Source: an uncultured Actinomycetes bacterium
Lineage (GTDB): Bacteria > Actinomycetota > UBA4738 > HRBIN12
Length of the DNA stretch: 64,000 nt
Assembly (NCBI GenBank): GCA_963697875.1
Contig: OY969099.1
Span: forward strand, 2,458,736-2,522,735
Direction of reading: 5' to 3'
How positions within the stretch are numbered: position 1 is the first letter of the stretch; each line of letters starts with the position of its first letter. A program made the position numbers and the translations under genes. Below, one piece after another: positions 1 to 64,000 of this stretch. The notes under the pieces were generated by a model. The model had not been told where the DNA came from, did no database searches, and saw only the letters and a program-made list of their open reading frames with translations.

Positions 1-228
1 GTCTCGGGCCAGGACGTGCGCGATGTGCGGGACGCCTGCGGGGACGCGTTCTGTCTGGTCGTGCCCGGCATCCGTCCGGCGGGCGGCAACGGCGACGACC
101 ATGTGCGCGTGCTGACGCCGGCCGAGGCGATCGAACGCGGAGCCGACTACATCGTGGTCGGGCGACCGATCACCACGGCCAGGGACCCCGTCGGGGTGGC
201 GCGCGGCATCGTCCTCGAGTCGCGCTGA
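1..228 (+). CDS. pyrF: orotidine 5'-phosphate decarboxylase, C-terminal fragment (gene starts upstream of window)
   Basis: C-terminal motif ...DYIVVGRPIT...; lies upstream of mihF and gmk, as in actinobacteria. Confidence 0.7.
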   Translation, partial: VSGQDVRDVRDACGDAFCLVVPGIRPAGGNGDDHVRVLTPAEAIERGADYIVVGRPITTARDPVGVARGIVLESR

Positions 229-325
229 ATCCGCAGGCAGGAGCCTACGTCGCGTTTGTCCCCCTCGGGAGCCGTGCGTATACTCCCGGCGTTCCTGACC
301 CTGACCTTCCACCGAACGAAGGAGT

Positions 326-649
326 GTGTCGATGGCTCTTCCGACGCTTACCCCGGAGCAGCGTGCGCAAGCGCTTGCGAAGGCCGCGGAGGCGCGCAAG
401 AAGCGTGCCGCGGTCAAGGCGGAGCTGAAGTCCGGGAAGCGGACGTTGGCCGACGTGCTGCAGCACTCGAGCGGCGACGACACGCTCGGCAAGATGAAGG
501 TGTCCAACGTGCTCGAGTCGCTCCCCGGTGTCGGGAAGGTCCGGGCGCAGAAGCTCATGGAAGAGCTCGACATCTCCGCCAGCCGGCGCGTGCGCGGGCT
601 CGGGGCGAAGCAGCGCGAGCAGCTGCTCGGCAAGTTCGGCGCGAAGTAA
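326..649 (+). CDS. mihF: integration host factor (actinobacterial mIHF)
   Basis: 107 aa reading MALPTLTPEQRAQALAKAAEARKKRA...; sits between pyrF and gmk, which is conserved; the start could instead be the ATG at 332. Confidence 0.8.
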   Translation: MSMALPTLTPEQRAQALAKAAEARKKRAAVKAELKSGKRTLADVLQHSSGDDTLGKMKVSNVLESLPGVGKVRAQKLMEELDISASRRVRGLGAKQREQLLGKFGAK

Positions 650-661
650 ACCCGTCGCCTC

Positions 662-1258
662 GTGCGCCGGGGCCGGTTGATCGTCGTCGCGGGCCCCTCC
701 GGGGTGGGGAAGGGCACGGTCGTCCGCAGGCTCCTGGCCCGCGATCCTGAGCGGCTGGCGCTGTCGGTGTCGGTCACGACCCGGACGCCGCGCGCCGGTG
801 AGGTTCCCGAGCGGGACTACGCGTTCGTCACCGACGTGGAGTTCGACCGCATGATCCGCGAAAGGGAGCTCCTCGAGTGGGCCGAGATCGTCGGGCATCG
901 CTCGGGAACGCCGCGAGCCTTCGTGGAACGAGCGCTCGCCTCCGGGCGCGATGTCATTCTGGAGATCGACGTGCAGGGCGCGGCCCAGATTCGGCAGGCG
1001 GTCCCCCACGCCCTCCTGATCTTCCTCATCCCACCCTCGTTCGAGGATCTCGAGGCGCGCCTGCGCAGCCGCGGGACCGAGGACGACGAACGCATCCGCC
1101 GGCGGCTGCAGACGGCGCAGTGGGAGCTGCAACAGGCCGGCTGGTTCGACCACGTCGTCGTCAATGACGACGTCGACCGCGCTGCCGACGAGGTCGCTGC
1201 TATCATCGAACGGTCCCGATCCGACGGACCTTCGGACACCGGAAAGGACGTTCCCTAG
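662..1258 (+). CDS. gmk: guanylate kinase
   Basis: P-loop GPSGVGKGT, guanylate kinase length; GTG start. Confidence 0.9.
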   Translation: MRRGRLIVVAGPSGVGKGTVVRRLLARDPERLALSVSVTTRTPRAGEVPERDYAFVTDVEFDRMIRERELLEWAEIVGHRSGTPRAFVERALASGRDVILEIDVQGAAQIRQAVPHALLIFLIPPSFEDLEARLRSRGTEDDERIRRRLQTAQWELQQAGWFDHVVVNDDVDRAADEVAAIIERSRSDGPSDTGKDVP

Positions 1259-1501
1259 ATGATCGAGCCCAAGATCGACGACCTGCTTGCGGCCGTCGAC
1301 TCCAAGTACACGCTGGTGATCCTGTCCGCGAAGCGCGCGAGAGAGATCAACTCGTACTACAACCAGCTCGGAGAGGGTCGCGGCGAGTTCGTGCCGCCGC
1401 TCGTCGAGACCGGCCTGCGCAACAAGCCGCTCTCGATCGCCCTCGAGGAGATCTCCGAGGGGAAGATCGACTACGAGCGACCTCCGGAGCCCGTCGAGTA
1501 A
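1259..1501 (+). CDS. rpoZ: DNA-directed RNA polymerase subunit omega
   Basis: 80 aa following gmk, typical RpoZ N-terminus. Confidence 0.85.
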
Positions 1502-1520
1502 CGACCTCGCCGGCCGCCGG

Positions 1521-2705
1521 GTGCTGCTCGGCGTCACCGGGGGCGTCGCCGCGTACAAGGCCGCGATCGTCGCCCGGCGGCTGGCCGCGCTCGGTGCGCA
1601 GGTCACCGCGGTGCTCACGGAGCCGGCGACGCGGTTCGTCGGCGCCGAGACTTTCTCCGCGCTCACCGGCCGCGAGGCCTTGAGCACCCTGTGGCAGCGG
1701 CCGGGCGAAGTGATCCACGTCCGGCTCGCCCACGAGGCCGATGTCGCGGTCGTCGCCCCGTGCACGGCCAACGTCCTGGCCAAGCTCGCGCATGGGCTCG
1801 CCGACGACCTGCTCACCGCGACCTTGCTCGAGTACGACGGCCCGCTGGTGGTCGCACCGGCGATGCACACCGGCATGTGGAACGCCGCGGCGACCCGCGC
1901 GAACGTCGAGACGCTGACCGCGCGCGGCGTGCGGTTCGTGGGTCCCGTCGAGGGCGCGCTCGCGCACGGCGACGAGGGGGTGGGTCGTCTCGCCGAGCCC
2001 GAGCAGATCCTCGCGACCATCGGGGACACGCTGGCGCCACGCGACGAGGCCGGCGACCTGAACGGGCGGCGGGTGCTCGTGACCGCGGGCCCTACGCAGG
2101 AGCCGATCGATCCGGTTCGCTTCATCGGGAACCGCTCGTCGGGCAAGATGGGGATCGCCGTCGCGACCGAGGCCGTTCGCCGCGGTGCGGCGGTGACCCT
2201 GATCCTCGGACCGGTCGGGTTGCTCACCCATCCGACCGCGATCGACGTCGTACACGTGCGGACGACCGACGAGATGCGACGCGAGGTGCTCGCGCGGTTC
2301 GACGGCGCGGACGCCGTCGTGATGGCCGCGGCCGTGGCCGACTTCCGGCCAAAGGCGATCGCAGAGTCGAAGTTGAAGAAGGACCAGGGCGTTCCCGAGC
2401 TGGTCCTCGAGCCCACGCCGGACGTGCTCTCGGAGCTGGCGGAGCGGAAGCGAACCCAGGTGCTCGTCGGCTTCGCTGCCGAGACCGAGGACGTGGAAGC
2501 CGCAGGTCGCCGCAAGCTCGAGCGGAAGCATCTCGACCTCGTGGTGGCCAACCTTGTCGGTCGCGACGACACGGGGTTCGGAAGCGAGACGAACGACGCG
2601 GTGATCCTCACGACCGGCGACGACGACGTCCCCATGCGTCGCTGGACGAAGACCGAACTCGCGACGGCCATCTGCGATCGGATCGCGCTGCTCACGGCTC
2701 CCTGA
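1521..2705 (+). CDS. coaBC: bifunctional phosphopantothenoylcysteine decarboxylase / phosphopantothenate-cysteine ligase
   Basis: 394 aa; N-terminal flavoprotein domain ([11 protein letters not shown]) plus C-terminal DFP domain. Confidence 0.9.
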
Positions 2706-2740
2706 CGTGGTCGGTGCGCGCCGCTAGACTCGGCCGCATC

Positions 2741-3934
2741 ATGCGCCAGGGGCACCTGTTCTCCTCCGAGTCCGTCACCGAAGGCCACCCGGACAAGCTC
2801 GCCGACCAGATCTCCGACGCGATCCTCGACGCCATGCTCGGAGGGGATCCGAACAGCAGGGTCGCGTGCGAGACGCTCGTCACGACCGGGTTCGTCCTGG
2901 TCGCGGGTGAGATCACCACGGACCGCTGGGTCGACATCCCGTCGGTCGTGCGCGAGACGGTGACCGAGATCGGCTACACGGACGCGAAGTTCGGACTCGA
3001 CGGCCAGACCTGCGGCGTCCTCACGGCGATCCAGGAGCAGTCCGCGGACATCGCGCGCGGCGTCGAGGACTCGCTCGAGCACCGCGAGGGCCAGTCCCAC
3101 GACGATCTGGACACGCTCGGCGCAGGCGACCAGGGCATGATGTTCGGGTTCGCCTGCCGCGAGACGGACGAGCTCATGCCGTTGCCGATCGCGATGGCCC
3201 ACCGTCTGGCCAAGCGCCTGTCCGACGTCCGCAAGGCGGGCGTCGTTCCGTACCTGCGGCCCGACGGGAAGAGCCAGGTCTCGATCGAGTACGAGGGCAC
3301 GCGGCCCACCCGCGTCGACACCGTCCTGATCAGCGCGCAGCACCGCGAGGAGGTCGACGTCGAGACGCTGCTCAAGCCCGACGTCGAGGCCGAGGTGATC
3401 GACCCCGTCCTTCGCGAGTTCGCCGATGTCGACAGCCAGGGCGTGCGCGTGCTCGTGAACCCGACAGGTCGCTTCGAGATCGGCGGGCCCAAGGCCGACA
3501 CGGGGCTCACGGGTCGCAAGATCATCGTCGACTCCTACGGGGGCACCGCGCCGCACGGTGGTGGAGCGTTCAGCGGCAAGGATCCGACGAAGGTCGATCG
3601 TTCGGCCGCCTACATGGCGCGCTACGTCGCGAAGAACGTCGTTGCGGCCGGTCTCGCCGACCGATGCCAGCTGCAGGTGGCCTACGCGATCGGGACTGCG
3701 CACCCGGTCTCTCTCATGGTCGAGACCTTCGGCTCCGAGCAGGCCGACCCGGAGAAGATCACCGAGGCGCTCTGGGACGTCTTCGACTTCCGGCCCGCGG
3801 CGATCATCCGCGACCTTGGGCTGGCCCGCCCGCTCTACAAGGAGACGGCCGCCTACGGGCACTTCGGGCGCAAGGAGTTCCCCTGGGAGGCCACGGATCG
3901 CGTCGACGACCTCCGCCGCGCCGTCGGCGCCTGA
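2741..3934 (+). CDS. metK: S-adenosylmethionine synthetase
   Basis: [16 protein letters not shown] and downstream MetK motifs; the 1691..3934 track ORF is an Arg-rich out-of-context upstream extension, and the true ATG is at 2741. Confidence 0.92.
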
Positions 3935-3935
3935 C

Positions 3936-5777
3936 GTCCTCTCCGGACCGGTCGCGGTCTGTCTGGACCGGCCGGTCCTCTCGCTCGACCGGCCGTTCAC
4001 CTACGAGCTTCCCGCCGAGCTCGACGCCGGTCTGGGGTCGCTCGTACGGGTGCGGTTCCACGGGGGACTGACCCGGGCGTGGGTGCTGGGTCCGACCGAC
4101 GATCTCCCCGCTCGGATGCTTCCAATCACGAAGCTGGTCTCCCTGGTTCGGTTCTTCGATGCTCCTATGTTGGAGCTGGCTCGGTGGGTATCGGAGCGGT
4201 ACGTCGCGCCGCTGGCAACCGTGCTCGGGCGGGTGGTGCCGCCTCGGGTGGCGTCGGAGGAGAGGCGGGGCGACGATGTCACCGCGGGCGGCCCGCGGGG
4301 GGCCGCTTCGCTCCTTCCCTCCGGTTCGCTCCGGGCAGAGCCCCCCGCGGCGCCGCCCGCGGCGGCCTCTCTCCGTCCTCCTCTGTTGACCGGCTATTCC
4401 CGCGGATCCGACCTTCTCGGGACGATTGGGTCCCACGAGACCGCCACGTTCATCCTTCGACCCGCACCAGAAGACGAGGCCGCGGTCTGTGTCGAGGCGG
4501 TCTCGGCCTGTTTGGCCGGGGGGAGGCGGGCGATCGTGCTCGTGCCGGAGGCGTCGCCGCTGCCGGCCACGGCCGTCGCGTTGCGGGAGGCGTTCGGGGG
4601 GCGAGTATGTCTGTTCGTCGGGGGTGACAAGCGAGCTCGGTACCGGACGTGGCTCGCGATCCGCGAGGGCGCTTTCGACGTGATCGTGGGGACACGGCCG
4701 GGGGTGTTCGCACCGGTGACCGACGTCGGCCTCGTGTACGTGTCCCGTGAGTCGCATCCCGCGCATCGCGAGGATCGAGCGCCCTACTACCACGTGCGCG
4801 ACGTGGCGCTCGCGCGGGCGAGGAGTGCAGGGGCGGTGACGATCCTGGAGGCGCTCTGCTCGTCGTCGGAGGCGGCGGCCTTGGAGGCGATCCACGTCGC
4901 GCCGCGAGAGCGCAGGTGGCCGAAGGTCGAGGTCGTTCGGCCGGGTCCCGAGGGACGCGCCCCCCGGCTGGTGCAGGCCCTCAAACAGGTCCAGCGCGCG
5001 TTCGTCTACGCGCCCCTGCCCGGCTATGGCGTGGCGGCCGTCTGCAAGGCCTGCGGCTCGCCGGCGTCGTGCGCGCGGTGCGGTGGCACCCTGCGGCAGG
5101 ACGAGGGGTCCGTCCGGTGCGTGGTGTGCGAGGCGCCGGGGCGATGCGCCGAGTGTGGGGCGGACTCCTTCGGGATCCGGCGAGGCGGGGCCGAGCGGGT
5201 CGAGGAATGGGTCCGCCCCGTGGCCGCGGTTCCGGTCACCCGTCCGAGCCGGCCGCGACTGCCGAAGCCGACGGGGGAGATCGTGGTCGGGGGTGCCGAC
5301 CAGGTCCGCGACCTCGGGGTCGGAGACCTCGATCTGGTGGCGATCCTCGACGCAGACCTGGCGGAGCGGCGGCCCGGACTCGCCGCGCGGGAGCGAGCGC
5401 TGTCCGTGTGGATGGAGGCGGTGGCCTGGGCGCGTCCGCGCGGCGGCGCGATCGTGCAGGCGTCGCACCCCTCCGACCCCGGGGTGCAGGCGCTGGTGCG
5501 CGGCAGCCCCGAACGGTTCCACGAACGGGAACGCGTGCGCCGGGCGGCGGCGGGCTTCCCGGTGGGGGCCCCCGTGTTTCGGGTCATGGGAGACGCGCAG
5601 CTCGAAGGGGAGCTCGAGGCGTTCGCCCCCGTCACGTCGCTCGTCTCGTCGCTCGGAGACCGGACGGTATGCTTGCTCGCGCTCGAGCCCGGTCGCGTCG
5701 CGTCGTTCGGGGCCGCGATGCGCGAGCTCGCCGGACGAGGGGTCGTCGAACGGGTCGAGGCCGAGCCCCACCTGTAG
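3936..5777 (+). CDS. priA: primosomal protein N' (PriA); start codon uncertain
   Basis: N-terminal 3'-DNA-binding region (PVAVCLDRPVLSLDRPFTYELP), Cys4 zinc-binding region (CKACGSPASCARCGG...CVVCEAPGRCAECG), PriA length; no canonical in-frame start near the homologous N-terminus. Confidence 0.8.
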   Translation, partial: VLSGPVAVCLDRPVLSLDRPFTYELPAELDAGLGSLVRVRFHGGLTRAWVLGPTDDLPARMLPITKLVSLVRFFDAPMLELARWVSERYVAPLATVLGRVVPPRVASEERRGDDVTAGGPRGAASLLPSGSLRAEPPAAPPAAASLRPPLLTGYSRGSDLLGTIGSHETATFILRPAPEDEAAVCVEAVSACLAGGRRAIVLVPEASPLPATAVALREAFGGRVCLFVGGDKRARYRTWLAIREGAFDVIVGTRPGVFAPVTDVGLVYVSRESHPAHREDRAPYYHVRDVALARARSAGAVTILEALCSSSEAAALEAIHVAPRERRWPKVEVVRPGPEGRAPRLVQALKQVQRAFVYAPLPGYGVAAVCKACGSPASCARCGGTLRQDEGSVRCVVCEAPGRCAECGADSFGIRRGGAERVEEWVRPVAAVPVTRPSRPRLPKPTGEIVVGGADQVRDLGVGDLDLVAILDADLAERRPGLAARERALSVWMEAVAWARPRGGAIVQASHPSDPGVQALVRGSPERFHERERVRRAAAGFPVGAPVFRVMGDAQLEGELEAFAPVTSLVSSLGDRTVCLLALEPGRVASFGAAMRELAGRGVVERVEAEPHL

Positions 5778-5790
5778 AGGAGTCACCACG

Positions 5791-6318
5791 ATGATCCTGC
5801 CGATCCGAACGCTGGGCGACCCCGTGCTGCGCGAGCCCTCCAAGCCGCTCCTGTCCTTCGACCGCAAGCTGCGCAAGATCGCCGACGACATGTTGGAGAC
5901 GATGTACGCAGCCCCGGGAGTCGGTCTGGCCGCGCCGCAGGTGGGGCTGTCGCTGCGCCTGTTCGTCTTCGACGATGGCGAGACCGGGCCGGTCTTCGTC
6001 GCCAACCCCGAGCTGTCGGAGGCGGAAGGAGAGGCGAACGAGGAGGAGGGGTGCCTGTCGATCCCGGGGCCTTACTACCCGACGACGCGGTACGCGAAGA
6101 TCCGGTGTCGCGGCAAAGACGTCCGGGGCAAGCCGTTCGACATGGTCGGCGAAGGGCTGCTGGCGCGGATCTTCCAGCACGAGACCGATCACCTCGACGG
6201 AATGCTGTACGTCGACCGCCTCGACGAGGACGGTCGCCGGAGCGTCCTCACCGAGCTGCGGCGGATCGAGCTCGGCCTCTCGCAGCCGCGCCCGAGCAAG
6301 CGCGTCGGCCCCGAGTGA
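5791..6318 (+). CDS. def: peptide deformylase
   Basis: EGCLSIPG and HETDHLDG motifs; ATG at 5791. Confidence 0.92.
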   Translation: MILPIRTLGDPVLREPSKPLLSFDRKLRKIADDMLETMYAAPGVGLAAPQVGLSLRLFVFDDGETGPVFVANPELSEAEGEANEEEGCLSIPGPYYPTTRYAKIRCRGKDVRGKPFDMVGEGLLARIFQHETDHLDGMLYVDRLDEDGRRSVLTELRRIELGLSQPRPSKRVGPE

Positions 6319-6337
6319 GCACGGCTATCCTCCCGGC

Positions 6338-7282
6338 GTGAGCGTCCGGGTCGCGTTCCTGGGCAACGATCGATGGTCGGTGCCCTCCCTCGAGGCGATG
6401 GCCGGCGAGCCCGAGATCGATGTCGTGCTGGTCATCACCAATCCTCCGAAGCCCGCGGGCCGTGGCGCGAAGCACACCCCGACGCCCGTGGCCGAGGCGG
6501 CGCGGCGCATGGACCTTCCACTGCTCGAAGCCGACGGCGTGCGCGCCGGCGCGGGTCTCGACGCGCTCCGTCGGGCGCGTCCGGATGCGATCGCCGTCGT
6601 CGCCTACGGTCAGCTCCTGCCGCCGGAGGTCCTGGAGCTGCCGAGCTTGGGGTGTGTGAACGTGCACTTCTCGCTGCTGCCCCGATGGCGGGGCGCGGCG
6701 CCTGTCCAGCGCGCGTTCCTCGCCGGTGACGAGGTCACGGGCGTGACCGTGATGCGTATGGATGCCGGGCTCGACACCGGCCCGATCCTCAACCAGATGG
6801 AGGACGCGATCCGGCCCGAGGACGACGCCGGGACGCTCGGCGACCGGCTCGCCCATCTCGGCGGCATGCTCCTGGTCGGCGTGCTCCGCAAGCTCGCCGA
6901 GGACGGCTTGCCCGAGCGGCGGCAGGACGACCGCAAGGCCACGCGAGCGCCACGGTTGACACCCGAGCAGCGCAGGATCGACTGGGGTGGATCCGCGGAG
7001 TCCGTCGTGCGGATGGTGCGCGCGCTGGCGCCCGATCCGGGGGCGACGACCTCGTTCCGCGGCGAGCCGCTCAAGGTGCTGTCGGCGGGCGTCGCCCACG
7101 ACGCCGTCGCCGACGATCCGCCGCCCGGATCGGTGATCTCTGCCGACGACCGAGGCGTTCTCGTCGCCGCCGGTTCCGGAGCCGTGCGCCTTCGCCGGGT
7201 CGCGCCGTCGGGCCGTCGGCGGATGGGGGCGGCGGAGTGGGCGCGGGGAGCGCGGTTCGCGTCCGACGATCGGCTCGGATGA
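6338..7282 (+). CDS. fmt: methionyl-tRNA formyltransferase
   Basis: formyl-transferase N and C domains; GTG at 6338; follows def. Confidence 0.9.
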   Translation: MSVRVAFLGNDRWSVPSLEAMAGEPEIDVVLVITNPPKPAGRGAKHTPTPVAEAARRMDLPLLEADGVRAGAGLDALRRARPDAIAVVAYGQLLPPEVLELPSLGCVNVHFSLLPRWRGAAPVQRAFLAGDEVTGVTVMRMDAGLDTGPILNQMEDAIRPEDDAGTLGDRLAHLGGMLLVGVLRKLAEDGLPERRQDDRKATRAPRLTPEQRRIDWGGSAESVVRMVRALAPDPGATTSFRGEPLKVLSAGVAHDAVADDPPPGSVISADDRGVLVAAGSGAVRLRRVAPSGRRRMGAAEWARGARFASDDRLG

Positions 7283-8577
7283 CGCGGTCCCGGCGCCCGA
7301 CGACCGCCCGTGCGGTCGCGCTGGAGGCCGTCCGCCGCGTCGTTGACGAGGGTGCGTATTCGAACCGGGTCGTTCCGGCGCTCCTGGAACGGTCGGGTCT
7401 CCCGCGACGTGACCGGGCGTTCGCCGCGGAGCTTGCCTACGGGACGGTCCGCCGGCTGCTGCCCGTCGACCGCGCGATCGAGATGCGGGCCAAACGGCCG
7501 GTCGAGAGGATCAGTCCCGGCGCGCGGCATACTCTGCGCCTGGGCGCCTATCAGCTGCTGTTCGCGGGCGTCCCGGCTCACGCGGCCGTCGGGGAGACCG
7601 TCGCCCTCGCGGGTCCGCGTGAGCGGGGGTTCGTCAACGCCGTCCTCCGAGGGATCGCTTCGTCGCCCCCCGAGCCACCCGCCGGCGATGAAGAGGCCGA
7701 CGTCTCGGCGCGCACGGGGCTCTCCTCCTGGGCCGTCCGAGAGCTTCGCCACGTCCTCGGGGCCGACGCCGAGCGGGCCGCGTCGGCACTGGCCGGCCGC
7801 GGGCCACTCTGCGTCCGCGTGAACACCTGCGCGGGCGATGTGGAGTCCTTCCGGGGCGCGCTCTCGCGCGCGGGGATCGAGGCAGAGCCGGCGTTTCTCG
7901 AACCCGACTGCTTCCTGATCGACGGCGGGGACCCGAGATCGCTGCCCGGGTGGGCGGAGGGTCGGTTCGCCGTGCAGGACCAGGCGTCCGCCTTCGTGGT
8001 GCGCACGCTCGACCCGCGTCCCGGCGACCGCGTGCTGGATGCGTGTGCGGCGCCCGGCGGAAAGTCCGTGTTCGCCGCGTGCCTGGTCGGAGCACCGGGC
8101 GTCGTGGTGGCCACGGACATCAGCCGGGCTCGGCTCGGTCTGGTGGCGACCCAGGCACGCCGGCTCGGCGCCCGCGCGCTGCTGGTGGCGATGGATGCGA
8201 CCGTGCCGGCGGTGCGTGGGTCCTTCGACCGCGTGCTCGTCGACGCGCCCTGCAGCGGCATCGGCTCGGCGCGTCGCCGGCCCGAGCTGCTGTGGAAGGT
8301 GCCGAAGGACGGGCTCAGCAGGCTCGCACGGCGCCAAGTGTCGATCGTCTCGGCAGCCGCCGGGCTGCTGCGGCCGGGGGGCCGTCTCGTCTATTCCGTG
8401 TGCACATTCCCGAGGGCGGAGACGGACGCCGCGTGTGACGCCATCGTCCGCCATCGGCCGGAGCTCCGCCCGGTCCAGACGCCCGGCCCGGAAGGCCCTG
8501 CCCTGCGCCACCGGCTCTGGCCCCACGTCCACGGGTCCGACGGCATGTTCGTGGCGGCGTTCGAACGCGGCCCGTGA
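7279..8577 (+). CDS. rsmB: 16S rRNA (cytosine967-C5)-methyltransferase, Sun/Fmu family
   Basis: NusB-like N-terminus plus SAM-dependent methyltransferase core (VLDACAAPGGKS, DAPCSG); ATGA overlap with fmt. Confidence 0.85.
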   Translation: MTRSRRPTTARAVALEAVRRVVDEGAYSNRVVPALLERSGLPRRDRAFAAELAYGTVRRLLPVDRAIEMRAKRPVERISPGARHTLRLGAYQLLFAGVPAHAAVGETVALAGPRERGFVNAVLRGIASSPPEPPAGDEEADVSARTGLSSWAVRELRHVLGADAERAASALAGRGPLCVRVNTCAGDVESFRGALSRAGIEAEPAFLEPDCFLIDGGDPRSLPGWAEGRFAVQDQASAFVVRTLDPRPGDRVLDACAAPGGKSVFAACLVGAPGVVVATDISRARLGLVATQARRLGARALLVAMDATVPAVRGSFDRVLVDAPCSGIGSARRRPELLWKVPKDGLSRLARRQVSIVSAAAGLLRPGGRLVYSVCTFPRAETDAACDAIVRHRPELRPVQTPGPEGPALRHRLWPHVHGSDGMFVAAFERGP

Positions 8578-8626
8578 TCAACGGGCTGCGGCGGCCGGCT
8601 GGACCCCGCCGGGTACGATACGCGCG

Positions 8627-9286
8627 ATGGGCAAGCTCTCCGCGTCGATCCTGGCAGCCGATCTCGCGCAGCTGGGACGGCAGGTTCAGCTGGTCGAGCC
8701 GTACGCCGACATCATCCACGTGGACATCATGGACGGGCACTTCGTTCCGCCGATCGCGCTCGGTACCGTCGTGGTCGAGTCGCTGCGCCCCGTCACGGAA
8801 CGGACCCTCCACGGACACCTGATGGTCGACGCGCCTGAGAGCTTCTTCGACGAGCTCCGCGACGCGGGGTTGGACGTGGTCTCCTTCCACATCGAGGCGG
8901 TTCCCGAGCCGGCGCCGGCGATCCGGAAGGCCCGCGAGGCGGGTCTGGGCGTCGGTTTGACGATCAACCTCGAGACGCCCGTCGAGCGTCTCTTCCCGTT
9001 CCTCGACCAGATCGACGACGTCATGCTGATGAGCATCCGGCCCGGCTGGTCGGGCCAGCTGCTCAACCCCGACGTGTATCCGCGCCTCGAGGCCGTGCGT
9101 GCTGAGGTCGACCGGTCCGGTCGTGCGATCGACGTGGAGATCGACGGTGGCGTGAAGCTCGACAACGCGGACCGGGCGGTTCGCGCCGGAGCCAACGTCC
9201 TGATCGCGGCGTCCGGCATCTTCCGCCAGCCCGACCCCGCCGCCGCGGCCCGCGCCCTCGCCGACGTCGCCAAGGAGGCCGCCTGA
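8627..9286 (+). CDS. rpe: ribulose-phosphate 3-epimerase
   Basis: MGKLSASILAADLAQLG...HVDIMDGHFVP, 220 aa. Confidence 0.9.
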   Translation: MGKLSASILAADLAQLGRQVQLVEPYADIIHVDIMDGHFVPPIALGTVVVESLRPVTERTLHGHLMVDAPESFFDELRDAGLDVVSFHIEAVPEPAPAIRKAREAGLGVGLTINLETPVERLFPFLDQIDDVMLMSIRPGWSGQLLNPDVYPRLEAVRAEVDRSGRAIDVEIDGGVKLDNADRAVRAGANVLIAASGIFRQPDPAAAARALADVAKEAA

Positions 9287-10215
9287 TGCCGGAGACGATC
9301 CTGGTCGTCGACGACGATCCCGACATCGCCCGATTCGTTGAGGTGAACCTTCGCTCGGCCGGCTACGACGTGGCGGTCGCAGGCGACGGCGAGGAGGCGA
9401 TCGACAAGGCGATGGACCTCCGACCCGACCTCGTGCTCCTCGACGTGATGATGCCGCGCATCGACGGCTTCGAGGTCGCACAACGGCTCCGGAAGAACCC
9501 GCAGACCGCGAACACGAGCATCATCATGCTCACGGCGAAGGCGCTGTCGGCCGACAAGGTGACCGGGCTGCAGTCGGGCGCCGACGACTACATCATCAAG
9601 CCGTTCGATCCGATCGAGCTGCTGGCGCGGGTGAAGGGCACCCTTCGCCGCGCCAAGGAGATGCGGAACCTCTCGCCGCTCACGGGGCTGCCGGGCAACA
9701 TCCGGATCCAGGAGGAGATCGAGCGCCAGGTCCGGGAGGGCCGTGACTTCGCGGTGCTCTACTCCGACCTGGACAACTTCAAGGCGTACAACGACCAGAA
9801 GGGGTTCGTCCGCGGCGACCGGCTGATCCAGGCGACCGCCCGGCTGATCCAGGACGCGGTGCTCGAGTTCGCTGGCGCGGAGGGGTTCATCGGTCACGTC
9901 GGCGGCGACGACTTCGTTGCCGTCGTGCAGCCGGAGGTCGCCGAAGAGGTGGCCAAACGGATCGCCGAGCGGTTCGACGAGGCACGCGCCGACTTCTACG
10001 AACCGGAGGACCTCGAGCGGGGATTCGTGCGGGTCGAGGACCGCAAGGGAGTCCTGCAGGACATCCCCTTGGTCGCCGTCTCGATCGGGATCGCCTCGAC
10101 GTCGAAGCGCCGGTTCGCCCACTATGGCGAGGCGGTGGCCGTGGCCACCGAGATGAAGTCCTTCGCCAAGCGCGACGCCGGCTCCTCCTACGCCGTCGAC
10201 CGCCGCGCGGAGTGA
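9286..10215 (+). CDS. response regulator with GGDEF output domain (REC + diguanylate cyclase-like, GGDDF variant)
   Basis: REC domain (VVDDDPDIARF...DVMMP...ADDYIIKPF) then GGDEF domain (LTGLPGN...DLDNFKAYND...GFVRGD...GHVGGDDFVAV); ATGA overlap with rpe. Confidence 0.8.
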   Translation: MPETILVVDDDPDIARFVEVNLRSAGYDVAVAGDGEEAIDKAMDLRPDLVLLDVMMPRIDGFEVAQRLRKNPQTANTSIIMLTAKALSADKVTGLQSGADDYIIKPFDPIELLARVKGTLRRAKEMRNLSPLTGLPGNIRIQEEIERQVREGRDFAVLYSDLDNFKAYNDQKGFVRGDRLIQATARLIQDAVLEFAGAEGFIGHVGGDDFVAVVQPEVAEEVAKRIAERFDEARADFYEPEDLERGFVRVEDRKGVLQDIPLVAVSIGIASTSKRRFAHYGEAVAVATEMKSFAKRDAGSSYAVDRRAE

Positions 10216-10225
10216 CGTCCTTCTT

Positions 10226-10375
10226 CCTATACTCTTGGGCAAGCCTGTTTCCGGGGCGGGGTGGAAGTCCCCACCGGCGGTGACAGTCCGCGACCCCGCG
10301 GCAACCAGTCGTGGGTGGACCCGGTGCGATTCCGGGACCGACCGTGAGAGTCGGGATGAGAGGAACGGGCGCCGG
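10226..10375 (+). promoter_or_regulatory. FMN riboswitch (RFN element) upstream of ribD
   Basis: conserved RFN core ...ggggcggggtggaagtccccaccggcggtgacagtccgcgacc...ggaccgaccgtgagagtcgggatgagaggaa directly 5' of the rib operon. Confidence 0.85.
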
Positions 10376-10436
10376 CGTGGCCGCGCATGTGGCGGCGCGC
10401 GTCGTGTCGTTCCCGCCCCGGGGTGAAGGGGTGTGG

Positions 10437-11549
10437 ATGCAGCGGCACGAGACCTACATGCGGCGGGCGCTCGAGCTCGCCACACGCGGCTGGGGCCGTG
10501 TGTCTCCCAACCCGATGGTGGGCGCCGTCGTGGTCTCTCCCGACGGCGAGATCCTGGGGGAAGGCTGGTACGAGGGCCCTCGTGGCAACCCGCACGCGGA
10601 GGTTGTCGCCCTCGAGCAGGCAGGGGAGCGCGCACGTGGATCGACGCTCTACTGCACCCTCGAGCCGTGCGATCACCACGGATCGACACCTCCGTGCACC
10701 GAGGCGCTGATCGCGGCGGGCGTGGCGCGCGCCGTGATCGCGGCGGGCGACCCGAACCCCGTCGTCGACGGCCGCGGACTCGCGAAGCTCCGGGGCGCGG
10801 GCGTCGCCGTCGACGAGGGCATGCTCGCCGCGGAGGCACACAGCCTCAACGAGGCCTTCGAACGTCACGTCACCACGGGACGTCCGTTCGTGGTGCTGAA
10901 GTCGGCGTCGTCCCTCGACGGCAAGACGGCGGCAGCCGACGGAACCTCGCGGTGGATCACGTCGGAGGCCGCGCGCGCCGACGCGCAGCGCCTCAGGGCG
11001 TGGGCGGACGCGGTCGTCGTCGGCGCGCGGACCGCCCAGCTCGACGATCCGGCGCTCACCCTGCGCGACGCGACGTGGTCGGCCGCGCGCCCGCCGACGC
11101 GCGTCCTGGTCGATTCGACGGGCGGCACGCCCTCCACCGCGCGGATGTTCGACGAGACGGCGCCGACCCTGGTCGCAACCACGAGCGACGCACCCGACCA
11201 GGTAGTTCGCGCTTGGCAGGAGACCGGCGCCGAGGTCGTGGTCCTGGATCGGGACGCCACCGCCGGCGTCTCGATCGACGCGTTGCTGGAAGCCCTCGGG
11301 AAGCGGGACGTGCAGGGTGTACTGGTCGAGGGCGGGTCGACGCTGGCGTGGAGCTTCCTCCGCGACCGGCTCGTCGACCGCATCGTGGCCTACGTCGCCC
11401 CCAAGGTGATCGGGGGTGCGGGCGCCCCCGGTGTGGTGGCAGGGGCGGGCTTCGCCCCGATCGAGGCCGCGTTGCAGGTGGAGTTCGACCGCATCGACCG
11501 GATCGGTCCCGACCTGAGGGTGGAGGCCCATGTTCACCGGGATCGTTGA
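10437..11549 (+). CDS. ribD: bifunctional diaminohydroxyphosphoribosylaminopyrimidine deaminase / 5-amino-6-(5-phosphoribosylamino)uracil reductase
   Basis: CMP/dCMP deaminase zinc motif (HAEVVAL...TLEPCDHHGSTPPC) plus reductase domain. Confidence 0.9.
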   Translation: MQRHETYMRRALELATRGWGRVSPNPMVGAVVVSPDGEILGEGWYEGPRGNPHAEVVALEQAGERARGSTLYCTLEPCDHHGSTPPCTEALIAAGVARAVIAAGDPNPVVDGRGLAKLRGAGVAVDEGMLAAEAHSLNEAFERHVTTGRPFVVLKSASSLDGKTAAADGTSRWITSEAARADAQRLRAWADAVVVGARTAQLDDPALTLRDATWSAARPPTRVLVDSTGGTPSTARMFDETAPTLVATTSDAPDQVVRAWQETGAEVVVLDRDATAGVSIDALLEALGKRDVQGVLVEGGSTLAWSFLRDRLVDRIVAYVAPKVIGGAGAPGVVAGAGFAPIEAALQVEFDRIDRIGPDLRVEAHVHRDR

Positions 11550-12117
11550 GGAGCGCGGCGAGGTGCGCTCGATCGAGGGTCACCGGCTCACCGTGGGGTG
11601 CAACCTCGTGCCGGCCGACAGCCCGCTCGGAGCTTCTGTCGCCGTCAACGGGGTATGCCTCACGGTCGTGGAGCACACCGACGCGTCGCTCGGCTTCGAT
11701 CTGTCGCAGGAGACGCTCGCGCGCACCAGCCTGCGGCGGCTCGCGGTCGGACATCCCGTCAACCTGGAGCGACCGGTCTCTCTGGCCGCCCGCCTCGGCG
11801 GCCACATCGTCCAGGGCCACGTCGACGGGGTCGGGGTCGTCGTGACGTTCGACCGAGACGAGGGCGGTGGAGCCACGCTGCGAGTGGGCGTGCCCGAGGA
11901 GCTGCTCCGATACGTCGTGGAGAAGGGGTCGCTGTCGGTCGACGGCGTGAGCCTGACCGTGGCCGCGATGCACGACGACGGGGTGTCGATCGCGTTGATC
12001 CCGCACACCCTGGATGTCACGACGCTGGGCACGGCGAGGGCCGGCGACCCGGTGAACCTGGAAGTCGACGTCATCGCCAAGTACGTGGAGCGCCTGATGG
12101 AAAGGTCCGATGCATGA
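11530..12117 (+). CDS. ribE: riboflavin synthase alpha subunit
   Basis: MFTGIVEE...; two lumazine-binding repeats. Confidence 0.9.
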
Positions 12118-13349
12118 GCGAGCAGCAGCACGACGCGTTCGCCTCGATCCCCGAGGCGGTGGCGGAGATCCGCGCCGGCCGGATGGTGATCGTGGTCGAC
12201 GACGCCGACCGGGAGAACGAGGGCGATCTGATCATGGCCGCCGAGAAGGTGACCAAGGAGGCGATCGCCTTCATGGTCCGGTACACGAGCGGCGTGATCT
12301 GCATGCCGGTGGTTGGCGACCGTCTCGATGAGCTGCAGATCCCGCTGATGGTGTCGGCCAACACGGACCATCAGCGGACCGCGTTCACCGTGTCCGTCGA
12401 CGCCAGGAAGGACGTCACCACCGGCATCTCGGCGGCCGACCGCGCCACCACGATCCGCACGATGATCGACCCCGCGACCAGGCCCGAGGACTTCTCGCGA
12501 CCGGGGCACATCTTCCCGCTGCGGTATCGGGAGGGTGGCGTGCTTCGTCGCGCCGGCCACACCGAGGCGGCGGTCGACCTGGCACGGCTGGCCGGTCTGT
12601 ATCCGGCGGGGGTCCTGTGCGAGACGGTCAACGACGACGGCACGATGGCGCGGCTGCCCGATCTGGCGCGGTTCGCGGCCGAGCACGACCTGAAGCTGAT
12701 CTCGATCGCCGACCTGATCGCGCACCGGCGCGCGCACGAGGTGCTGGTGGAACGGGTCGCGGAAGCCGCGATCCCCACAGAGTGGGGCGTCTTCCGCGCC
12801 TACGCCTACGAGAGCCTCGTGGACGGCCGCACGCACGTCGCGCTGACCCTCGGAGACGTCGGCGACGGTGAGAAGGTGCTGACCCGCGTCCACTCGGAGT
12901 GCTTGACCGGCGACGTGTTCGGCTCGCTCCGGTGCGACTGCGGCCGCCAGCTCGAAGCGGCGATGCGGCTGATCGGCGAGGAGGGCCGGGGGGTCGTCCT
13001 CTACGTCCGCGGTCACGAGGGCCGTGCGATCGGCCTGACCCACAAGCTGCGCGCCTACGAGCTGCAGGACCTCGGTCGCGACACCGTGGAGGCCAACCTG
13101 GAGCTGGGGTTCGCCGCGGACCAGCGCGACTACGGCATCGGAGCGCAGATCCTCGTCGACCTCGGCGTGCGCACGATGCGCCTGCTGACGAACAACCCCG
13201 ACAAGCGGGCGGGCCTGGAAGGGTATGGTCTGTCGATCGAGGAACGGATCCCGCTCGAGACGACGCCGACGCCGGAGAACATCGGCTACCTCCGGACGAA
13301 GCGCGAGAAGATGGGGCACCTGCTCGACGTACCGGAGGCCGAGGCGTGA
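12114..13349 (+). CDS. ribBA: bifunctional 3,4-dihydroxy-2-butanone-4-phosphate synthase / GTP cyclohydrolase II
   Basis: DHBP synthase N-half ([13 protein letters not shown]) plus GTP cyclohydrolase II C-half ([15 protein letters not shown]); ATGA overlap with ribE. Confidence 0.92.
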
Positions 13350-13825
13350 ACGAGGTCCGCGGCGACCTCGCCGGCGCGGGGAGGCGCATGGCGATCGTGG
13401 CCGCTCGTTTCAACGAGGTCGTGACGGCCAAGCTCGTGGAAGGGGCGCTCGCCGGTCTGGCCAGGCACGGCGTCCGCGACGACGACGTGGCGCTGGCTTG
13501 GGTTCCGGGAGCCTTCGAGATCCCGCTCGTCGCGCGTCGGTTCGCCGAGACCGGAACGGTCGACGCGGTGATCTGCCTGGGCGCGGTGATCCGCGGCGAG
13601 ACCCACCACTTCGACCTCGTGGCCAACGAGGCCGCACGCGGCGTCGCCGAGGTGAGCGCGCAGACCGGCGTTCCGTGCATCTTCGAGGTCCTCGCCACCG
13701 ACGACCTCCAGCAGGCGCTGTCACGGGCGGGCGGGTCGCACGGCAACAAGGGGTGGACGGCGGCGGAGGCGGCGCTCGACATGGCGGCCGTGCTGACCCG
13801 GCTCCCGCGCGAGGAGGCTCGATGA
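13346..13825 (+). CDS. ribH: 6,7-dimethyl-8-ribityllumazine synthase
   Basis: [14 protein letters not shown]...; GTGA overlap with ribBA; alternative ATG at about 13388. Confidence 0.88.
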
Positions 13826-14172
13826 TCATCGACAAGCCGTGGGGTCACGTCGCCACCTACGCGCTCAACCAGCCGTCGTCGGTCCGGATCATCACGGTCC
13901 GGGCGGGGGAGCAGACGAGCGTGCACTTCCACCGGATGCGCGACGAGGTCTGGGTCGTGCTCGATGCGGGTCTGACGATCGAGATCGGCAACCGCGTCGT
14001 CGAGACCGCGCCCGGCGAGGAGTTCACGATCCCGGCGGAGGAGACCCACCGGATCCGCTGCACGGGGGGAACCCCGGGGCGGATCCTCGAGATCGCGTAC
14101 GGCTATACCAGCGAGGACGATACGCAGCGTCTCGACGACCCCCACGGTCGCCCGCTGGAGTCGGACTGGTGA
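13822..14172 (+). CDS. cupin-domain protein (cupin_2-like), translationally coupled to ribH
   Basis: 116 aa; cupin signature (SVHFHRMRDEVWVVLDAGLTIEIGN...EFTIPAEETHRI); ATGA overlap with ribH. Confidence 0.6.
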   Translation: MIIDKPWGHVATYALNQPSSVRIITVRAGEQTSVHFHRMRDEVWVVLDAGLTIEIGNRVVETAPGEEFTIPAEETHRIRCTGGTPGRILEIAYGYTSEDDTQRLDDPHGRPLESDW

Positions 14173-14307
14173 GCGTCGTGTCGACGGGCGTCGCCGGGGC
14201 CCCCTATACTTGCCACGCGCCAAGGCGCTCGTTCGCTTGTCCTGCACCGGCGAGGCCGGTGCTCGTTCGTCAATAGGAGGTGGTGCGGGGTCTCCACGGA
14301 TCCGCGG

Positions 14308-14910
14308 ATCAACGACCGGATCAGGTCGCCACAGGTACGGCTCGTGGGTGCCGACGGCCAGCAGATCGGGGTGGTGGACACCCGCGAGGCGCTGCGCCAG
14401 GCGCGTGAGCTCGATCTGGACCTCGTCGAAGTTGCGCCGCAAGCCGACCCGCCGGTGTGCCGGATCATGGATTACGGCAAGTTCAAGTACGAGCGGGACA
14501 TCCGGCAGAAGGAAGCGCGGAAGAAGCAGTCACGGACCGAGCTGAAGGAGATCAAGTTCCGCCCGAAGATCGATCCGCACGACTACGGCACGAAGAAGGG
14601 CCACGTCGAGCGGTTCATCCGAGGCGGGCACAAGGTCAAGGTCACGATCATGTTCCGTGGGCGAGAGATGGCGCACACGGACCTCGGTCGGAAGATCTTG
14701 GACCGGCTCGTCGAGGATCTCGGGCAGACGGTGGTGGTCGAGTCCCTTCCGAAGCAGGAGGGACGCAACATGATCATGGTCATCTCCCCGAACCGGCGGT
14801 TCCTGGAGGAGATCGCGAAGCAGCGACAGCGCGCGGACTCGTCCCGCGCCTCTGCGGCGCTCGACGAGGTCGAGGCGGTCGACCCCGTTCCCGCATCCGA
14901 CGAAGGGTGA
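14308..14910 (+). CDS. infC: translation initiation factor IF-3; non-canonical start codon likely
   Basis: homology to the IF-3 N-terminus extends upstream of the track ATG (RINDRIRSPQVRLVGADGQQIGVV matches E. coli [24 protein letters not shown]); no in-frame ATG, GTG or TTG there; in-frame ATC codons at 14308 and 14320. Confidence 0.85.
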   Translation: MNDRIRSPQVRLVGADGQQIGVVDTREALRQARELDLDLVEVAPQADPPVCRIMDYGKFKYERDIRQKEARKKQSRTELKEIKFRPKIDPHDYGTKKGHVERFIRGGHKVKVTIMFRGREMAHTDLGRKILDRLVEDLGQTVVVESLPKQEGRNMIMVISPNRRFLEEIAKQRQRADSSRASAALDEVEAVDPVPASDEG

Positions 14911-14917
14911 AGGCACG

Positions 14918-15115
14918 ATGCCGAAGATGAAGACCCACCGCGCGGCCGCCAAGCGGTTCCGTGTCACGCGGAACGGGAAGGTGCTCCACCGCAAGGCCAC
15001 GGGCAACCACTTCCTCATGAAGAAGTCCGGCAGCCGTCGCCGGCGGATCGAAGGCATGGCCGAGGTCGGCGCCGTCGGCGAGCAGAAGAAGATCAAGCGA
15101 CTCCTGTCGAGGTGA
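14918..15115 (+). CDS. rpmI: 50S ribosomal protein L35
   Basis: MPKMKTHRAAAKRFRVT... Confidence 0.95.
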   Translation: MPKMKTHRAAAKRFRVTRNGKVLHRKATGNHFLMKKSGSRRRRIEGMAEVGAVGEQKKIKRLLSR

Positions 15116-15118
15116 CCG

Positions 15119-15481
15119 ATGGCCCGAGTGAAGCGATCCGTCCACGCGAAGAAGAAGCGCCGCGAGATCCTCGCGGCAGCCAAGGGGTATACGGGCACCC
15201 GGCGCACGCGCTACCGGGCGGCGAAGGAGCAGCTCATGCACTCCGGCGCCTATGCCTACCGCGACCGGCGCGACCGCAAAGCCCAGTTCCGCAGGCTGTG
15301 GATCGCACGGATCAACGCCGCGGTCCGCCCCCAGGGCATGTCGTACTCGCGGTTCATCAACGGGCTGAAGACCGCCGGCGTAGACGTCGACCGCAAGATT
15401 CTGGCCGATCTGGCGGTGCACGACCCCGCGGCGTTCGCCGCCCTCGTCGAGACTGCGAAGGGCGTCTCGGCCACGGCCTGA
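15119..15481 (+). CDS. rplT: 50S ribosomal protein L20
   Basis: [18 protein letters not shown]... Confidence 0.95.
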
Positions 15482-15485
15482 ACGC

Positions 15486-16910
15486 GTGCTGACCAGCTTG
15501 AAGAACCCGAAGGTGGCGGTCGCCACCCGCCTGCGCAAGCGCGCGTTCCGCGACGAAGACCGGCGCTTCCTGGTCGAGGGCGTGCAGGGCGTCGAGGAGG
15601 CCCTCGAGGACGCCGCACGACTCGAGCTCCTGTTCGTCACCGGCGCGCACGAGGCGCTCGCCGCACGCGCCGCGGAGGCCGGGGTCGAGACCTACCGCGT
15701 CAGCGAGGAGGTGATGGCCAAGCTGACCTCCACGGTGACGCCACAGGGCGTCGTGGGGGTGGCTCCGTTCGTCGACGTCGCGCTCGAGCAGCTCCCTTCG
15801 GAGGGTTGCGTCACCTTGCTGCACGAGGTTCGCGACCCGGGGAACGCCGGCACGGTCCTGCGCACCGCCGACGCAGCCGGTGGCTCGGCCGTGGTCTTCT
15901 CGCACACCTCGGTCGACCTGTACAACCCGAAGACCGTTCGGGCGTCGGCCGGCTCGGTCTTCCATCTCCCGGTCGTCCGCGCAGCGGAAACGCCCGAGGC
16001 GATCGCCCACCTTCGATCGAGCGGGTTCCGCGTGCTGGCGATGGACGCGCGCGGGTCGGAGAACCTGTATGCGGCCGACCTGTCGGCGCCGCTTGCGCTC
16101 GTCTTCGGCAACGAGGCGCACGGATTGCCGCAAGAGATCGTGGCGCTGGCGGATGCCTCGGTGCGGGTCCCTCATGCCGGGCGGGCCGAGTCGCTCAACC
16201 TCGCCGCCGCCGCGAGCGTCTGTCTCTTCGAGTGGGCCAGGCGCCGGATCGGTCGTGGCCACGCGCTCGAGACGATGATCGCCGCCGCCGCCCACGACAT
16301 CCGATCCCCGCTGACGGCGATGAAGGGGTTCGGGTACGCGCTGGAGAAGCGGTGGGACCAGATGAGCGACGATCAGCGCGCCCTGATGCTGAAAGGCATC
16401 GTCCACGACGCGGACCGGATGGACTCGATCGTTCACCAGCTGGTCGACGCTGCGCGGGTGACCGCGGGCTCGCTCGAGCTGTTCCCGGAGCAAGCCGATC
16501 TGGCCGACCTCGTGCTCGGCATCGCCGAGGCGCAGGCCCGCGACCCCGACCACCCCCCGATCGAGTGGGAGGGCGACCCGGGCCCGTTCTTCGTCGACCC
16601 CACGCGGCTGAAGACCGCGCTCCTGGCCTTCGCCGAGGCGTTGGTCTGGTGGTGTGACGCCGGCTCGATCCGCGTTCACGCTCAGCGACGCGACGCGACC
16701 CTCCGTGTCTCGGCGTCACGATCGGGGACCGAGCTGTCGGGCGACGATGCGGAGGCGTTGTTCTTGCCCCGCCGACCGGGAACGGGGGCAGGGAGCAAGA
16801 TCGGTCTGTACGTGGCGCGCGCCGTCGCGGAGACGCAGGGCGGCCGGGCCTGGTCCGAGGTGCGACGGGGGGAACTCACGTTCCTTCTCGAGCTGCCACT
16901 GCCCGCCTGA
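15486..16910 (+). CDS. TrmH/SpoU-family RNA 2'-O-methyltransferase (TsnR-like) fused to a C-terminal histidine-kinase core (HisKA + HATPase_c)
   Basis: N-terminal 255 aa is a SpoU methylase fold (SLNLAAAASVCLFEW near its end) at the position of tsnR after rplT; the C-terminal 215 aa carries an H-box (AAAHDIRSPLTAMKGF), an N-box-like segment and G-boxes (RRPGTGAGSKIGLYVARAVAETQGG); single uninterrupted 474-aa ORF. Confidence 0.75.
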   Translation: MLTSLKNPKVAVATRLRKRAFRDEDRRFLVEGVQGVEEALEDAARLELLFVTGAHEALAARAAEAGVETYRVSEEVMAKLTSTVTPQGVVGVAPFVDVALEQLPSEGCVTLLHEVRDPGNAGTVLRTADAAGGSAVVFSHTSVDLYNPKTVRASAGSVFHLPVVRAAETPEAIAHLRSSGFRVLAMDARGSENLYAADLSAPLALVFGNEAHGLPQEIVALADASVRVPHAGRAESLNLAAAASVCLFEWARRRIGRGHALETMIAAAAHDIRSPLTAMKGFGYALEKRWDQMSDDQRALMLKGIVHDADRMDSIVHQLVDAARVTAGSLELFPEQADLADLVLGIAEAQARDPDHPPIEWEGDPGPFFVDPTRLKTALLAFAEALVWWCDAGSIRVHAQRRDATLRVSASRSGTELSGDDAEALFLPRRPGTGAGSKIGLYVARAVAETQGGRAWSEVRRGELTFLLELPLPA

Positions 16911-16953
16911 CCTGCACGGTCGCGTTCAGGCCGCTTGTTAGACTCGCTCACCC

Positions 16954-18006
16954 ATGGACGCCGTCTCGATGCTGGCCACGCTTGACGTCGAGCTCGAGCG
17001 CGCTCGTGGACTCCTCGCGCGGGCCGATTCCCTCGAGGCCGTCGATGCGGTCGAGGTCGCCGTGCTCGGGCGCAAGGCCCCGTTCAGCGAGGTCCAGCGG
17101 TCGCTCAAGGGGCTCTCCGAGGACGACCGTAGATCCGTCGGCAAGCGTGTCAACGAGGTACGTGAAGCGATCCGCGCGGCCATCCAGAGCCGGCGCGACG
17201 CGCTCGCCGAGGGAGTGGAGGCAGCGCTCCTGGAGGCCGACCGGATCGATCTGACCCTGCCCGGGCGCCGTCCCCGCCGAGGCTCGTTGCACCCGATGAC
17301 CCTGGTGGAGGACGAGATCGTGAACGTGTTCCTCCGTCTCGGATATCGCGTGGTGGAGGGCCCCGAGGTCGAGGACGACTGGCACAACTTCCAGGCGCTG
17401 AACATCCCCGAGGACCACCCCGCACGCACGATGCGAGACACGCTGTACGTCGCGATCCCGGGACATCCCGAGCTCCTGCTGCGAACCGAGACCTCGGCCG
17501 CGCAGATCCGCACGATGCAGTCGCAGCCTCCGCCCGTCTACATCATCAGCCCCGGACGCGTCTACCGCCGAGAGACCGCCGACGCCACGCACCTGCCCGT
17601 CTTCGCCCAGGTCGAGTGTCTCGCGGTGGACGAGGGGCTCACCTTCGCCGACCTCAAGGGAACGCTCGAGGCCATGGCGAAGGAGTTGTTCGGCGAGAGC
17701 CGGCGGATCCGCTTCACCCCCTCGTACTTCCCCTTCGTCGAGCCCGGTGCACAGATCGGCGTGTCGTGCTTCAAGTGCGACGGCGTGGGCTGCCGGGTGT
17801 GCGGCAATGGGTGGATCGAGCTGCTGGGAGCGGGGATGGTGCACCCGACGGTGCTCGAGAACTGTGGGTACGACGCCGAGCGGTACACGGGCTTCGCCTT
17901 CGGGCTCGGGATCGAGCGCGTCGCGATCCTCAAGTACGCGATCCCCGACATGCGCATGCTGATCGACGGGGACGTGCGCTTCCTCGAGCAGTTCGGAGCC
18001 GCCTGA
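16954..18006 (+). CDS. pheS: phenylalanine--tRNA ligase alpha subunit
   Basis: class II aaRS motifs, 350 aa. Confidence 0.93.
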   Translation: MDAVSMLATLDVELERARGLLARADSLEAVDAVEVAVLGRKAPFSEVQRSLKGLSEDDRRSVGKRVNEVREAIRAAIQSRRDALAEGVEAALLEADRIDLTLPGRRPRRGSLHPMTLVEDEIVNVFLRLGYRVVEGPEVEDDWHNFQALNIPEDHPARTMRDTLYVAIPGHPELLLRTETSAAQIRTMQSQPPPVYIISPGRVYRRETADATHLPVFAQVECLAVDEGLTFADLKGTLEAMAKELFGESRRIRFTPSYFPFVEPGAQIGVSCFKCDGVGCRVCGNGWIELLGAGMVHPTVLENCGYDAERYTGFAFGLGIERVAILKYAIPDMRMLIDGDVRFLEQFGAA

Positions 18007-20381
18007 TGCGCGTTCCGCTCTCGTGGCTTCGCGAGCTCGCCCCCACCGATCTGTCCGCCGAGGACCTGGTCGAGCTGATGACCCCCCGGGGGGTCCTCGT
18101 CGAGGACGTCCTTCGGCCGTGGGAGGGTCTGGACGGCGTCGTCGTGGCCCGGGTGCTGGAGGTCCGTGAACACCCCAACTCGGAGAAGCTGTGCATCGCC
18201 AGGATCCAGCACGGCGCGGGGGAGACAGAGCTGGTCGTGGGCGTGCGCAACATGGTCGCCGGCGACCTGGTGCCGTGGGCGCCGCCGGGCGGGCGGGTGC
18301 CCGTGCTGCCTGACCCGCTGGGCGCACGGGAGATCCGCGGCGTCGTCTCCAACGGCATGCTGTGCTCTCCGCGCGAGCTCGCGATCTCCCAGGATCACGA
18401 GGGGATCCTGGTGCTGAACGACGAAGGGTGGGACGTCGGCACCGACCTCAAGGGCGCGCTCGGTCTGGACGACGCCGTGCTCGACGTCGAGATCGAGCCG
18501 AACCGACCCGACTTCCTCTCGGTGGTCGGGGTGGCGCGCGAGGTGGCGGCGGCGACGGGGGTGGCGCTCGCACACCCGGACCTCTCCTTGGAGGAGTCGG
18601 CTGAGCGCGCCGCGGACGTCGCCGGCGTGCGGGTGGAGGCGCCGGCGGCGTGTCCGCGCTACGTGGCACGGGTGATCCGCCACGTGTCCGCGGGCCGCAC
18701 GCCCCTGCGGGCACAGGCCCGGCTCACCGCGTGCGGCATGCGGCCGATCTCCGCGGTAGTGGACGCCACGAACTACGCGATGCTCGAGGTCGGTCAGCCG
18801 CTGCATGCCTTCGACATGGACCGTCTCGCCGGCCCGGGGATCGTGGTGCGGGAGGCCGCGGACGGCGAACGACTGAGGACCCTGGACGACGTGGAACGCG
18901 TCCTCACGCACGACGATCTCCTGATCTGCGACCTGGAGCGCCCGGTCGCGATCGCGGGCGTCATGGGCGGGCAGACCTCGGAGGTCTCCGGCAACACGAC
19001 GACCGTCCTGCTCGAGAGCGCGTACTTCACGCGTGGCGGCGTGCTGCTGACCGCCCGTCGCCTCGACCTGCACACCGAGGCCTCGCACCGCTTCGAGCGA
19101 GGCACCGACCCCGAGGGCACCGACCCCGCCGCAACCCGGGGCGCAAAGCTGATCGCCGCGTGGGCGGGCGGCGAGGTGCTGGCTGGGGTCGCCGGCGCGG
19201 GCGAACCGCCGCCGCGCAGGCATGTCGCCATGCGCGCGACGCGGGCCTCGGCGGTGCTCGGCTACCCGGTCTCGACCGACGAGGCCCTCGCCGTGTTCGG
19301 CACGCTCGGGATGCACGCGACGGTGGACGCCGACACGGTCGAGGTCGAGGTGCCTGGCTACCGGGTCGACGTCGAGCGCGAGGTGGACCTGATCGAGGAG
19401 GTCGTCCGGATCCAGGGGTACGACCACGTGGGGTCCCGCCTGCCGCGCGCCGCGCGGGCCGGCGGACTTCCCGCGCCGTATTCGTTCGCCCGACGGGCCA
19501 AGGACTCCCTGGTGCGGGCCGGGCTCCGCGAGGTCCGGCCGGCGCCGTTCGCCTCGCAGGAGGACCTTGCGCTTTCGGGCGACACGGACGCGATCGCGAT
19601 CGCAAACCCGCTGACCGTCGAGGAGGGATATCTCCGCACGCGCCTGACGCCCGGATTGTTGCGCGCGGTCGCGCGTAATCAGTCGCTCGGGGTGCGGTCG
19701 GTGGCGTTGTTCGAGGTGGGGACCGTGTTCCGTCTGGGGGACCCGGTGGAAGAGCGGCGGAAGATCGCCTTCGTGCTCGCCGGGGCGGCCGGGGAGGGAT
19801 GGGCCGCCGAGAAGCGCCCGTTCGACGTGCTCGATGCGCGCGGCGCCCTCGAGGCGTTGATGGACGACCTGGGCGTCGCCTCCTGGTCGTTGGGGGAGCC
19901 GCTCGGCGGCGCCTTCCACCCCGGGCGGTCGGCGTTCGTCCAGGTGGACGGCGAGCGCGCGGGGATCCTCGCCGAGCTGCACCCCCGCACCGCCGAGGCG
20001 TTCGACATCGAGGGTCGTGTCGCGCTCTGCGAGCTGGAGTTCGAGGCGGTGCGCGCGGCGGGCGCCAAGGAGTTCGTCCTGCGCGACGTGCCCCGATTCC
20101 CACCGGTCCGGCGCGACCTGGCGTTCATCGTCGCCGACGACGTCCCCGCAGGAGCCGTCCAGGCGGCGCTCGAAGAGGCGGCGGGAGACCTGCTGGGTGG
20201 GGTCGTCCTGTTCGACGTCTTCCGCGGAGGGTCGCTGCCCGAGGACAGGAAGAGCCTGGCCTTCGCTATCGACTTCCGCGCCGCCGATCGCACCCTGACG
20301 ATCGAGGAGGTGCAGCCGGCCGTGGACAGGATCGTAGCGCGGGTGCGGTCCGACTTCGGGGGAGAGCTGCGCTCCGGCTGA
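18006..20381 (+). CDS. pheT: phenylalanine--tRNA ligase beta subunit
   Basis: MRVPLSWLRELAP...; 791 aa; ATGA overlap with pheS. Confidence 0.93.
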   Translation: MRVPLSWLRELAPTDLSAEDLVELMTPRGVLVEDVLRPWEGLDGVVVARVLEVREHPNSEKLCIARIQHGAGETELVVGVRNMVAGDLVPWAPPGGRVPVLPDPLGAREIRGVVSNGMLCSPRELAISQDHEGILVLNDEGWDVGTDLKGALGLDDAVLDVEIEPNRPDFLSVVGVAREVAAATGVALAHPDLSLEESAERAADVAGVRVEAPAACPRYVARVIRHVSAGRTPLRAQARLTACGMRPISAVVDATNYAMLEVGQPLHAFDMDRLAGPGIVVREAADGERLRTLDDVERVLTHDDLLICDLERPVAIAGVMGGQTSEVSGNTTTVLLESAYFTRGGVLLTARRLDLHTEASHRFERGTDPEGTDPAATRGAKLIAAWAGGEVLAGVAGAGEPPPRRHVAMRATRASAVLGYPVSTDEALAVFGTLGMHATVDADTVEVEVPGYRVDVEREVDLIEEVVRIQGYDHVGSRLPRAARAGGLPAPYSFARRAKDSLVRAGLREVRPAPFASQEDLALSGDTDAIAIANPLTVEEGYLRTRLTPGLLRAVARNQSLGVRSVALFEVGTVFRLGDPVEERRKIAFVLAGAAGEGWAAEKRPFDVLDARGALEALMDDLGVASWSLGEPLGGAFHPGRSAFVQVDGERAGILAELHPRTAEAFDIEGRVALCELEFEAVRAAGAKEFVLRDVPRFPPVRRDLAFIVADDVPAGAVQAALEEAAGDLLGGVVLFDVFRGGSLPEDRKSLAFAIDFRAADRTLTIEEVQPAVDRIVARVRSDFGGELRSG

Positions 20382-20423
20382 CGCGTCCAGGCGGGACGTC
20401 CGGCCCGGGCTAGACTCGGTTCC

Positions 20424-21344
20424 ATGATGCGCGACTACCTTTCAGTCGACGACCTCTCACCGGACGAGCTCGCCCACGTCCTCGAGCTGGCCGCGTCGCT
20501 CAAGGCCGACCGGTCGCTCCACTCGACCGCGCTCGCCGGCAGGACGGTCGCGCTGATCTTCGAGAAGTCGTCGACGCGCACCCGAGTGTCGTTCGAGGTC
20601 GGCGTGTCCCAGCTCGGCGCCCGTCCCCTCACGCTGTCGTCCACCGACCTGCAGCTTGGGCGCGGGGAGACGATCGAGGACACAGGCCGCGTCCTCTCCC
20701 GCTACGTCGACGCGATCGTGCTGCGCACATTCGAGCAGGAGCGGCTGGAGGTCCTCGCCGCCGCCGCGACCGTGCCCGTCGTCAACTCGTTGTCGGACTT
20801 CGAGCATCCGTGCCAGGCGCTGGCCGACCTGATGACCATCCGGGAGCGGTTCGGCGACCTCGAAGGCCGGATCCTCACCTACGTCGGCGACGGCAACAAC
20901 GTCGCGCATTCGCTGCTGCTCGCCGGCGCCAAGACCGGGATGCAGGTGCGGGTGGCCACGCCGCCGGGGTTCGAGCCGATCCCGCAGGTGGCGCAACGGG
21001 CGCGTGGGATCGCCGCGGACACCGGGGGCTCGGTGGAGATCGGCAACGATGCGCAGGACGCCGCGACCGGCGCGCACGTGCTGTACACGGACGTCTGGGC
21101 AAGCATGGGGAAGGAGCGGGAGGCCGACGAGCGGGCCCTGGTGTTCCCGGCGTACCAGCTGAACCAGAAGCTGGTCGACGTCGCGGCACCCGACGTGGTG
21201 GTGTTGCATTGTCTGCCGGCGCATCGCGGGCTGGAGATCACCGATGAGGTGATCGACGGGCCGCGCTCAGCCGTGTGGGACCAGGCGGAGAACCGCCTGC
21301 ACTCGCAGAAGGCCCTCGTGCTCTTCCTGTTCGGGATCGCCTGA
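20424..21344 (+). CDS. argF: ornithine carbamoyltransferase
   Basis: STRTR carbamoyl-phosphate motif and HCLP motif, 306 aa. Confidence 0.9.
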   Translation: MMRDYLSVDDLSPDELAHVLELAASLKADRSLHSTALAGRTVALIFEKSSTRTRVSFEVGVSQLGARPLTLSSTDLQLGRGETIEDTGRVLSRYVDAIVLRTFEQERLEVLAAAATVPVVNSLSDFEHPCQALADLMTIRERFGDLEGRILTYVGDGNNVAHSLLLAGAKTGMQVRVATPPGFEPIPQVAQRARGIAADTGGSVEIGNDAQDAATGAHVLYTDVWASMGKEREADERALVFPAYQLNQKLVDVAAPDVVVLHCLPAHRGLEITDEVIDGPRSAVWDQAENRLHSQKALVLFLFGIA

Positions 21345-21358
21345 TCGAGGGCGCGGTC

Positions 21359-23086
21359 GTGCCGCGATCGAACGACGTCGTCGAGCGGGTGCTGCTGGAG
21401 TTCGCCGACCTCCTCGCGATCGTCGGCGGCGACCCGTACAAGCCGCGTGCCTACGAGAAAGCGGCTCGGGCCGTGGGCGGTCACCCGGAGGATCTGCGCG
21501 ACCTCGACGATGCCGGGATCCGGGCGATCCCCAACGTCGGGAAGTCGATCGCCGAGAAGATCCGGACCGTTCTGGACGACGGCACGTTCCCGGAGCTCGA
21601 GTCCCTCCGCGAGCAGGTGCCCCCGGGCGTGCGCGAGATGACGGCGATCCCGGGGTTCGGCCCGAAGAAGGCGATGGCGGTCTACACGGAGCTCGGGATC
21701 GGGAGCGTCGACGAGCTGGTCTCCGCCGCCGAGCAGGGCAGGCTCGCGGGCCTCAAGGGCTTCTCGACGACCACCGAGCGAAACGTGCTGACGGGTGTGC
21801 AGCGCGTCAACAAGAGCACCAGCGGCGGCCGCGTGCTGGTGAGCGAAGCGCTCGAGGCGGCGGAGACGCTTCTGGAGCGTCTCCGCGGGATCGACGGGGT
21901 GCGCAGGGCGGCGTACGCCGGGTCCCTGCGCAGGATGGCCGAGACGATCGGCGACGTCGATCTCCTGGTCGCGAGCGACGAGTCCACCGCCGTCATGGAG
22001 GCGTTCACGTCGTACGCGTCGGTCGATCGCGTGCTCGCCCGCGGCGACACGAAGTCCTCGGTTGTGACGCGCGACGGCCTGCAGGTGGACCTTCGCGTGA
22101 TCCCCCTCGAGTCCTGGGGAGCGGCGATGATCTACTTCACCGGGTCGAAGCCGCACAACGTGCGGATCCGGGAGATGGCCGTCCGCAGGGGCTTGAAGCT
22201 CAACGAGTACGGGCTGTACGTGGCCGACAGCGGCGACCTGCTGGCGGCCCGGAGCGAGGAGCAGGTCTACGAGCACCTGGGGTTGCCCTACATCGAGCCG
22301 ACCTTGCGGGAGGACCGGGGCGAGGTGGAGGCGGCGCTTGCCGGAACGCTGCCCGATCTGCTGACCCTCGCCCAGATCAAGGGTGATCTCCACACGCACA
22401 CGGACCTGACCGACGGCCTCGCGACGCTCGAGCGGATGCTCGAGGCCGCCTCCGCCAAGGGCTACGCCTATTACGCGGTGACCGACCATGCGCCGAACCT
22501 GTACATGCAGCGGATGACCGACGCGAAGATGCTCGCCCAGCGCGCCGAGCTGGACCGGCTTCGGGCGCGGTTCCCGAAGATGACCCTCCTGCACGGGACG
22601 GAGCTGAACATCGACCCCGAGGGCCGAGTCGATTGGGGTCCGGAGTTCCTCGAGGGCTTCGACGTGACCATCGCCTCGGTGCACTCCCATTTCGGGCTTG
22701 GCCGCGCGGCGCAGACGCGCCGCGTGGTTCGCGCCATCGAGAACCCACACGTCAACGTGATCGGTCACCTCACGACCAGGCTGATCGGCCGGCGGGAACC
22801 GATCGACCTCGACCTGGAGGTCATCTTCGAAGCGGCGGCGCGTGCCGGCACGGCGCTCGAGATCAACGGGTTCCCCGACCGGCTGGACCTTCGCGACGAA
22901 CACGTCCTGTGGGCCCGGCGCCATGGCGTGCGGTTCGCGGTGGACACCGACAGCCACGCCGTCGGACACCTGGACGCGATGCGCTACGGAGTGGCGACCG
23001 CGCAGCGCGGATGGCTCTCGAAGGACGACGTGATCAACGCGTGGCCGAAGACGAAGCTGCGGCGGTTCCTGCGGAAGGGCCGCTGA
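21359..23086 (+). CDS. polX: DNA polymerase X family protein with C-terminal PHP domain
   Basis: N-terminal HhH/Pol-beta-like region (DPYKPRAYEKAARAV), C-terminal PHP motifs (HTHTDLTDG...DHAPN); GTG at 21359. Confidence 0.8.
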   Translation: MPRSNDVVERVLLEFADLLAIVGGDPYKPRAYEKAARAVGGHPEDLRDLDDAGIRAIPNVGKSIAEKIRTVLDDGTFPELESLREQVPPGVREMTAIPGFGPKKAMAVYTELGIGSVDELVSAAEQGRLAGLKGFSTTTERNVLTGVQRVNKSTSGGRVLVSEALEAAETLLERLRGIDGVRRAAYAGSLRRMAETIGDVDLLVASDESTAVMEAFTSYASVDRVLARGDTKSSVVTRDGLQVDLRVIPLESWGAAMIYFTGSKPHNVRIREMAVRRGLKLNEYGLYVADSGDLLAARSEEQVYEHLGLPYIEPTLREDRGEVEAALAGTLPDLLTLAQIKGDLHTHTDLTDGLATLERMLEAASAKGYAYYAVTDHAPNLYMQRMTDAKMLAQRAELDRLRARFPKMTLLHGTELNIDPEGRVDWGPEFLEGFDVTIASVHSHFGLGRAAQTRRVVRAIENPHVNVIGHLTTRLIGRREPIDLDLEVIFEAAARAGTALEINGFPDRLDLRDEHVLWARRHGVRFAVDTDSHAVGHLDAMRYGVATAQRGWLSKDDVINAWPKTKLRRFLRKGR

Positions 23087-23087
23087 G

Positions 23088-23720
23088 GTGGCCGCCCGTC
23101 TGCCGCGAACGTTCTTCGCGCGCCCCTCGCACGTCGTCGGCCCGGCGCTCCTGGGTCACGTGCTCGTGCGACGGCTGCCATCGGGCCTCGAACTCCGGGC
23201 CCGTCTCGTGGAGACCGAGGCCTATCGCGAGGACGATCCGGCGAGTCACTCCTTCCGCGGGCCCACGCCACGCAACGGGGTGATGTTCGGCCCGGCAGGA
23301 CACCTCTACGTCTATTTCACCTATGGGATGCACTACTGCATGAACGTCGTGACCGGGAAGGTCGGAGAAGGGAGCGCGGTGCTGTTGCGTGCTGCGGAGC
23401 CGCTCGACGGCCTCGAGGCGATGCGGAGACGCCGGGGGACCGAACGTGTGCTGGCGCTGTGCAGCGGACCGGCTCGCCTGACCGAGGCCCTGTCCGTGGA
23501 CCGCGCGCTCGACGGCACCGACCTCGTGCGTGGCGCCGAGGTCTGGCTCGAACACGGCCAGGGCCTCTCCACCGAGGCCATCATGACCGGTCCGAGGGTG
23601 GGGATCCGCCAGGCCGTCGAGAAGCCCTGGCGATTCTTCGAGGCGGGGAGCGAGTGGGTGTCGCGCGGTCGTCCGGGGCCTCCGCCGGTCAGGACGCCGG
23701 GGGCGCCTTCGCGAGGGTGA
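23088..23720 (+). CDS. mpg: DNA-3-methyladenine glycosylase (Mpg/AAG family)
   Basis: ...LVETEAYREDDPASHSFRGPTPRN...LYVYFTYGMHYCMNVV... Confidence 0.85.
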   Translation: MAARLPRTFFARPSHVVGPALLGHVLVRRLPSGLELRARLVETEAYREDDPASHSFRGPTPRNGVMFGPAGHLYVYFTYGMHYCMNVVTGKVGEGSAVLLRAAEPLDGLEAMRRRRGTERVLALCSGPARLTEALSVDRALDGTDLVRGAEVWLEHGQGLSTEAIMTGPRVGIRQAVEKPWRFFEAGSEWVSRGRPGPPPVRTPGAPSRG

Positions 23721-25917
23721 TCGTGACGGTGTCGGTCTGCATCGCGTCGGTTCCGGCGGCCGGCGACTCGTAGATGACGGTGCCCACGGGCTGGGTGGAC
23801 GCCCTCGCCGTCACCTCCACGTAGAAGCCGGCGTGCCGCAGGGTCTCCATCGCCTGGCCCTGGGGGAACCCGATCACGGACGGCACGATGACCTCCTGCA
23901 ACGACGTGGGAGACGTACACGCCTGGGTCGGCTCGGTGCCCGCGATGAACGTCAGGTTCTGGATGTTCTGCGGCAGCGTGAACCGGTTGGGGAGGCAGTA
24001 CGGGCTCTGGGTAACGTCCACCCCCACCGTGATGTAAGTCACGTCCGGCGAGGGGAAGCCGTCGGGTTGGAGATGGGCGGTCACCCGCAGCATCAGCACC
24101 CGCCAGATCTGCGCCGGCCACGTCCCCCCGAACACCGTGATGCGCGTGCGCGGTGGCTCCATGGGGATCTGTCCCTGGTGGAAGCCGACCCACACGGCGG
24201 CCGTCAGCTGCGGGACCGAGCCCACGAACCAGGCGTTGTTGTGATGGTCGTCCGTGCCCGTCTTGCCGATCTGCGGGCGTCCGATGTTCGCGGCCGTGCC
24301 CGTCCCGTAGAGGACCGCGTCCTGCAGGATGCCGTCGGCCAGCGAGGCGACCTTGGGGTCGACCACTTGTTGGGGGTTGGGGTTCGACTGCCAGATCACC
24401 TGGCCGCCCGCGTCGGTGACCGTCGCGGCCGGCACCGGGTCCACCCGTTGTCCGCCGGTGGCCAGGGTGCCGTACGCGCTCGCCATCTCGAGCGTGTTGG
24501 CCTCGTTGGCGCCCAGCACCGCTGCGAGGTACGGCTGCAGCGGCGTGGCGGGCCGCGACACGCTTCGGCAGCAGCGCATCCCCATCCGGTCCGCGACCTC
24601 GACGACGGTCTGGGGTGTGAGGCGCTGGATCAGCTGTGCGTAGACGGTGTTGACCGAGTCGATCGTCGCGGCGCGAAGCGTCATGGAACCGTACCCCGAG
24701 CCCTCGGCGTTGACGACGTGCCACCACCCGCCGTCGGCCATCGGGATCGAGATCGAGGCGGGTGCCTGGAAGATCGTGTCCGGTGAGTACCCGTTCTCCA
24801 GCGCGGCCACGAGCGCGAACGGCTTGAACGCCGATCCGGTCTGGCGCCCGGTCCCGCCGGTTCCCGTCGCGAGGTTGACCCGCCCGGCCCGCCGGTCCTT
24901 CCAGTAGTCGGCGTCCTTGCCTCCGACCATCGCGCGAACGGCGCCGCTCCTCGGATCAAGGACGGTGACGGCTGCGTCGGGGTCGGTGGGATAGGACAGC
25001 ACCGACGTGAGGGCGTCCTGGGCGGCGCGCTGGATCTCGGGCTCCAGGGTGGTGGCGATGCGGAGTCCACCCGTGAACAGCAGCTGATACCGGTCGTCGC
25101 GCGTCCGGCCGAATGCAGGGTTGGAGAGGAACCACTGCTTCAAGTAGTCGACGAAATACGGATACGGGTACCGCTGGATCGCGGCATCCCTGCGCAGCGC
25201 GAGGCGTTGGCCCATCGCCCCGTGCATCTGCCGGCGGGTGATCGTGCCCATCTCGCGCATGAGCCGCAGGACCACGCCGCGCCGGCCGAGCGCCGATCGC
25301 ATCCGCAGGAAGGGGTCGAAGTGGTTGGGGGCCGAGATCAGTCCGGCCAGCGTTGCCGACTGGGACAGCGTCAGCTGCGACGCGTCCACGCCGAAGTACG
25401 TGCGCGCGGCGGCCTGGGCACCGTAGGCGCCCTCGCCGAAGTACACGGTGTTGAGGTACTTGGTGAGGATCTGCTCCTTCGAGTAGCGATCCTCGAGCTG
25501 CCACGCCAGGACGGCCTCCTGGAACTTCCGCCGGAACGTGTCGGCGTTCCCGACGTACAGCTGCTTCACGAGCTGCTGGGTGATCGTGGAGCCGCCCTCG
25601 ACGACCCGCCCGTTCGCCACGTTCTCGACCGCCGCACGCAGGATCGCCTGCAGGTCGACGCCGTGATGGGTGTAGAAGCGGCGGTCCTCGATCGCGACCG
25701 CCGCGTCCCGAAGGGCCTGTGGGATCTTCGATCTGGGGAGGACGACACGGTCTTCGGTCGCGTGCAGCTCGGTGATCAACGACCCGTCGGCGGCGTAGAC
25801 GAACGTGGTCTGTGCGAGCGGGCGAGCCGAGTAGTCGTCGAGGTTCGGCAGGCTGCAGCCGGTCGCCACCGCGACGAGCAGAACGACGAGCGCGACCGGC
25901 CCCCGGACCTTCCGCAT
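23689..25917 (-). CDS. class A penicillin-binding protein (GT51 transglycosylase + transpeptidase) with C-terminal PASTA domain and lipoprotein-type signal
   Basis: signal peptide and lipobox (MRKVRGPVALVVLLVAVATGC); GT51 motifs (EDRRFYTHHGVD...GGSTITQQLVK); transpeptidase SAFKPF...KTGT; C-terminal PASTA (VIVPSVIGFPQGQAMETLRHAGFYVEV); the track ORF extends spuriously upstream of M222. Confidence 0.85.
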   Translation of the reverse strand: MRKVRGPVALVVLLVAVATGCSLPNLDDYSARPLAQTTFVYAADGSLITELHATEDRVVLPRSKIPQALRDAAVAIEDRRFYTHHGVDLQAILRAAVENVANGRVVEGGSTITQQLVKQLYVGNADTFRRKFQEAVLAWQLEDRYSKEQILTKYLNTVYFGEGAYGAQAAARTYFGVDASQLTLSQSATLAGLISAPNHFDPFLRMRSALGRRGVVLRLMREMGTITRRQMHGAMGQRLALRRDAAIQRYPYPYFVDYLKQWFLSNPAFGRTRDDRYQLLFTGGLRIATTLEPEIQRAAQDALTSVLSYPTDPDAAVTVLDPRSGAVRAMVGGKDADYWKDRRAGRVNLATGTGGTGRQTGSAFKPFALVAALENGYSPDTIFQAPASISIPMADGGWWHVVNAEGSGYGSMTLRAATIDSVNTVYAQLIQRLTPQTVVEVADRMGMRCCRSVSRPATPLQPYLAAVLGANEANTLEMASAYGTLATGGQRVDPVPAATVTDAGGQVIWQSNPNPQQVVDPKVASLADGILQDAVLYGTGTAANIGRPQIGKTGTDDHHNNAWFVGSVPQLTAAVWVGFHQGQIPMEPPRTRITVFGGTWPAQIWRVLMLRVTAHLQPDGFPSPDVTYITVGVDVTQSPYCLPNRFTLPQNIQNLTFIAGTEPTQACTSPTSLQEVIVPSVIGFPQGQAMETLRHAGFYVEVTARASTQPVGTVIYESPAAGTDAMQTDTVTITLAKAPPAS

Positions 25918-25980
25918 ACCCGCGAAGCGTACCCCCGGACCTGCGGTTCTTCGGGGAGCCACTGGTAGCATCGCGGCGCC

Positions 25981-27192
25981 ATGCGCGCCGACGCGCTCAC
26001 CCAGCTGAAGACCGGAACCGCCGAGATCCACCCGGAAGACGGCCTCGAGCAGAAGCTGGCTCTCGGACGCCCCCTGCGCGTGAAGTTCGGCATCGACCCG
26101 AGCCGCCCGGACCTCACGCTCGGCCATACCGTCGTGCTGCGGAAGCTCCGCCAGTTCCAGGACGCCGGCCACGTGGCGGTGCTGATCGTGGGCGACTTCA
26201 CCGCGAGGATCGGCGACCCTTCGGGTCTGTCGCAGACCCGGCCGATGCTCAGCGAGGAAGAGGTGGCGGCGAACGCGCGGACGTACTTCGAGCAGGCGGG
26301 GAAGGTCATCGACGTCGAGCGCGCCGATGTCCACGGGAACGCGGCGTGGAACGCCTCGATGGACATGTCGCAGCTGCTCCGGCTCGCGTCGACCACCACC
26401 GTGGCCCAGATGCTCGAGCGAGAGGACTTCGGGGCGCGGTATCGGGGCGGTCAGCCCATCAGCGTCGTCGAGCTGCTCTACCCGTTGTTCCAAGGCTACG
26501 ACTCGGTCGCGGTCGAGGCGGACGTCGAGCTCGGTGGCACCGATCAGATGTTCAACCTGTTGATGGGGCGGGAGGTCCAACGCGCCTACGGGCAGGACCC
26601 GCAGGTCGTGCTCACGATGCCGCTACTCGAGGGGATCGACGGGGTCAGGAAGATGTCCAAGTCCTTCGGGAACTACGTCGCCCTCACCGATCCCCCGGAA
26701 GAGATGTTCGGAAAGCTGATGTCGATCCCGGACGACCTGATCGCGAAGTACGAACTGCTGTGTGCGGGGTTCCACGACCACGACCGCGTGGTGGCGGGAC
26801 TCGCCGACGGCACGATCCACCCGAACGAGGAGAAACGACGTATGGCGCGCGCCATCGTGGGCCTCTACCACGGCGAAGGCGCCGGGACCGCCGCCGAGGA
26901 ACGATTCGACCAGGTCCATATCGAGCACGAGATCCCCCACGACGTCCCCGACGTGAACCTCTCCGCGGACGCGATCCGGAACGGGAGGGTCTGGCTCCCG
27001 CGGATGCTGGTGGCGGCCGGGCTCGCCGCATCCAATGGCGACGCCCGACGGAAGGTCACCGAGGGCGGGGTTCGCCTCGATGGCGAGCGCCTCGCGGACC
27101 CGGACGCCGAGTTCGACCCGAACGAGCTGATGGGGAAGGTCCTGCAGGTGGGCCGTCGCAGGTTCGTCCGCATCGCCGGTGTCGTAGAATAG
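25981..27192 (+). CDS. tyrS: tyrosine--tRNA ligase
   Basis: HIGH-like LTLGH and KMSKS motifs; C-terminal S4-like domain. Confidence 0.9.
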   Translation: MRADALTQLKTGTAEIHPEDGLEQKLALGRPLRVKFGIDPSRPDLTLGHTVVLRKLRQFQDAGHVAVLIVGDFTARIGDPSGLSQTRPMLSEEEVAANARTYFEQAGKVIDVERADVHGNAAWNASMDMSQLLRLASTTTVAQMLEREDFGARYRGGQPISVVELLYPLFQGYDSVAVEADVELGGTDQMFNLLMGREVQRAYGQDPQVVLTMPLLEGIDGVRKMSKSFGNYVALTDPPEEMFGKLMSIPDDLIAKYELLCAGFHDHDRVVAGLADGTIHPNEEKRRMARAIVGLYHGEGAGTAAEERFDQVHIEHEIPHDVPDVNLSADAIRNGRVWLPRMLVAAGLAASNGDARRKVTEGGVRLDGERLADPDAEFDPNELMGKVLQVGRRRFVRIAGVVE

Positions 27193-27231
27193 GAGCAGAA
27201 TCGAACAGCGGTTCGTGCAGCAGTCCTCGGG

Positions 27232-27259
27232 TTGACGCCTGAGGGGGGGCTGCTACGAT
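27232..27259 (+). promoter_or_regulatory. candidate rRNA operon promoter (TTGACG -35 / TACGAT -10)
   Basis: ttgacg-N16-tacgat about 240 nt upstream of 16S; a cttgagaac motif near 27325 recurs after the 16S 3' end (likely processing-stem complement). Confidence 0.35.
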
Positions 27260-27495
27260 ACCCGTCCGGCGCGGCTCCCCTCCGCGAGGTCCTCGACCTT
27301 GTCGCGGGGGGCGTTTGCGCGTCGCACGGACCTTGAGAACTGAACAGCGTGATAGCCAGTGCCTCGTCGAGAGCGGGCGCGGTTCGCCGTGCCCGACCTT
27401 GGACGACCGTACGAAACACGATGAACCGCCCGGCAACGGGCGGGTCAGGAACTGGCCGGCGCGAGGTGCCTCTCGGGCCGGCCGAATTCTCTACG

Positions 27496-29015
<1,520 letters not shown>

Positions 29016-30356
29016 AGCCGTTGGCACTTCGGCGATCCGACGACCACGTCGGGTCATGCATGCCGGAAGACTCCAGGTCAATCACTGGCTCGCCGTCGAG
29101 GCGTGATGGGATCACCCTTCGCGTTGCGGCGGCACACGCTGTTCAGCTTTGAGGGTCCGTGCCCTCGAGCACCTTGAGAACTCGATAGCGAGCGCGAGCA
29201 TCTACAAACAGTCAAGTTATGAAGGGCTTACGGTGGATGCCTTGGCGCCAGGAGCCGATGAAGGACGCGTCTGGCTGCGAAAAGCTTCGGGGAGCTGCCG
29301 AGAGAGCTTTGATCCGGAGATGTCCGAATGGGGAAACCCGGCCGGGGTCATGCCCGGTCACCCGTCGCTGAACACATAGGCGACGTGGAGGGAACCGCCC
29401 GAAGTGAAACATCTCAGTAGGGCGAGGAAGGGAAAGCAACCGCGACTCCCCCAGTAGCGGCGAGCGAACGGGGAAGAGCCTAAACCGGTACGGTGCGATA
29501 GCCCGACGGCGTTGCCGTACCGGGGTCGTGGGACCTGCGTGGATCCTCGTCGGAGGGTCTGAGGAGTGACAAAGTCGACGTCTAGACGAAGGCCATGGAA
29601 AGGGCCGCCGCAGCGGGTAACAGCCCCGTAGTCGAAAGGCGAGCGACCTCCTTGCAGTGTTCCCGAGTAGCACGGGACCCCGGAAATCCCGTGCGAATCC
29701 GGGGGGACCACCCCCTAAGGCTAAGCACTCCCTGGCGACCGATAGTGAACCAGTACCGTGAGGGAAAGGTGAAAAGCACCCCGGGAGGGGAGTGAAAGAG
29801 CACCTGAAACCGTGAGCCTACAAACAGTCGGAGCTCCACCTGGGCAACCAGGTGGGGTGACGGCGTGCCTTTTGAAGAATGAGCCGGCGAGTTAGCGGTG
29901 CGCGGCGAGGTTAAGTCTTCTGACGAAGCCGAAGCGAAAGCGAGTCTGCATGGGGCGAAGAGTCGCGTGCCCTAGACCCGAAGCCGAGTGATCTACCCAT
30001 GGGCAGGTTGAAGCGAGGGTAAGACCTCGTGGAGGACCGAACCCACCAGGGTTGAAAACCTGGGGGATGACCTGTGGGTAGGGGTGAAAGGCCAATCAAA
30101 CTCGGTGATAGCTGGTTCTCCCCGAAATGCCTTTAGGGGCAGCCTCGGGCGTTCTCCGACGGAGGTAGAGCACTGATTGGGCTAGGGGGCCTACAAGCTT
30201 ACCGACCTCAGTCAAACTCCGAATGCCGTCGGACCAGAGCTCGGGAGTGAGGGCGCGGGGGCTAAGCTCCGTGTCCGAGAGGGAAACAACCCAGATCGCC
30301 AGCTAAGGTCCCTAAGTTCGTGCTAAGTGGGTAAGGATGTGGGATCGCCCAGACAA

Positions 30357-30414
<58 letters not shown>

Positions 30415-31361
30415 AAGTGGTCCTGCGCCGACGATGTATCGGGGCTCAAGCACGACACCGAAGCTGCGGGATCCACCGTATCGCTCGGCCCACGGGGGAG
30501 GCCTCGTGGGTCCAGGCGGGTGGATCGGTAGGGGAGCGTTCTGACGCGCGTGAAGCCGCGGGGGAACCCAGCGGTGGACGCGTCAGAAGTGAGAATGCCG
30601 GCATGAGTAGCGAAAGACGGGGGAGGAACCCGTCCGCCGAATGCCCAAGGGTTCCTGGGGAAGGTTCATCCGCCCAGGGTTAGTCGGGACCTAAGCCGAG
30701 GCCGAGAGGCGTAGGCGATGGACGACTGGTTGATATTCCAGTACCACCTTGATCGCGCCCAGGCCGAATCCACGGCGCTAAGGGAACCCCTTCGGGGGCT
30801 ACCGACCCTCGTGGTACTAGGCCAGCGATGGGGGGACGCAGGAAGGTAGCTCGACCCAGGCGTTGGTCGTCCTGGGGCAAGTGCGTAGGGAGGCCTCCCA
30901 GGCAAATCCGGGGGGTCGATCCTGAGGCACGATGCCGAACCGTCTAGGTGAAGCGAGTGATCCTATGCTGCCGAGAAAAGCCTCTAGCGAGTGATCAAGG
31001 TGCCCGTACCCCAAACCGACACAGGTGGGCACGTAGAGAATACGAAGGCGATCGAGAGAACCCTGGTCAAGGAACTCGGCAAATTGCGTCCGTAACTTCG
31101 GGAGAAGGACGACCGCGTTAGGGTGAAGGACTTCGCGTTCCGAGCCCGAAGCGGTGGCACAGACCAGGCCCAAGCGACTGTTTACTAAAAACACAGGTCC
31201 GTGCGAAGTCGTAAGACGATGTATACGGACTGACGCCTGCCCGGTGCCGGAACGTTAAGGGGAGAGGTCAGTGGCTTCGGCCGCGAAGCTTTGAACCCAA
31301 GCGCCGGTAAACGGCGGCGGTAACTATAACCGTCCTAAGGTAGCGAAATTCCTTGTCAGGT

Positions 31362-32114
31362 AACGAAAGTTGCCTTGCGCCGGAGCGATCCGGCGTGCAG
31401 ACCCGCTCATAACGGCGAAGCCCTCACCGACTGCCCCGACCAAGGACGGGGCGATAGGCGGCGGGCGATGCCGTGGGAAGCCCTCTGTCCCTCCGGGACA
31501 TGGCCCCGTAACGACTGATCCCGATATGGGTGACGCTTCGGTCCTGTCACACTTCGCCGATACGGTTCGAGGGTGACAAATCTATGGCCGGGGCGATACG
31601 CGGGCTCTCACGCGATGCTCGTGGATCTGCCGTCGTACATCTCGGGATACTTCGACGGCGAGGGCTGCTTCACCGTTTCCATCGCACCTCGGCCGAGGCT
31701 GATGGTGGGTTGGGAGGTGAGGCCAAGCGTCTCGGTCAGCCAGAACGGCGACCGCTCCGAGGTCCTGTTAGAGATTCAACGGTTCTTCGGGTGCGGAAGT
31801 CTCAGGCCCGATCGAAGCGACAAGACGCTCAAATGGGAGGTGCGAAGCCTTCCGTTCCTCTTGGAACGGGTGCTCCCTCACTTCCGAGCATATCCCTTGC
31901 TGTCGGGGAAACGCCGTGACTTCGAGCTACTCGATCGCATCTGCCGATCGATGGCCGAGGGCCGGCACCTGACCGTGGACGGATTGGCCGGTATCGTGCG
32001 TTTGGCCGCTCAGATGAATCCGAGTGGTTCGCGCCGATACCGACCCGACGAGATCCTCGAGCGCTTGAGATGAAGGCATAGTCTGCCCCCTCCGGAAACG
32101 GGGGGATCAAGGTG
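31362..32114 (+). mobile_element. group I-type intron in 23S rRNA (E. coli-equivalent position about U1951) carrying a LAGLIDADG homing-endonuclease ORF
   Basis: the conserved 23S stretch ...CCTTGTCAGGT|...|AAGTTCTGACCTGCACGAATGGCGTAACGA is split by 753 nt; the 5' exon ends in U and the insert ends in G (group I hallmarks); the insert begins aacgaaagttgccttgc, whose GCCT can pair with exon AGGU (P1). Confidence 0.8.
31573..32073 (+). CDS. LAGLIDADG-family homing endonuclease (single-motif, I-CreI-like), intron-encoded
   Basis: motif LPSYISGYFDGEGCF near the N-terminus, 150-166 aa; the likely true start is the ATG at about 31615 (MLVDLPSYISGYFDGEGCF). Confidence 0.8.
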   Translation: MTNLWPGRYAGSHAMLVDLPSYISGYFDGEGCFTVSIAPRPRLMVGWEVRPSVSVSQNGDRSEVLLEIQRFFGCGSLRPDRSDKTLKWEVRSLPFLLERVLPHFRAYPLLSGKRRDFELLDRICRSMAEGRHLTVDGLAGIVRLAAQMNPSGSRRYRPDEILERLR

Positions 32115-32678
32115 AAGTTCTGACCTGCACGAATGGCGTAACGACTTGGGCACTGTCTCGACCAGGGACTCGGCGAAATTGCAATACGAGTAAAGATGCT
32201 CGTTACCCGCAGCAGGACGGAAAGACCCCGGGACCTTTACTGCAGCTTGATGTTGGGTTTTGGCATGTGTTGCGTAGGATAGGTGGGAGACGGTGAAGCC
32301 GCGCTTCCGGGCGTGGTGGAGTCAACCTTGAAATACCACCCTTCACCTGTTGGGACTCTAACCCAGGCCCGTGATCCGGGTCGGGGACAGCGTCTGGTGG
32401 GCAGTTTAACTGGGGCGGTTGCCTCCTAAAGCGTAACGGAGGCGCCCAAAGGTTCCCTCAGTCTGGTTGGCAATCAGGCGTCGAGTGCAAGGGCACAAGG
32501 GAGCTTGACTGCGAGACCGACAGGTCGAGCAGGAGCGAAAGCTGGGCCTAGTGATCCGACGGCTCCATGTGGAAGGGCCGTCGCTCAACGGATAAAAGGT
32601 ACCCCGGGGATAACAGGCTGATCCTTCCCAAGAGTCCATATCGACGGAAGGGTTTGGCACCTCGATGTCGGCTCGTCT

Positions 32679-32729
<51 letters not shown>

Positions 32730-32748
32730 AGGCACGCGAGCTGGGTTT

Positions 32749-32781
<33 letters not shown>

Positions 32782-33140
32782 TGTGGGCGTAGGAAGCTTG
32801 ACGGGAGCTGCCCCTAGTACGAGAGGACCGGGGCGGACGAACCTCTGGTGTGCCAGTTGTCGCGCCAGCGGCACGGCTGGTTGGCCACGTTCGGAAGGGA
32901 TAAGCGCTGAAAGCATCTAAGTGCGAAGCTCGCCCGGAGATGAGGCTTCCCACCGGGAAACCGGGTAAGGCCCGTGGAAGACCACCACGTCGATAGGCGG
33001 GAAGTGGAAGCACGGTGACGTGTGGAGCTGACCCGTACTAATAGGCCGAGGACTTGACTCTATTTGCTCGCGCTCGCTATCGCGTCTCTCGAGCTCTGCT
33101 CGAGGCACGCGCCCTCACCATCGTCCGTGATGGACACCGC

Positions 33141-33258
33141 GTTTCGGTAGCCATGGCGGAGGGGGAACACCCGGTCCCATCCCGAACCCGGAAGTTAAGC
33201 CCTCCAGCGCCGATGGTACTGCCCGGGTGACTGGGTGGGAGAGTAGGTCGCTGCCGAG
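33141..33258 (+). rRNA. rrf: 5S ribosomal RNA
   Basis: gtttcggtagccatggcggagggg...cccgaacccggaagttaagcc...gggagagtaggtcgctgccgag. Confidence 0.92.
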
Positions 33259-33274
33259 ACATCTTCGCGACACG

Positions 33275-33307
33275 GAACGGGCCACCTCGGTGGCCCGTTC
33301 GTCGTTT
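33275..33307 (+). terminator. putative rrn operon terminator hairpin
   Basis: perfect stem gaacgggccacc-tcgg-tggcccgttc followed by gtcgttt, just 3' of 5S. Confidence 0.5.
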
Positions 33308-33323
33308 CCCGTACCCTTCGTTC

Positions 33324-34016
33324 GTGCCCAAAGCCCTGCGACCCCGCACCGGCGGGCCAGCCCGTGGGACGCCCTCGAAGCAGGCGACCCTGCCGCGCGA
33401 GCTGGCCGACGAGCTGCACCGGACGACTCGCCCGAGCGAGCACAAGGTGGCGGTGGCCCGGCTGGGCCGTGCGATCGAGCTGCTCGAGCGTGGCGACCCT
33501 CGGGCGGCCCTCGTGGAGGCCGAGCGCGCGAAGGCGGCGGCGCCCCGGTCGGCCGGCGTCCGAGAGGTGCTCGGGCTCGCGTACTACGGCGCCGAACGCT
33601 GGTCCGACGCGCTCACCGAGCTCAAGGCCTACAAGCGGATGACCGGACGCCACGACCAGAACCATCTGATCGCCGACTGCCTGCGCGGGCTCGGGCGGCC
33701 CGCCGAGGCGGTGCCGCTCGCCGAGGAAGCCCTCGGGGACCGGACCGTCCCCAACGAGGCCAAGGCGGAGGCGGTGATCGTGGCCACGTCCGCGCTGGCC
33801 GACCAACGACGATACGCGGAGGCGCTCGCCTTCCTCGCGCGTGCGAAGACCCGGGAAGACGTCTCGGAGCGGTATACGCTCCGGCTCTGGTACGTGAAGG
33901 GTGACCTGCTCGAGAAGGTCGGTCGCCGCGACGAGGCGGCCGCGGAGTTCCGCAAGATCGTGCGGCACGATCCGTCGGCCTTCGACGCGGCGGAGCGGCT
34001 GGCTCAGCTGTCCTGA
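33324..34016 (+). CDS. TPR-like repeat protein (hypothetical)
   Basis: 230 aa of Ala/Leu-rich helical repeats (ALVEAERAKAAAP...VLGLAYYGAERWSDALTELKAY...); start uncertain. Confidence 0.55.
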   Translation: MPKALRPRTGGPARGTPSKQATLPRELADELHRTTRPSEHKVAVARLGRAIELLERGDPRAALVEAERAKAAAPRSAGVREVLGLAYYGAERWSDALTELKAYKRMTGRHDQNHLIADCLRGLGRPAEAVPLAEEALGDRTVPNEAKAEAVIVATSALADQRRYAEALAFLARAKTREDVSERYTLRLWYVKGDLLEKVGRRDEAAAEFRKIVRHDPSAFDAAERLAQLS

Positions 34017-34999
34017 CGGTCGAGGTCGATCGCGAGCGGGACCTCGGCGAGCTCGGCGGCATCGCGCTCCGCGCGCTTCTTCCAGTACCGGCTCAGCCCC
34101 ATGGCGTTCATCCGGATCGACGAGAGGACGTCGTAGCGCTCCATGTCGATGTCCTGGCCCGAGTCCTCCCGGTACTCGGTCGCCCCCCGCGTCTCCAACA
34201 GCCCGGCGATCCGGTCGAGATCGTCGTCGAGCGCGAGCGCTTCGCGGACGGTGTCGCTCCAGGCAAGCAGGCGCCGTTCGGCGAGCTCACAGATCTGGTC
34301 GACTTCGGCGACGGGTCCGAAGTGGGACAGGAGCACTAGGTCGGCGCGGTCGCGGATCCGCTGGATGCTTGCGAGCGCGGCCTCGATGTCGACGTCGGGC
34401 GGAGGCATCGCCGGACGGAGCACCCCCACGTCGGGCAGGTGGACCCCGAGCGCATCACCGGCGAAGACCGCACCGGTGGCCCGGTCGGCGAGCGCGACAT
34501 GGTGCGAGGCGTGCCCCGGCGTGTACAGGACCTCCACCGTCCGGTTCCCGAGGTCGATCGTGTCCCCGTCCTCGAGAGCGTGGAGCCGCCCGGTGTCGGT
34601 CGGCTCGACCGGGCCGAACCACTGGAGCAGGCGCTCGGGGCCGTAGATCCGCTCGGCGCTCATCACGAGCTTCGTGGGGTCGGCCAGGTGCGGGGCGCCG
34701 CGCTCGTTCACCCGCACGGTCGCGTTCGGGAACACCCGGGCGAGGGTTCCCACGCCGCCGGCGTGATCCAGGTGGATGTGCGTGACGACGATGTGGGCGA
34801 GATCGCCGGGCGCTACGCCGAGCGACTCCAGCCCGCTGCGGACCGCGCCGGCCGACGTCGTCGGCCCGGTCTCGACCAGCGCGAGCTCGTCGGCCTCCAC
34901 CAGGTAGGCCGACGTCACCAGATAACGGCCCACCATCTTCGTGTCGATGCCGGTGATGCCGTCGGAGACCGCGAACGTCTCGGGCCAGCGCTCTGTCAC
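34004..34999 (-). CDS. MBL-fold metallo-hydrolase
   Basis: HxHxDH motif (VTHIHLDHAGG) and downstream His/Asp ligands; GTG start at 34999. Confidence 0.8.
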   Translation of the reverse strand: MTERWPETFAVSDGITGIDTKMVGRYLVTSAYLVEADELALVETGPTTSAGAVRSGLESLGVAPGDLAHIVVTHIHLDHAGGVGTLARVFPNATVRVNERGAPHLADPTKLVMSAERIYGPERLLQWFGPVEPTDTGRLHALEDGDTIDLGNRTVEVLYTPGHASHHVALADRATGAVFAGDALGVHLPDVGVLRPAMPPPDVDIEAALASIQRIRDRADLVLLSHFGPVAEVDQICELAERRLLAWSDTVREALALDDDLDRIAGLLETRGATEYREDSGQDIDMERYDVLSSIRMNAMGLSRYWKKRAERDAAELAEVPLAIDLDRQDS

Positions 35000-35065
35000 C
35001 CATCGAGTCTAGCGACGGTCGTGTCGGCGGCCGATGCTAGCGTCCGCCCCGGAAAGGGGGAGCCT

Positions 35066-35383
35066 ATGGTGACGGTCAACGTCGTCGTGTTGGCGGGCAC
35101 CGTCGCGGCAGATCCGGTCGAACGCCGGATGCCCTCGGGTGACGAGGTCACCGAGCTCAGGCTCACCGTTCCGGAGGCCGGCAAGCGCCTCCTCCCCCTC
35201 CCGGTTGCGGCGTGGCACGCCACGGTCGGCAAGCGAGCGCTGAAGGGGATCGCCAAGGGCGACCCGGTGCTCGTGCACGGGCAGCTCGTCCGGCGCTTCT
35301 ACCGGAGCGGTGCCGGAGCGCGGAGCCTCACCGAGGTGGTCGCGACGGGCATCAAGAAGCTGGAGGTGCCGGAACCGGATTGA
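35066..35383 (+). CDS. SSB-like OB-fold protein (short, no acidic C-terminal tail)
   Basis: MVTVNVVVLAGTVAADPVERRMPSGDEVTELRLTV... resembles the SSB N-terminal OB fold; 105 aa; RBS gaaaggggg upstream. Confidence 0.55.
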   Translation: MVTVNVVVLAGTVAADPVERRMPSGDEVTELRLTVPEAGKRLLPLPVAAWHATVGKRALKGIAKGDPVLVHGQLVRRFYRSGAGARSLTEVVATGIKKLEVPEPD

Positions 35384-36559
35384 TCAGGCGTCCAGCGGCA
35401 TCATCACGATGCCGGTGCGCGGCTTGGGCCAGAAGAAGGTCGACTTGCGCGGGAGCCGTTCGCCCCGCTCGATCACCTTGCGGATCCGGTCGGGCGTGGT
35501 GGACGGAAGGAAGTAGGCGGCCACCGCGGAACCGTCGCGGACGGCGCGGTCTGCGTCCTCGGGCTCGTGGGTGAACGCGAGGGCATCGCCCTCGGCCACG
35601 CGGTCGAGCAGATCGTGATGCAGGGCCTCGACGGTTGGTGGCTCGCCCCTCAGCGTGTGCAGGCGGTAGTCCACCCCGTCGTCGTTCAGAGCTGCGCTGC
35701 CGTAGGTGAGGGCGGTGTCGTCGAGGGCGTCCAGCAGCTCCGGGAGGTCGGGCACGGTCCGGCCCCCCGTGGGTGGGGTGCCGGTGCGCTGCACCCGGTG
35801 ATAGGGAAGCACCGGCACCTCCTCGGTTCCGGCGTCGACGATCAACGTGAGGATGCGGTCCCACGCGCCGGGACCGTCTTCGGCGTGTCGCTCGTTCCGG
35901 TACTCGAGCGCGGTCGCGTACCGGTGGTGTCCGTCCGCGATCAGGAGCTGCTCGTCCGCGAGCCATCGGTCGACCTGGACGTCGGCGCCGACCGGCCAGA
36001 TGCGGTGCCCGACGCCCTCCTCGTCGACCGTCTGCAGGGCGGGGGGATTCTGCGCAGTGCGGTCCAACAGCTCCGCCAGCGGCGCGTTCGGCCCCGCGAT
36101 CGTCCCGTAGATCGGCGAGAGATGCGTGTGGGTGGCCCGGAGCAGTTGCAGGCGATCCTCGATCGGGCCGGGCATCGTCTCCTCGTGCGGCAGCACGCTC
36201 CCTCCCCACGGCTCCAGCTCCATCGCGCCCACGAGCCCACGTAGCCGTCTTCGCCTGCCCTCCAGCGTGAACCGCAGCTCGTAGGCGTAGAAGAGGGGAT
36301 CGGAGGCCTGGGTCAGCACGCCCGCCGCTCGCCAGTCGCGCAGCATCGTGCCCGCCCGCGAATACCGATCCCGGCTCGGGACCGCCGTCACGCCATCTTC
36401 CGCGAGATCGAGATGCACCACGTTGCACGGGCTGTCGTCCAGACACCGACGTCGGCGGTCGTCGCTGATAACGTCGTACGGCGGCGCCGTCAGCCGGTCC
36501 AGTGGCCCGGCGACCGCGGGATCGTAGGTCAGGCCTCGGAACGGAGCGACGCGTGGCAC
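35384..36559 (-). CDS. DUF1015-family protein
   Basis: VPRVAPFRGLTYDP... with an internal DGHHRYATALEYRNE motif; the track ORF is extended upstream of the probable GTG start. Confidence 0.65.
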   Translation of the reverse strand: MPRVAPFRGLTYDPAVAGPLDRLTAPPYDVISDDRRRRCLDDSPCNVVHLDLAEDGVTAVPSRDRYSRAGTMLRDWRAAGVLTQASDPLFYAYELRFTLEGRRRRLRGLVGAMELEPWGGSVLPHEETMPGPIEDRLQLLRATHTHLSPIYGTIAGPNAPLAELLDRTAQNPPALQTVDEEGVGHRIWPVGADVQVDRWLADEQLLIADGHHRYATALEYRNERHAEDGPGAWDRILTLIVDAGTEEVPVLPYHRVQRTGTPPTGGRTVPDLPELLDALDDTALTYGSAALNDDGVDYRLHTLRGEPPTVEALHHDLLDRVAEGDALAFTHEPEDADRAVRDGSAVAAYFLPSTTPDRIRKVIERGERLPRKSTFFWPKPRTGIVMMPLDA

Positions 36560-36624
36560 CCGGTCTGTATAGCAGTCAGGAACGGCCAGAGGCCGCGTAC
36601 GACCTCTTCTCGCGTGGACGCGCG

Positions 36625-36942
36625 ATGCTCCAGGAGGGCCACCCGCATGCGGCTGCCACGATCCTGGCTCGCGCCAAGCTCCTGGAACCCGACAAGGGCT
36701 CCATCCGCGAGGCCCTCGGACGGGCTTTGTACATGGCCGGCCGCGCAAGTCCGGCCCGTCGTGAGTTCGCCAAGGCGGTTCAGCTCAACCCGTCCGACGA
36801 CTACGCGCACTTCGCGCTCGCCCTCGCGTGCGAGCGGACGGGCCAGCGCACGCGCGCGCTGGGGCACGCGAAGCTGGCGCTCGCCCTCAGCCCGGGGGTG
36901 CCCGAGTACGAACGCGTGCTCGCCCGGCTCTCGGCGGCATGA
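36625..36942 (+). CDS. small TPR-domain protein
   Basis: TPR-like helices (ARAKLLEPDKGSIREALGRALYMAGRASPARREFAKAVQLNPSDDYAHFALALACERTGQ); start set at the ATG at 36625 to avoid overlap with the divergent DUF1015 start. Confidence 0.5.
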   Translation: MLQEGHPHAAATILARAKLLEPDKGSIREALGRALYMAGRASPARREFAKAVQLNPSDDYAHFALALACERTGQRTRALGHAKLALALSPGVPEYERVLARLSAA

Positions 36943-37718
36943 TCGCCGATCGCTACGACTCCTTCCTCTTCGACCTCGACGGCGTCCTGTATCGGGGCCC
37001 GGACGCCGTTCCCGGCGCCGTCGAGGCGCTCGGCGCGCTCCGCGGGCTCGGGAAGGGGATCGCCTTCGTCACGAACAACTCGTCCCGGACGCCCGCCGAT
37101 GTGGCCGCGCACCTGGCGTCCGTCGGCATCGCCGCGACGCCGGACGAGGTCGAGACCTCCGCGCTGGCCACCGGTCTCGTCCTCGCGGATCGGGGCGTGC
37201 GTACGGCCTACGTGCTCGGCGAGAGGGGGCTTCGCGCGGCGCTCGCCGACCGCGGCATCGCGGCCGTCGAGGGGCACGCATCCTCCGTCGACGCCGTGGT
37301 CGTCGGATTCGACCGCACGACCACGTACGACATGCTGCGGACGGCTTCGATCCTGGTGCAGAAGGGTGCCCCGCTCATCGCCTCCAACGCCGACGGCTCG
37401 TTCCCCGCCGGGGACGGCTTCGCGTGGCCGGGGGCCGGTGCGCTGGTGGCCGCGATCGAGATCACGACAGGGGTGACCGCCGAGATCGTCGGCAAGCCAC
37501 ATCCCCCGATCTTCCATGCGGCCCTCTCGCGCGCGGGCGGTGGCCGACCTCTGGTGGTCGGGGACCGGATCGACACCGACATCGCGGGGGCGCACGCCGT
37601 GGGGTGGGACTCCATCTTGGTGCTCACGGGGATCTCCACGCGCGCTGACGCCGAGCGTTCGCCCTTCCCGCCGACGTTCCTGGCGGACGACCTCCGTGTG
37701 CTGATGCAACCGGACTGA
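36939..37718 (+). CDS. HAD-superfamily hydrolase, subfamily IIA (NagD-like)
   Basis: DSFLFDLDGVLYRG...VTNNSSRTP...GDRIDTDI; ATGA overlap with the upstream gene. Confidence 0.8.
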   Translation: MIADRYDSFLFDLDGVLYRGPDAVPGAVEALGALRGLGKGIAFVTNNSSRTPADVAAHLASVGIAATPDEVETSALATGLVLADRGVRTAYVLGERGLRAALADRGIAAVEGHASSVDAVVVGFDRTTTYDMLRTASILVQKGAPLIASNADGSFPAGDGFAWPGAGALVAAIEITTGVTAEIVGKPHPPIFHAALSRAGGGRPLVVGDRIDTDIAGAHAVGWDSILVLTGISTRADAERSPFPPTFLADDLRVLMQPD

Positions 37719-37776
37719 TTCGAAGCCCGAGGGCGCTCGGTATGCTGGGGTCGACCCGGTCGAACGGGAGGAAGCC

Positions 37777-38208
37777 ATGCGCTTGGAAGAGGCACGCAAG
37801 ACGATCGAGGCTGCCCTCGGCAACCTGACTCCGGCGCGGGCCCAGCAGCTCGCGAAGAGCTTCCTGGAGCCCGGCGCGGCCAAGGAGCAGGTGGGGAAGA
37901 CGGCGGCGGACATCCTCGAATGGCAGCACAAGAACCGCGAGCGGGTGCGCGGGTTCGTCCGCAACGAGGTCCAGACCCAGATGAAGCAGATGGGTGGTGC
38001 CACGCAGGATGAGCTGAACTCGCTCAAGAAGCGGGTGCGCGAGCTCGAGCGTCGTGCCGGAATGACGGCATCCGGCCGCTCCGCGGCGCGCAAGCCCGCC
38101 GCCAAGCGATCCGGCGCGAAGAAGTCCACAGCGAAGCGCACGACCGCCACCCCGACGACCCCGGCGACCCCGACGATCCCGACGACCCCGACGACCCCCA
38201 CCGGCTGA
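37777..38208 (+). CDS. hypothetical protein with C-terminal Pro/Thr-rich low-complexity tail
   Basis: 143 aa; coiled-coil-like N-half, then a KR-rich region and PTTPATPTIPTTPTTPTG. Confidence 0.55.
   Translation: MRLEEARKTIEAALGNLTPARAQQLAKSFLEPGAAKEQVGKTAADILEWQHKNRERVRGFVRNEVQTQMKQMGGATQDELNSLKKRVRELERRAGMTASGRSAARKPAAKRSGAKKSTAKRTTATPTTPATPTIPTTPTTPTG
38151..38208 (+). repeat. short imperfect tandem repeat (ccgacgacc-like units) encoding the PT-rich tail
   Basis: accccgacgaccccggcgaccccgacgatcccgacgaccccgacgacc. Confidence 0.5.
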
Positions 38209-38221
38209 GGCTTCGGGCGCC

Positions 38222-39016
38222 GTGACCCGCCGCCGCCTCGACGCCGAGCTCGTCCGCCGCGGGTTGGCAACGAGTCGCGTCGAGGCACAGCAGGCCGTCC
38301 GCGCCGGCCTCGTGCTCGTGGGCGGAGTCGCCGCCACGAAGTCGGCCACGCTGGTGGCCGATGACGCGCCGGTCGTGGTGACGGCGGCGGCGCGCCCCTT
38401 CGTCTCTCGGGGCGGTCTCAAGCTCGCCGCCGCCCTTGACCGGTTCTCGGTCGACCCCGGCGCCAGGGACTGCCTGGATGCGGGCGCATCCACGGGCGGC
38501 TTCACCGACTGCCTGCTCCGCGCCGGTGCGGCACGCGTGATCGCCGTCGACGTCGGTCGCGGGCAGCTCGCCTGGGAGCTCAGGAACGACCCGAGGGTGG
38601 TGGTGCTCGAGAGAACCAACGTGCGCGATCTCCGGCCCGCCTCGCTGCCGTTCGTGCCCAGGCTGGTCGTGGCCGACCTTTCGTTCATCTCGCTGAGACT
38701 GACGCTGCCGACCCTGGTCGCGCTCGCGGTCGCCGACGGGGACTACGTGGTGCTCGTCAAGCCGCAATTCGAGGCGGGGCCCCGCGACGTCGGCCGTGGC
38801 GGCGTCGTGCGCGATCCCACCGTGTGGCGTCGGGTCCTGGGCTCGGTGTGCGACGTCGCGGAGGAGCTCGGGATGGGCCTCATCGGAGCCATGGCCTCGC
38901 CGCTTCCCGGTCCTGCCGGCAACGTCGAATTCTTCCTGCACCTGCGGGGGAGCGGCCGAGCCGAGCCGGTCGATCTCGACGGGGTCGTCCGCGAAGGCGA
39001 GGCGATCCGGGCGTGA
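38222..39016 (+). CDS. tlyA: TlyA-family rRNA 2'-O-methyltransferase (hemolysin A homolog)
   Basis: S4-like N-terminus plus FtsJ-type methyltransferase fold (LDAGASTGGFTDCLL); followed by ppnK and recN as in mycobacteria. Confidence 0.88.
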   Translation: MTRRRLDAELVRRGLATSRVEAQQAVRAGLVLVGGVAATKSATLVADDAPVVVTAAARPFVSRGGLKLAAALDRFSVDPGARDCLDAGASTGGFTDCLLRAGAARVIAVDVGRGQLAWELRNDPRVVVLERTNVRDLRPASLPFVPRLVVADLSFISLRLTLPTLVALAVADGDYVVLVKPQFEAGPRDVGRGGVVRDPTVWRRVLGSVCDVAEELGMGLIGAMASPLPGPAGNVEFFLHLRGSGRAEPVDLDGVVREGEAIRA

Positions 39017-39855
39017 GGCGCGTTGGGTTCGTCACCCACGAGGGGCGCGACTCGGCCGTGAAGGCCACGTCCGTCCTGCGCGATGCGCTCGCGGCCGACG
39101 ACGTGGAGACGCTCGATCTGGGGACCGGGGCCGTGCCGGTCGACCTCGTCGTGGCCGTCGGCGGCGACGGTACCTTCCTTCGGGGCGCGCACGTGGCGGC
39201 GCAGGCGCGGGCGCCGGTGCTCGGCGTGAAGGTCGGCCGGCTCGGCTTCCTGACGGAGGTCGACCCCGACGACGCCCTCGGCCTGATCCGCAGCGCCCTG
39301 GACGGGAGCGCGGCCATCGAGGAGCGGCTCGCGGTTGTGGCCGAGCCGGAGAGGGGCGAGGCGTTCCCACCACAGTGGGCGCTCAACGAGATCATGGTGG
39401 AGAAGCATGCCCGTCACCGCCTCGTCCGGCTGCGGGTGGAGATCGATGGCGTCTACGTGACGACGTTCTCGGCGGACGGCGTGATCGTCGCGACCCCGAC
39501 GGGGTCGACGGCCTATTCGTTCTCCGCTCGGGGTCCGATCGTCTCGCCAGACGTGGCCTGCCTGTTGCTCACGCCGGTCGCGGCCCACATGGTCTTCGAC
39601 CGCTCGTTCGTCCTGAGCGCCGGCCAGGTGGTCACGCTCGAGGTGACGCCGGAGGAGGCCGGCCTCCTCTCGGCGGACGGTCGCGCGACGCTGGAGGTGG
39701 CCGTCGGGACACGCGTGCGGATCCGGGCGTCCAACCGACCCGCCAGGTTCGTCCGGCGGGCCGACGGTCCCGGCTTCCTCGAGCGCGTGAAGGAGAAGTT
39801 CGGGCTGCCCGGCGACCCCGACTGGTTCCACGGTGATGTCGGCGGCCCGGGCTAG
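39013..39855 (+). CDS. ppnK: NAD(+) kinase
   Basis: GGDGT motif (VAVGGDGTFLRGA) and NAD kinase C-terminus; GTGA overlap with tlyA. Confidence 0.88.
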   Translation: MRRVGFVTHEGRDSAVKATSVLRDALAADDVETLDLGTGAVPVDLVVAVGGDGTFLRGAHVAAQARAPVLGVKVGRLGFLTEVDPDDALGLIRSALDGSAAIEERLAVVAEPERGEAFPPQWALNEIMVEKHARHRLVRLRVEIDGVYVTTFSADGVIVATPTGSTAYSFSARGPIVSPDVACLLLTPVAAHMVFDRSFVLSAGQVVTLEVTPEEAGLLSADGRATLEVAVGTRVRIRASNRPARFVRRADGPGFLERVKEKFGLPGDPDWFHGDVGGPG

Positions 39856-39864
39856 GATCCGGAC

Positions 39865-43243
<3,379 letters not shown>

Positions 43244-43253
43244 CCGCGGCCTG

Positions 43254-43769
43254 ATGCGGGAGCCCGCCGGGAGCCGACGCATCTTCGACGGGAAGGTGGT
43301 CTCGCTCGACCTCGAGGAGTGGAGCCTCGGTTTCGCGTACGAGGTGGTGCACACGCCGGGGGCGGCAGGCGTGCTCGCGCTCACACCCGATGACAACGTC
43401 CTGCTCGTGCGCCAGTTCCGCCCGCCCATTCGCGACGCGCTCGTGGAGATCCCGGCCGGGCTCCTGGACGTCGCCGGCGAGGATCCGCTTGCCTGTGCCG
43501 GGCGGGAGTTGCGTGAGGAGACCGGGTTCGATCATCGTGCGATCGAGTTCCTCGGTGGTTACTACGCCTCGGCGGGGCTCACCGACGAGTACGTGCACCT
43601 GTTCTGGGCGCGAACCGAGGAGACCGCCGCGGGCGAGCCCGAAGAGGGGATCGAGGTCCTGCGCCGGCCGTTCCGCGAGATGGTCGACGCCGCGCGCGGG
43701 GGCCGGGTCCGTGATGCGAAGACCGCGCTCGCCCTGATGATGGCGGCGTCGCGGCCGCCGCTGCCGTGA
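43254..43769 (+). CDS. NUDIX hydrolase (ADP-ribose pyrophosphatase-like)
   Basis: Nudix box GRELREETGF; follows pyrG as in mycobacteria. Confidence 0.8.
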   Translation: MREPAGSRRIFDGKVVSLDLEEWSLGFAYEVVHTPGAAGVLALTPDDNVLLVRQFRPPIRDALVEIPAGLLDVAGEDPLACAGRELREETGFDHRAIEFLGGYYASAGLTDEYVHLFWARTEETAAGEPEEGIEVLRRPFREMVDAARGGRVRDAKTALALMMAASRPPLP

Positions 43770-44743
43770 CGGCGCCAGGCTCGCTGGGACACGACACCGT
43801 CCCGGCGACCGCGGAGCGGCACGCGGAGCGCTTCCTGGACCACTTGGCCGTGGAGCGGGGGCTCTCCGCTCACACACTCGCCGCGTACCGCCGCGACCTC
43901 AGGCGGTACGTCGGCTTTCTGGCGAAGCGGGATGTGCGAGACGTGGCGGCGGTCGACGAGCCGACCGTCCGGGCGTTCGTCGCGTCGGTGTCGGCGTCGA
44001 CGTACGGGGCGAACCAGGCGCCGTACAAGGCGAGGTCGGTGGCGCGCGCCCTGTCGGCCGTGCGGTCGTTCCACCGCTTCCTGGTCCGCGAGGGTGTCAC
44101 GGAAAACGATCCGACGACCGGGGTCGTGCGCCCGAAGCTGCCGCGCGGGCTTCCACACCCGCTCGGCGTCGAAGAGGTGCGCCGCGTGCTCGAGGCTCCG
44201 GACGCGGGATCGCCCACCGGCATGCGGGACCGGGCACTCCTCGAGCTGCTGTACGGATCAGGGCTGCGCGTCTCGGAGCTCACCGCGCTCGACGTCGACG
44301 ATGTGGACCTCGAGGACGGAGCCGTGCGGGTGCTGGGGAAGGGCGGCAAGGAGCGCGAGGTACCCGTCGGCCGGTACGCACGGGACGCCGTGGCTGCCTA
44401 TCTCGGCCGGGTTCGGCCCGGGTTCGTCTCCGCGAAGTCGAAGGGAGCTCTCTTCCTGAACGCGCGCGGCGGACGGCTGACCCGACAGAGTTGTGCCCGG
44501 CTGCTCGCAGGGCATGCGCGAAGGGCAGGTCTGGAGCGTCGCGTCAGCCCCCATGACCTGCGACACTCGTTTGCGACGCACCTCCTGGAAGGTGGCGCCG
44601 ACGTTCGGGTGGTGCAAGAGCTCCTCGGGCACGCGAGCGTCGCGACGACACAGATCTACACGTTGGTGACGAAGGAGCACCTGCGTGCGGTGTATTACAC
44701 GTCGCACCCGCGCGCCCGACGCGGGGCGGGGAAGGGGCGATGA
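43766..44743 (+). CDS. xerD: site-specific tyrosine recombinase XerD
   Basis: catalytic motifs R...HDLRHSFATHLLEGGADVRVVQELLGH...Y; follows the NUDIX gene. Confidence 0.88.
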   Translation: MTAPGSLGHDTVPATAERHAERFLDHLAVERGLSAHTLAAYRRDLRRYVGFLAKRDVRDVAAVDEPTVRAFVASVSASTYGANQAPYKARSVARALSAVRSFHRFLVREGVTENDPTTGVVRPKLPRGLPHPLGVEEVRRVLEAPDAGSPTGMRDRALLELLYGSGLRVSELTALDVDDVDLEDGAVRVLGKGGKEREVPVGRYARDAVAAYLGRVRPGFVSAKSKGALFLNARGGRLTRQSCARLLAGHARRAGLERRVSPHDLRHSFATHLLEGGADVRVVQELLGHASVATTQIYTLVTKEHLRAVYYTSHPRARRGAGKGR

Positions 44744-45096
44744 GCGTGTTGGACGAGGCCAAGCTGACGGCGCTCCGCGGACAGCTCGAGGCCCAGCGGA
44801 TCGGCCTCCGCAAGGAGATCGAGGAGTACGGCGCCGACGCGGACCTGGACGAGGTCTCGTTCGAGGGTGATGCGGGGTTCTCCGACCGCTCCCACAGCAC
44901 CGAGGAACGCGCGCGCGTGATCGCGGTGGTGCGGGCACTGCGTTCGAATCTACGGGACGTCGAGCGGGCGCTCGCCAAGATGGAGGCGGGCACGTACGGC
45001 ACGTGCGAGCGGTGCGGGAACCCGATCCCGGTCGAACGCCTCGAGGCGATCCCGTGGACGCTGCTGTGTATCGACTGCAAGAAGGCGGTCGGCTGA
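44740..45096 (+). CDS. DksA/TraR-family C4-type zinc-finger protein
   Basis: C-terminal CERCGNPIPVERLEAIPWTLLCIDCKK; coiled-coil N-terminus. Confidence 0.75.
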   Translation: MSVLDEAKLTALRGQLEAQRIGLRKEIEEYGADADLDEVSFEGDAGFSDRSHSTEERARVIAVVRALRSNLRDVERALAKMEAGTYGTCERCGNPIPVERLEAIPWTLLCIDCKKAVG

Positions 45097-45098
45097 CC

Positions 45099-46283
45099 GT
45101 GAGGCCGGTCGTCCCCCGCGTCTGCGTGCTCGTCTGTGACTCCTGGGGGGTGGGCGACGCACCCGACGCGGACGACTACGCAGACGCGGGATCGAACACG
45201 CTCGCGAACACGGCGCGCGCGGTCGGCGGGCTCCGTGCCCCGAACCTGGAGGCGATGGGGCTCGGGCGCCTGACGGCGATCGAGGGCGTTCCTCCGCGCG
45301 CCGAGCCGGGTACCGCGGCCGGTCGAGCCACTGAGCGTTCGGTCGGCAAGGACACCACCACCGGGCACTGGGAGATGATGGGCATCCGCCCCGACCGCCC
45401 GTTCCCTCTGTACCCGCGGGGGTTCCCGCCGGAGATCGTCGAGCCGTTCGAGGCCGCGATCGGACGCCGGATCCTCGGGAACCGGCCGGCGTCGGGGACC
45501 GCGATCATCCAGGAGCTGGGCGCGGAGCACCTGCGGACCGGGAGCCCGATCGTCTACACGAGCGGCGATTCCGTGTTCCAGATCGCGACGCACGTGGACG
45601 TGGTCCCCTTGCCCCAGCTGTACGAATGGTGTCGCGTGGCTCGCCGGCTGCTGACCGGGGAGCACGCAGTGGGGCGGGTGATCGCCCGTCCGTTCGAGGG
45701 CGGATCGGGTGGGTTCGTACGCCGTCCGGAGCGTCGCGACTTCAGCGTCCCGCCGTCCGGCGAGACCGTCCTCGATCGGCTTCAGGCCGCCGGGGTCCCG
45801 GTCTACGGCGTCGGGAAGATCCAGGACATCTTCTCGAGGCAGGGCATCACCGAGGGTCGGTACTCGGATTCCAACGACCACGGCATCGACCTGACGATCG
45901 ACTACCTCCGCCGGCCTGCGCCCTCCTTCGTGTTCTCGAACCTCGTCGACTTCGACTCGAAGTACGGGCACCGCAACGACCCCACGGGCTACGCGGCGGC
46001 GATCGAAGCGCTGGATCGCCGCCTGCCCGAGGTGATGGCCGTCCTGGACGGGGGCGTCTTGCTGCTCACGGGCGATCATGGCTGCGACCCGACCACGCCG
46101 CCGACGGATCACTCCCGGGAACGAACGCCGCTCCTCGCTGCGGGGCTCCACGGCGGGCCCTACGACATCGGGACCAGGTCGACGTTCGCCGACCTCGGGA
46201 CGACGGTCGCCGCGTTGCTCGGGGCGACGTCGGACGGCCTCACCGGATCGAGTTTCGCGGCGGCGATCGGGTTCGGAGCATGA
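45099..46283 (+). CDS. deoB: phosphopentomutase
   Basis: VLVCDSWGVGDAPDA...GSNTLAN...GKDTTTGHWEMMG; GTG start. Confidence 0.88.
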   Translation: MRPVVPRVCVLVCDSWGVGDAPDADDYADAGSNTLANTARAVGGLRAPNLEAMGLGRLTAIEGVPPRAEPGTAAGRATERSVGKDTTTGHWEMMGIRPDRPFPLYPRGFPPEIVEPFEAAIGRRILGNRPASGTAIIQELGAEHLRTGSPIVYTSGDSVFQIATHVDVVPLPQLYEWCRVARRLLTGEHAVGRVIARPFEGGSGGFVRRPERRDFSVPPSGETVLDRLQAAGVPVYGVGKIQDIFSRQGITEGRYSDSNDHGIDLTIDYLRRPAPSFVFSNLVDFDSKYGHRNDPTGYAAAIEALDRRLPEVMAVLDGGVLLLTGDHGCDPTTPPTDHSRERTPLLAAGLHGGPYDIGTRSTFADLGTTVAALLGATSDGLTGSSFAAAIGFGA

Positions 46284-46395
46284 CGTCGGGCTCGGGTCGA
46301 GGTCGAGGGTGGAGTTGCGTTAGCTTCTCCCGTGACCATGGACGTCGAGTCGAGGATCGCCCATCCTGCCACGTCAGCGACGGCGCATCGTTCCC

Positions 46396-47724
46396 ATGAG
46401 CGCATGGGATCCCCGGGCGGTCGTCGCGGCAAAGCGGGACGGCAAGACGCTTCCTCCGGAGGAGGTCGAGCGTTTCGTGCTCGCCCACGCTCGCGGTGAG
46501 ATCGGGGACCCACTCGCCGCGGCCTTCCTGATGGCGTCGTTGCTGAACGGGCTCGACGCCACCGAGACGCTCGCGATGACTCGCGCGATGATCGCCTCCG
46601 GGGAAACGGTGGCCTTTCCGGGACTGCGGTGCGCCTCGGTGGACAAGCACTCGACGGGCGGCGTGGCCGACGGGGTCACGCTCGTCTTCGCGCCGCTGGC
46701 GGCCTCGCTCGGTCTGGCGGTGGCCAAGCTCTCCGGTCGCGGGCTCGGTCACACAGGCGGGACGCTGGACAAGCTCGAGTCGATCCCCGGACTCCGCACC
46801 GACCTCACACCAGCGGAGATCGAACGGCAGGTCGAGCGGGTGGGCTGTGCCGTGGCGGCCCAGTCACCGACCCTGGTGCCGGCCGACGGCGCCCTGTACG
46901 CGCTCCGCGACGCCACCTCGACCGTCCCGTCGGTGCCCCTGATCGCGGCAAGCGTGATGTCGAAGAAGCTCGCCGTCGAGACGGATCTGATCCTGCTGGA
47001 CGTGAAGGTCGGATCGGGCGCCTTCATGAAGACCGTCGAGGATGCCGATGGCCTCGCCGCGGCATGCCTGGTGTTGGCCCGGGGGGCCGGCCGGAGATGC
47101 GGCGTCGCGGTGACGGACATGAGCCAGCCGCTCGGGGACGCGGTCGGCAACGCCCTCGACGTTGCGGAGGCGATCCGCGTTCTCCGCGGCGAGGACCGCG
47201 GACGGCTCCGCGACCTGGCGGTGTGGTTCGCGGCCCGCGCCCTCGAGTCGCTCGAGGGTATGGCGTTCGCGGACGCGCTGGATCGAGCCGCCCGAACGCT
47301 CGACGCGGGGGACGCGCTGGACCGGTTCAGCCGCATGGTCGAGGCGCAGGGCGGCGACCCCCGCGTCGTCGAGGACCCGCACGGTGTCCTGCCGCACGCG
47401 CGGGTCGTGGTCCCGCTCACGGCCGACCGGGGCGGCGTGCTCGCCGCGGTGGACGCCGAGGAGATCGGTCTGGCCAGCGGGGCACTGGGCGCCGGAAGGA
47501 TGCAGAAGGGTGATGCCGTCGACCCCGCGGTCGGTATCGTGATCCGTTCCAAGATCGGCGACGTGCTGGAGCGGGGGCAGCCGATCGGCGAGGTGCATGC
47601 GCGGGACGAGGGCGCGGCGGCGGAGGCCGCCCGTCGGGTGCTCGAAGCGCTCACGCTCGCCGACGCGGCCGTCGAGGCACCGCCGTTGATCCACGCGTGG
47701 CTGGGGGAAGGGGTCCGGTCGTGA
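46396..47724 (+). CDS. deoA: thymidine / pyrimidine-nucleoside phosphorylase
   Basis: glycosyl-transferase family 3 motifs (DKHSTGGVADG...TGGTLDKLESIPG). Confidence 0.9.
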   Translation: MSAWDPRAVVAAKRDGKTLPPEEVERFVLAHARGEIGDPLAAAFLMASLLNGLDATETLAMTRAMIASGETVAFPGLRCASVDKHSTGGVADGVTLVFAPLAASLGLAVAKLSGRGLGHTGGTLDKLESIPGLRTDLTPAEIERQVERVGCAVAAQSPTLVPADGALYALRDATSTVPSVPLIAASVMSKKLAVETDLILLDVKVGSGAFMKTVEDADGLAAACLVLARGAGRRCGVAVTDMSQPLGDAVGNALDVAEAIRVLRGEDRGRLRDLAVWFAARALESLEGMAFADALDRAARTLDAGDALDRFSRMVEAQGGDPRVVEDPHGVLPHARVVVPLTADRGGVLAAVDAEEIGLASGALGAGRMQKGDAVDPAVGIVIRSKIGDVLERGQPIGEVHARDEGAAAEAARRVLEALTLADAAVEAPPLIHAWLGEGVRS

Positions 47725-48380
47725 GCGCATTGAGCCTGAGGATCGCGGCGTACATCGCGGTCGGGCTGCTCGTCGGCATGATCGCGCGGGAGTACGCCCG
47801 CGCCTTCGCGGCGGCGAGGCTCGGTGACCCCACGCCCCGCTTGTGGGGACGCCTGACCTTCAATCCGAAGGCCTGGTTCGACCCGTTTGGGAGTGGGCTC
47901 CTGCCCGCGCTGATCCTGATCCTCTGGGCGGCCGCCGGGTCGTTCCTGCCCGCACCGATGGCATACGCGAAACCGGCACCGATCGACCCCTCGTACCTGC
48001 GGCGCCACCCGCGCGACGTGGTGCTCGTCTCGCTGGCGGGACCGGCCGCCAACGTGGTGCTGGCGGCGATCGCCGGCATCGCCCTGCGCGCGACGGGCCT
48101 CTCGATCGAGATCCAACGGTTCCTGAACTTCTTCGAGTACACGAACCTGTCGCTGGCGATCTTCCACCTGATCCCGATCCCCGGGCTCGACGGCGCCCGC
48201 CTGGTGGCCCTCGCGCTTCCGCCCCATGCCCGGGCCACGTATCGCAACCTCGATCAGTACCTGGCGCTGTTCGTGCTGGTCGCCGTGTTCCTGCTGGCCG
48301 GGCCGATCCAGGGGATCATGAACTCGCTCACGAACGCGCTGTGCGGCGTCTTCTCCGGCTTCCACTGTGCGCCCGTGTAG
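47721..48380 (+). CDS. site-2 protease (peptidase M50) family membrane protein with degenerate HExxH (likely non-catalytic)
   Basis: multi-TM protein; the expected HExxH is replaced by IAREYARAF; LTFNPKAWFDPFGS replaces the usual NP..H.DP.G; the distal LDG motif (IPIPGLDGARL) is kept. Confidence 0.6.
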   Translation: MSALSLRIAAYIAVGLLVGMIAREYARAFAAARLGDPTPRLWGRLTFNPKAWFDPFGSGLLPALILILWAAAGSFLPAPMAYAKPAPIDPSYLRRHPRDVVLVSLAGPAANVVLAAIAGIALRATGLSIEIQRFLNFFEYTNLSLAIFHLIPIPGLDGARLVALALPPHARATYRNLDQYLALFVLVAVFLLAGPIQGIMNSLTNALCGVFSGFHCAPV

Positions 48381-48509
48381 CCCCGGCATCCCAGAGGGAA
48401 GAAGACCCGGCGGTATCATCGCCGGCATCGTGAGCCCGCTCATATCGACCGTCCTCTTCCGCTGCCTTCCGGCCGCGGTCCTGCCGCCCGAAGCGCCCCA
48501 CCGGGGACG

Positions 48510-49268
48510 ATGAAGGGCGCGGGCGCCGTCGCGCCGGGTGACGGAGCAGTGTTCTCGGTCACCCTGCCGATGTTCGCCGGACCGTTCCGGCTGCTGGCGG
48601 ATCTGATCATGGAGCAGAAGGTCGACGTCTGCGACGTGCCCATCGCCGGCGTGACCGACGCGTTCTTGGAGCACGCGACGGATCCGGAGCGGTGGGACCT
48701 CGAGGAAGCCACCTGGTTCCTGGCGATCTGTGCGGTCCTGCTCGAGCTGAAGGTCGCCCGGCTCACCCCCAGACATGCCGAGCTCGACGAAGAGGACCTG
48801 GTCGGCGGGTCGCCCGACCTGCGCTACGCACGTTCGATCGAGCTCCGCGCGTTCCGCAGCGTGGCCCTCGAGCTCGCGCGCCGGCTCGAGGACGAGGCGG
48901 GGTTCTTCACCAGGGACGTCGGGCCGGGACCGGAGTTCTCTCACCTGTATCCGGACCCGATGCAGCGCGTCGCCGCTCCGCAGATCGCGGTCCTTGCCGC
49001 GCAGCTGCTGCGCCCGCCCCCGACCCTGGACCTGTCCCACGTCACGCCGATCCGGTACACGGTCTCGGACGCGATGAGCGCGGTCGAGGAGCGGTTCGCC
49101 TCGTTCACCGGGCGCCAGGCGTCGTTCCGCGACCTGGTGGCCGACTGCGAGGACCGGATCCACGTCGTCGTGCGATTCCTGGCGATCCTCGAGCTGTACC
49201 GTGAAGGAAAGGTCGAGCTTCAGCAGGCGGCGACGTTCGGCGAGATCGAGGTGGAGTGGAGAGGATGA
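48510..49268 (+). CDS. scpA: segregation and condensation protein A
   Basis: ScpA N-terminus ([29 protein letters not shown]) and C-terminal ILELYREGKV. Confidence 0.85.
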   Translation: MKGAGAVAPGDGAVFSVTLPMFAGPFRLLADLIMEQKVDVCDVPIAGVTDAFLEHATDPERWDLEEATWFLAICAVLLELKVARLTPRHAELDEEDLVGGSPDLRYARSIELRAFRSVALELARRLEDEAGFFTRDVGPGPEFSHLYPDPMQRVAAPQIAVLAAQLLRPPPTLDLSHVTPIRYTVSDAMSAVEERFASFTGRQASFRDLVADCEDRIHVVVRFLAILELYREGKVELQQAATFGEIEVEWRG

Positions 49269-49275
49269 GGGCGAC

Positions 49276-49869
49276 GTGAGCGAGACCGTCCGGCACGACA
49301 CGCGGGCGCTCGAGGCGCTGTTCTTCGTTTCCGACGAGCCACTCGCGTCCTCGGTGCTCGCCCAGGCGCTGGAGATGGATCGGCGGACCGCCGAAGCGCT
49401 CTGCGACCGGCTGCAACGCGAGCTCGAGGAACGTGGCAGCGGTCTCGTGTTGCGGAACGTGGCGGGGGGATGGCGGCTGTTCACCCATCCCGACACGGCC
49501 GCCGTCGTCGAGCGGTTCGTCCTGTCCTCGCGCCAGGCGCGCATGACGAAGGCGGCCCTGGAGACGCTCTCGATCGTCGCCTACAAGCAGCCCGTCACCC
49601 GCCACCAGGTCGGCGCGATCAGGGGGGTCAACTCCGACGGCGTTCTGCGTGCGCTGGTCGATCGCGGCCTGGTGGAGGAGGCAGGCCGCGAGGAGGGGCC
49701 GGGCCGACCGGTGCTGTACGGCACCACCCCCCAGTTCCTCGAGCGGCTGGGCCTCGCCTCGCTCGCAGCCCTTCCCTCGCTGGCGCCGTTGCTCGGCGCC
49801 GACGCCGGCGAGGACGAGGGGCCTATCCGCGATGCAGCAGGGGAGCCCCCCGCGCACCACGGGGAGTGA
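49276..49869 (+). CDS. scpB: segregation and condensation protein B
   Basis: two winged-helix repeats (LEALFFVSDEPL...; LETLSIVAYKQPVTRHQV). Confidence 0.85.
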   Translation: MSETVRHDTRALEALFFVSDEPLASSVLAQALEMDRRTAEALCDRLQRELEERGSGLVLRNVAGGWRLFTHPDTAAVVERFVLSSRQARMTKAALETLSIVAYKQPVTRHQVGAIRGVNSDGVLRALVDRGLVEEAGREEGPGRPVLYGTTPQFLERLGLASLAALPSLAPLLGADAGEDEGPIRDAAGEPPAHHGE

Positions 49870-50645
49870 CCACCGTGGCCGTGGAGCGCCTGCAGCGGGC
49901 GCTGGCGCGCGCGGGCTACGGCTCGCGGCGATCCTGCGAGCAGTTGATCGTTGAGGGTCGGGTCACGCTGGATGGCAGGGTCGCGACCCTGGGAGACAAG
50001 GTCGAGGTCGGCAGACATCAGGTCGAGGTCGATGGTGCGCCCGTGAACCTCGACCCCAACGTCCGCTACTACGCGCTCCACAAGCCGGCCGGCATCGTCA
50101 CCACCATGCGCGATCCCCAGGGGCGTGCGGACATCCGGTCGCTGTTGCCGCGCGACGGGCCGCGTGTGTTCCCCGTGGGCCGTCTCGACCGCGACACGGA
50201 GGGACTGCTGGTCCTGACCAACGACGGGGAACTAGCGAACCGGCTGATGCATCCGGCGTTCGGGGTCGAGAAGGAGTACCTGGCCGAGGTCGAAGGTGTG
50301 CCCAGCCCAGGGCAGGTGACGAGGCTGCGCCGCGGCGTCGAGCTCGACGACGGCCCGGCGAGGGCAGAGACGGCGAGGATCGTCGACACACGCGCGAACC
50401 GCGGCCAGATCCGGATGGTGATGACGGAAGGTCGCAAGCGCGAGGTGCGACGGATGCTGGCGGCGATCGGGCTCCCCGTGACGCGGCTCGTCCGGCTCCG
50501 CGTCGGACCCGTCCGCCTCGGCCGGATGAAACCGGGCGCCGTGCGCGAGCTGACGCCCGAGGAAGTGCTGGGTCTGTCCCGGGCCGCGGGGGCACCGCAG
50601 CGACGTCGTGCGCGCACCCGGCGAGGCGCCAAGCGCGGTGTGTAG
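49866..50645 (+). CDS. rluB: 23S rRNA pseudouridine synthase, RluB/RsuA family
   Basis: S4 domain (RLQRALARAGYGSRRSCEQLIVEGRV) plus catalytic GRLDRDTEGLLVLTNDG; GTGA overlap with scpB. Confidence 0.88.
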   Translation: MTTVAVERLQRALARAGYGSRRSCEQLIVEGRVTLDGRVATLGDKVEVGRHQVEVDGAPVNLDPNVRYYALHKPAGIVTTMRDPQGRADIRSLLPRDGPRVFPVGRLDRDTEGLLVLTNDGELANRLMHPAFGVEKEYLAEVEGVPSPGQVTRLRRGVELDDGPARAETARIVDTRANRGQIRMVMTEGRKREVRRMLAAIGLPVTRLVRLRVGPVRLGRMKPGAVRELTPEEVLGLSRAAGAPQRRRARTRRGAKRGV

Positions 50646-50714
50646 CCTGACCTTCCCCCGGGTGAGGCGTTGGCCCGAACGCCGCCCGGAGATCGAGCGA
50701 CGGAAGGGAACGAC

Positions 50715-51086
50715 GAGATGAGGGTTCGCGCCGCTCGCGGTGCGATCGTGGTGTCCGACACCACGGCCGAGGCGCTGCTCGAGGCCACACAACGGCTGCT
50801 CGGCGCCTTGATCTCCGGCAACGGCGTGTCCACCGAGGACCTCGTGAGCATCCTGTTCACCGCCACCCCCGACCTTCGCGCCGCGTTCCCGGCAGAGGCG
50901 GCACGGCGGATGGGCCTGGGCACCGTCCCGCTGCTCTGCGCGTCGGAGATCCCCGTCGAGGGGTCGATGCCGTCGGTCGTCCGCGTCCTGATGCACTTCC
51001 ACAGCGGACGCGCTCTCGACGAGGTCGTGCACGTGTACCTCGACGGCGCGGAGGGGCTGCGCGATGACGTCGACCCCGTCTCCTGA
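50715..51086 (+). CDS. aroH: chorismate mutase, AroH class
   Basis: matches Bacillus subtilis AroH throughout (RGAIVVSDTT...ILFTATPDLRAAFPAEAARRMG...HVYLDGAEGLRDD). Confidence 0.8.
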   Translation, partial: EMRVRAARGAIVVSDTTAEALLEATQRLLGALISGNGVSTEDLVSILFTATPDLRAAFPAEAARRMGLGTVPLLCASEIPVEGSMPSVVRVLMHFHSGRALDEVVHVYLDGAEGLRDDVDPVS

Positions 51087-52188
51087 GTCTTCCCCCGGTG
51101 CGCCGCGCAGCGTCGCGGTGATCGGCACGGGTCTGATGGGCACCTCGATCGCGCTCGCCTCCGCTCGTGCGGGCATCGCGGTCACCGGGTGGGATGTCGA
51201 CGCGTCGGCGGGGCGACGAGCCTCGACGGGCGGCGCGATGACCGTTGTCGGGGACCTCTCGCGCGCGGTGCGAGACGCAGAGCTGGTCCTGGTGTGCACG
51301 CCGATCGGCGCCATCGCCGAGACCGTCGCGCTGGTCCTGGAAGCCGCGCCCGAGGCGGTGGTCTCCGACACCGGCTCGATCAAGGGCCGCGTGGCGCGGG
51401 AGGTCGCATCCTCGGCGCCGTCGTCGTCGCTGGGGAGGTTCGTGGCCGGACATCCCATGGGCGGGAGCGAACGTTCGGGTCCGGAGCATGCCTCCGCATC
51501 GGTGGTGGACGGGATCGTGTGGGTGGTTGCACCCACCGGCGAGACCGATCCCGCCTCGATCGTCCGGCTTGAGCGGTTCGTCGAGGCGATCGGGGCGCGG
51601 CCGGTGCGGCTCACGCCCGAGCGCCATGACCGGCTCGTCGCCGTCGTCAGCCATCTTCCCCAGGTGGCGTCGACGTCCCTGATGGGTCTGGCGGCGATGG
51701 AGGAGGCGGACGAACCCGACATCCTCCTGTTGGCCGCCGGCGGATTCCGCGACCTCACGCGGCTCGCATCGTCCAATCCCGGGCTGTGGAGCGAGATCCT
51801 GGTGGCCAACCAGGGTGAGGTCGCGCACGCGATCGACCTGTTCGTCGAGCGACTGGTCGTGCTCCGCGATCAGATCGCCGAAGCGCGGACGTCCGCCGTC
51901 GAGGCCACCTTCGACGACGCGAAGCGGGCCCGTCTCCGGCTGGGGGCCAAGCCCCAGGTGCGTGCGGGCGTGTCGGTGCTGCAGGTGCTGGTGCCCGACC
52001 GCCCCGGGGCGCTGGCGCTGCTGACCTCCGCGCTCGCCGACGGCGAGGTCAACATCGAGGACCTGCAGATCGTGCACTCGCCCGAGGGAGGGCGTGGCAT
52101 CGTCCACCTCACGGTGGCCACCGGATCCGCCGACAGCGCGGCACGGGTCCTCGAGCGACGCGGGCTCGATCCGATCCGGCTGGCCTAG
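51064..52188 (+). CDS. tyrA: prephenate dehydrogenase with C-terminal ACT domain
   Basis: Rossmann motif VAVIGTGLMGTSIA, PDH catalytic region, ACT domain at the C-terminus. Confidence 0.85.
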   Translation: MTSTPSPESSPGAPRSVAVIGTGLMGTSIALASARAGIAVTGWDVDASAGRRASTGGAMTVVGDLSRAVRDAELVLVCTPIGAIAETVALVLEAAPEAVVSDTGSIKGRVAREVASSAPSSSLGRFVAGHPMGGSERSGPEHASASVVDGIVWVVAPTGETDPASIVRLERFVEAIGARPVRLTPERHDRLVAVVSHLPQVASTSLMGLAAMEEADEPDILLLAAGGFRDLTRLASSNPGLWSEILVANQGEVAHAIDLFVERLVVLRDQIAEARTSAVEATFDDAKRARLRLGAKPQVRAGVSVLQVLVPDRPGALALLTSALADGEVNIEDLQIVHSPEGGRGIVHLTVATGSADSAARVLERRGLDPIRLA

Positions 52189-52202
52189 GCTGGAGCCGAA
52201 CG

Positions 52203-53573
52203 ATGCGCGTGCGCGTGATGCCCGGATCAGCGGTCACCGGCGCGGCCACCGTCCCCGGCGACAAGTCGATCGCGCACCGATGGCTCATCCTCGCGGCCAC
52301 GGCGTCGGGCCCGAGCCACGTGAGGGGCCTGCCCCCGGCGCTGGACGTCGGCTCGACCGCGTCGTGTCTCGCACGGCTCACCGTGAAGGCTCGACCTGGA
52401 CTCGACGTATGGTCTCGAAACGCTGCCCGGCGCGTGGAGACTGGTGGTTCCACGTGGAACCCGCGGACCTTCGACGATCCGGAAGCCTCACTCGAGGTCG
52501 AGGGTGACGGGGCCCAGCTGGTGACGCCGCGAGACCCGCTCGACTGCGAGAACTCCGGCACGACGATGCGGCTGCTGGCGGGCGTGCTCGCCGGGTCGCC
52601 GTTTCGCAGCGTGCTCCGCGGCGACGAAAGCCTGTCCGCTCGTCCGATGGAGCGTATCGCGGTCCCGCTTCGCCTCATGGGCGCGGACGTCGCGACCACG
52701 GACGGGCATCCTCCGCTCTTCGTCACCGGCGGCGCCCTTCGTGGGATCGACTACGAGGTCCCGGTGCCCTCGGCCCAGGTCAAGGGCGCGGTCCTGCTCG
52801 CGGCGGTCGCCGCCGAGGGCCCGACCGTGGTTCGCGAACCCGCCGCCACGCGCGATCACACCGAGCGGGCCCTGCGCGCGCTCGGGGCGGCGGTTCGCGT
52901 GTCCGACCGGCGGGTCGAGCTCACCGGACCCTTCCGTAACGGGGGGTTCGAGGCCCGAGTCCCCGGTGACCCGTCGTCCGCCGCTTTCCTGGTGGGCGCC
53001 GCGGCGCTCACCGGGTCGGAGCTGCTGGTCCACGACGTCGGGCTGAATCCGAGCCGCGTGCGGTTCCTCGCGGTCCTCGAGCGGATGGGGGTTCGCGTCC
53101 GCACGACCGTGCTCCGGGAGGAGCTCGGAGAGCCGGTGGGGGACATCGAGGTCGAAGCGGCCCAGACGATCGGACCGGTGCGCGTCGAAGCCGACGAGCT
53201 GCCCCTGATCGTGGACGAGGTCCCGGTCCTGGCGCTCGTGGCCGCGCACGCGCGCGGGGAGTCGCGGTTCCTCGGCGCGGGCGAGCTCCGCGTGAAGGAG
53301 AGCGACCGGCTGCGAACCCTCGTGGAGGGGATCCGGGGCCTCGGCGGTGTCGCCGACGACGAGGGAGACGACCTCGTCATCGGCGGCGGCGGGATCGCCG
53401 GTGGAAGCGCACGGGCTCAGCTCGATCACCGGATCGCGATGGCCCTGGTGATCGGATCACTCGCCGCCGGCGGACCGTGCGAGATCGACGGGGTCGAGGC
53501 GGCGGCGGTCAGCTATCCGGGGTTCCCGGCGGCGCTTCGCACCCTTGGCGCGAACGTCGAGGTGGTCGCGTGA
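52203..53573 (+). CDS. aroA: 3-phosphoshikimate 1-carboxyvinyltransferase (EPSP synthase)
   Basis: PGDKSIAHR...NSGTTMRLLAGVLA...ELRVKESDRL. Confidence 0.92.
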   Translation: MRVRVMPGSAVTGAATVPGDKSIAHRWLILAATASGPSHVRGLPPALDVGSTASCLARLTVKARPGLDVWSRNAARRVETGGSTWNPRTFDDPEASLEVEGDGAQLVTPRDPLDCENSGTTMRLLAGVLAGSPFRSVLRGDESLSARPMERIAVPLRLMGADVATTDGHPPLFVTGGALRGIDYEVPVPSAQVKGAVLLAAVAAEGPTVVREPAATRDHTERALRALGAAVRVSDRRVELTGPFRNGGFEARVPGDPSSAAFLVGAAALTGSELLVHDVGLNPSRVRFLAVLERMGVRVRTTVLREELGEPVGDIEVEAAQTIGPVRVEADELPLIVDEVPVLALVAAHARGESRFLGAGELRVKESDRLRTLVEGIRGLGGVADDEGDDLVIGGGGIAGGSARAQLDHRIAMALVIGSLAAGGPCEIDGVEAAAVSYPGFPAALRTLGANVEVVA

Positions 53574-54241
53574 GCCCGCCCAGCGTCGTGGCTATCGATG
53601 GCGCCGCGGGAAGCGGGAAGTCGACGCTCGCACGCCGCGTCGCTCGGGCTCTGGACCTCCCCTACGTCAACACGGGGTTGATGTACCGGGCGCTCGCCGC
53701 CGCCGCGATCCGGGCTGGCGTGTCGCCCGACGACCCGAGCGGTTTGCTCGAGCTGCTCCGCGGCCTGAGGTTCACGCTGGCGGGAGACGGTCCCGCCGAG
53801 CTGGAGGTCGAGGGTTACGGTTCCGACGAGCTCACGAGCCCGGAGGTGGAGTCGACGGTCTCGGCTGTTTCGAGGCACACGGCCGTTCGTGAGCGGATGC
53901 GGGCGATCCAGCGCGCCATGGGAACCGAGCGGGGCGCGGTGATGGAGGGGCGGGACATCGGCTCCGTCGTGTTCTCTGACGCGCCGGTCAAGCTGTACCT
54001 GGCTGCGGACCCCTCGGCGCGCGCGATCCGACGGGTCGAAGAGCGGGGGAGCTCCGGCGACGCGGCCGAGGCGCTGCACGCGCGCGATCGACGCGACGCG
54101 AAGACGAATCCGCATCTCCCCGCGCCGGGTGCCGAGGTCATCGACACCACCGATCTCGACATCGAGGCAACGGTTCGTGAGGCACTGCGTATCGTGCGGT
54201 CGCGCGCACCCGAGCTGGTCCCCGAAGGGGGAGGGCCGTGA
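53570..54241 (+). CDS. cmk: cytidylate kinase
   Basis: VVAIDGAAGSGKSTLARRVARALDLPYVNTGLMYRA; GTGA overlap with aroA. Confidence 0.9.
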   Translation: MSPPSVVAIDGAAGSGKSTLARRVARALDLPYVNTGLMYRALAAAAIRAGVSPDDPSGLLELLRGLRFTLAGDGPAELEVEGYGSDELTSPEVESTVSAVSRHTAVRERMRAIQRAMGTERGAVMEGRDIGSVVFSDAPVKLYLAADPSARAIRRVEERGSSGDAAEALHARDRRDAKTNPHLPAPGAEVIDTTDLDIEATVREALRIVRSRAPELVPEGGGP

Positions 54242-55563
54242 CCGTCGCCGCCCCGAAGATCGCCGTGATCGGGCGCCAGAACGTGGGCAAGTCGACCCTC
54301 GTGAACCGGCTGTTCGGTCGCCGGCAGACGATCGCGCACGACCTCCCCGGTGTGACGCGCGACCGGATCGAGCTCGAGACCACCTGGCGGGGTCGGCGGT
54401 TCGGGCTGGTCGACACGCCGGGCTACCGACGCGGGGCGACGGGCCTGGAGGCCCTCGCGGCCCATCAGGCGGCCCGTGCGCCCGCCGAAGCCGACCTCAT
54501 CCTGTTGGTCGTGGATGTCGGCACCGGAGTGACCGAGGAGGACGCCGAGCTGGCTCGACGCGTCCGACGCAGCCCCGCCTCGGTGCTCCTCGTCGCGAAC
54601 AAGGCCGACTCGCCCACCGACGCGGCCGATGTCGCCGGCTTCTACACCCTGGGGCTCGGCGAACCGGTCGCGGTCTCGGCGCTGCACGGCGGCGGGACCG
54701 GCGACCTCCTCGATCGGATCGTCGAGCTCCTTCCCGACGCCCCGGCGGAGGGCGCGGACCTCGACGAGCCCCGGTTCGCGATCATAGGCCGTCCCAACGT
54801 GGGGAAATCGACCCTGTTCAACCGGTTGCTCGGAGAGGAGCGAAGCGTCGTCTCCGACGTCCCCGGCACGACCCGGGACAGCGTCGATTCCTTCGTGGAG
54901 TGGCCGACGTACGGGCGCGTGCGGTTCGTGGACACGGCCGGCATGCGGCGTGGCAGCAGGGTGCGCTCGATCGAGTACTACAGCTTCCTTCGCGCGGCCG
55001 AGGCGATCGATCGCACGCACGTAGCCGTGCTCGTGATCGACGCGAGCGACGGGTTCACGGGCGAGGACAAGCGGATCGCGAGCCGCGTAATGGAGGCCGG
55101 ACGCGGTCTGTTCGTCGTCGCGAACAAATGGGACCTCGTCGAGGACAAGGACTCCACCTACAAGGAGCTCGGATCCGACATGCGGCCCTTCGCCGACGCG
55201 GCGGTGACGCGGGCGTCGGCCACCCGTGGGCAGGGCGTGCATCGTCTGCCGCCGCTGCTGATGGACCTGCACGGGAGGTGGACCCTCAGGGCTTCGACGT
55301 CGAGGGTCAACGAGATCCTGCATGCCGCGCAGGGCGAGCGCCCGACACCGCGGGTGGCGGGAACCCTCCACTACGCGACCCAGATCTCCGCGGGTCCGCC
55401 GACGTTCGTCGTGTTCGGCGGCGCACGGGCGCCGGATCCGTCCTACCGCCGCTTCCTCGAGAACAGGTTCCGTCGTGAGCTCGAGCTCGCCGGCGTCCCG
55501 ATCCGCCTTCGGTTCCGGCCGCGACGAACGCGTCGTGGGTCCCGCCGGGACGCGGGCCGGTAG
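54238..55563 (+). CDS. der: ribosome biogenesis GTPase Der (EngA)
   Basis: tandem G domains (GRQNVGKSTL; GRPNVGKSTL) plus KH-like C-terminus. Confidence 0.92.
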   Translation: MTVAAPKIAVIGRQNVGKSTLVNRLFGRRQTIAHDLPGVTRDRIELETTWRGRRFGLVDTPGYRRGATGLEALAAHQAARAPAEADLILLVVDVGTGVTEEDAELARRVRRSPASVLLVANKADSPTDAADVAGFYTLGLGEPVAVSALHGGGTGDLLDRIVELLPDAPAEGADLDEPRFAIIGRPNVGKSTLFNRLLGEERSVVSDVPGTTRDSVDSFVEWPTYGRVRFVDTAGMRRGSRVRSIEYYSFLRAAEAIDRTHVAVLVIDASDGFTGEDKRIASRVMEAGRGLFVVANKWDLVEDKDSTYKELGSDMRPFADAAVTRASATRGQGVHRLPPLLMDLHGRWTLRASTSRVNEILHAAQGERPTPRVAGTLHYATQISAGPPTFVVFGGARAPDPSYRRFLENRFRRELELAGVPIRLRFRPRRTRRGSRRDAGR

Positions 55564-55575
55564 AATCACGCGCAT

Positions 55576-55650
55576 CGGGCCGTGGCGCAGCTTGGTTAGC
55601 GCGTCTGACTGGGGGTCAGAAGGTCGCCGGTTCGAATCCGGCCGGCCCGA
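55576..55650 (+). tRNA. tRNA-Pro (anticodon GGG)
   Basis: cloverleaf: acceptor CGGGCCG/CGGCCCG, D-arm GCGC-AGCUUGGUUA-GCGC, anticodon stem UCUGA/UCAGA with loop CUGGGGG, T-arm GCCGG-UUCGAAU-CCGGC; CCA not encoded. Confidence 0.85.
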
Positions 55651-55653
55651 CCG

Positions 55654-56238
55654 ATGAACGTCACCGACGGCGGCGACACGGGGCACTCCGCCGTCGCGAC
55701 CCTTCCGAACCTCGTCACCGCCCTTCGGATCCTGCTCATCCCAGTCTTCTGGTGGCTCATCGTCGACCCGGACACGACCGCGACGGGGATCCTGCTGCTT
55801 TCGGGCGTGATGGCCACGGACTGGGTCGACGGCCTCCTGGCGCGCCGGACCGGGCAGGTCTCGGAGCTGGGCAAGGTGCTCGACCCGACCGCGGACCGCC
55901 TCGCGATCGCGGCGGGGCTGATCGCTCTCGTCGTTCGCGGCGCTTTCCCCTTGTGGGCGGCGCTGCTGATCCTCGTGCGCGACGTCGCCCTGCTGATCGC
56001 AGGCGGCCTGATCCTGGCGCGCCGATCGGTGCGGATCGACGTGCGGTGGATCGGGAAGGTCGCGACGTTCTCGCTCATGTGCGCGGTGCCGTGGATCTCG
56101 TGGGGACGCCTCGACTTTCCGCTCGCCGAGGCCGCGCTCGTCTGCGGTTGGACCGCGTTCGTGGTGGGCATCGTGGAGTCCTACGTGGCCGCCGCGGTCT
56201 ACGCCGGCGATCTGCGTCGCGCGCTTACTGCTCCGTAG
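55654..56238 (+). CDS. pgsA: CDP-alcohol phosphatidyltransferase (CDP-diacylglycerol--glycerol-3-phosphate 3-phosphatidyltransferase-like)
   Basis: DGLLARRTGQVSELGKVLDPTADRL signature; multi-TM. Confidence 0.82.
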   Translation: MNVTDGGDTGHSAVATLPNLVTALRILLIPVFWWLIVDPDTTATGILLLSGVMATDWVDGLLARRTGQVSELGKVLDPTADRLAIAAGLIALVVRGAFPLWAALLILVRDVALLIAGGLILARRSVRIDVRWIGKVATFSLMCAVPWISWGRLDFPLAEAALVCGWTAFVVGIVESYVAAAVYAGDLRRALTAP

Positions 56239-56302
56239 CGCCCGCGCTGCGGCTATCGTGTGGGCCGGACGCCGGCCAGGGACCGGCCCAGGAGGGGAAG
56301 CG

Positions 56303-56692
56303 GTGGAGTTCCCGCAGGACCTTCGTTACACGAAGGAACACGAGTGGGCTCGGATCGAGGGGTCGCGGGTGCGCGTGGGCATCACGGACTTCGCCCAGGA
56401 CGCCCTCGGCGACGTGGTCTACGTCGACCTACCCGAGATCGGAGCGACGGTCGAGGCCGAGCAGCCGTTCGGCGAGGTGGAGTCCACGAAGTCGGTCTCG
56501 GACGTCTTCAGCCCCGTTTCGGGGACCATCGTGGAGCGCAACCCGTTGCTCGAGGAGCATTCCGAGCTGGTGAACCAGCAGCCGTACGGAGACGGCTGGC
56601 TGGTCATCATCGAGACCTCGGATCCGGCCCAGCTGGAATCGCTGATGGACGCCGAGGCGTACCGGGCGTTTGCTCATCCCGACGAAGGCTGA
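56303..56692 (+). CDS. gcvH: glycine cleavage system H protein
   Basis: lipoyl-lysine region GEVESTKSVSDVFSPVSG; start at the GTG at 56303. Confidence 0.9.
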   Translation: MEFPQDLRYTKEHEWARIEGSRVRVGITDFAQDALGDVVYVDLPEIGATVEAEQPFGEVESTKSVSDVFSPVSGTIVERNPLLEEHSELVNQQPYGDGWLVIIETSDPAQLESLMDAEAYRAFAHPDEG

Positions 56693-56889
56693 TCGCCGGC
56701 CGCCGAGCGGCGAACCCTCGACCACGTCGACCCTCGCTGGAGGGTGATGATGGCTGCAGGTGAAACGTGTCCGCACGGATCGGTTGACCCTTCGAACCGC
56801 GTAGGATAGCGTCGAGCGGCACCGAGGGTCGAGGGTTATGCTCTGACCGTCACCCTCTGAGAGGACCGGCGCTCGAGGGGTAGTGGACG

Positions 56890-57351
56890 GTGTTCTGTAC
56901 GCGATGTGGACATCCGAACCGTGACGACGCGCGCTTCTGCGCCGAATGCGGACATCCGCTGCAGGGCGACGTGACGCTCAGCCTTCCCGCGATCGATGCG
57001 GAGGAAGAGGCGCACGAGGAGTTCCCGTTCCCGCACGACGGGCTCGAGACCGGGCAGGGTCTGCTTCTGGTGAAGCGTGGTCCGAACGCCGGCTCGACCT
57101 TTCTTCTCGACGCGGAGTCCACCTCTGTCGGCCGGAGCACCGATGGCGATGTGTTCCTGGACGACATCACGGTCTCCCGCAAGCACGCGGCGTTCGAACG
57201 GCGCGCGGATGGTTCGTGGTTCGTCCGCGACCTCGGCAGCCTCAACGGCACCTACGTCAACGGAGAGCAGGTCGAGGAGACCAAGCTCGCGAACGGCGAC
57301 GAGGTGCAGATCGGCAAGTTCAAGCTGACGTTCTTCGCAGCAGGGGAGTGA
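56890..57351 (+). CDS. garA: FHA-domain protein, GarA ortholog with N-terminal double-CxxC zinc ribbon
   Basis: the C-terminal FHA domain closely matches mycobacterial GarA (LLVKRGPNAGSTFLLD...FLDDITVSRKHAAF...VRDLGSLNGTYVNGE...ANGDEVQIGKFKLTF); the N-terminus reads MFCTRCGHPNRDDARFCAECGHP. Confidence 0.85.
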   Translation: MFCTRCGHPNRDDARFCAECGHPLQGDVTLSLPAIDAEEEAHEEFPFPHDGLETGQGLLLVKRGPNAGSTFLLDAESTSVGRSTDGDVFLDDITVSRKHAAFERRADGSWFVRDLGSLNGTYVNGEQVEETKLANGDEVQIGKFKLTFFAAGE

Positions 57352-57358
57352 GGCGACC

Positions 57359-58111
57359 GTGGCGGGCACACGCAACTACCAATCGATCGGCGAGGTCCTC
57401 GTGGCGGTCAAGACCGAGTTTCCCGACATCACGATCTCGAAGATCCGGTTCCTGGAATCCGAGGGGCTGATCACGCCCGAGCGCACGCCCTCGGGCTACC
57501 GCAAGTTCTACGCCCACGACGTCGAGCGGCTCCGCTCGATCCTGCGGATGCAGCGCGACGAGTACCTCCCCCTCAAGGTGATCAAGGAGCGCCTCGCGAA
57601 GATGGACGCGGGCGACGACGAGGAGCACGTGACGCTGGAGCAGGCGGCAGGGGGGAGCGAGTCGGCCGCCAGCAGCTACGACGGCGTCAGCGCATCCGTC
57701 GCCGACGAGCTCGCGGAGGCGCCCACCGGGCTGCAGATGTCATTGGAGGAGATGTCGGCGGCGACGGGAGTCGACCGCGACCGCATCAAGGAGCTCGAAT
57801 CGTTCGGCATCGTCTGCACGCACGGACCGGAGGGCGCGCGGTACTACGATGGCGACGACTACATCGTGCTGTCGATCGTGAAGGACTTCTTCCGGTTCGG
57901 GATCGAGCCGCGGCACCTGACGATGTACAAGCACTTCTCCGACCGCGAGTCGTCGTTCTTCGAGGCGCTCGTCGCTCCGACGCTCCGCCAGAAGAACCCG
58001 GACGCCCGTCGCACCGCGGCGCAGACGCTCGCCGACCTGACGGTCACCTCGCGGAAGTTCAAGCAGGCGCTTCTACGGAACAGCCTGCGGGAGCACCTCA
58101 AGACAGCGTGA
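57359..58111 (+). CDS. MerR-family transcriptional regulator (Rv1828-like)
   Basis: N-terminal MerR HTH (YQSIGEVLVAVKTEFPDITISKIRFLESEGLITPERTPSGYRKF); follows garA as in mycobacteria. Confidence 0.8.
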   Translation: MAGTRNYQSIGEVLVAVKTEFPDITISKIRFLESEGLITPERTPSGYRKFYAHDVERLRSILRMQRDEYLPLKVIKERLAKMDAGDDEEHVTLEQAAGGSESAASSYDGVSASVADELAEAPTGLQMSLEEMSAATGVDRDRIKELESFGIVCTHGPEGARYYDGDDYIVLSIVKDFFRFGIEPRHLTMYKHFSDRESSFFEALVAPTLRQKNPDARRTAAQTLADLTVTSRKFKQALLRNSLREHLKTA

Positions 58112-59379
58112 GCCGTCTCCGGCGCCGCAGGATCGGCGTCGCGGCGGTCGCCGCCGCGGTCGTCGTGGTCCAGTCCGTCATCGTGGGGCTCGCGGGGCCG
58201 ATCCTGCGGCCTCCTCCTCCCACGCCGGTTCCGCCCCGCGGGTCACTGTCACCGTTCCCCCAGGTGCTGCACACGCCGGCCGACGCGACGGTCGTGCCCG
58301 AGCTCTCCGCGGGTTCGGCGGTGCTCGGGGATCTCCGCACCGGGGCGATCCTGTACCGGGAGGGAGCGAACGTCCGCCGACCGGTCGCCAGCCTCACGAA
58401 GATCATGACGGCGCTGCTGACGCTCGAGCGGAGTGATCCAGCCGACGCCGTGACGGTCGATCCCCGGGCCGTATTCGAACGCGGCGACAACGGGGCGAGC
58501 GCGACCATCGGGCTCCGCGCCGGAGAACGGCTGAGTGTCGGGGACCTGCTCGCAGGGCTCTTGCTGGGCTCCGCGAACGACGCGGCGGTGGCTCTGGCGA
58601 TCCACGAGGCCGGCAGCGAGGAGGAGTTCGTCCGTCTGATGAACCGCAAGGCCGCCCGTCTGGGGATGCGCGACACGCGGTTCTCCTCGTCGAGCGGCCT
58701 GGACGATCGCGGGCGGTCGACCGCGGCCGATCTGTTCAAGCTCGTGCGAGCGGCCGATGCGCTGCCGGCCTTCGACGAGCTCACCTCCAGCCGATTCCGG
58801 TCGATCCCGGCACCGCGCGGTCCCGACCGCCGCATCCAGAACCGCGACGTCCTCCTGTGGCTCTATCCGGGTGCGTTCGGTACGAAGACGGGGTCGACGG
58901 CGGGCGCGGGGTTCTGCGTCGTGGGGTCGGCCGAGCGCGATGGCAGGCGGCTCACCGCGATCGTGCTCGGAGCCCCGGACGAGCCGTTCTCCGACGCCGC
59001 CGCCCTCCTGGACTACGGCTTCGAGGGCTTCACCGACAGGACGCTCCTGCGCGAGGGCGACGCGCTCGGCTCGGTGCCGATCCGGGGCGGGACGGTGCCG
59101 GTCGTCGCCGGGAGGACCCTCGAACGGCTCGTTCCCACCGCGGCGATCGACCGAACCAGGACCACGTTGCTCGTCGACGGCCGCGTCGCATTCCCGCCCG
59201 CAGCCGGGCAGCGCATCGGCTCGGTGCGCGTCGGCGTTCCCGGCCTCCCGATCGGGGTCGTGCCGCTCGTGGTCCCCGCCGTTCCGCCACCGCCGACGGC
59301 ATCCGGGCCTTGGTGGGCGCGGGCCGCCGGCGCCGTGGGGCGCGCCGTGGCCGATGCCGTCGGTGCGATCGCGGGCTGA
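58108..59379 (+). CDS. D-alanyl-D-alanine carboxypeptidase (peptidase S11, PBP5/6-like)
   Basis: SxxK (ASLTKIMT), SxN (GSANDAA), KTG (GTKTGST); N-terminal signal/TM region. Confidence 0.82.
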   Translation: MSRLRRRRIGVAAVAAAVVVVQSVIVGLAGPILRPPPPTPVPPRGSLSPFPQVLHTPADATVVPELSAGSAVLGDLRTGAILYREGANVRRPVASLTKIMTALLTLERSDPADAVTVDPRAVFERGDNGASATIGLRAGERLSVGDLLAGLLLGSANDAAVALAIHEAGSEEEFVRLMNRKAARLGMRDTRFSSSSGLDDRGRSTAADLFKLVRAADALPAFDELTSSRFRSIPAPRGPDRRIQNRDVLLWLYPGAFGTKTGSTAGAGFCVVGSAERDGRRLTAIVLGAPDEPFSDAAALLDYGFEGFTDRTLLREGDALGSVPIRGGTVPVVAGRTLERLVPTAAIDRTRTTLLVDGRVAFPPAAGQRIGSVRVGVPGLPIGVVPLVVPAVPPPPTASGPWWARAAGAVGRAVADAVGAIAG

Positions 59380-59426
59380 GCGTCCTCCCACCCGGGCCGA
59401 CCGACCCCCTGGTACGCTCGGCCGGC

Positions 59427-60005
59427 ATGTTGGACGTCGCTCGCGTCTTGTTCGGTCGCGAGGACATCCGCCGGCGGGTCGAGGAACTCGGCCGCACGAT
59501 CACCGGGGAGTACGTGGGGCGCGAGCCCGTCCTCGTCTCCGTGTTGAAGGGCGGCGCGATGTTCCTCGCGGACCTGATGCGTGCGGTCGACCTTCCCCTC
59601 GAGGCGCATTTCATGGCGGTCAGTCGCTACGGCGGGGCCGAGGAATCGATGGGCCGGGTCCAGATCCTGCTCGACGTCGACGTCGACCTCGCGGACCGGC
59701 ACGTGCTGCTGGTCGAGGACATCGTCGACACCGGGCTCACCTCGCGCTACCTGCTCTCCGTGCTCCGCTCCCGCTCCCCGGCGACGATCGAGCTGTGCAC
59801 GCTGCTCGACAAGTCGGTCAGGCGCATCGTGCCGCTCACGCCGCGATACGCGGGCTTCGACTGCCCGGATGCATTCGTCGTCGGCTACGGCCTCGACTAT
59901 CGGGAGCGATACCGGAACCTCCCCGACATCCTTCAGGTGGACGACCTCGACGCGCTGAAGAGCGACCCGGACGCCCTCGTCCCGATCCTGACCGCCGCTG
60001 CCTAG
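59427..60005 (+). CDS. hpt: hypoxanthine phosphoribosyltransferase
   Basis: PRTase motif VLLVEDIVDTGLT; Hpt N-terminus; ATG at 59427 (the track ORF has a long spurious upstream extension). Confidence 0.88.
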   Translation: MLDVARVLFGREDIRRRVEELGRTITGEYVGREPVLVSVLKGGAMFLADLMRAVDLPLEAHFMAVSRYGGAEESMGRVQILLDVDVDLADRHVLLVEDIVDTGLTSRYLLSVLRSRSPATIELCTLLDKSVRRIVPLTPRYAGFDCPDAFVVGYGLDYRERYRNLPDILQVDDLDALKSDPDALVPILTAAA

Positions 60006-60046
60006 GTTGTCCGTTCCGGGGCCCCTGGTTACGCTGGCCGAGACCG

Positions 60047-60520
60047 ATGATCGAGATGGAGCTGACCGGCGTCCGGGTGGAACTCCCCACGAACCAGCCC
60101 ATCGTCCTGTTGCGCGAACGCAGCGGCGAGCGGTACCTGCCGATCTGGATCGGAGCCGCCGAGGCGGCCGCCATCGCGCTTTCGCTCCAGGGCGTGGTCA
60201 CGCCTCGACCGATGACGCACGACCTGCTGAAGACGATCTTGGAGGACCTGTCCGTCGAGGTGCAGCGGATCATCGTGACCGAGCTTCGCGACTCCACCTT
60301 CTACGCGTCGATCCAGATGCAGAAGGGGAGCGACGCGCTCGAGATCTCCTCTCGCCCCTCGGACGCGATCGCGCTGGCCGTGCGGATGGCGGTACCGATC
60401 TTCGCCAACGAGGACGTCCTCGAGGAGGCCGCGATCCTGATCCCGGGTGACGAGGACGAGGAGGTCGAGAAGTTCCGGGAATTCCTCGACAACGTCAGCC
60501 CCGAGGACTTCGCACCCTGA
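60047..60520 (+). CDS. bifunctional nuclease family protein (DUF151 / BFN domain)
   Basis: MIEMELTGVRVELPTNQPIVLLRE...RYLPIWIG...DLLKTIL; acidic C-terminus. Confidence 0.75.
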   Translation: MIEMELTGVRVELPTNQPIVLLRERSGERYLPIWIGAAEAAAIALSLQGVVTPRPMTHDLLKTILEDLSVEVQRIIVTELRDSTFYASIQMQKGSDALEISSRPSDAIALAVRMAVPIFANEDVLEEAAILIPGDEDEEVEKFREFLDNVSPEDFAP

Positions 60521-60549
60521 CGCCGGTACCGCAGGCCCTGCCCAGGAGC

Positions 60550-61026
60550 TCAGCCGTAGAAGAAGACCGTGACCCAGAGGTTCCCGAGGGCATCGCGCGC
60601 GGTGCCGATCGCGGTGCGACGGAACTTCCCGTTGAGGATGTTGTCCCGGTGGGGCCGGGAATGCATGAACCCCTTCTCGAGCCGCTGGATCTGGGTCCCA
60701 CCGGGGTAGGTCACGCCGATGTTCTCCCCCCACGTGTGCCAGGTCATGCCCTTGAGGTAGTAGGTGCCCGGATCGGACGTGTGGCACAGGCACTGGTGCC
60801 GCGCCATCCACCTGCTGTGCCGCCGGGCGAGGTCGGACAGCTCCTTGTTCAGCCAGACCTTGTGGACCCCGTTGTTCGTGCGGCTCAGGTTCGTCGCCTT
60901 GAACATGTTCGTGCGCTCGACGAGCCGAGGCGAGATCACCGCGTGCGAAGGGGCGGGCGCGAGCGACAGCAGCAGCCCCGCGGCCACCGCGACCAGCCCG
61001 ATCCGAGAAACCTTTGGCACCCGCAT
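60550..61026 (-). CDS. secreted CAP/SCP-domain protein (YkwD-like)
   Basis: signal peptide (MRVPKVSRIGLVAVAAGLLLSLAPAPSHA), CAP motifs (WGENIG...MHSRPHRDNILNGKFRRTAIG); the only minus-strand gene in this neighbourhood. Confidence 0.7.
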   Translation of the reverse strand: MRVPKVSRIGLVAVAAGLLLSLAPAPSHAVISPRLVERTNMFKATNLSRTNNGVHKVWLNKELSDLARRHSRWMARHQCLCHTSDPGTYYLKGMTWHTWGENIGVTYPGGTQIQRLEKGFMHSRPHRDNILNGKFRRTAIGTARDALGNLWVTVFFYG

Positions 61027-61205
61027 CGTCGATCCCCCCTGGCGCTTCCTGACTAGGAGTGCATCGGCGGGAGCCCACCGAGACTTGAGCCCGGGGTGAG
61101 GGGCCGACCGGGCCCCTTCGGGAGCGACCAGGTGGGTCGCTTGACGGCGCGCCCTCGCCCCCGTACGCTGCGGAATCACATCGTCGTCATTCACTTCCAC
61201 GGAGC

Positions 61206-61658
61206 GTGCGGATGAGCGAACAGGGCTATCGCGTCCCCGAGGTCTGCAAGATCGTGGGCATCACGTACCGCCAGCTGGACTATTGGGCCCGAACCGGGCT
61301 GGTCACTCCCTCGGTGCGGGACGCCCGCGGGAGTGGCAGCCAGCGCCTGTATTCGTTCCAGGACCTCGTCACGCTCCGGGTGATCAAGAACCTCCTGGAC
61401 ACCGGGGTCAGCCTCCAGCGTGTCCGGTCGGCCGTCGAGCACCTCAACACGATGCGCCGTCCGATCTCGGGCGTGACCCTTATGTCCGACGGCCGCCGCG
61501 TCTACGAGGCCCATTCGCCGGAGGCCGTCGTCGACCTCCTTCGGGGGGGCCAGGGGGTGTTCGCGATCGCCGTCGGCCGCGTCTGGGAGGACATGGAAGG
61601 AGCGATCGCGCGAGCCGCCGGACCGAAGCGCCGGCGCGCCGCCGCAGGAGGGTCGTGA
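61206..61658 (+). CDS. MerR-family transcriptional regulator (Rv1830-like)
   Basis: HTH YRVPEVCKIVGITYRQLDYWARTGLVTPS...RLYSFQDLVTLRVIKNLLDTGVSLQ. Confidence 0.8.
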   Translation: MRMSEQGYRVPEVCKIVGITYRQLDYWARTGLVTPSVRDARGSGSQRLYSFQDLVTLRVIKNLLDTGVSLQRVRSAVEHLNTMRRPISGVTLMSDGRRVYEAHSPEAVVDLLRGGQGVFAIAVGRVWEDMEGAIARAAGPKRRRAAAGGS

Positions 61659-62023
61659 GCGCCGCACCACGTTCCGACGGTCCACTGAAGAGCGACACCG
61701 TCAGCTTCGCGCACGCGTCCGAGCGACAGTTCGCCCGGCTGCTCGACTTCTATCAGATCGAATGGGAGTACGAGCCCGCGTCCTTCGACATCGCCTGGGA
61801 CCGCGATGGCCACGTCGTGCAGCGATTCACCCCGGACTTCTACCTGGCCGAGTTCGATCTCTACATCGAGATCACCACGCTCAACCAGAAGCTCGTGACC
61901 AAGAAGAACCGAAAGGTGCGCAGGCTGCGCGAGCGGTATCCGGAGATCCGCTGCAAGGTCTTCTATCAGCGTGACTACCTCACGCTGGTCACGAAGTACG
62001 GCCTCGAGGACGCGTCGGGGTGA
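61655..62023 (+). CDS. conserved hypothetical protein
   Basis: 122 aa; GTGA overlap with the upstream MerR regulator; no recognisable catalytic motif. Confidence 0.5.
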   Translation: MSAAPRSDGPLKSDTVSFAHASERQFARLLDFYQIEWEYEPASFDIAWDRDGHVVQRFTPDFYLAEFDLYIEITTLNQKLVTKKNRKVRRLRERYPEIRCKVFYQRDYLTLVTKYGLEDASG

Positions 62024-62062
62024 GCGCCACCGGATCCGAGTCCCGCCCGTAGACTGACCATC

Positions 62063-63385
62063 GTGCGGTTCGCGCCACACACGGACGACGACGTCAGGGA
62101 GATGCTCGCCACGATCGGCGTCTCGTCCATCGACGACCTCTTCGGCGACATCCCTCCGACCGTCCGGCTCGACCGGCCGCTCGACCTGCCTGACGGGATC
62201 TCCGAGATGGAGATCCTGGCCGATCTGCAGGCCCTGGCACGATCGAACCGCACCGCCGACGACCTCATCTGCTTCGCCGGGGGCGGGGCCTACGACCACT
62301 ACGTGCCGAGCCTCGTGTGGGCGCTGGCCGGACGCTCGGAGTTCTACACGTCCTACACGCCGTACCAGCCCGAGCTCTCCCAGGGCGTCCTCCAGACCCT
62401 GTTCGAGTTCCAGTCGATGATCTGCGAGCTGACCGGGCTCGAGGTCTCGAACGCCTCCCTGTACGACGGCGCAACGGCGCTGGTGGAGGCGGTGAACATG
62501 GCGCGGAGCACCGGGCGCGGCCGGGTGCTCGTCTCCGAGGCGGTGGATCGGCGCTTCCTGGAGACCCTCCGTACGTACGGGCGCGGGTCGGGCTACGAGC
62601 CCGAGGTCTTCCCGACGTCGCATGGCCGTGGAGGACAGCCCGACGTGAGCTCCGACGTCGCGGCGGTGATCGTCCAGCATCCGAACTACCACGGCCTGCT
62701 CGAGGACGTCGGTTCGCTCGTCGAACGAGCCCACGAGGGTGGGGCCAAGCTGATCCAGGTGTTCGACCCGCTGTCGCTGGGAGTGCTCAGCCCGCCCGGG
62801 GACCTCGGGGCCGACATCGCGGTTGCCGAGGGACAGGTGCTCGGGAACCATCTGAACTACGGCGGACCCTACCTGGGCATCCTGGCGGCCAGGATGGCCG
62901 ACGTCCGTCGGATGCCCGGGCGGATCGTCGGCGAGACGCTGGACGTGGACGGCATCCCGGGCTACGTGCTCACGCTCCAGGCGCGCGAGCAGCACATCCG
63001 GCGCGAGAAGGCGACGTCGAACATCTGCACGAACCAGACGCTGATGGCGCTCGCCGCAACCGTGTACCTGGCGTGGCTCGGCCCCGAGGGGCTGCGCGAG
63101 ACGGGAGAGGCCTGCGCGTCAAAGGCCGCGTACGCGTTCGAACGATTGAGCGCGATCCCAGACGTCGACCCGATGTTCCCCGGGGTCCCGTTCTTCAAGG
63201 AGTTCGCGGTGCGCCTGCCGCGCCCTGCGGTGGAGGTCCGAGACGCGCTCGTGGACCGGGGCTTCCTCGCCGGCGTGCCGCACGCCGGCGACGACCACGC
63301 GCTGCTGGTCGCCGTGACGGAGCGGCGCACCCGCGCCCAGATCGACGCGCTGGCCGACGCGGTGCGGGAGGTGCTCGCCGGATGA
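62063..63385 (+). CDS. gcvPA: glycine dehydrogenase (decarboxylating) subunit 1
   Basis: GcvP N-terminal-half homology (FAGGGAYDHYVPS...YTPYQPELSQG...QSMICELTG); 440 aa. Confidence 0.88.
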   Translation: MRFAPHTDDDVREMLATIGVSSIDDLFGDIPPTVRLDRPLDLPDGISEMEILADLQALARSNRTADDLICFAGGGAYDHYVPSLVWALAGRSEFYTSYTPYQPELSQGVLQTLFEFQSMICELTGLEVSNASLYDGATALVEAVNMARSTGRGRVLVSEAVDRRFLETLRTYGRGSGYEPEVFPTSHGRGGQPDVSSDVAAVIVQHPNYHGLLEDVGSLVERAHEGGAKLIQVFDPLSLGVLSPPGDLGADIAVAEGQVLGNHLNYGGPYLGILAARMADVRRMPGRIVGETLDVDGIPGYVLTLQAREQHIRREKATSNICTNQTLMALAATVYLAWLGPEGLRETGEACASKAAYAFERLSAIPDVDPMFPGVPFFKEFAVRLPRPAVEVRDALVDRGFLAGVPHAGDDHALLVAVTERRTRAQIDALADAVREVLAG

Positions 63386-64000
63386 CGACCCTCGGAGCGC
63401 CGGTCCGGCGGCAGGGACCGCCCGAGACCGGGACCGTCCTGGATCTGTCGCGACCGGGCCGGCGATCGTCCCAGCTCCCGGCGCCGGACGTGGACCCGGC
63501 GGCGATCCCCGCCGAGCATCGCCGCGCGGAGCCGCCCAGGCTGCCCGAGGTGGCCGAGCGCGACCTGGTGCGGCACTACACGCGGCTGTCCCAGCAGAAC
63601 TACGGGGTCGACACGGGCATCTATCCGCTCGGGTCGTGCTCGATGAAGTACAACCCGAAGGTCGCCGAGACCGTGGCCTCGTTGCCCGGCTTCGCCCGCC
63701 TGCACCCGCTGCAACCCGACGCGAGCGCCCAGGGCATGCTCGAGCTGCTGTGGCGGCTCGAGCGCGCGCTCTGCGAGGTCACGGGCATGGCCCGCGCGAC
63801 GCTGCAGCCCCCGGCCGGGGCGTGCGGCGAGCTCACCGGGCTACTGTTGATGCGCGCGTACCACGCGGACCGTGGTCAGACCCGGCGGAAGGTCATCATC
63901 CCCGATTCGGCACATGGAACGAACCCGGCCAGCGTTCGGCTCGGGGGCTTCGACGCGGTCCACGTGCCGTCGGACTCACGAGGGCTCCTCGACGTCGGCG
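63382..64000 (+). CDS. gcvPB: glycine dehydrogenase (decarboxylating) subunit 2, N-terminal part (continues beyond window)
   Basis: ATGA overlap with gcvPA; GcvP C-terminal-half motifs (LGSCSMKYNPK...DSAHGTNPAS). Confidence 0.85.
   Translation, partial: MTTLGAPVRRQGPPETGTVLDLSRPGRRSSQLPAPDVDPAAIPAEHRRAEPPRLPEVAERDLVRHYTRLSQQNYGVDTGIYPLGSCSMKYNPKVAETVASLPGFARLHPLQPDASAQGMLELLWRLERALCEVTGMARATLQPPAGACGELTGLLLMRAYHADRGQTRRKVIIPDSAHGTNPASVRLGGFDAVHVPSDSRGLLDVG

Follow-up and report, generated by a model that had tools for sequence, protein, structure and literature searches.

The 753-nucleotide insert at positions 31362–32114 is very probably a mobile IA-type group I intron, located at L1951 of the 23S rRNA gene and carrying a single-motif LAGLIDADG gene in the loop of helix P8. 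The element is of a known kind and is new mainly for its host lineage, which is Actinomycetota-like. Here the window denotes the whole 64,000-nucleotide stretch of DNA that was analysed, and positions are numbered from its first base.

The window contains one rrn operon, with the 16S rRNA gene at 27490–29009, the 23S rRNA gene at 29210–33061 and the 5S rRNA gene at 33143–33259; no tRNA was found in the 16S–23S spacer. The 23S rRNA gene is full length, matching positions 1–2925 of the Rfam model RF02541 with a score of 2708.7 bits, and its locus covers 3852 nucleotides as against the 2925 positions of that model. A global alignment of the 23S sequence with an annotated E. coli rrl gene showed a single 753-nucleotide insertion, at 31362–32114, together with five small expansions relative to E. 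coli of 10–66 nucleotides each. The annotated rrl copy starts one base late, aligned position 1950 being U1951 in standard numbering. An earlier reading of the window, made from its sequence only, had proposed a 753-nucleotide insert splitting the 23S rRNA gene and had mapped the junction to E. coli U1951, naming alignment with E. coli rrl as the way to fix the site. Its coordinates proved exact, and the site was borne out by the same alignment. The host gene and the insert are as follows:

29210..33061, + strand: host 23S rRNA gene, with exon 1 at 29210–31361 and exon 2 at 32115–33061, from RF02541 and the E. coli rrl alignment
31362..32114, + strand: very probable group I intron of IA type, 753 nucleotides, inserted after E. 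coli U1951 (L1951, helix 71 loop)

The intron is flanked by CCTTGTCAGGT on its 5′ side and by AAGTTCTGACCTGCACGAATGG on its 3′ side, and helix 71 of the host is an A1948:U1958 variant. As the sequence-only reading had also noted, the last base of the 5′ exon is U (31361) and the last base of the insert is G (32114). Considered alone, the window junction can slide by up to 2 nucleotides, because the intron and the 3′ exon both open with AA. Relatives with introns that begin with G (L004, L005, L017 and others) fix the junction at U1951|A1952.

These relatives were reached through the protein encoded in the insert. A protein search returned 3013 endonuclease homologues, and the best 120 of the 3013 were 67–100% identical and nearly all located on short contigs. 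Loci encoding homologues were identified in six GTDB species genomes (three Acidimicrobiaceae MAGs, one Acidimicrobiia, one Actinomycetota and one bin labelled Acidobacteriaceae) and at 40 metagenome loci. Both exon flanks were visible in 37 sources, the window included. In all 37 the insertion nucleotide was identical, and the same-site inserts were 724–765 nucleotides long and ended in G. Removal of duplicates left 36 distinct sequences, again including the window. A second intron, which lacks an ORF, lies upstream in L004, L005 and L008 and is matched by the Rfam group I intron model RF00028 with 48–63 bits.

The secondary structure of the intron was built by hand from comparative alignments of the non-coding regions. 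For testing, ORF-deleted sequences were used that consisted of 10 nucleotides of exon, the 5′ part of the intron through P8, the 3′ part from P8′ and a further 10 nucleotides of exon. The 36 sequences were aligned with MAFFT without structural guidance (alignment A1). From 5′ to 3′ the proposed elements run P1, P2, P3, J3/4, P4, J4/5, P5–P5a–P5b, J5/4 and P6–P6a, followed by J6/7, P7, P7.1, P7.2, P3′, P8 with the ORF, J8/7, P7′, P9.0, P9 and the terminal G. The strands cross in the order P3/P7/P3′/P7′, which makes the classical pseudoknot of group I introns. The proposed elements lie at the following positions of the window intron:

31358..31375, + strand: P1, 6 bp, exon AGGU (31358–31361) and intron AA (31362–31363) with the guide UUGCCU (31370–31375)
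31376..31397, + strand: P2 hairpin, 9 bp, with a GCGA (GNRA-type) loop at 31385–31388; 9/9 pairs compensatory
31402..31406, + strand: P3 5′ strand CCCGC, with GCGGG at 31600–31604, forming the pseudoknot with P7; 100% paired
31412..31474, + strand: P4–P5 domain, pairing 98%, 82% and 96% (helices 4–6), with 13 compensatory pairs
31412–31417/31469–31474, + strand: P4, with J4/5 AA and J5/4 GA
31420–31423/31463–31466, + strand: P5, part of the P4–P5 domain
31428–31433/31455–31460, + strand: P5a, and at 31434–31438/31447–31451 P5b, both part of the P4–P5 domain
31475–31477 and 31480–31482 with 31502–31507, + strand: P6, with an AA bulge
31487–31491/31495–31499, + strand: P6a hairpin; the whole P6 domain is 31475..31507
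31513..31517, + strand: P7 5′ strand GACUG, after J6/7 GUAAC, with UAGUC at 32079–32083
31519–31522/31528–31531, + strand: P7.1 hairpin, 4 bp, also in the RNAalifold prediction
31535–31543/31586–31594, + strand: P7.2, 9 bp, 8/9 pairs compensatory, also in the RNAalifold prediction
31546–31550/31573–31577, + strand: P7.2a, 5 bp; the P7.1–P7.2 region is 31519..31594
31600..31604, + strand: P3 3′ strand GCGGG, from covariation; P3 is also in the RNAalifold prediction
31606–31610 (UCUCA) with 32066–32070 (UGAGA), + strand: P8, with a 455-nucleotide loop containing the ORF; 6/7 pairs compensatory, 92% paired
32071..32083, + strand: J8/7 (UGAAGGCA) and P7 3′ strand UAGUC, invariant columns of A1
32085–32087 (GCC) with 32111–32113 (GGU), + strand: P9.0, 3 bp, directly before omegaG; 100% paired
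32088–32094/32099–32105, + strand: P9 hairpin with a GAAA loop; 100% paired, 4/6 pairs compensatory
32114, + strand: terminal omegaG; last base G in 36/36 sequences

The proposed structure was strongly reflected in alignment A1. Standard pairs occupied 95.0% of the 3101 cells formed by the 89 proposed pairs, compared with 38–43% in a control in which the 3′ partners were slid by 1–3 columns. Compensatory changes were present at 55 of the 89 pairs, and the covariation score was 0.351 versus 0.05–0.08 in the slid controls. None of 500 shuffles matched the observed value on any of five measures. RNAalifold, applied independently to A1, predicted P1, P2, P3, P4, P5, P5a, P6, P6a, P7.1, P7.2, P8, P9.0 and P9, with compensatory changes at 44 of its 77 pairs. 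The pseudoknotted P7 was absent from this prediction, RNAalifold being unable to draw pseudoknots. When the ORF-deleted window intron was folded alone, most hairpins were recovered and the z-score was −3.46. In the window intron 86 of the 89 pairs form, with single mismatches in P5a (A·G), P7.1 (U·U) and P8 (C·U). That a group I core could be folded had been left as a point on which the sequence-only reading would stand or fall; P1 to P9 were found by manual folding, and most helices covary over the 36 relatives.

At the 5′ splice site, P1 was 99% paired, and the U31361·G31372 wobble that marks the site is U·G in 36 of 36 sequences. The pair between exon position −4 and the guide is G–C in 33 sequences and A–U in two (the window and L007). 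The guide thus tracks the A1948 variant of the host, with A–U in the window and L007 and G–C in the 33 others. RNAalifold added two intron pairs to P1, one of which covaries: intron position +2 and the guide form AU in 27 sequences and GC in nine. The sequence-only reading had derived P1 from exon AGGU and a GCCU placed at the first bases of the insert. The pairing itself was upheld, but GCCU occupies intron positions 11–14 (31372–31375).

Within the core, compensatory changes were found in each of P3, P4, P5, P6 and P8, with pairing of 92–100%. The middle pair of P3 is CG in 33 sequences and GC in three (L036, L038 and L041), and pair 146/178 of the P6 domain is CG in 24 and UA in 12. The A-rich J4/5 and J5/4 are present in the window intron. 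P7, the presumed guanosine-binding helix, is invariant at five of five pairs in the 36 sequences; being fully conserved, it gives no covariation signal either way. In P8, five of seven pairs form in the window. Among the same-site introns GAAGGCAUAGUCUG is nearly invariant, and the asymmetric loop AAAUCUAU of P7.2 (31578–31585) is conserved. At the 3′ end, the middle pair of P9.0 is UA in 20 sequences and CG in 15. Two other pairings were rejected. A candidate for P3′, CUUCGCCG at about 31553–31560, pairs perfectly with CGGCGAAG in the window and is not conserved in relatives; the covarying P3′ is instead the GCGGG at 31600–31604. Pairing of C31512 with G32085 across a bulged U was discarded as well, G32085 covarying with the base before omegaG in P9.0.

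Insertion of P7.1 and P7.2 between P7 and P3′ is a hallmark of subgroup IA. In the same-site introns both helices are located there and are 86–93% paired, and on this ground the intron was assigned to subgroup IA. Group I membership is supported by the structural features, and not by RF00028. The sequence-only reading had suggested a search with that model; over 31300–32180 it gave no match to the window intron even at E ≤ 10, which we attribute to a known weakness of the model for IA and IB subtypes. It likewise gave no match at E ≤ 0.01 to the L1951 introns of L004, L005 and L008. In a previous survey, RF00028 found none of 39 archaeal IA3 and IB4 introns that were caught by subtype-specific models (Nawrocki et al., PMC6125680). 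Because of this documented insensitivity to IA3 and IB4 introns, and because RF00028 does score other introns in the relatives, its failure to match is not decisive.

The longest reading frame in the insert, 31573–32073, begins with GTG and encodes 166 amino acids; from the ATG at 31615 the frame encodes 152 amino acids and ends at a UGA stop codon (32071–32073):

31615..32073, + strand: putative homing endonuclease ORF, 152 amino acids, PF00961 match, stop codon in J8/7

The 152-amino-acid product is identical to an annotated protein of that length (P0001) from an NCBI genome. The ATG lies 4 nucleotides inside the P8 loop, and the last codons of the ORF form P8. No Shine–Dalgarno sequence was evident before the ATG at 31615. 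The part of the 166-amino-acid frame upstream of the ATG overlaps P7.2, P3′ and P8, so that RNA structure is the simplest explanation for its conservation. The ORF contains YISGYFDGEGCF and matches PF00961 (LAGLIDADG_1) over profile positions 1–99 of 102 with E = 2.7e-20 and 73.6 bits, the cut-off being 23.1. The sequence-only reading had called an ORF of 150–166 amino acids with one LAGLIDADG motif, in agreement with the two start codons and the PF00961 match. No family for the protein was found in NCBIfam.

In a search of the PDB, residues 20–152 aligned to either half of two-domain structures, with E = 7.5e-35 for aHE15 and 1.2e-30 for I-PanMI; matches to I-OnuI variants had E values of about 1e-27. 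The I-CreI group matched more weakly (I-MsoI, 1.8e-11; I-CvuI, 5.8e-9). The single motif ISGYFDGEG aligns to both VTGFVDAEG and LAGFTSGEG of aHE15, and the catalytic Glu is kept. The enzyme is thus one domain and presumably acts as a homodimer. An I-CreI-like homodimer had been expected from the sequence. The one-motif, presumably homodimeric architecture agrees with that expectation; the sequence affinity does not, the protein being closer to the single domains of I-OnuI and I-PanMI.

Comparison of the 32 relatives with an intact frame points to purifying selection on the ORF, since third codon positions diverge more than first and second positions (mean pairwise differences of 0.24, 0.18 and 0.52 at positions 1, 2 and 3). 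Across the same 32 relatives, conservation is at least 90% over long stretches of the protein, and also in the motif SGYvDGEGCFTVSI, including the Glu. The stop codon in relatives is the same UGA, or a UAG within CAUAGUC. A few frameshifted-looking environmental copies were also seen (L031 and L041–L043).

Other explanations of the insert were weighed against these data. It could be a group I intron by descent that no longer splices itself, either needing its own LAGLIDADG protein as a maturase, or host factors, or lying in an unused rrn copy. Some LAGLIDADG proteins serve as maturases, the window intron has one mismatch each in P5a, P7.1 and P8, and only one rrn copy is visible within the 64-kb window. 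However, pairing of the core is as good in the window intron as in its 35 relatives (86 of the 89 pairs form), the 23S exons together give a full-length match of 2708.7 bits, and the ORF is intact with its catalytic Glu. We therefore regard a loss of self-splicing as improbable.

Excision by RNase III without exon ligation, which would leave a fragmented 23S rRNA, is a good deal less probable again. Fragmentation of 23S rRNA at intervening sequences is common in bacteria, with an example in Coxiella. To our knowledge, such intervening sequences are short extended hairpins located at a small number of variable helices and lack an ORF, whereas the insert sits in the loop of helix 71, a conserved helix, and possesses a homing endonuclease gene, a covarying P1 with the exon, P9.0 and omegaG, and a P3/P7 pseudoknot. 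Least probable, to the point that we give it almost no weight, is a lineage-specific expansion of helix 71 that the mature ribosome retains, with the ORF a chance frame. The five other expansions of 10–66 nucleotides relative to E. coli in the same 23S rRNA and the many spurious ORFs of GC-rich DNA would fit such an expansion. A chance frame would not be expected to score far above the PF00961 cut-off, to match solved structures at 1e-35 or to diverge in the pattern of a coding sequence; moreover, 16 relatives with flanking exons about 81–90% identical to the window have the insert at the same nucleotide.

For the preferred reading, a mobile self-splicing group I intron, the structure suggests the following pathway. 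P1 would form between the guide UUGCCU and six bases spanning the splice site, four at the end of the exon and two at the start of the intron, with the U·G marking the site; an external guanosine bound in P7 would attack after U31361. The UU of the guide could then pair again, with the AA at the start of exon 2, to give a P10 of about 2 bp, and P9.0 would place omegaG (32114) in the G site. Attack by the 3′-OH of exon 1 after omegaG would then rejoin helix 71 and release the intron, and the ligated exons would read ...CCUUGUCAGGU joined to AAGUUCUGACC. The 152-amino-acid protein, for which either the precursor or the excised intron would serve as the message, would presumably dimerise and cut the intron-less L1951 site (CCTTGTCAGGT|AAGTTCTGACC), and repair from an intron-bearing copy would spread the element. 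Because the target DNA encodes a hairpin, it is partly palindromic (half-sites GTCAGGT and GTCAGAA), as would suit a homodimer. The analysis itself establishes the insertion site and its boundaries, the covarying and conserved RNA fold, the protein family and, from codon positions, evidence of selection on the ORF; catalysis, splicing in vivo and the activity and target of the endonuclease are inferred, the splicing steps from the structure.

Some environmental contigs ended in an unusual way. Six contigs had no 3′ exon match. In L028 the sequence runs from the final G straight back into the start of the intron, and this second copy of the start matches the one behind the 5′ exon of that contig at 83 of 83 bases. 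L034 has an omegaG-to-intron-start junction with a diverged second copy (86.5%), and L033 has such a junction minus two bases. Three other contigs, from Logan assemblies, had the ordinary exon–intron–exon arrangement. Group I ribozymes are known to yield full-length intron circles as an alternative product (PMC6274462, PMC3679873). It is possible that the omegaG-to-first-base junctions in these three relatives represent intron circles and so provide support at the RNA level. Circle junctions should occur only where an assembly derives from RNA, and the contigs may instead reflect tandem copies in DNA or artefacts of assembly.

Among described elements, the one closest in its features to the window intron is the L1951 intron of Coxiella burnetii, Cbu.L1951. 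We take this intron to be the IA3 member of the Coxiella pair. The pair has been reported as IB2 and IA3 (PMC10136302). Cbu.L1951 is 720 nucleotides long and has a 157-amino-acid LAGLIDADG ORF (PMC1995217, Table 1). Both introns are thus at the same site of the same gene, with lengths of 720 and 753 nucleotides, and both carry one single-motif LAGLIDADG ORF of about 150–157 amino acids. The Coxiella host is a gammaproteobacterial intracellular pathogen, whereas the window host is high-GC and Actinomycetota-like; in addition, Coxiella has a second intron at L1917, while the 23S rRNA gene of the window has one intron only. A 2007 compilation of endonuclease-bearing bacterial group I introns has one L1951 entry, Coxiella burnetii, and places the introns of Thermotoga, Simkania and Synechococcus at L1917, L1931 or L2593 (PMC1995217). 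The sequence-only reading had cited U1951 as a known site in Coxiella, Thermotoga and Simkania. This is correct for Coxiella, but not for Thermotoga and Simkania, in which the introns are at L1917 or L1931 (PMC1995217).

The L1917, L1931 and L2593 introns of Thermotoga, Simkania, Synechococcus and organelles lie, like the window intron, in domain IV/V of the LSU rRNA and also belong to group I. They have one-motif LAGLIDADG genes of 143–189 amino acids, and their ORFs extend into the ribozyme core (PMC1995217), as does the window ORF with its stop codon in J8/7 and its last codons in P8. They differ from the window intron in insertion site and in ribozyme architecture. With I-OnuI and I-PanMI, the encoded enzyme shares the whole catalytic domain (residues 20–152) and a Glu as the catalytic acid. 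Enzymes of that type are, however, two-domain monomers of about 300 amino acids, whereas the window enzyme is a single domain of 152 amino acids. I-CreI shares the single-domain architecture and is a weaker sequence match than the I-OnuI and I-PanMI type. Rfam Intron_gpI (RF00028) represents the same ribozyme class, although the model gives no score for the window intron.

The history of the element was considered from its composition and from its relatives. GC content is 62.7% in the intron, 60.7% in the rRNA exons and 69.9% in the window, and third-position GC in the ORF is 75.8% versus 87–93% in four host genes. The sequence-only reading had taken the high GC of the intron as a sign of long residence. 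The argument is weak, because the GC content of the intron matches that of the rRNA exons, not that of the window, and because third-position GC in the ORF is well below that of host genes. Downstream exons of 16 uninterrupted relatives were about 81–90% identical to the window, compared with 78% for E. coli, while intron identity to the window was flat across relatives at 66–71%. Exon and intron identity were weakly correlated (Spearman 0.37, downstream exons only); upstream flanks were left out of this comparison, as second introns occur there. A search of a plasmid collection with the endonuclease returned only two distant matches, of about 32% identity, both in Peribacillus records.

In a literature search of incomplete coverage we found no report of a 23S rRNA group I or LAGLIDADG intron in Actinomycetota. 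The sequence-only reading had supposed that rRNA introns are undescribed in the Actinobacteria-like lineage of the host, and the search agrees with this as absence of evidence only. With 3013 homologues of the endonuclease and 36 distinct introns at the same site, the element seems to belong to a sizeable family in the environment. Tentatively, and with rather more doubt than confidence, we propose that the window is a complete-genome representative of a large undescribed clade of IA introns at L1951 in Actinomycetota of soil and groundwater (Acidimicrobiia and relatives). Such a clade would comprise hundreds to thousands of variants, would often be accompanied by a second, ORF-less group I intron 20–34 nucleotides upstream, and its excised RNA would persist as full-length circles. 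If so, rRNA group I introns would not be rare among free-living high-GC bacteria.

The intron also bears on annotation. With the Rfam model missing it, the 23S rRNA gene of such genomes will appear about 750 nucleotides too long, or will be split or mis-called, in both annotation and LSU-based phylogeny, and the embedded endonuclease will be taken for a free-standing gene. The well-covarying IA ribozyme alignment could be used for an improved detection model. The family itself forms a natural set of compact single-domain LAGLIDADG enzymes with one universally conserved presumed target site in the 23S rRNA gene. As a separate observation on the host, four proteins encoded in the window are singletons at 90% identity in a large protein collection.

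In three environmental contigs that encode a homologous endonuclease, the terminal G (omegaG) of the group I intron at L1951 runs straight into the bases with which the intron itself begins. The junctions lie at the following contig positions:

L028, ~1045: terminal-G/first-base junction, with the repeat of the intron start 83/83 identical
L034, ~743: terminal-G/first-base junction
L033, ~1343: terminal-G/first-base junction

None of the three contigs reaches the 3' exon. Junctions of this type are expected from full-length intron RNA circles; alternatively, they could represent intron copies arranged in tandem in the DNA, or an artefact of assembly. The contig of another relative, L040, continues after the terminal G (~1028-1142) with sequence unrelated to the 23S exon, the intron or the window's rrn operon. 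This contig may be an assembly chimera, or the intron may sit in another context there.

Within the intron, the stop codon of the endonuclease gene (window 32071-32073) is embedded in the conserved ribozyme core and, depending on the lineage, is either a UGA in J8/7 (GAUGAAGG) or a UAG in the 3' strand of P7 (CAUAGUC). Helix P7.2 contains a strongly conserved asymmetric internal loop (window 31578-31585), with CU opposite AAAUCUAU, that is a candidate dock for a conserved GNRA/GAAA tetraloop (L2, L9).

In many relatives, a further group I intron lies 20-34 nt upstream of the one at L1951; inserts beside the L1951 site occur in L005, L004, L008, L009, L016, L024, L021, L042 and L045. Matches to the Rfam group I intron model RF00028, scoring 48-63 bits across the three loci, were found at these contig positions:

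L005, 1008-1256: second group I intron
L004, 952-1213: second group I intron
L008, 272-527: second group I intron

Inserts lacking an ORF occur at ~L1931 (282-335 nt, six loci) and at ~L1917 (273-308 nt, two loci). In L045 the L1951 site is empty, and the insert beside it, 635 nt long, carries a LAGLIDADG gene of its own. The tandem layout in relatives is reminiscent of that in Coxiella burnetii, with its introns at L1917 and L1951. The window 23S gene carries the L1951 intron alone, without a second intron.

Four window proteins, all encoded on one 3.13-Mb NCBI contig, each stand alone in their cluster when ~15 billion collected proteins are grouped at 90% identity:

20424-21344: OTCase
25981-27192: TyrS
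31615-32073: endonuclease
46396-47724: pyrimidine-nucleoside phosphorylase

The organism is therefore without a close sequenced relative in that collection. Compared with E. coli, its 23S gene contains five more small insertions (10-66 nt) besides the intron, presumably lineage-specific expansion segments:

29487-29528: 42 nt, near E. coli 274
29560-29595: 36 nt, near E. coli 305
29844-29853: 10 nt, near E. coli 549
30482-30517: 36 nt, near E. coli 1175
30746-30811: 66 nt, near E. coli 1404

The 16S-23S spacer contains no tRNA gene. It is listed here with the other RNA features of the window:

29010-29209: 16S-23S spacer, 200 nt
55576-55652: tRNA-Pro(GGG), the sole tRNA within the 64 kb
10242-10371, + strand: FMN riboswitch (RF00050, 94.8 bits), upstream of an ORF starting near 10433
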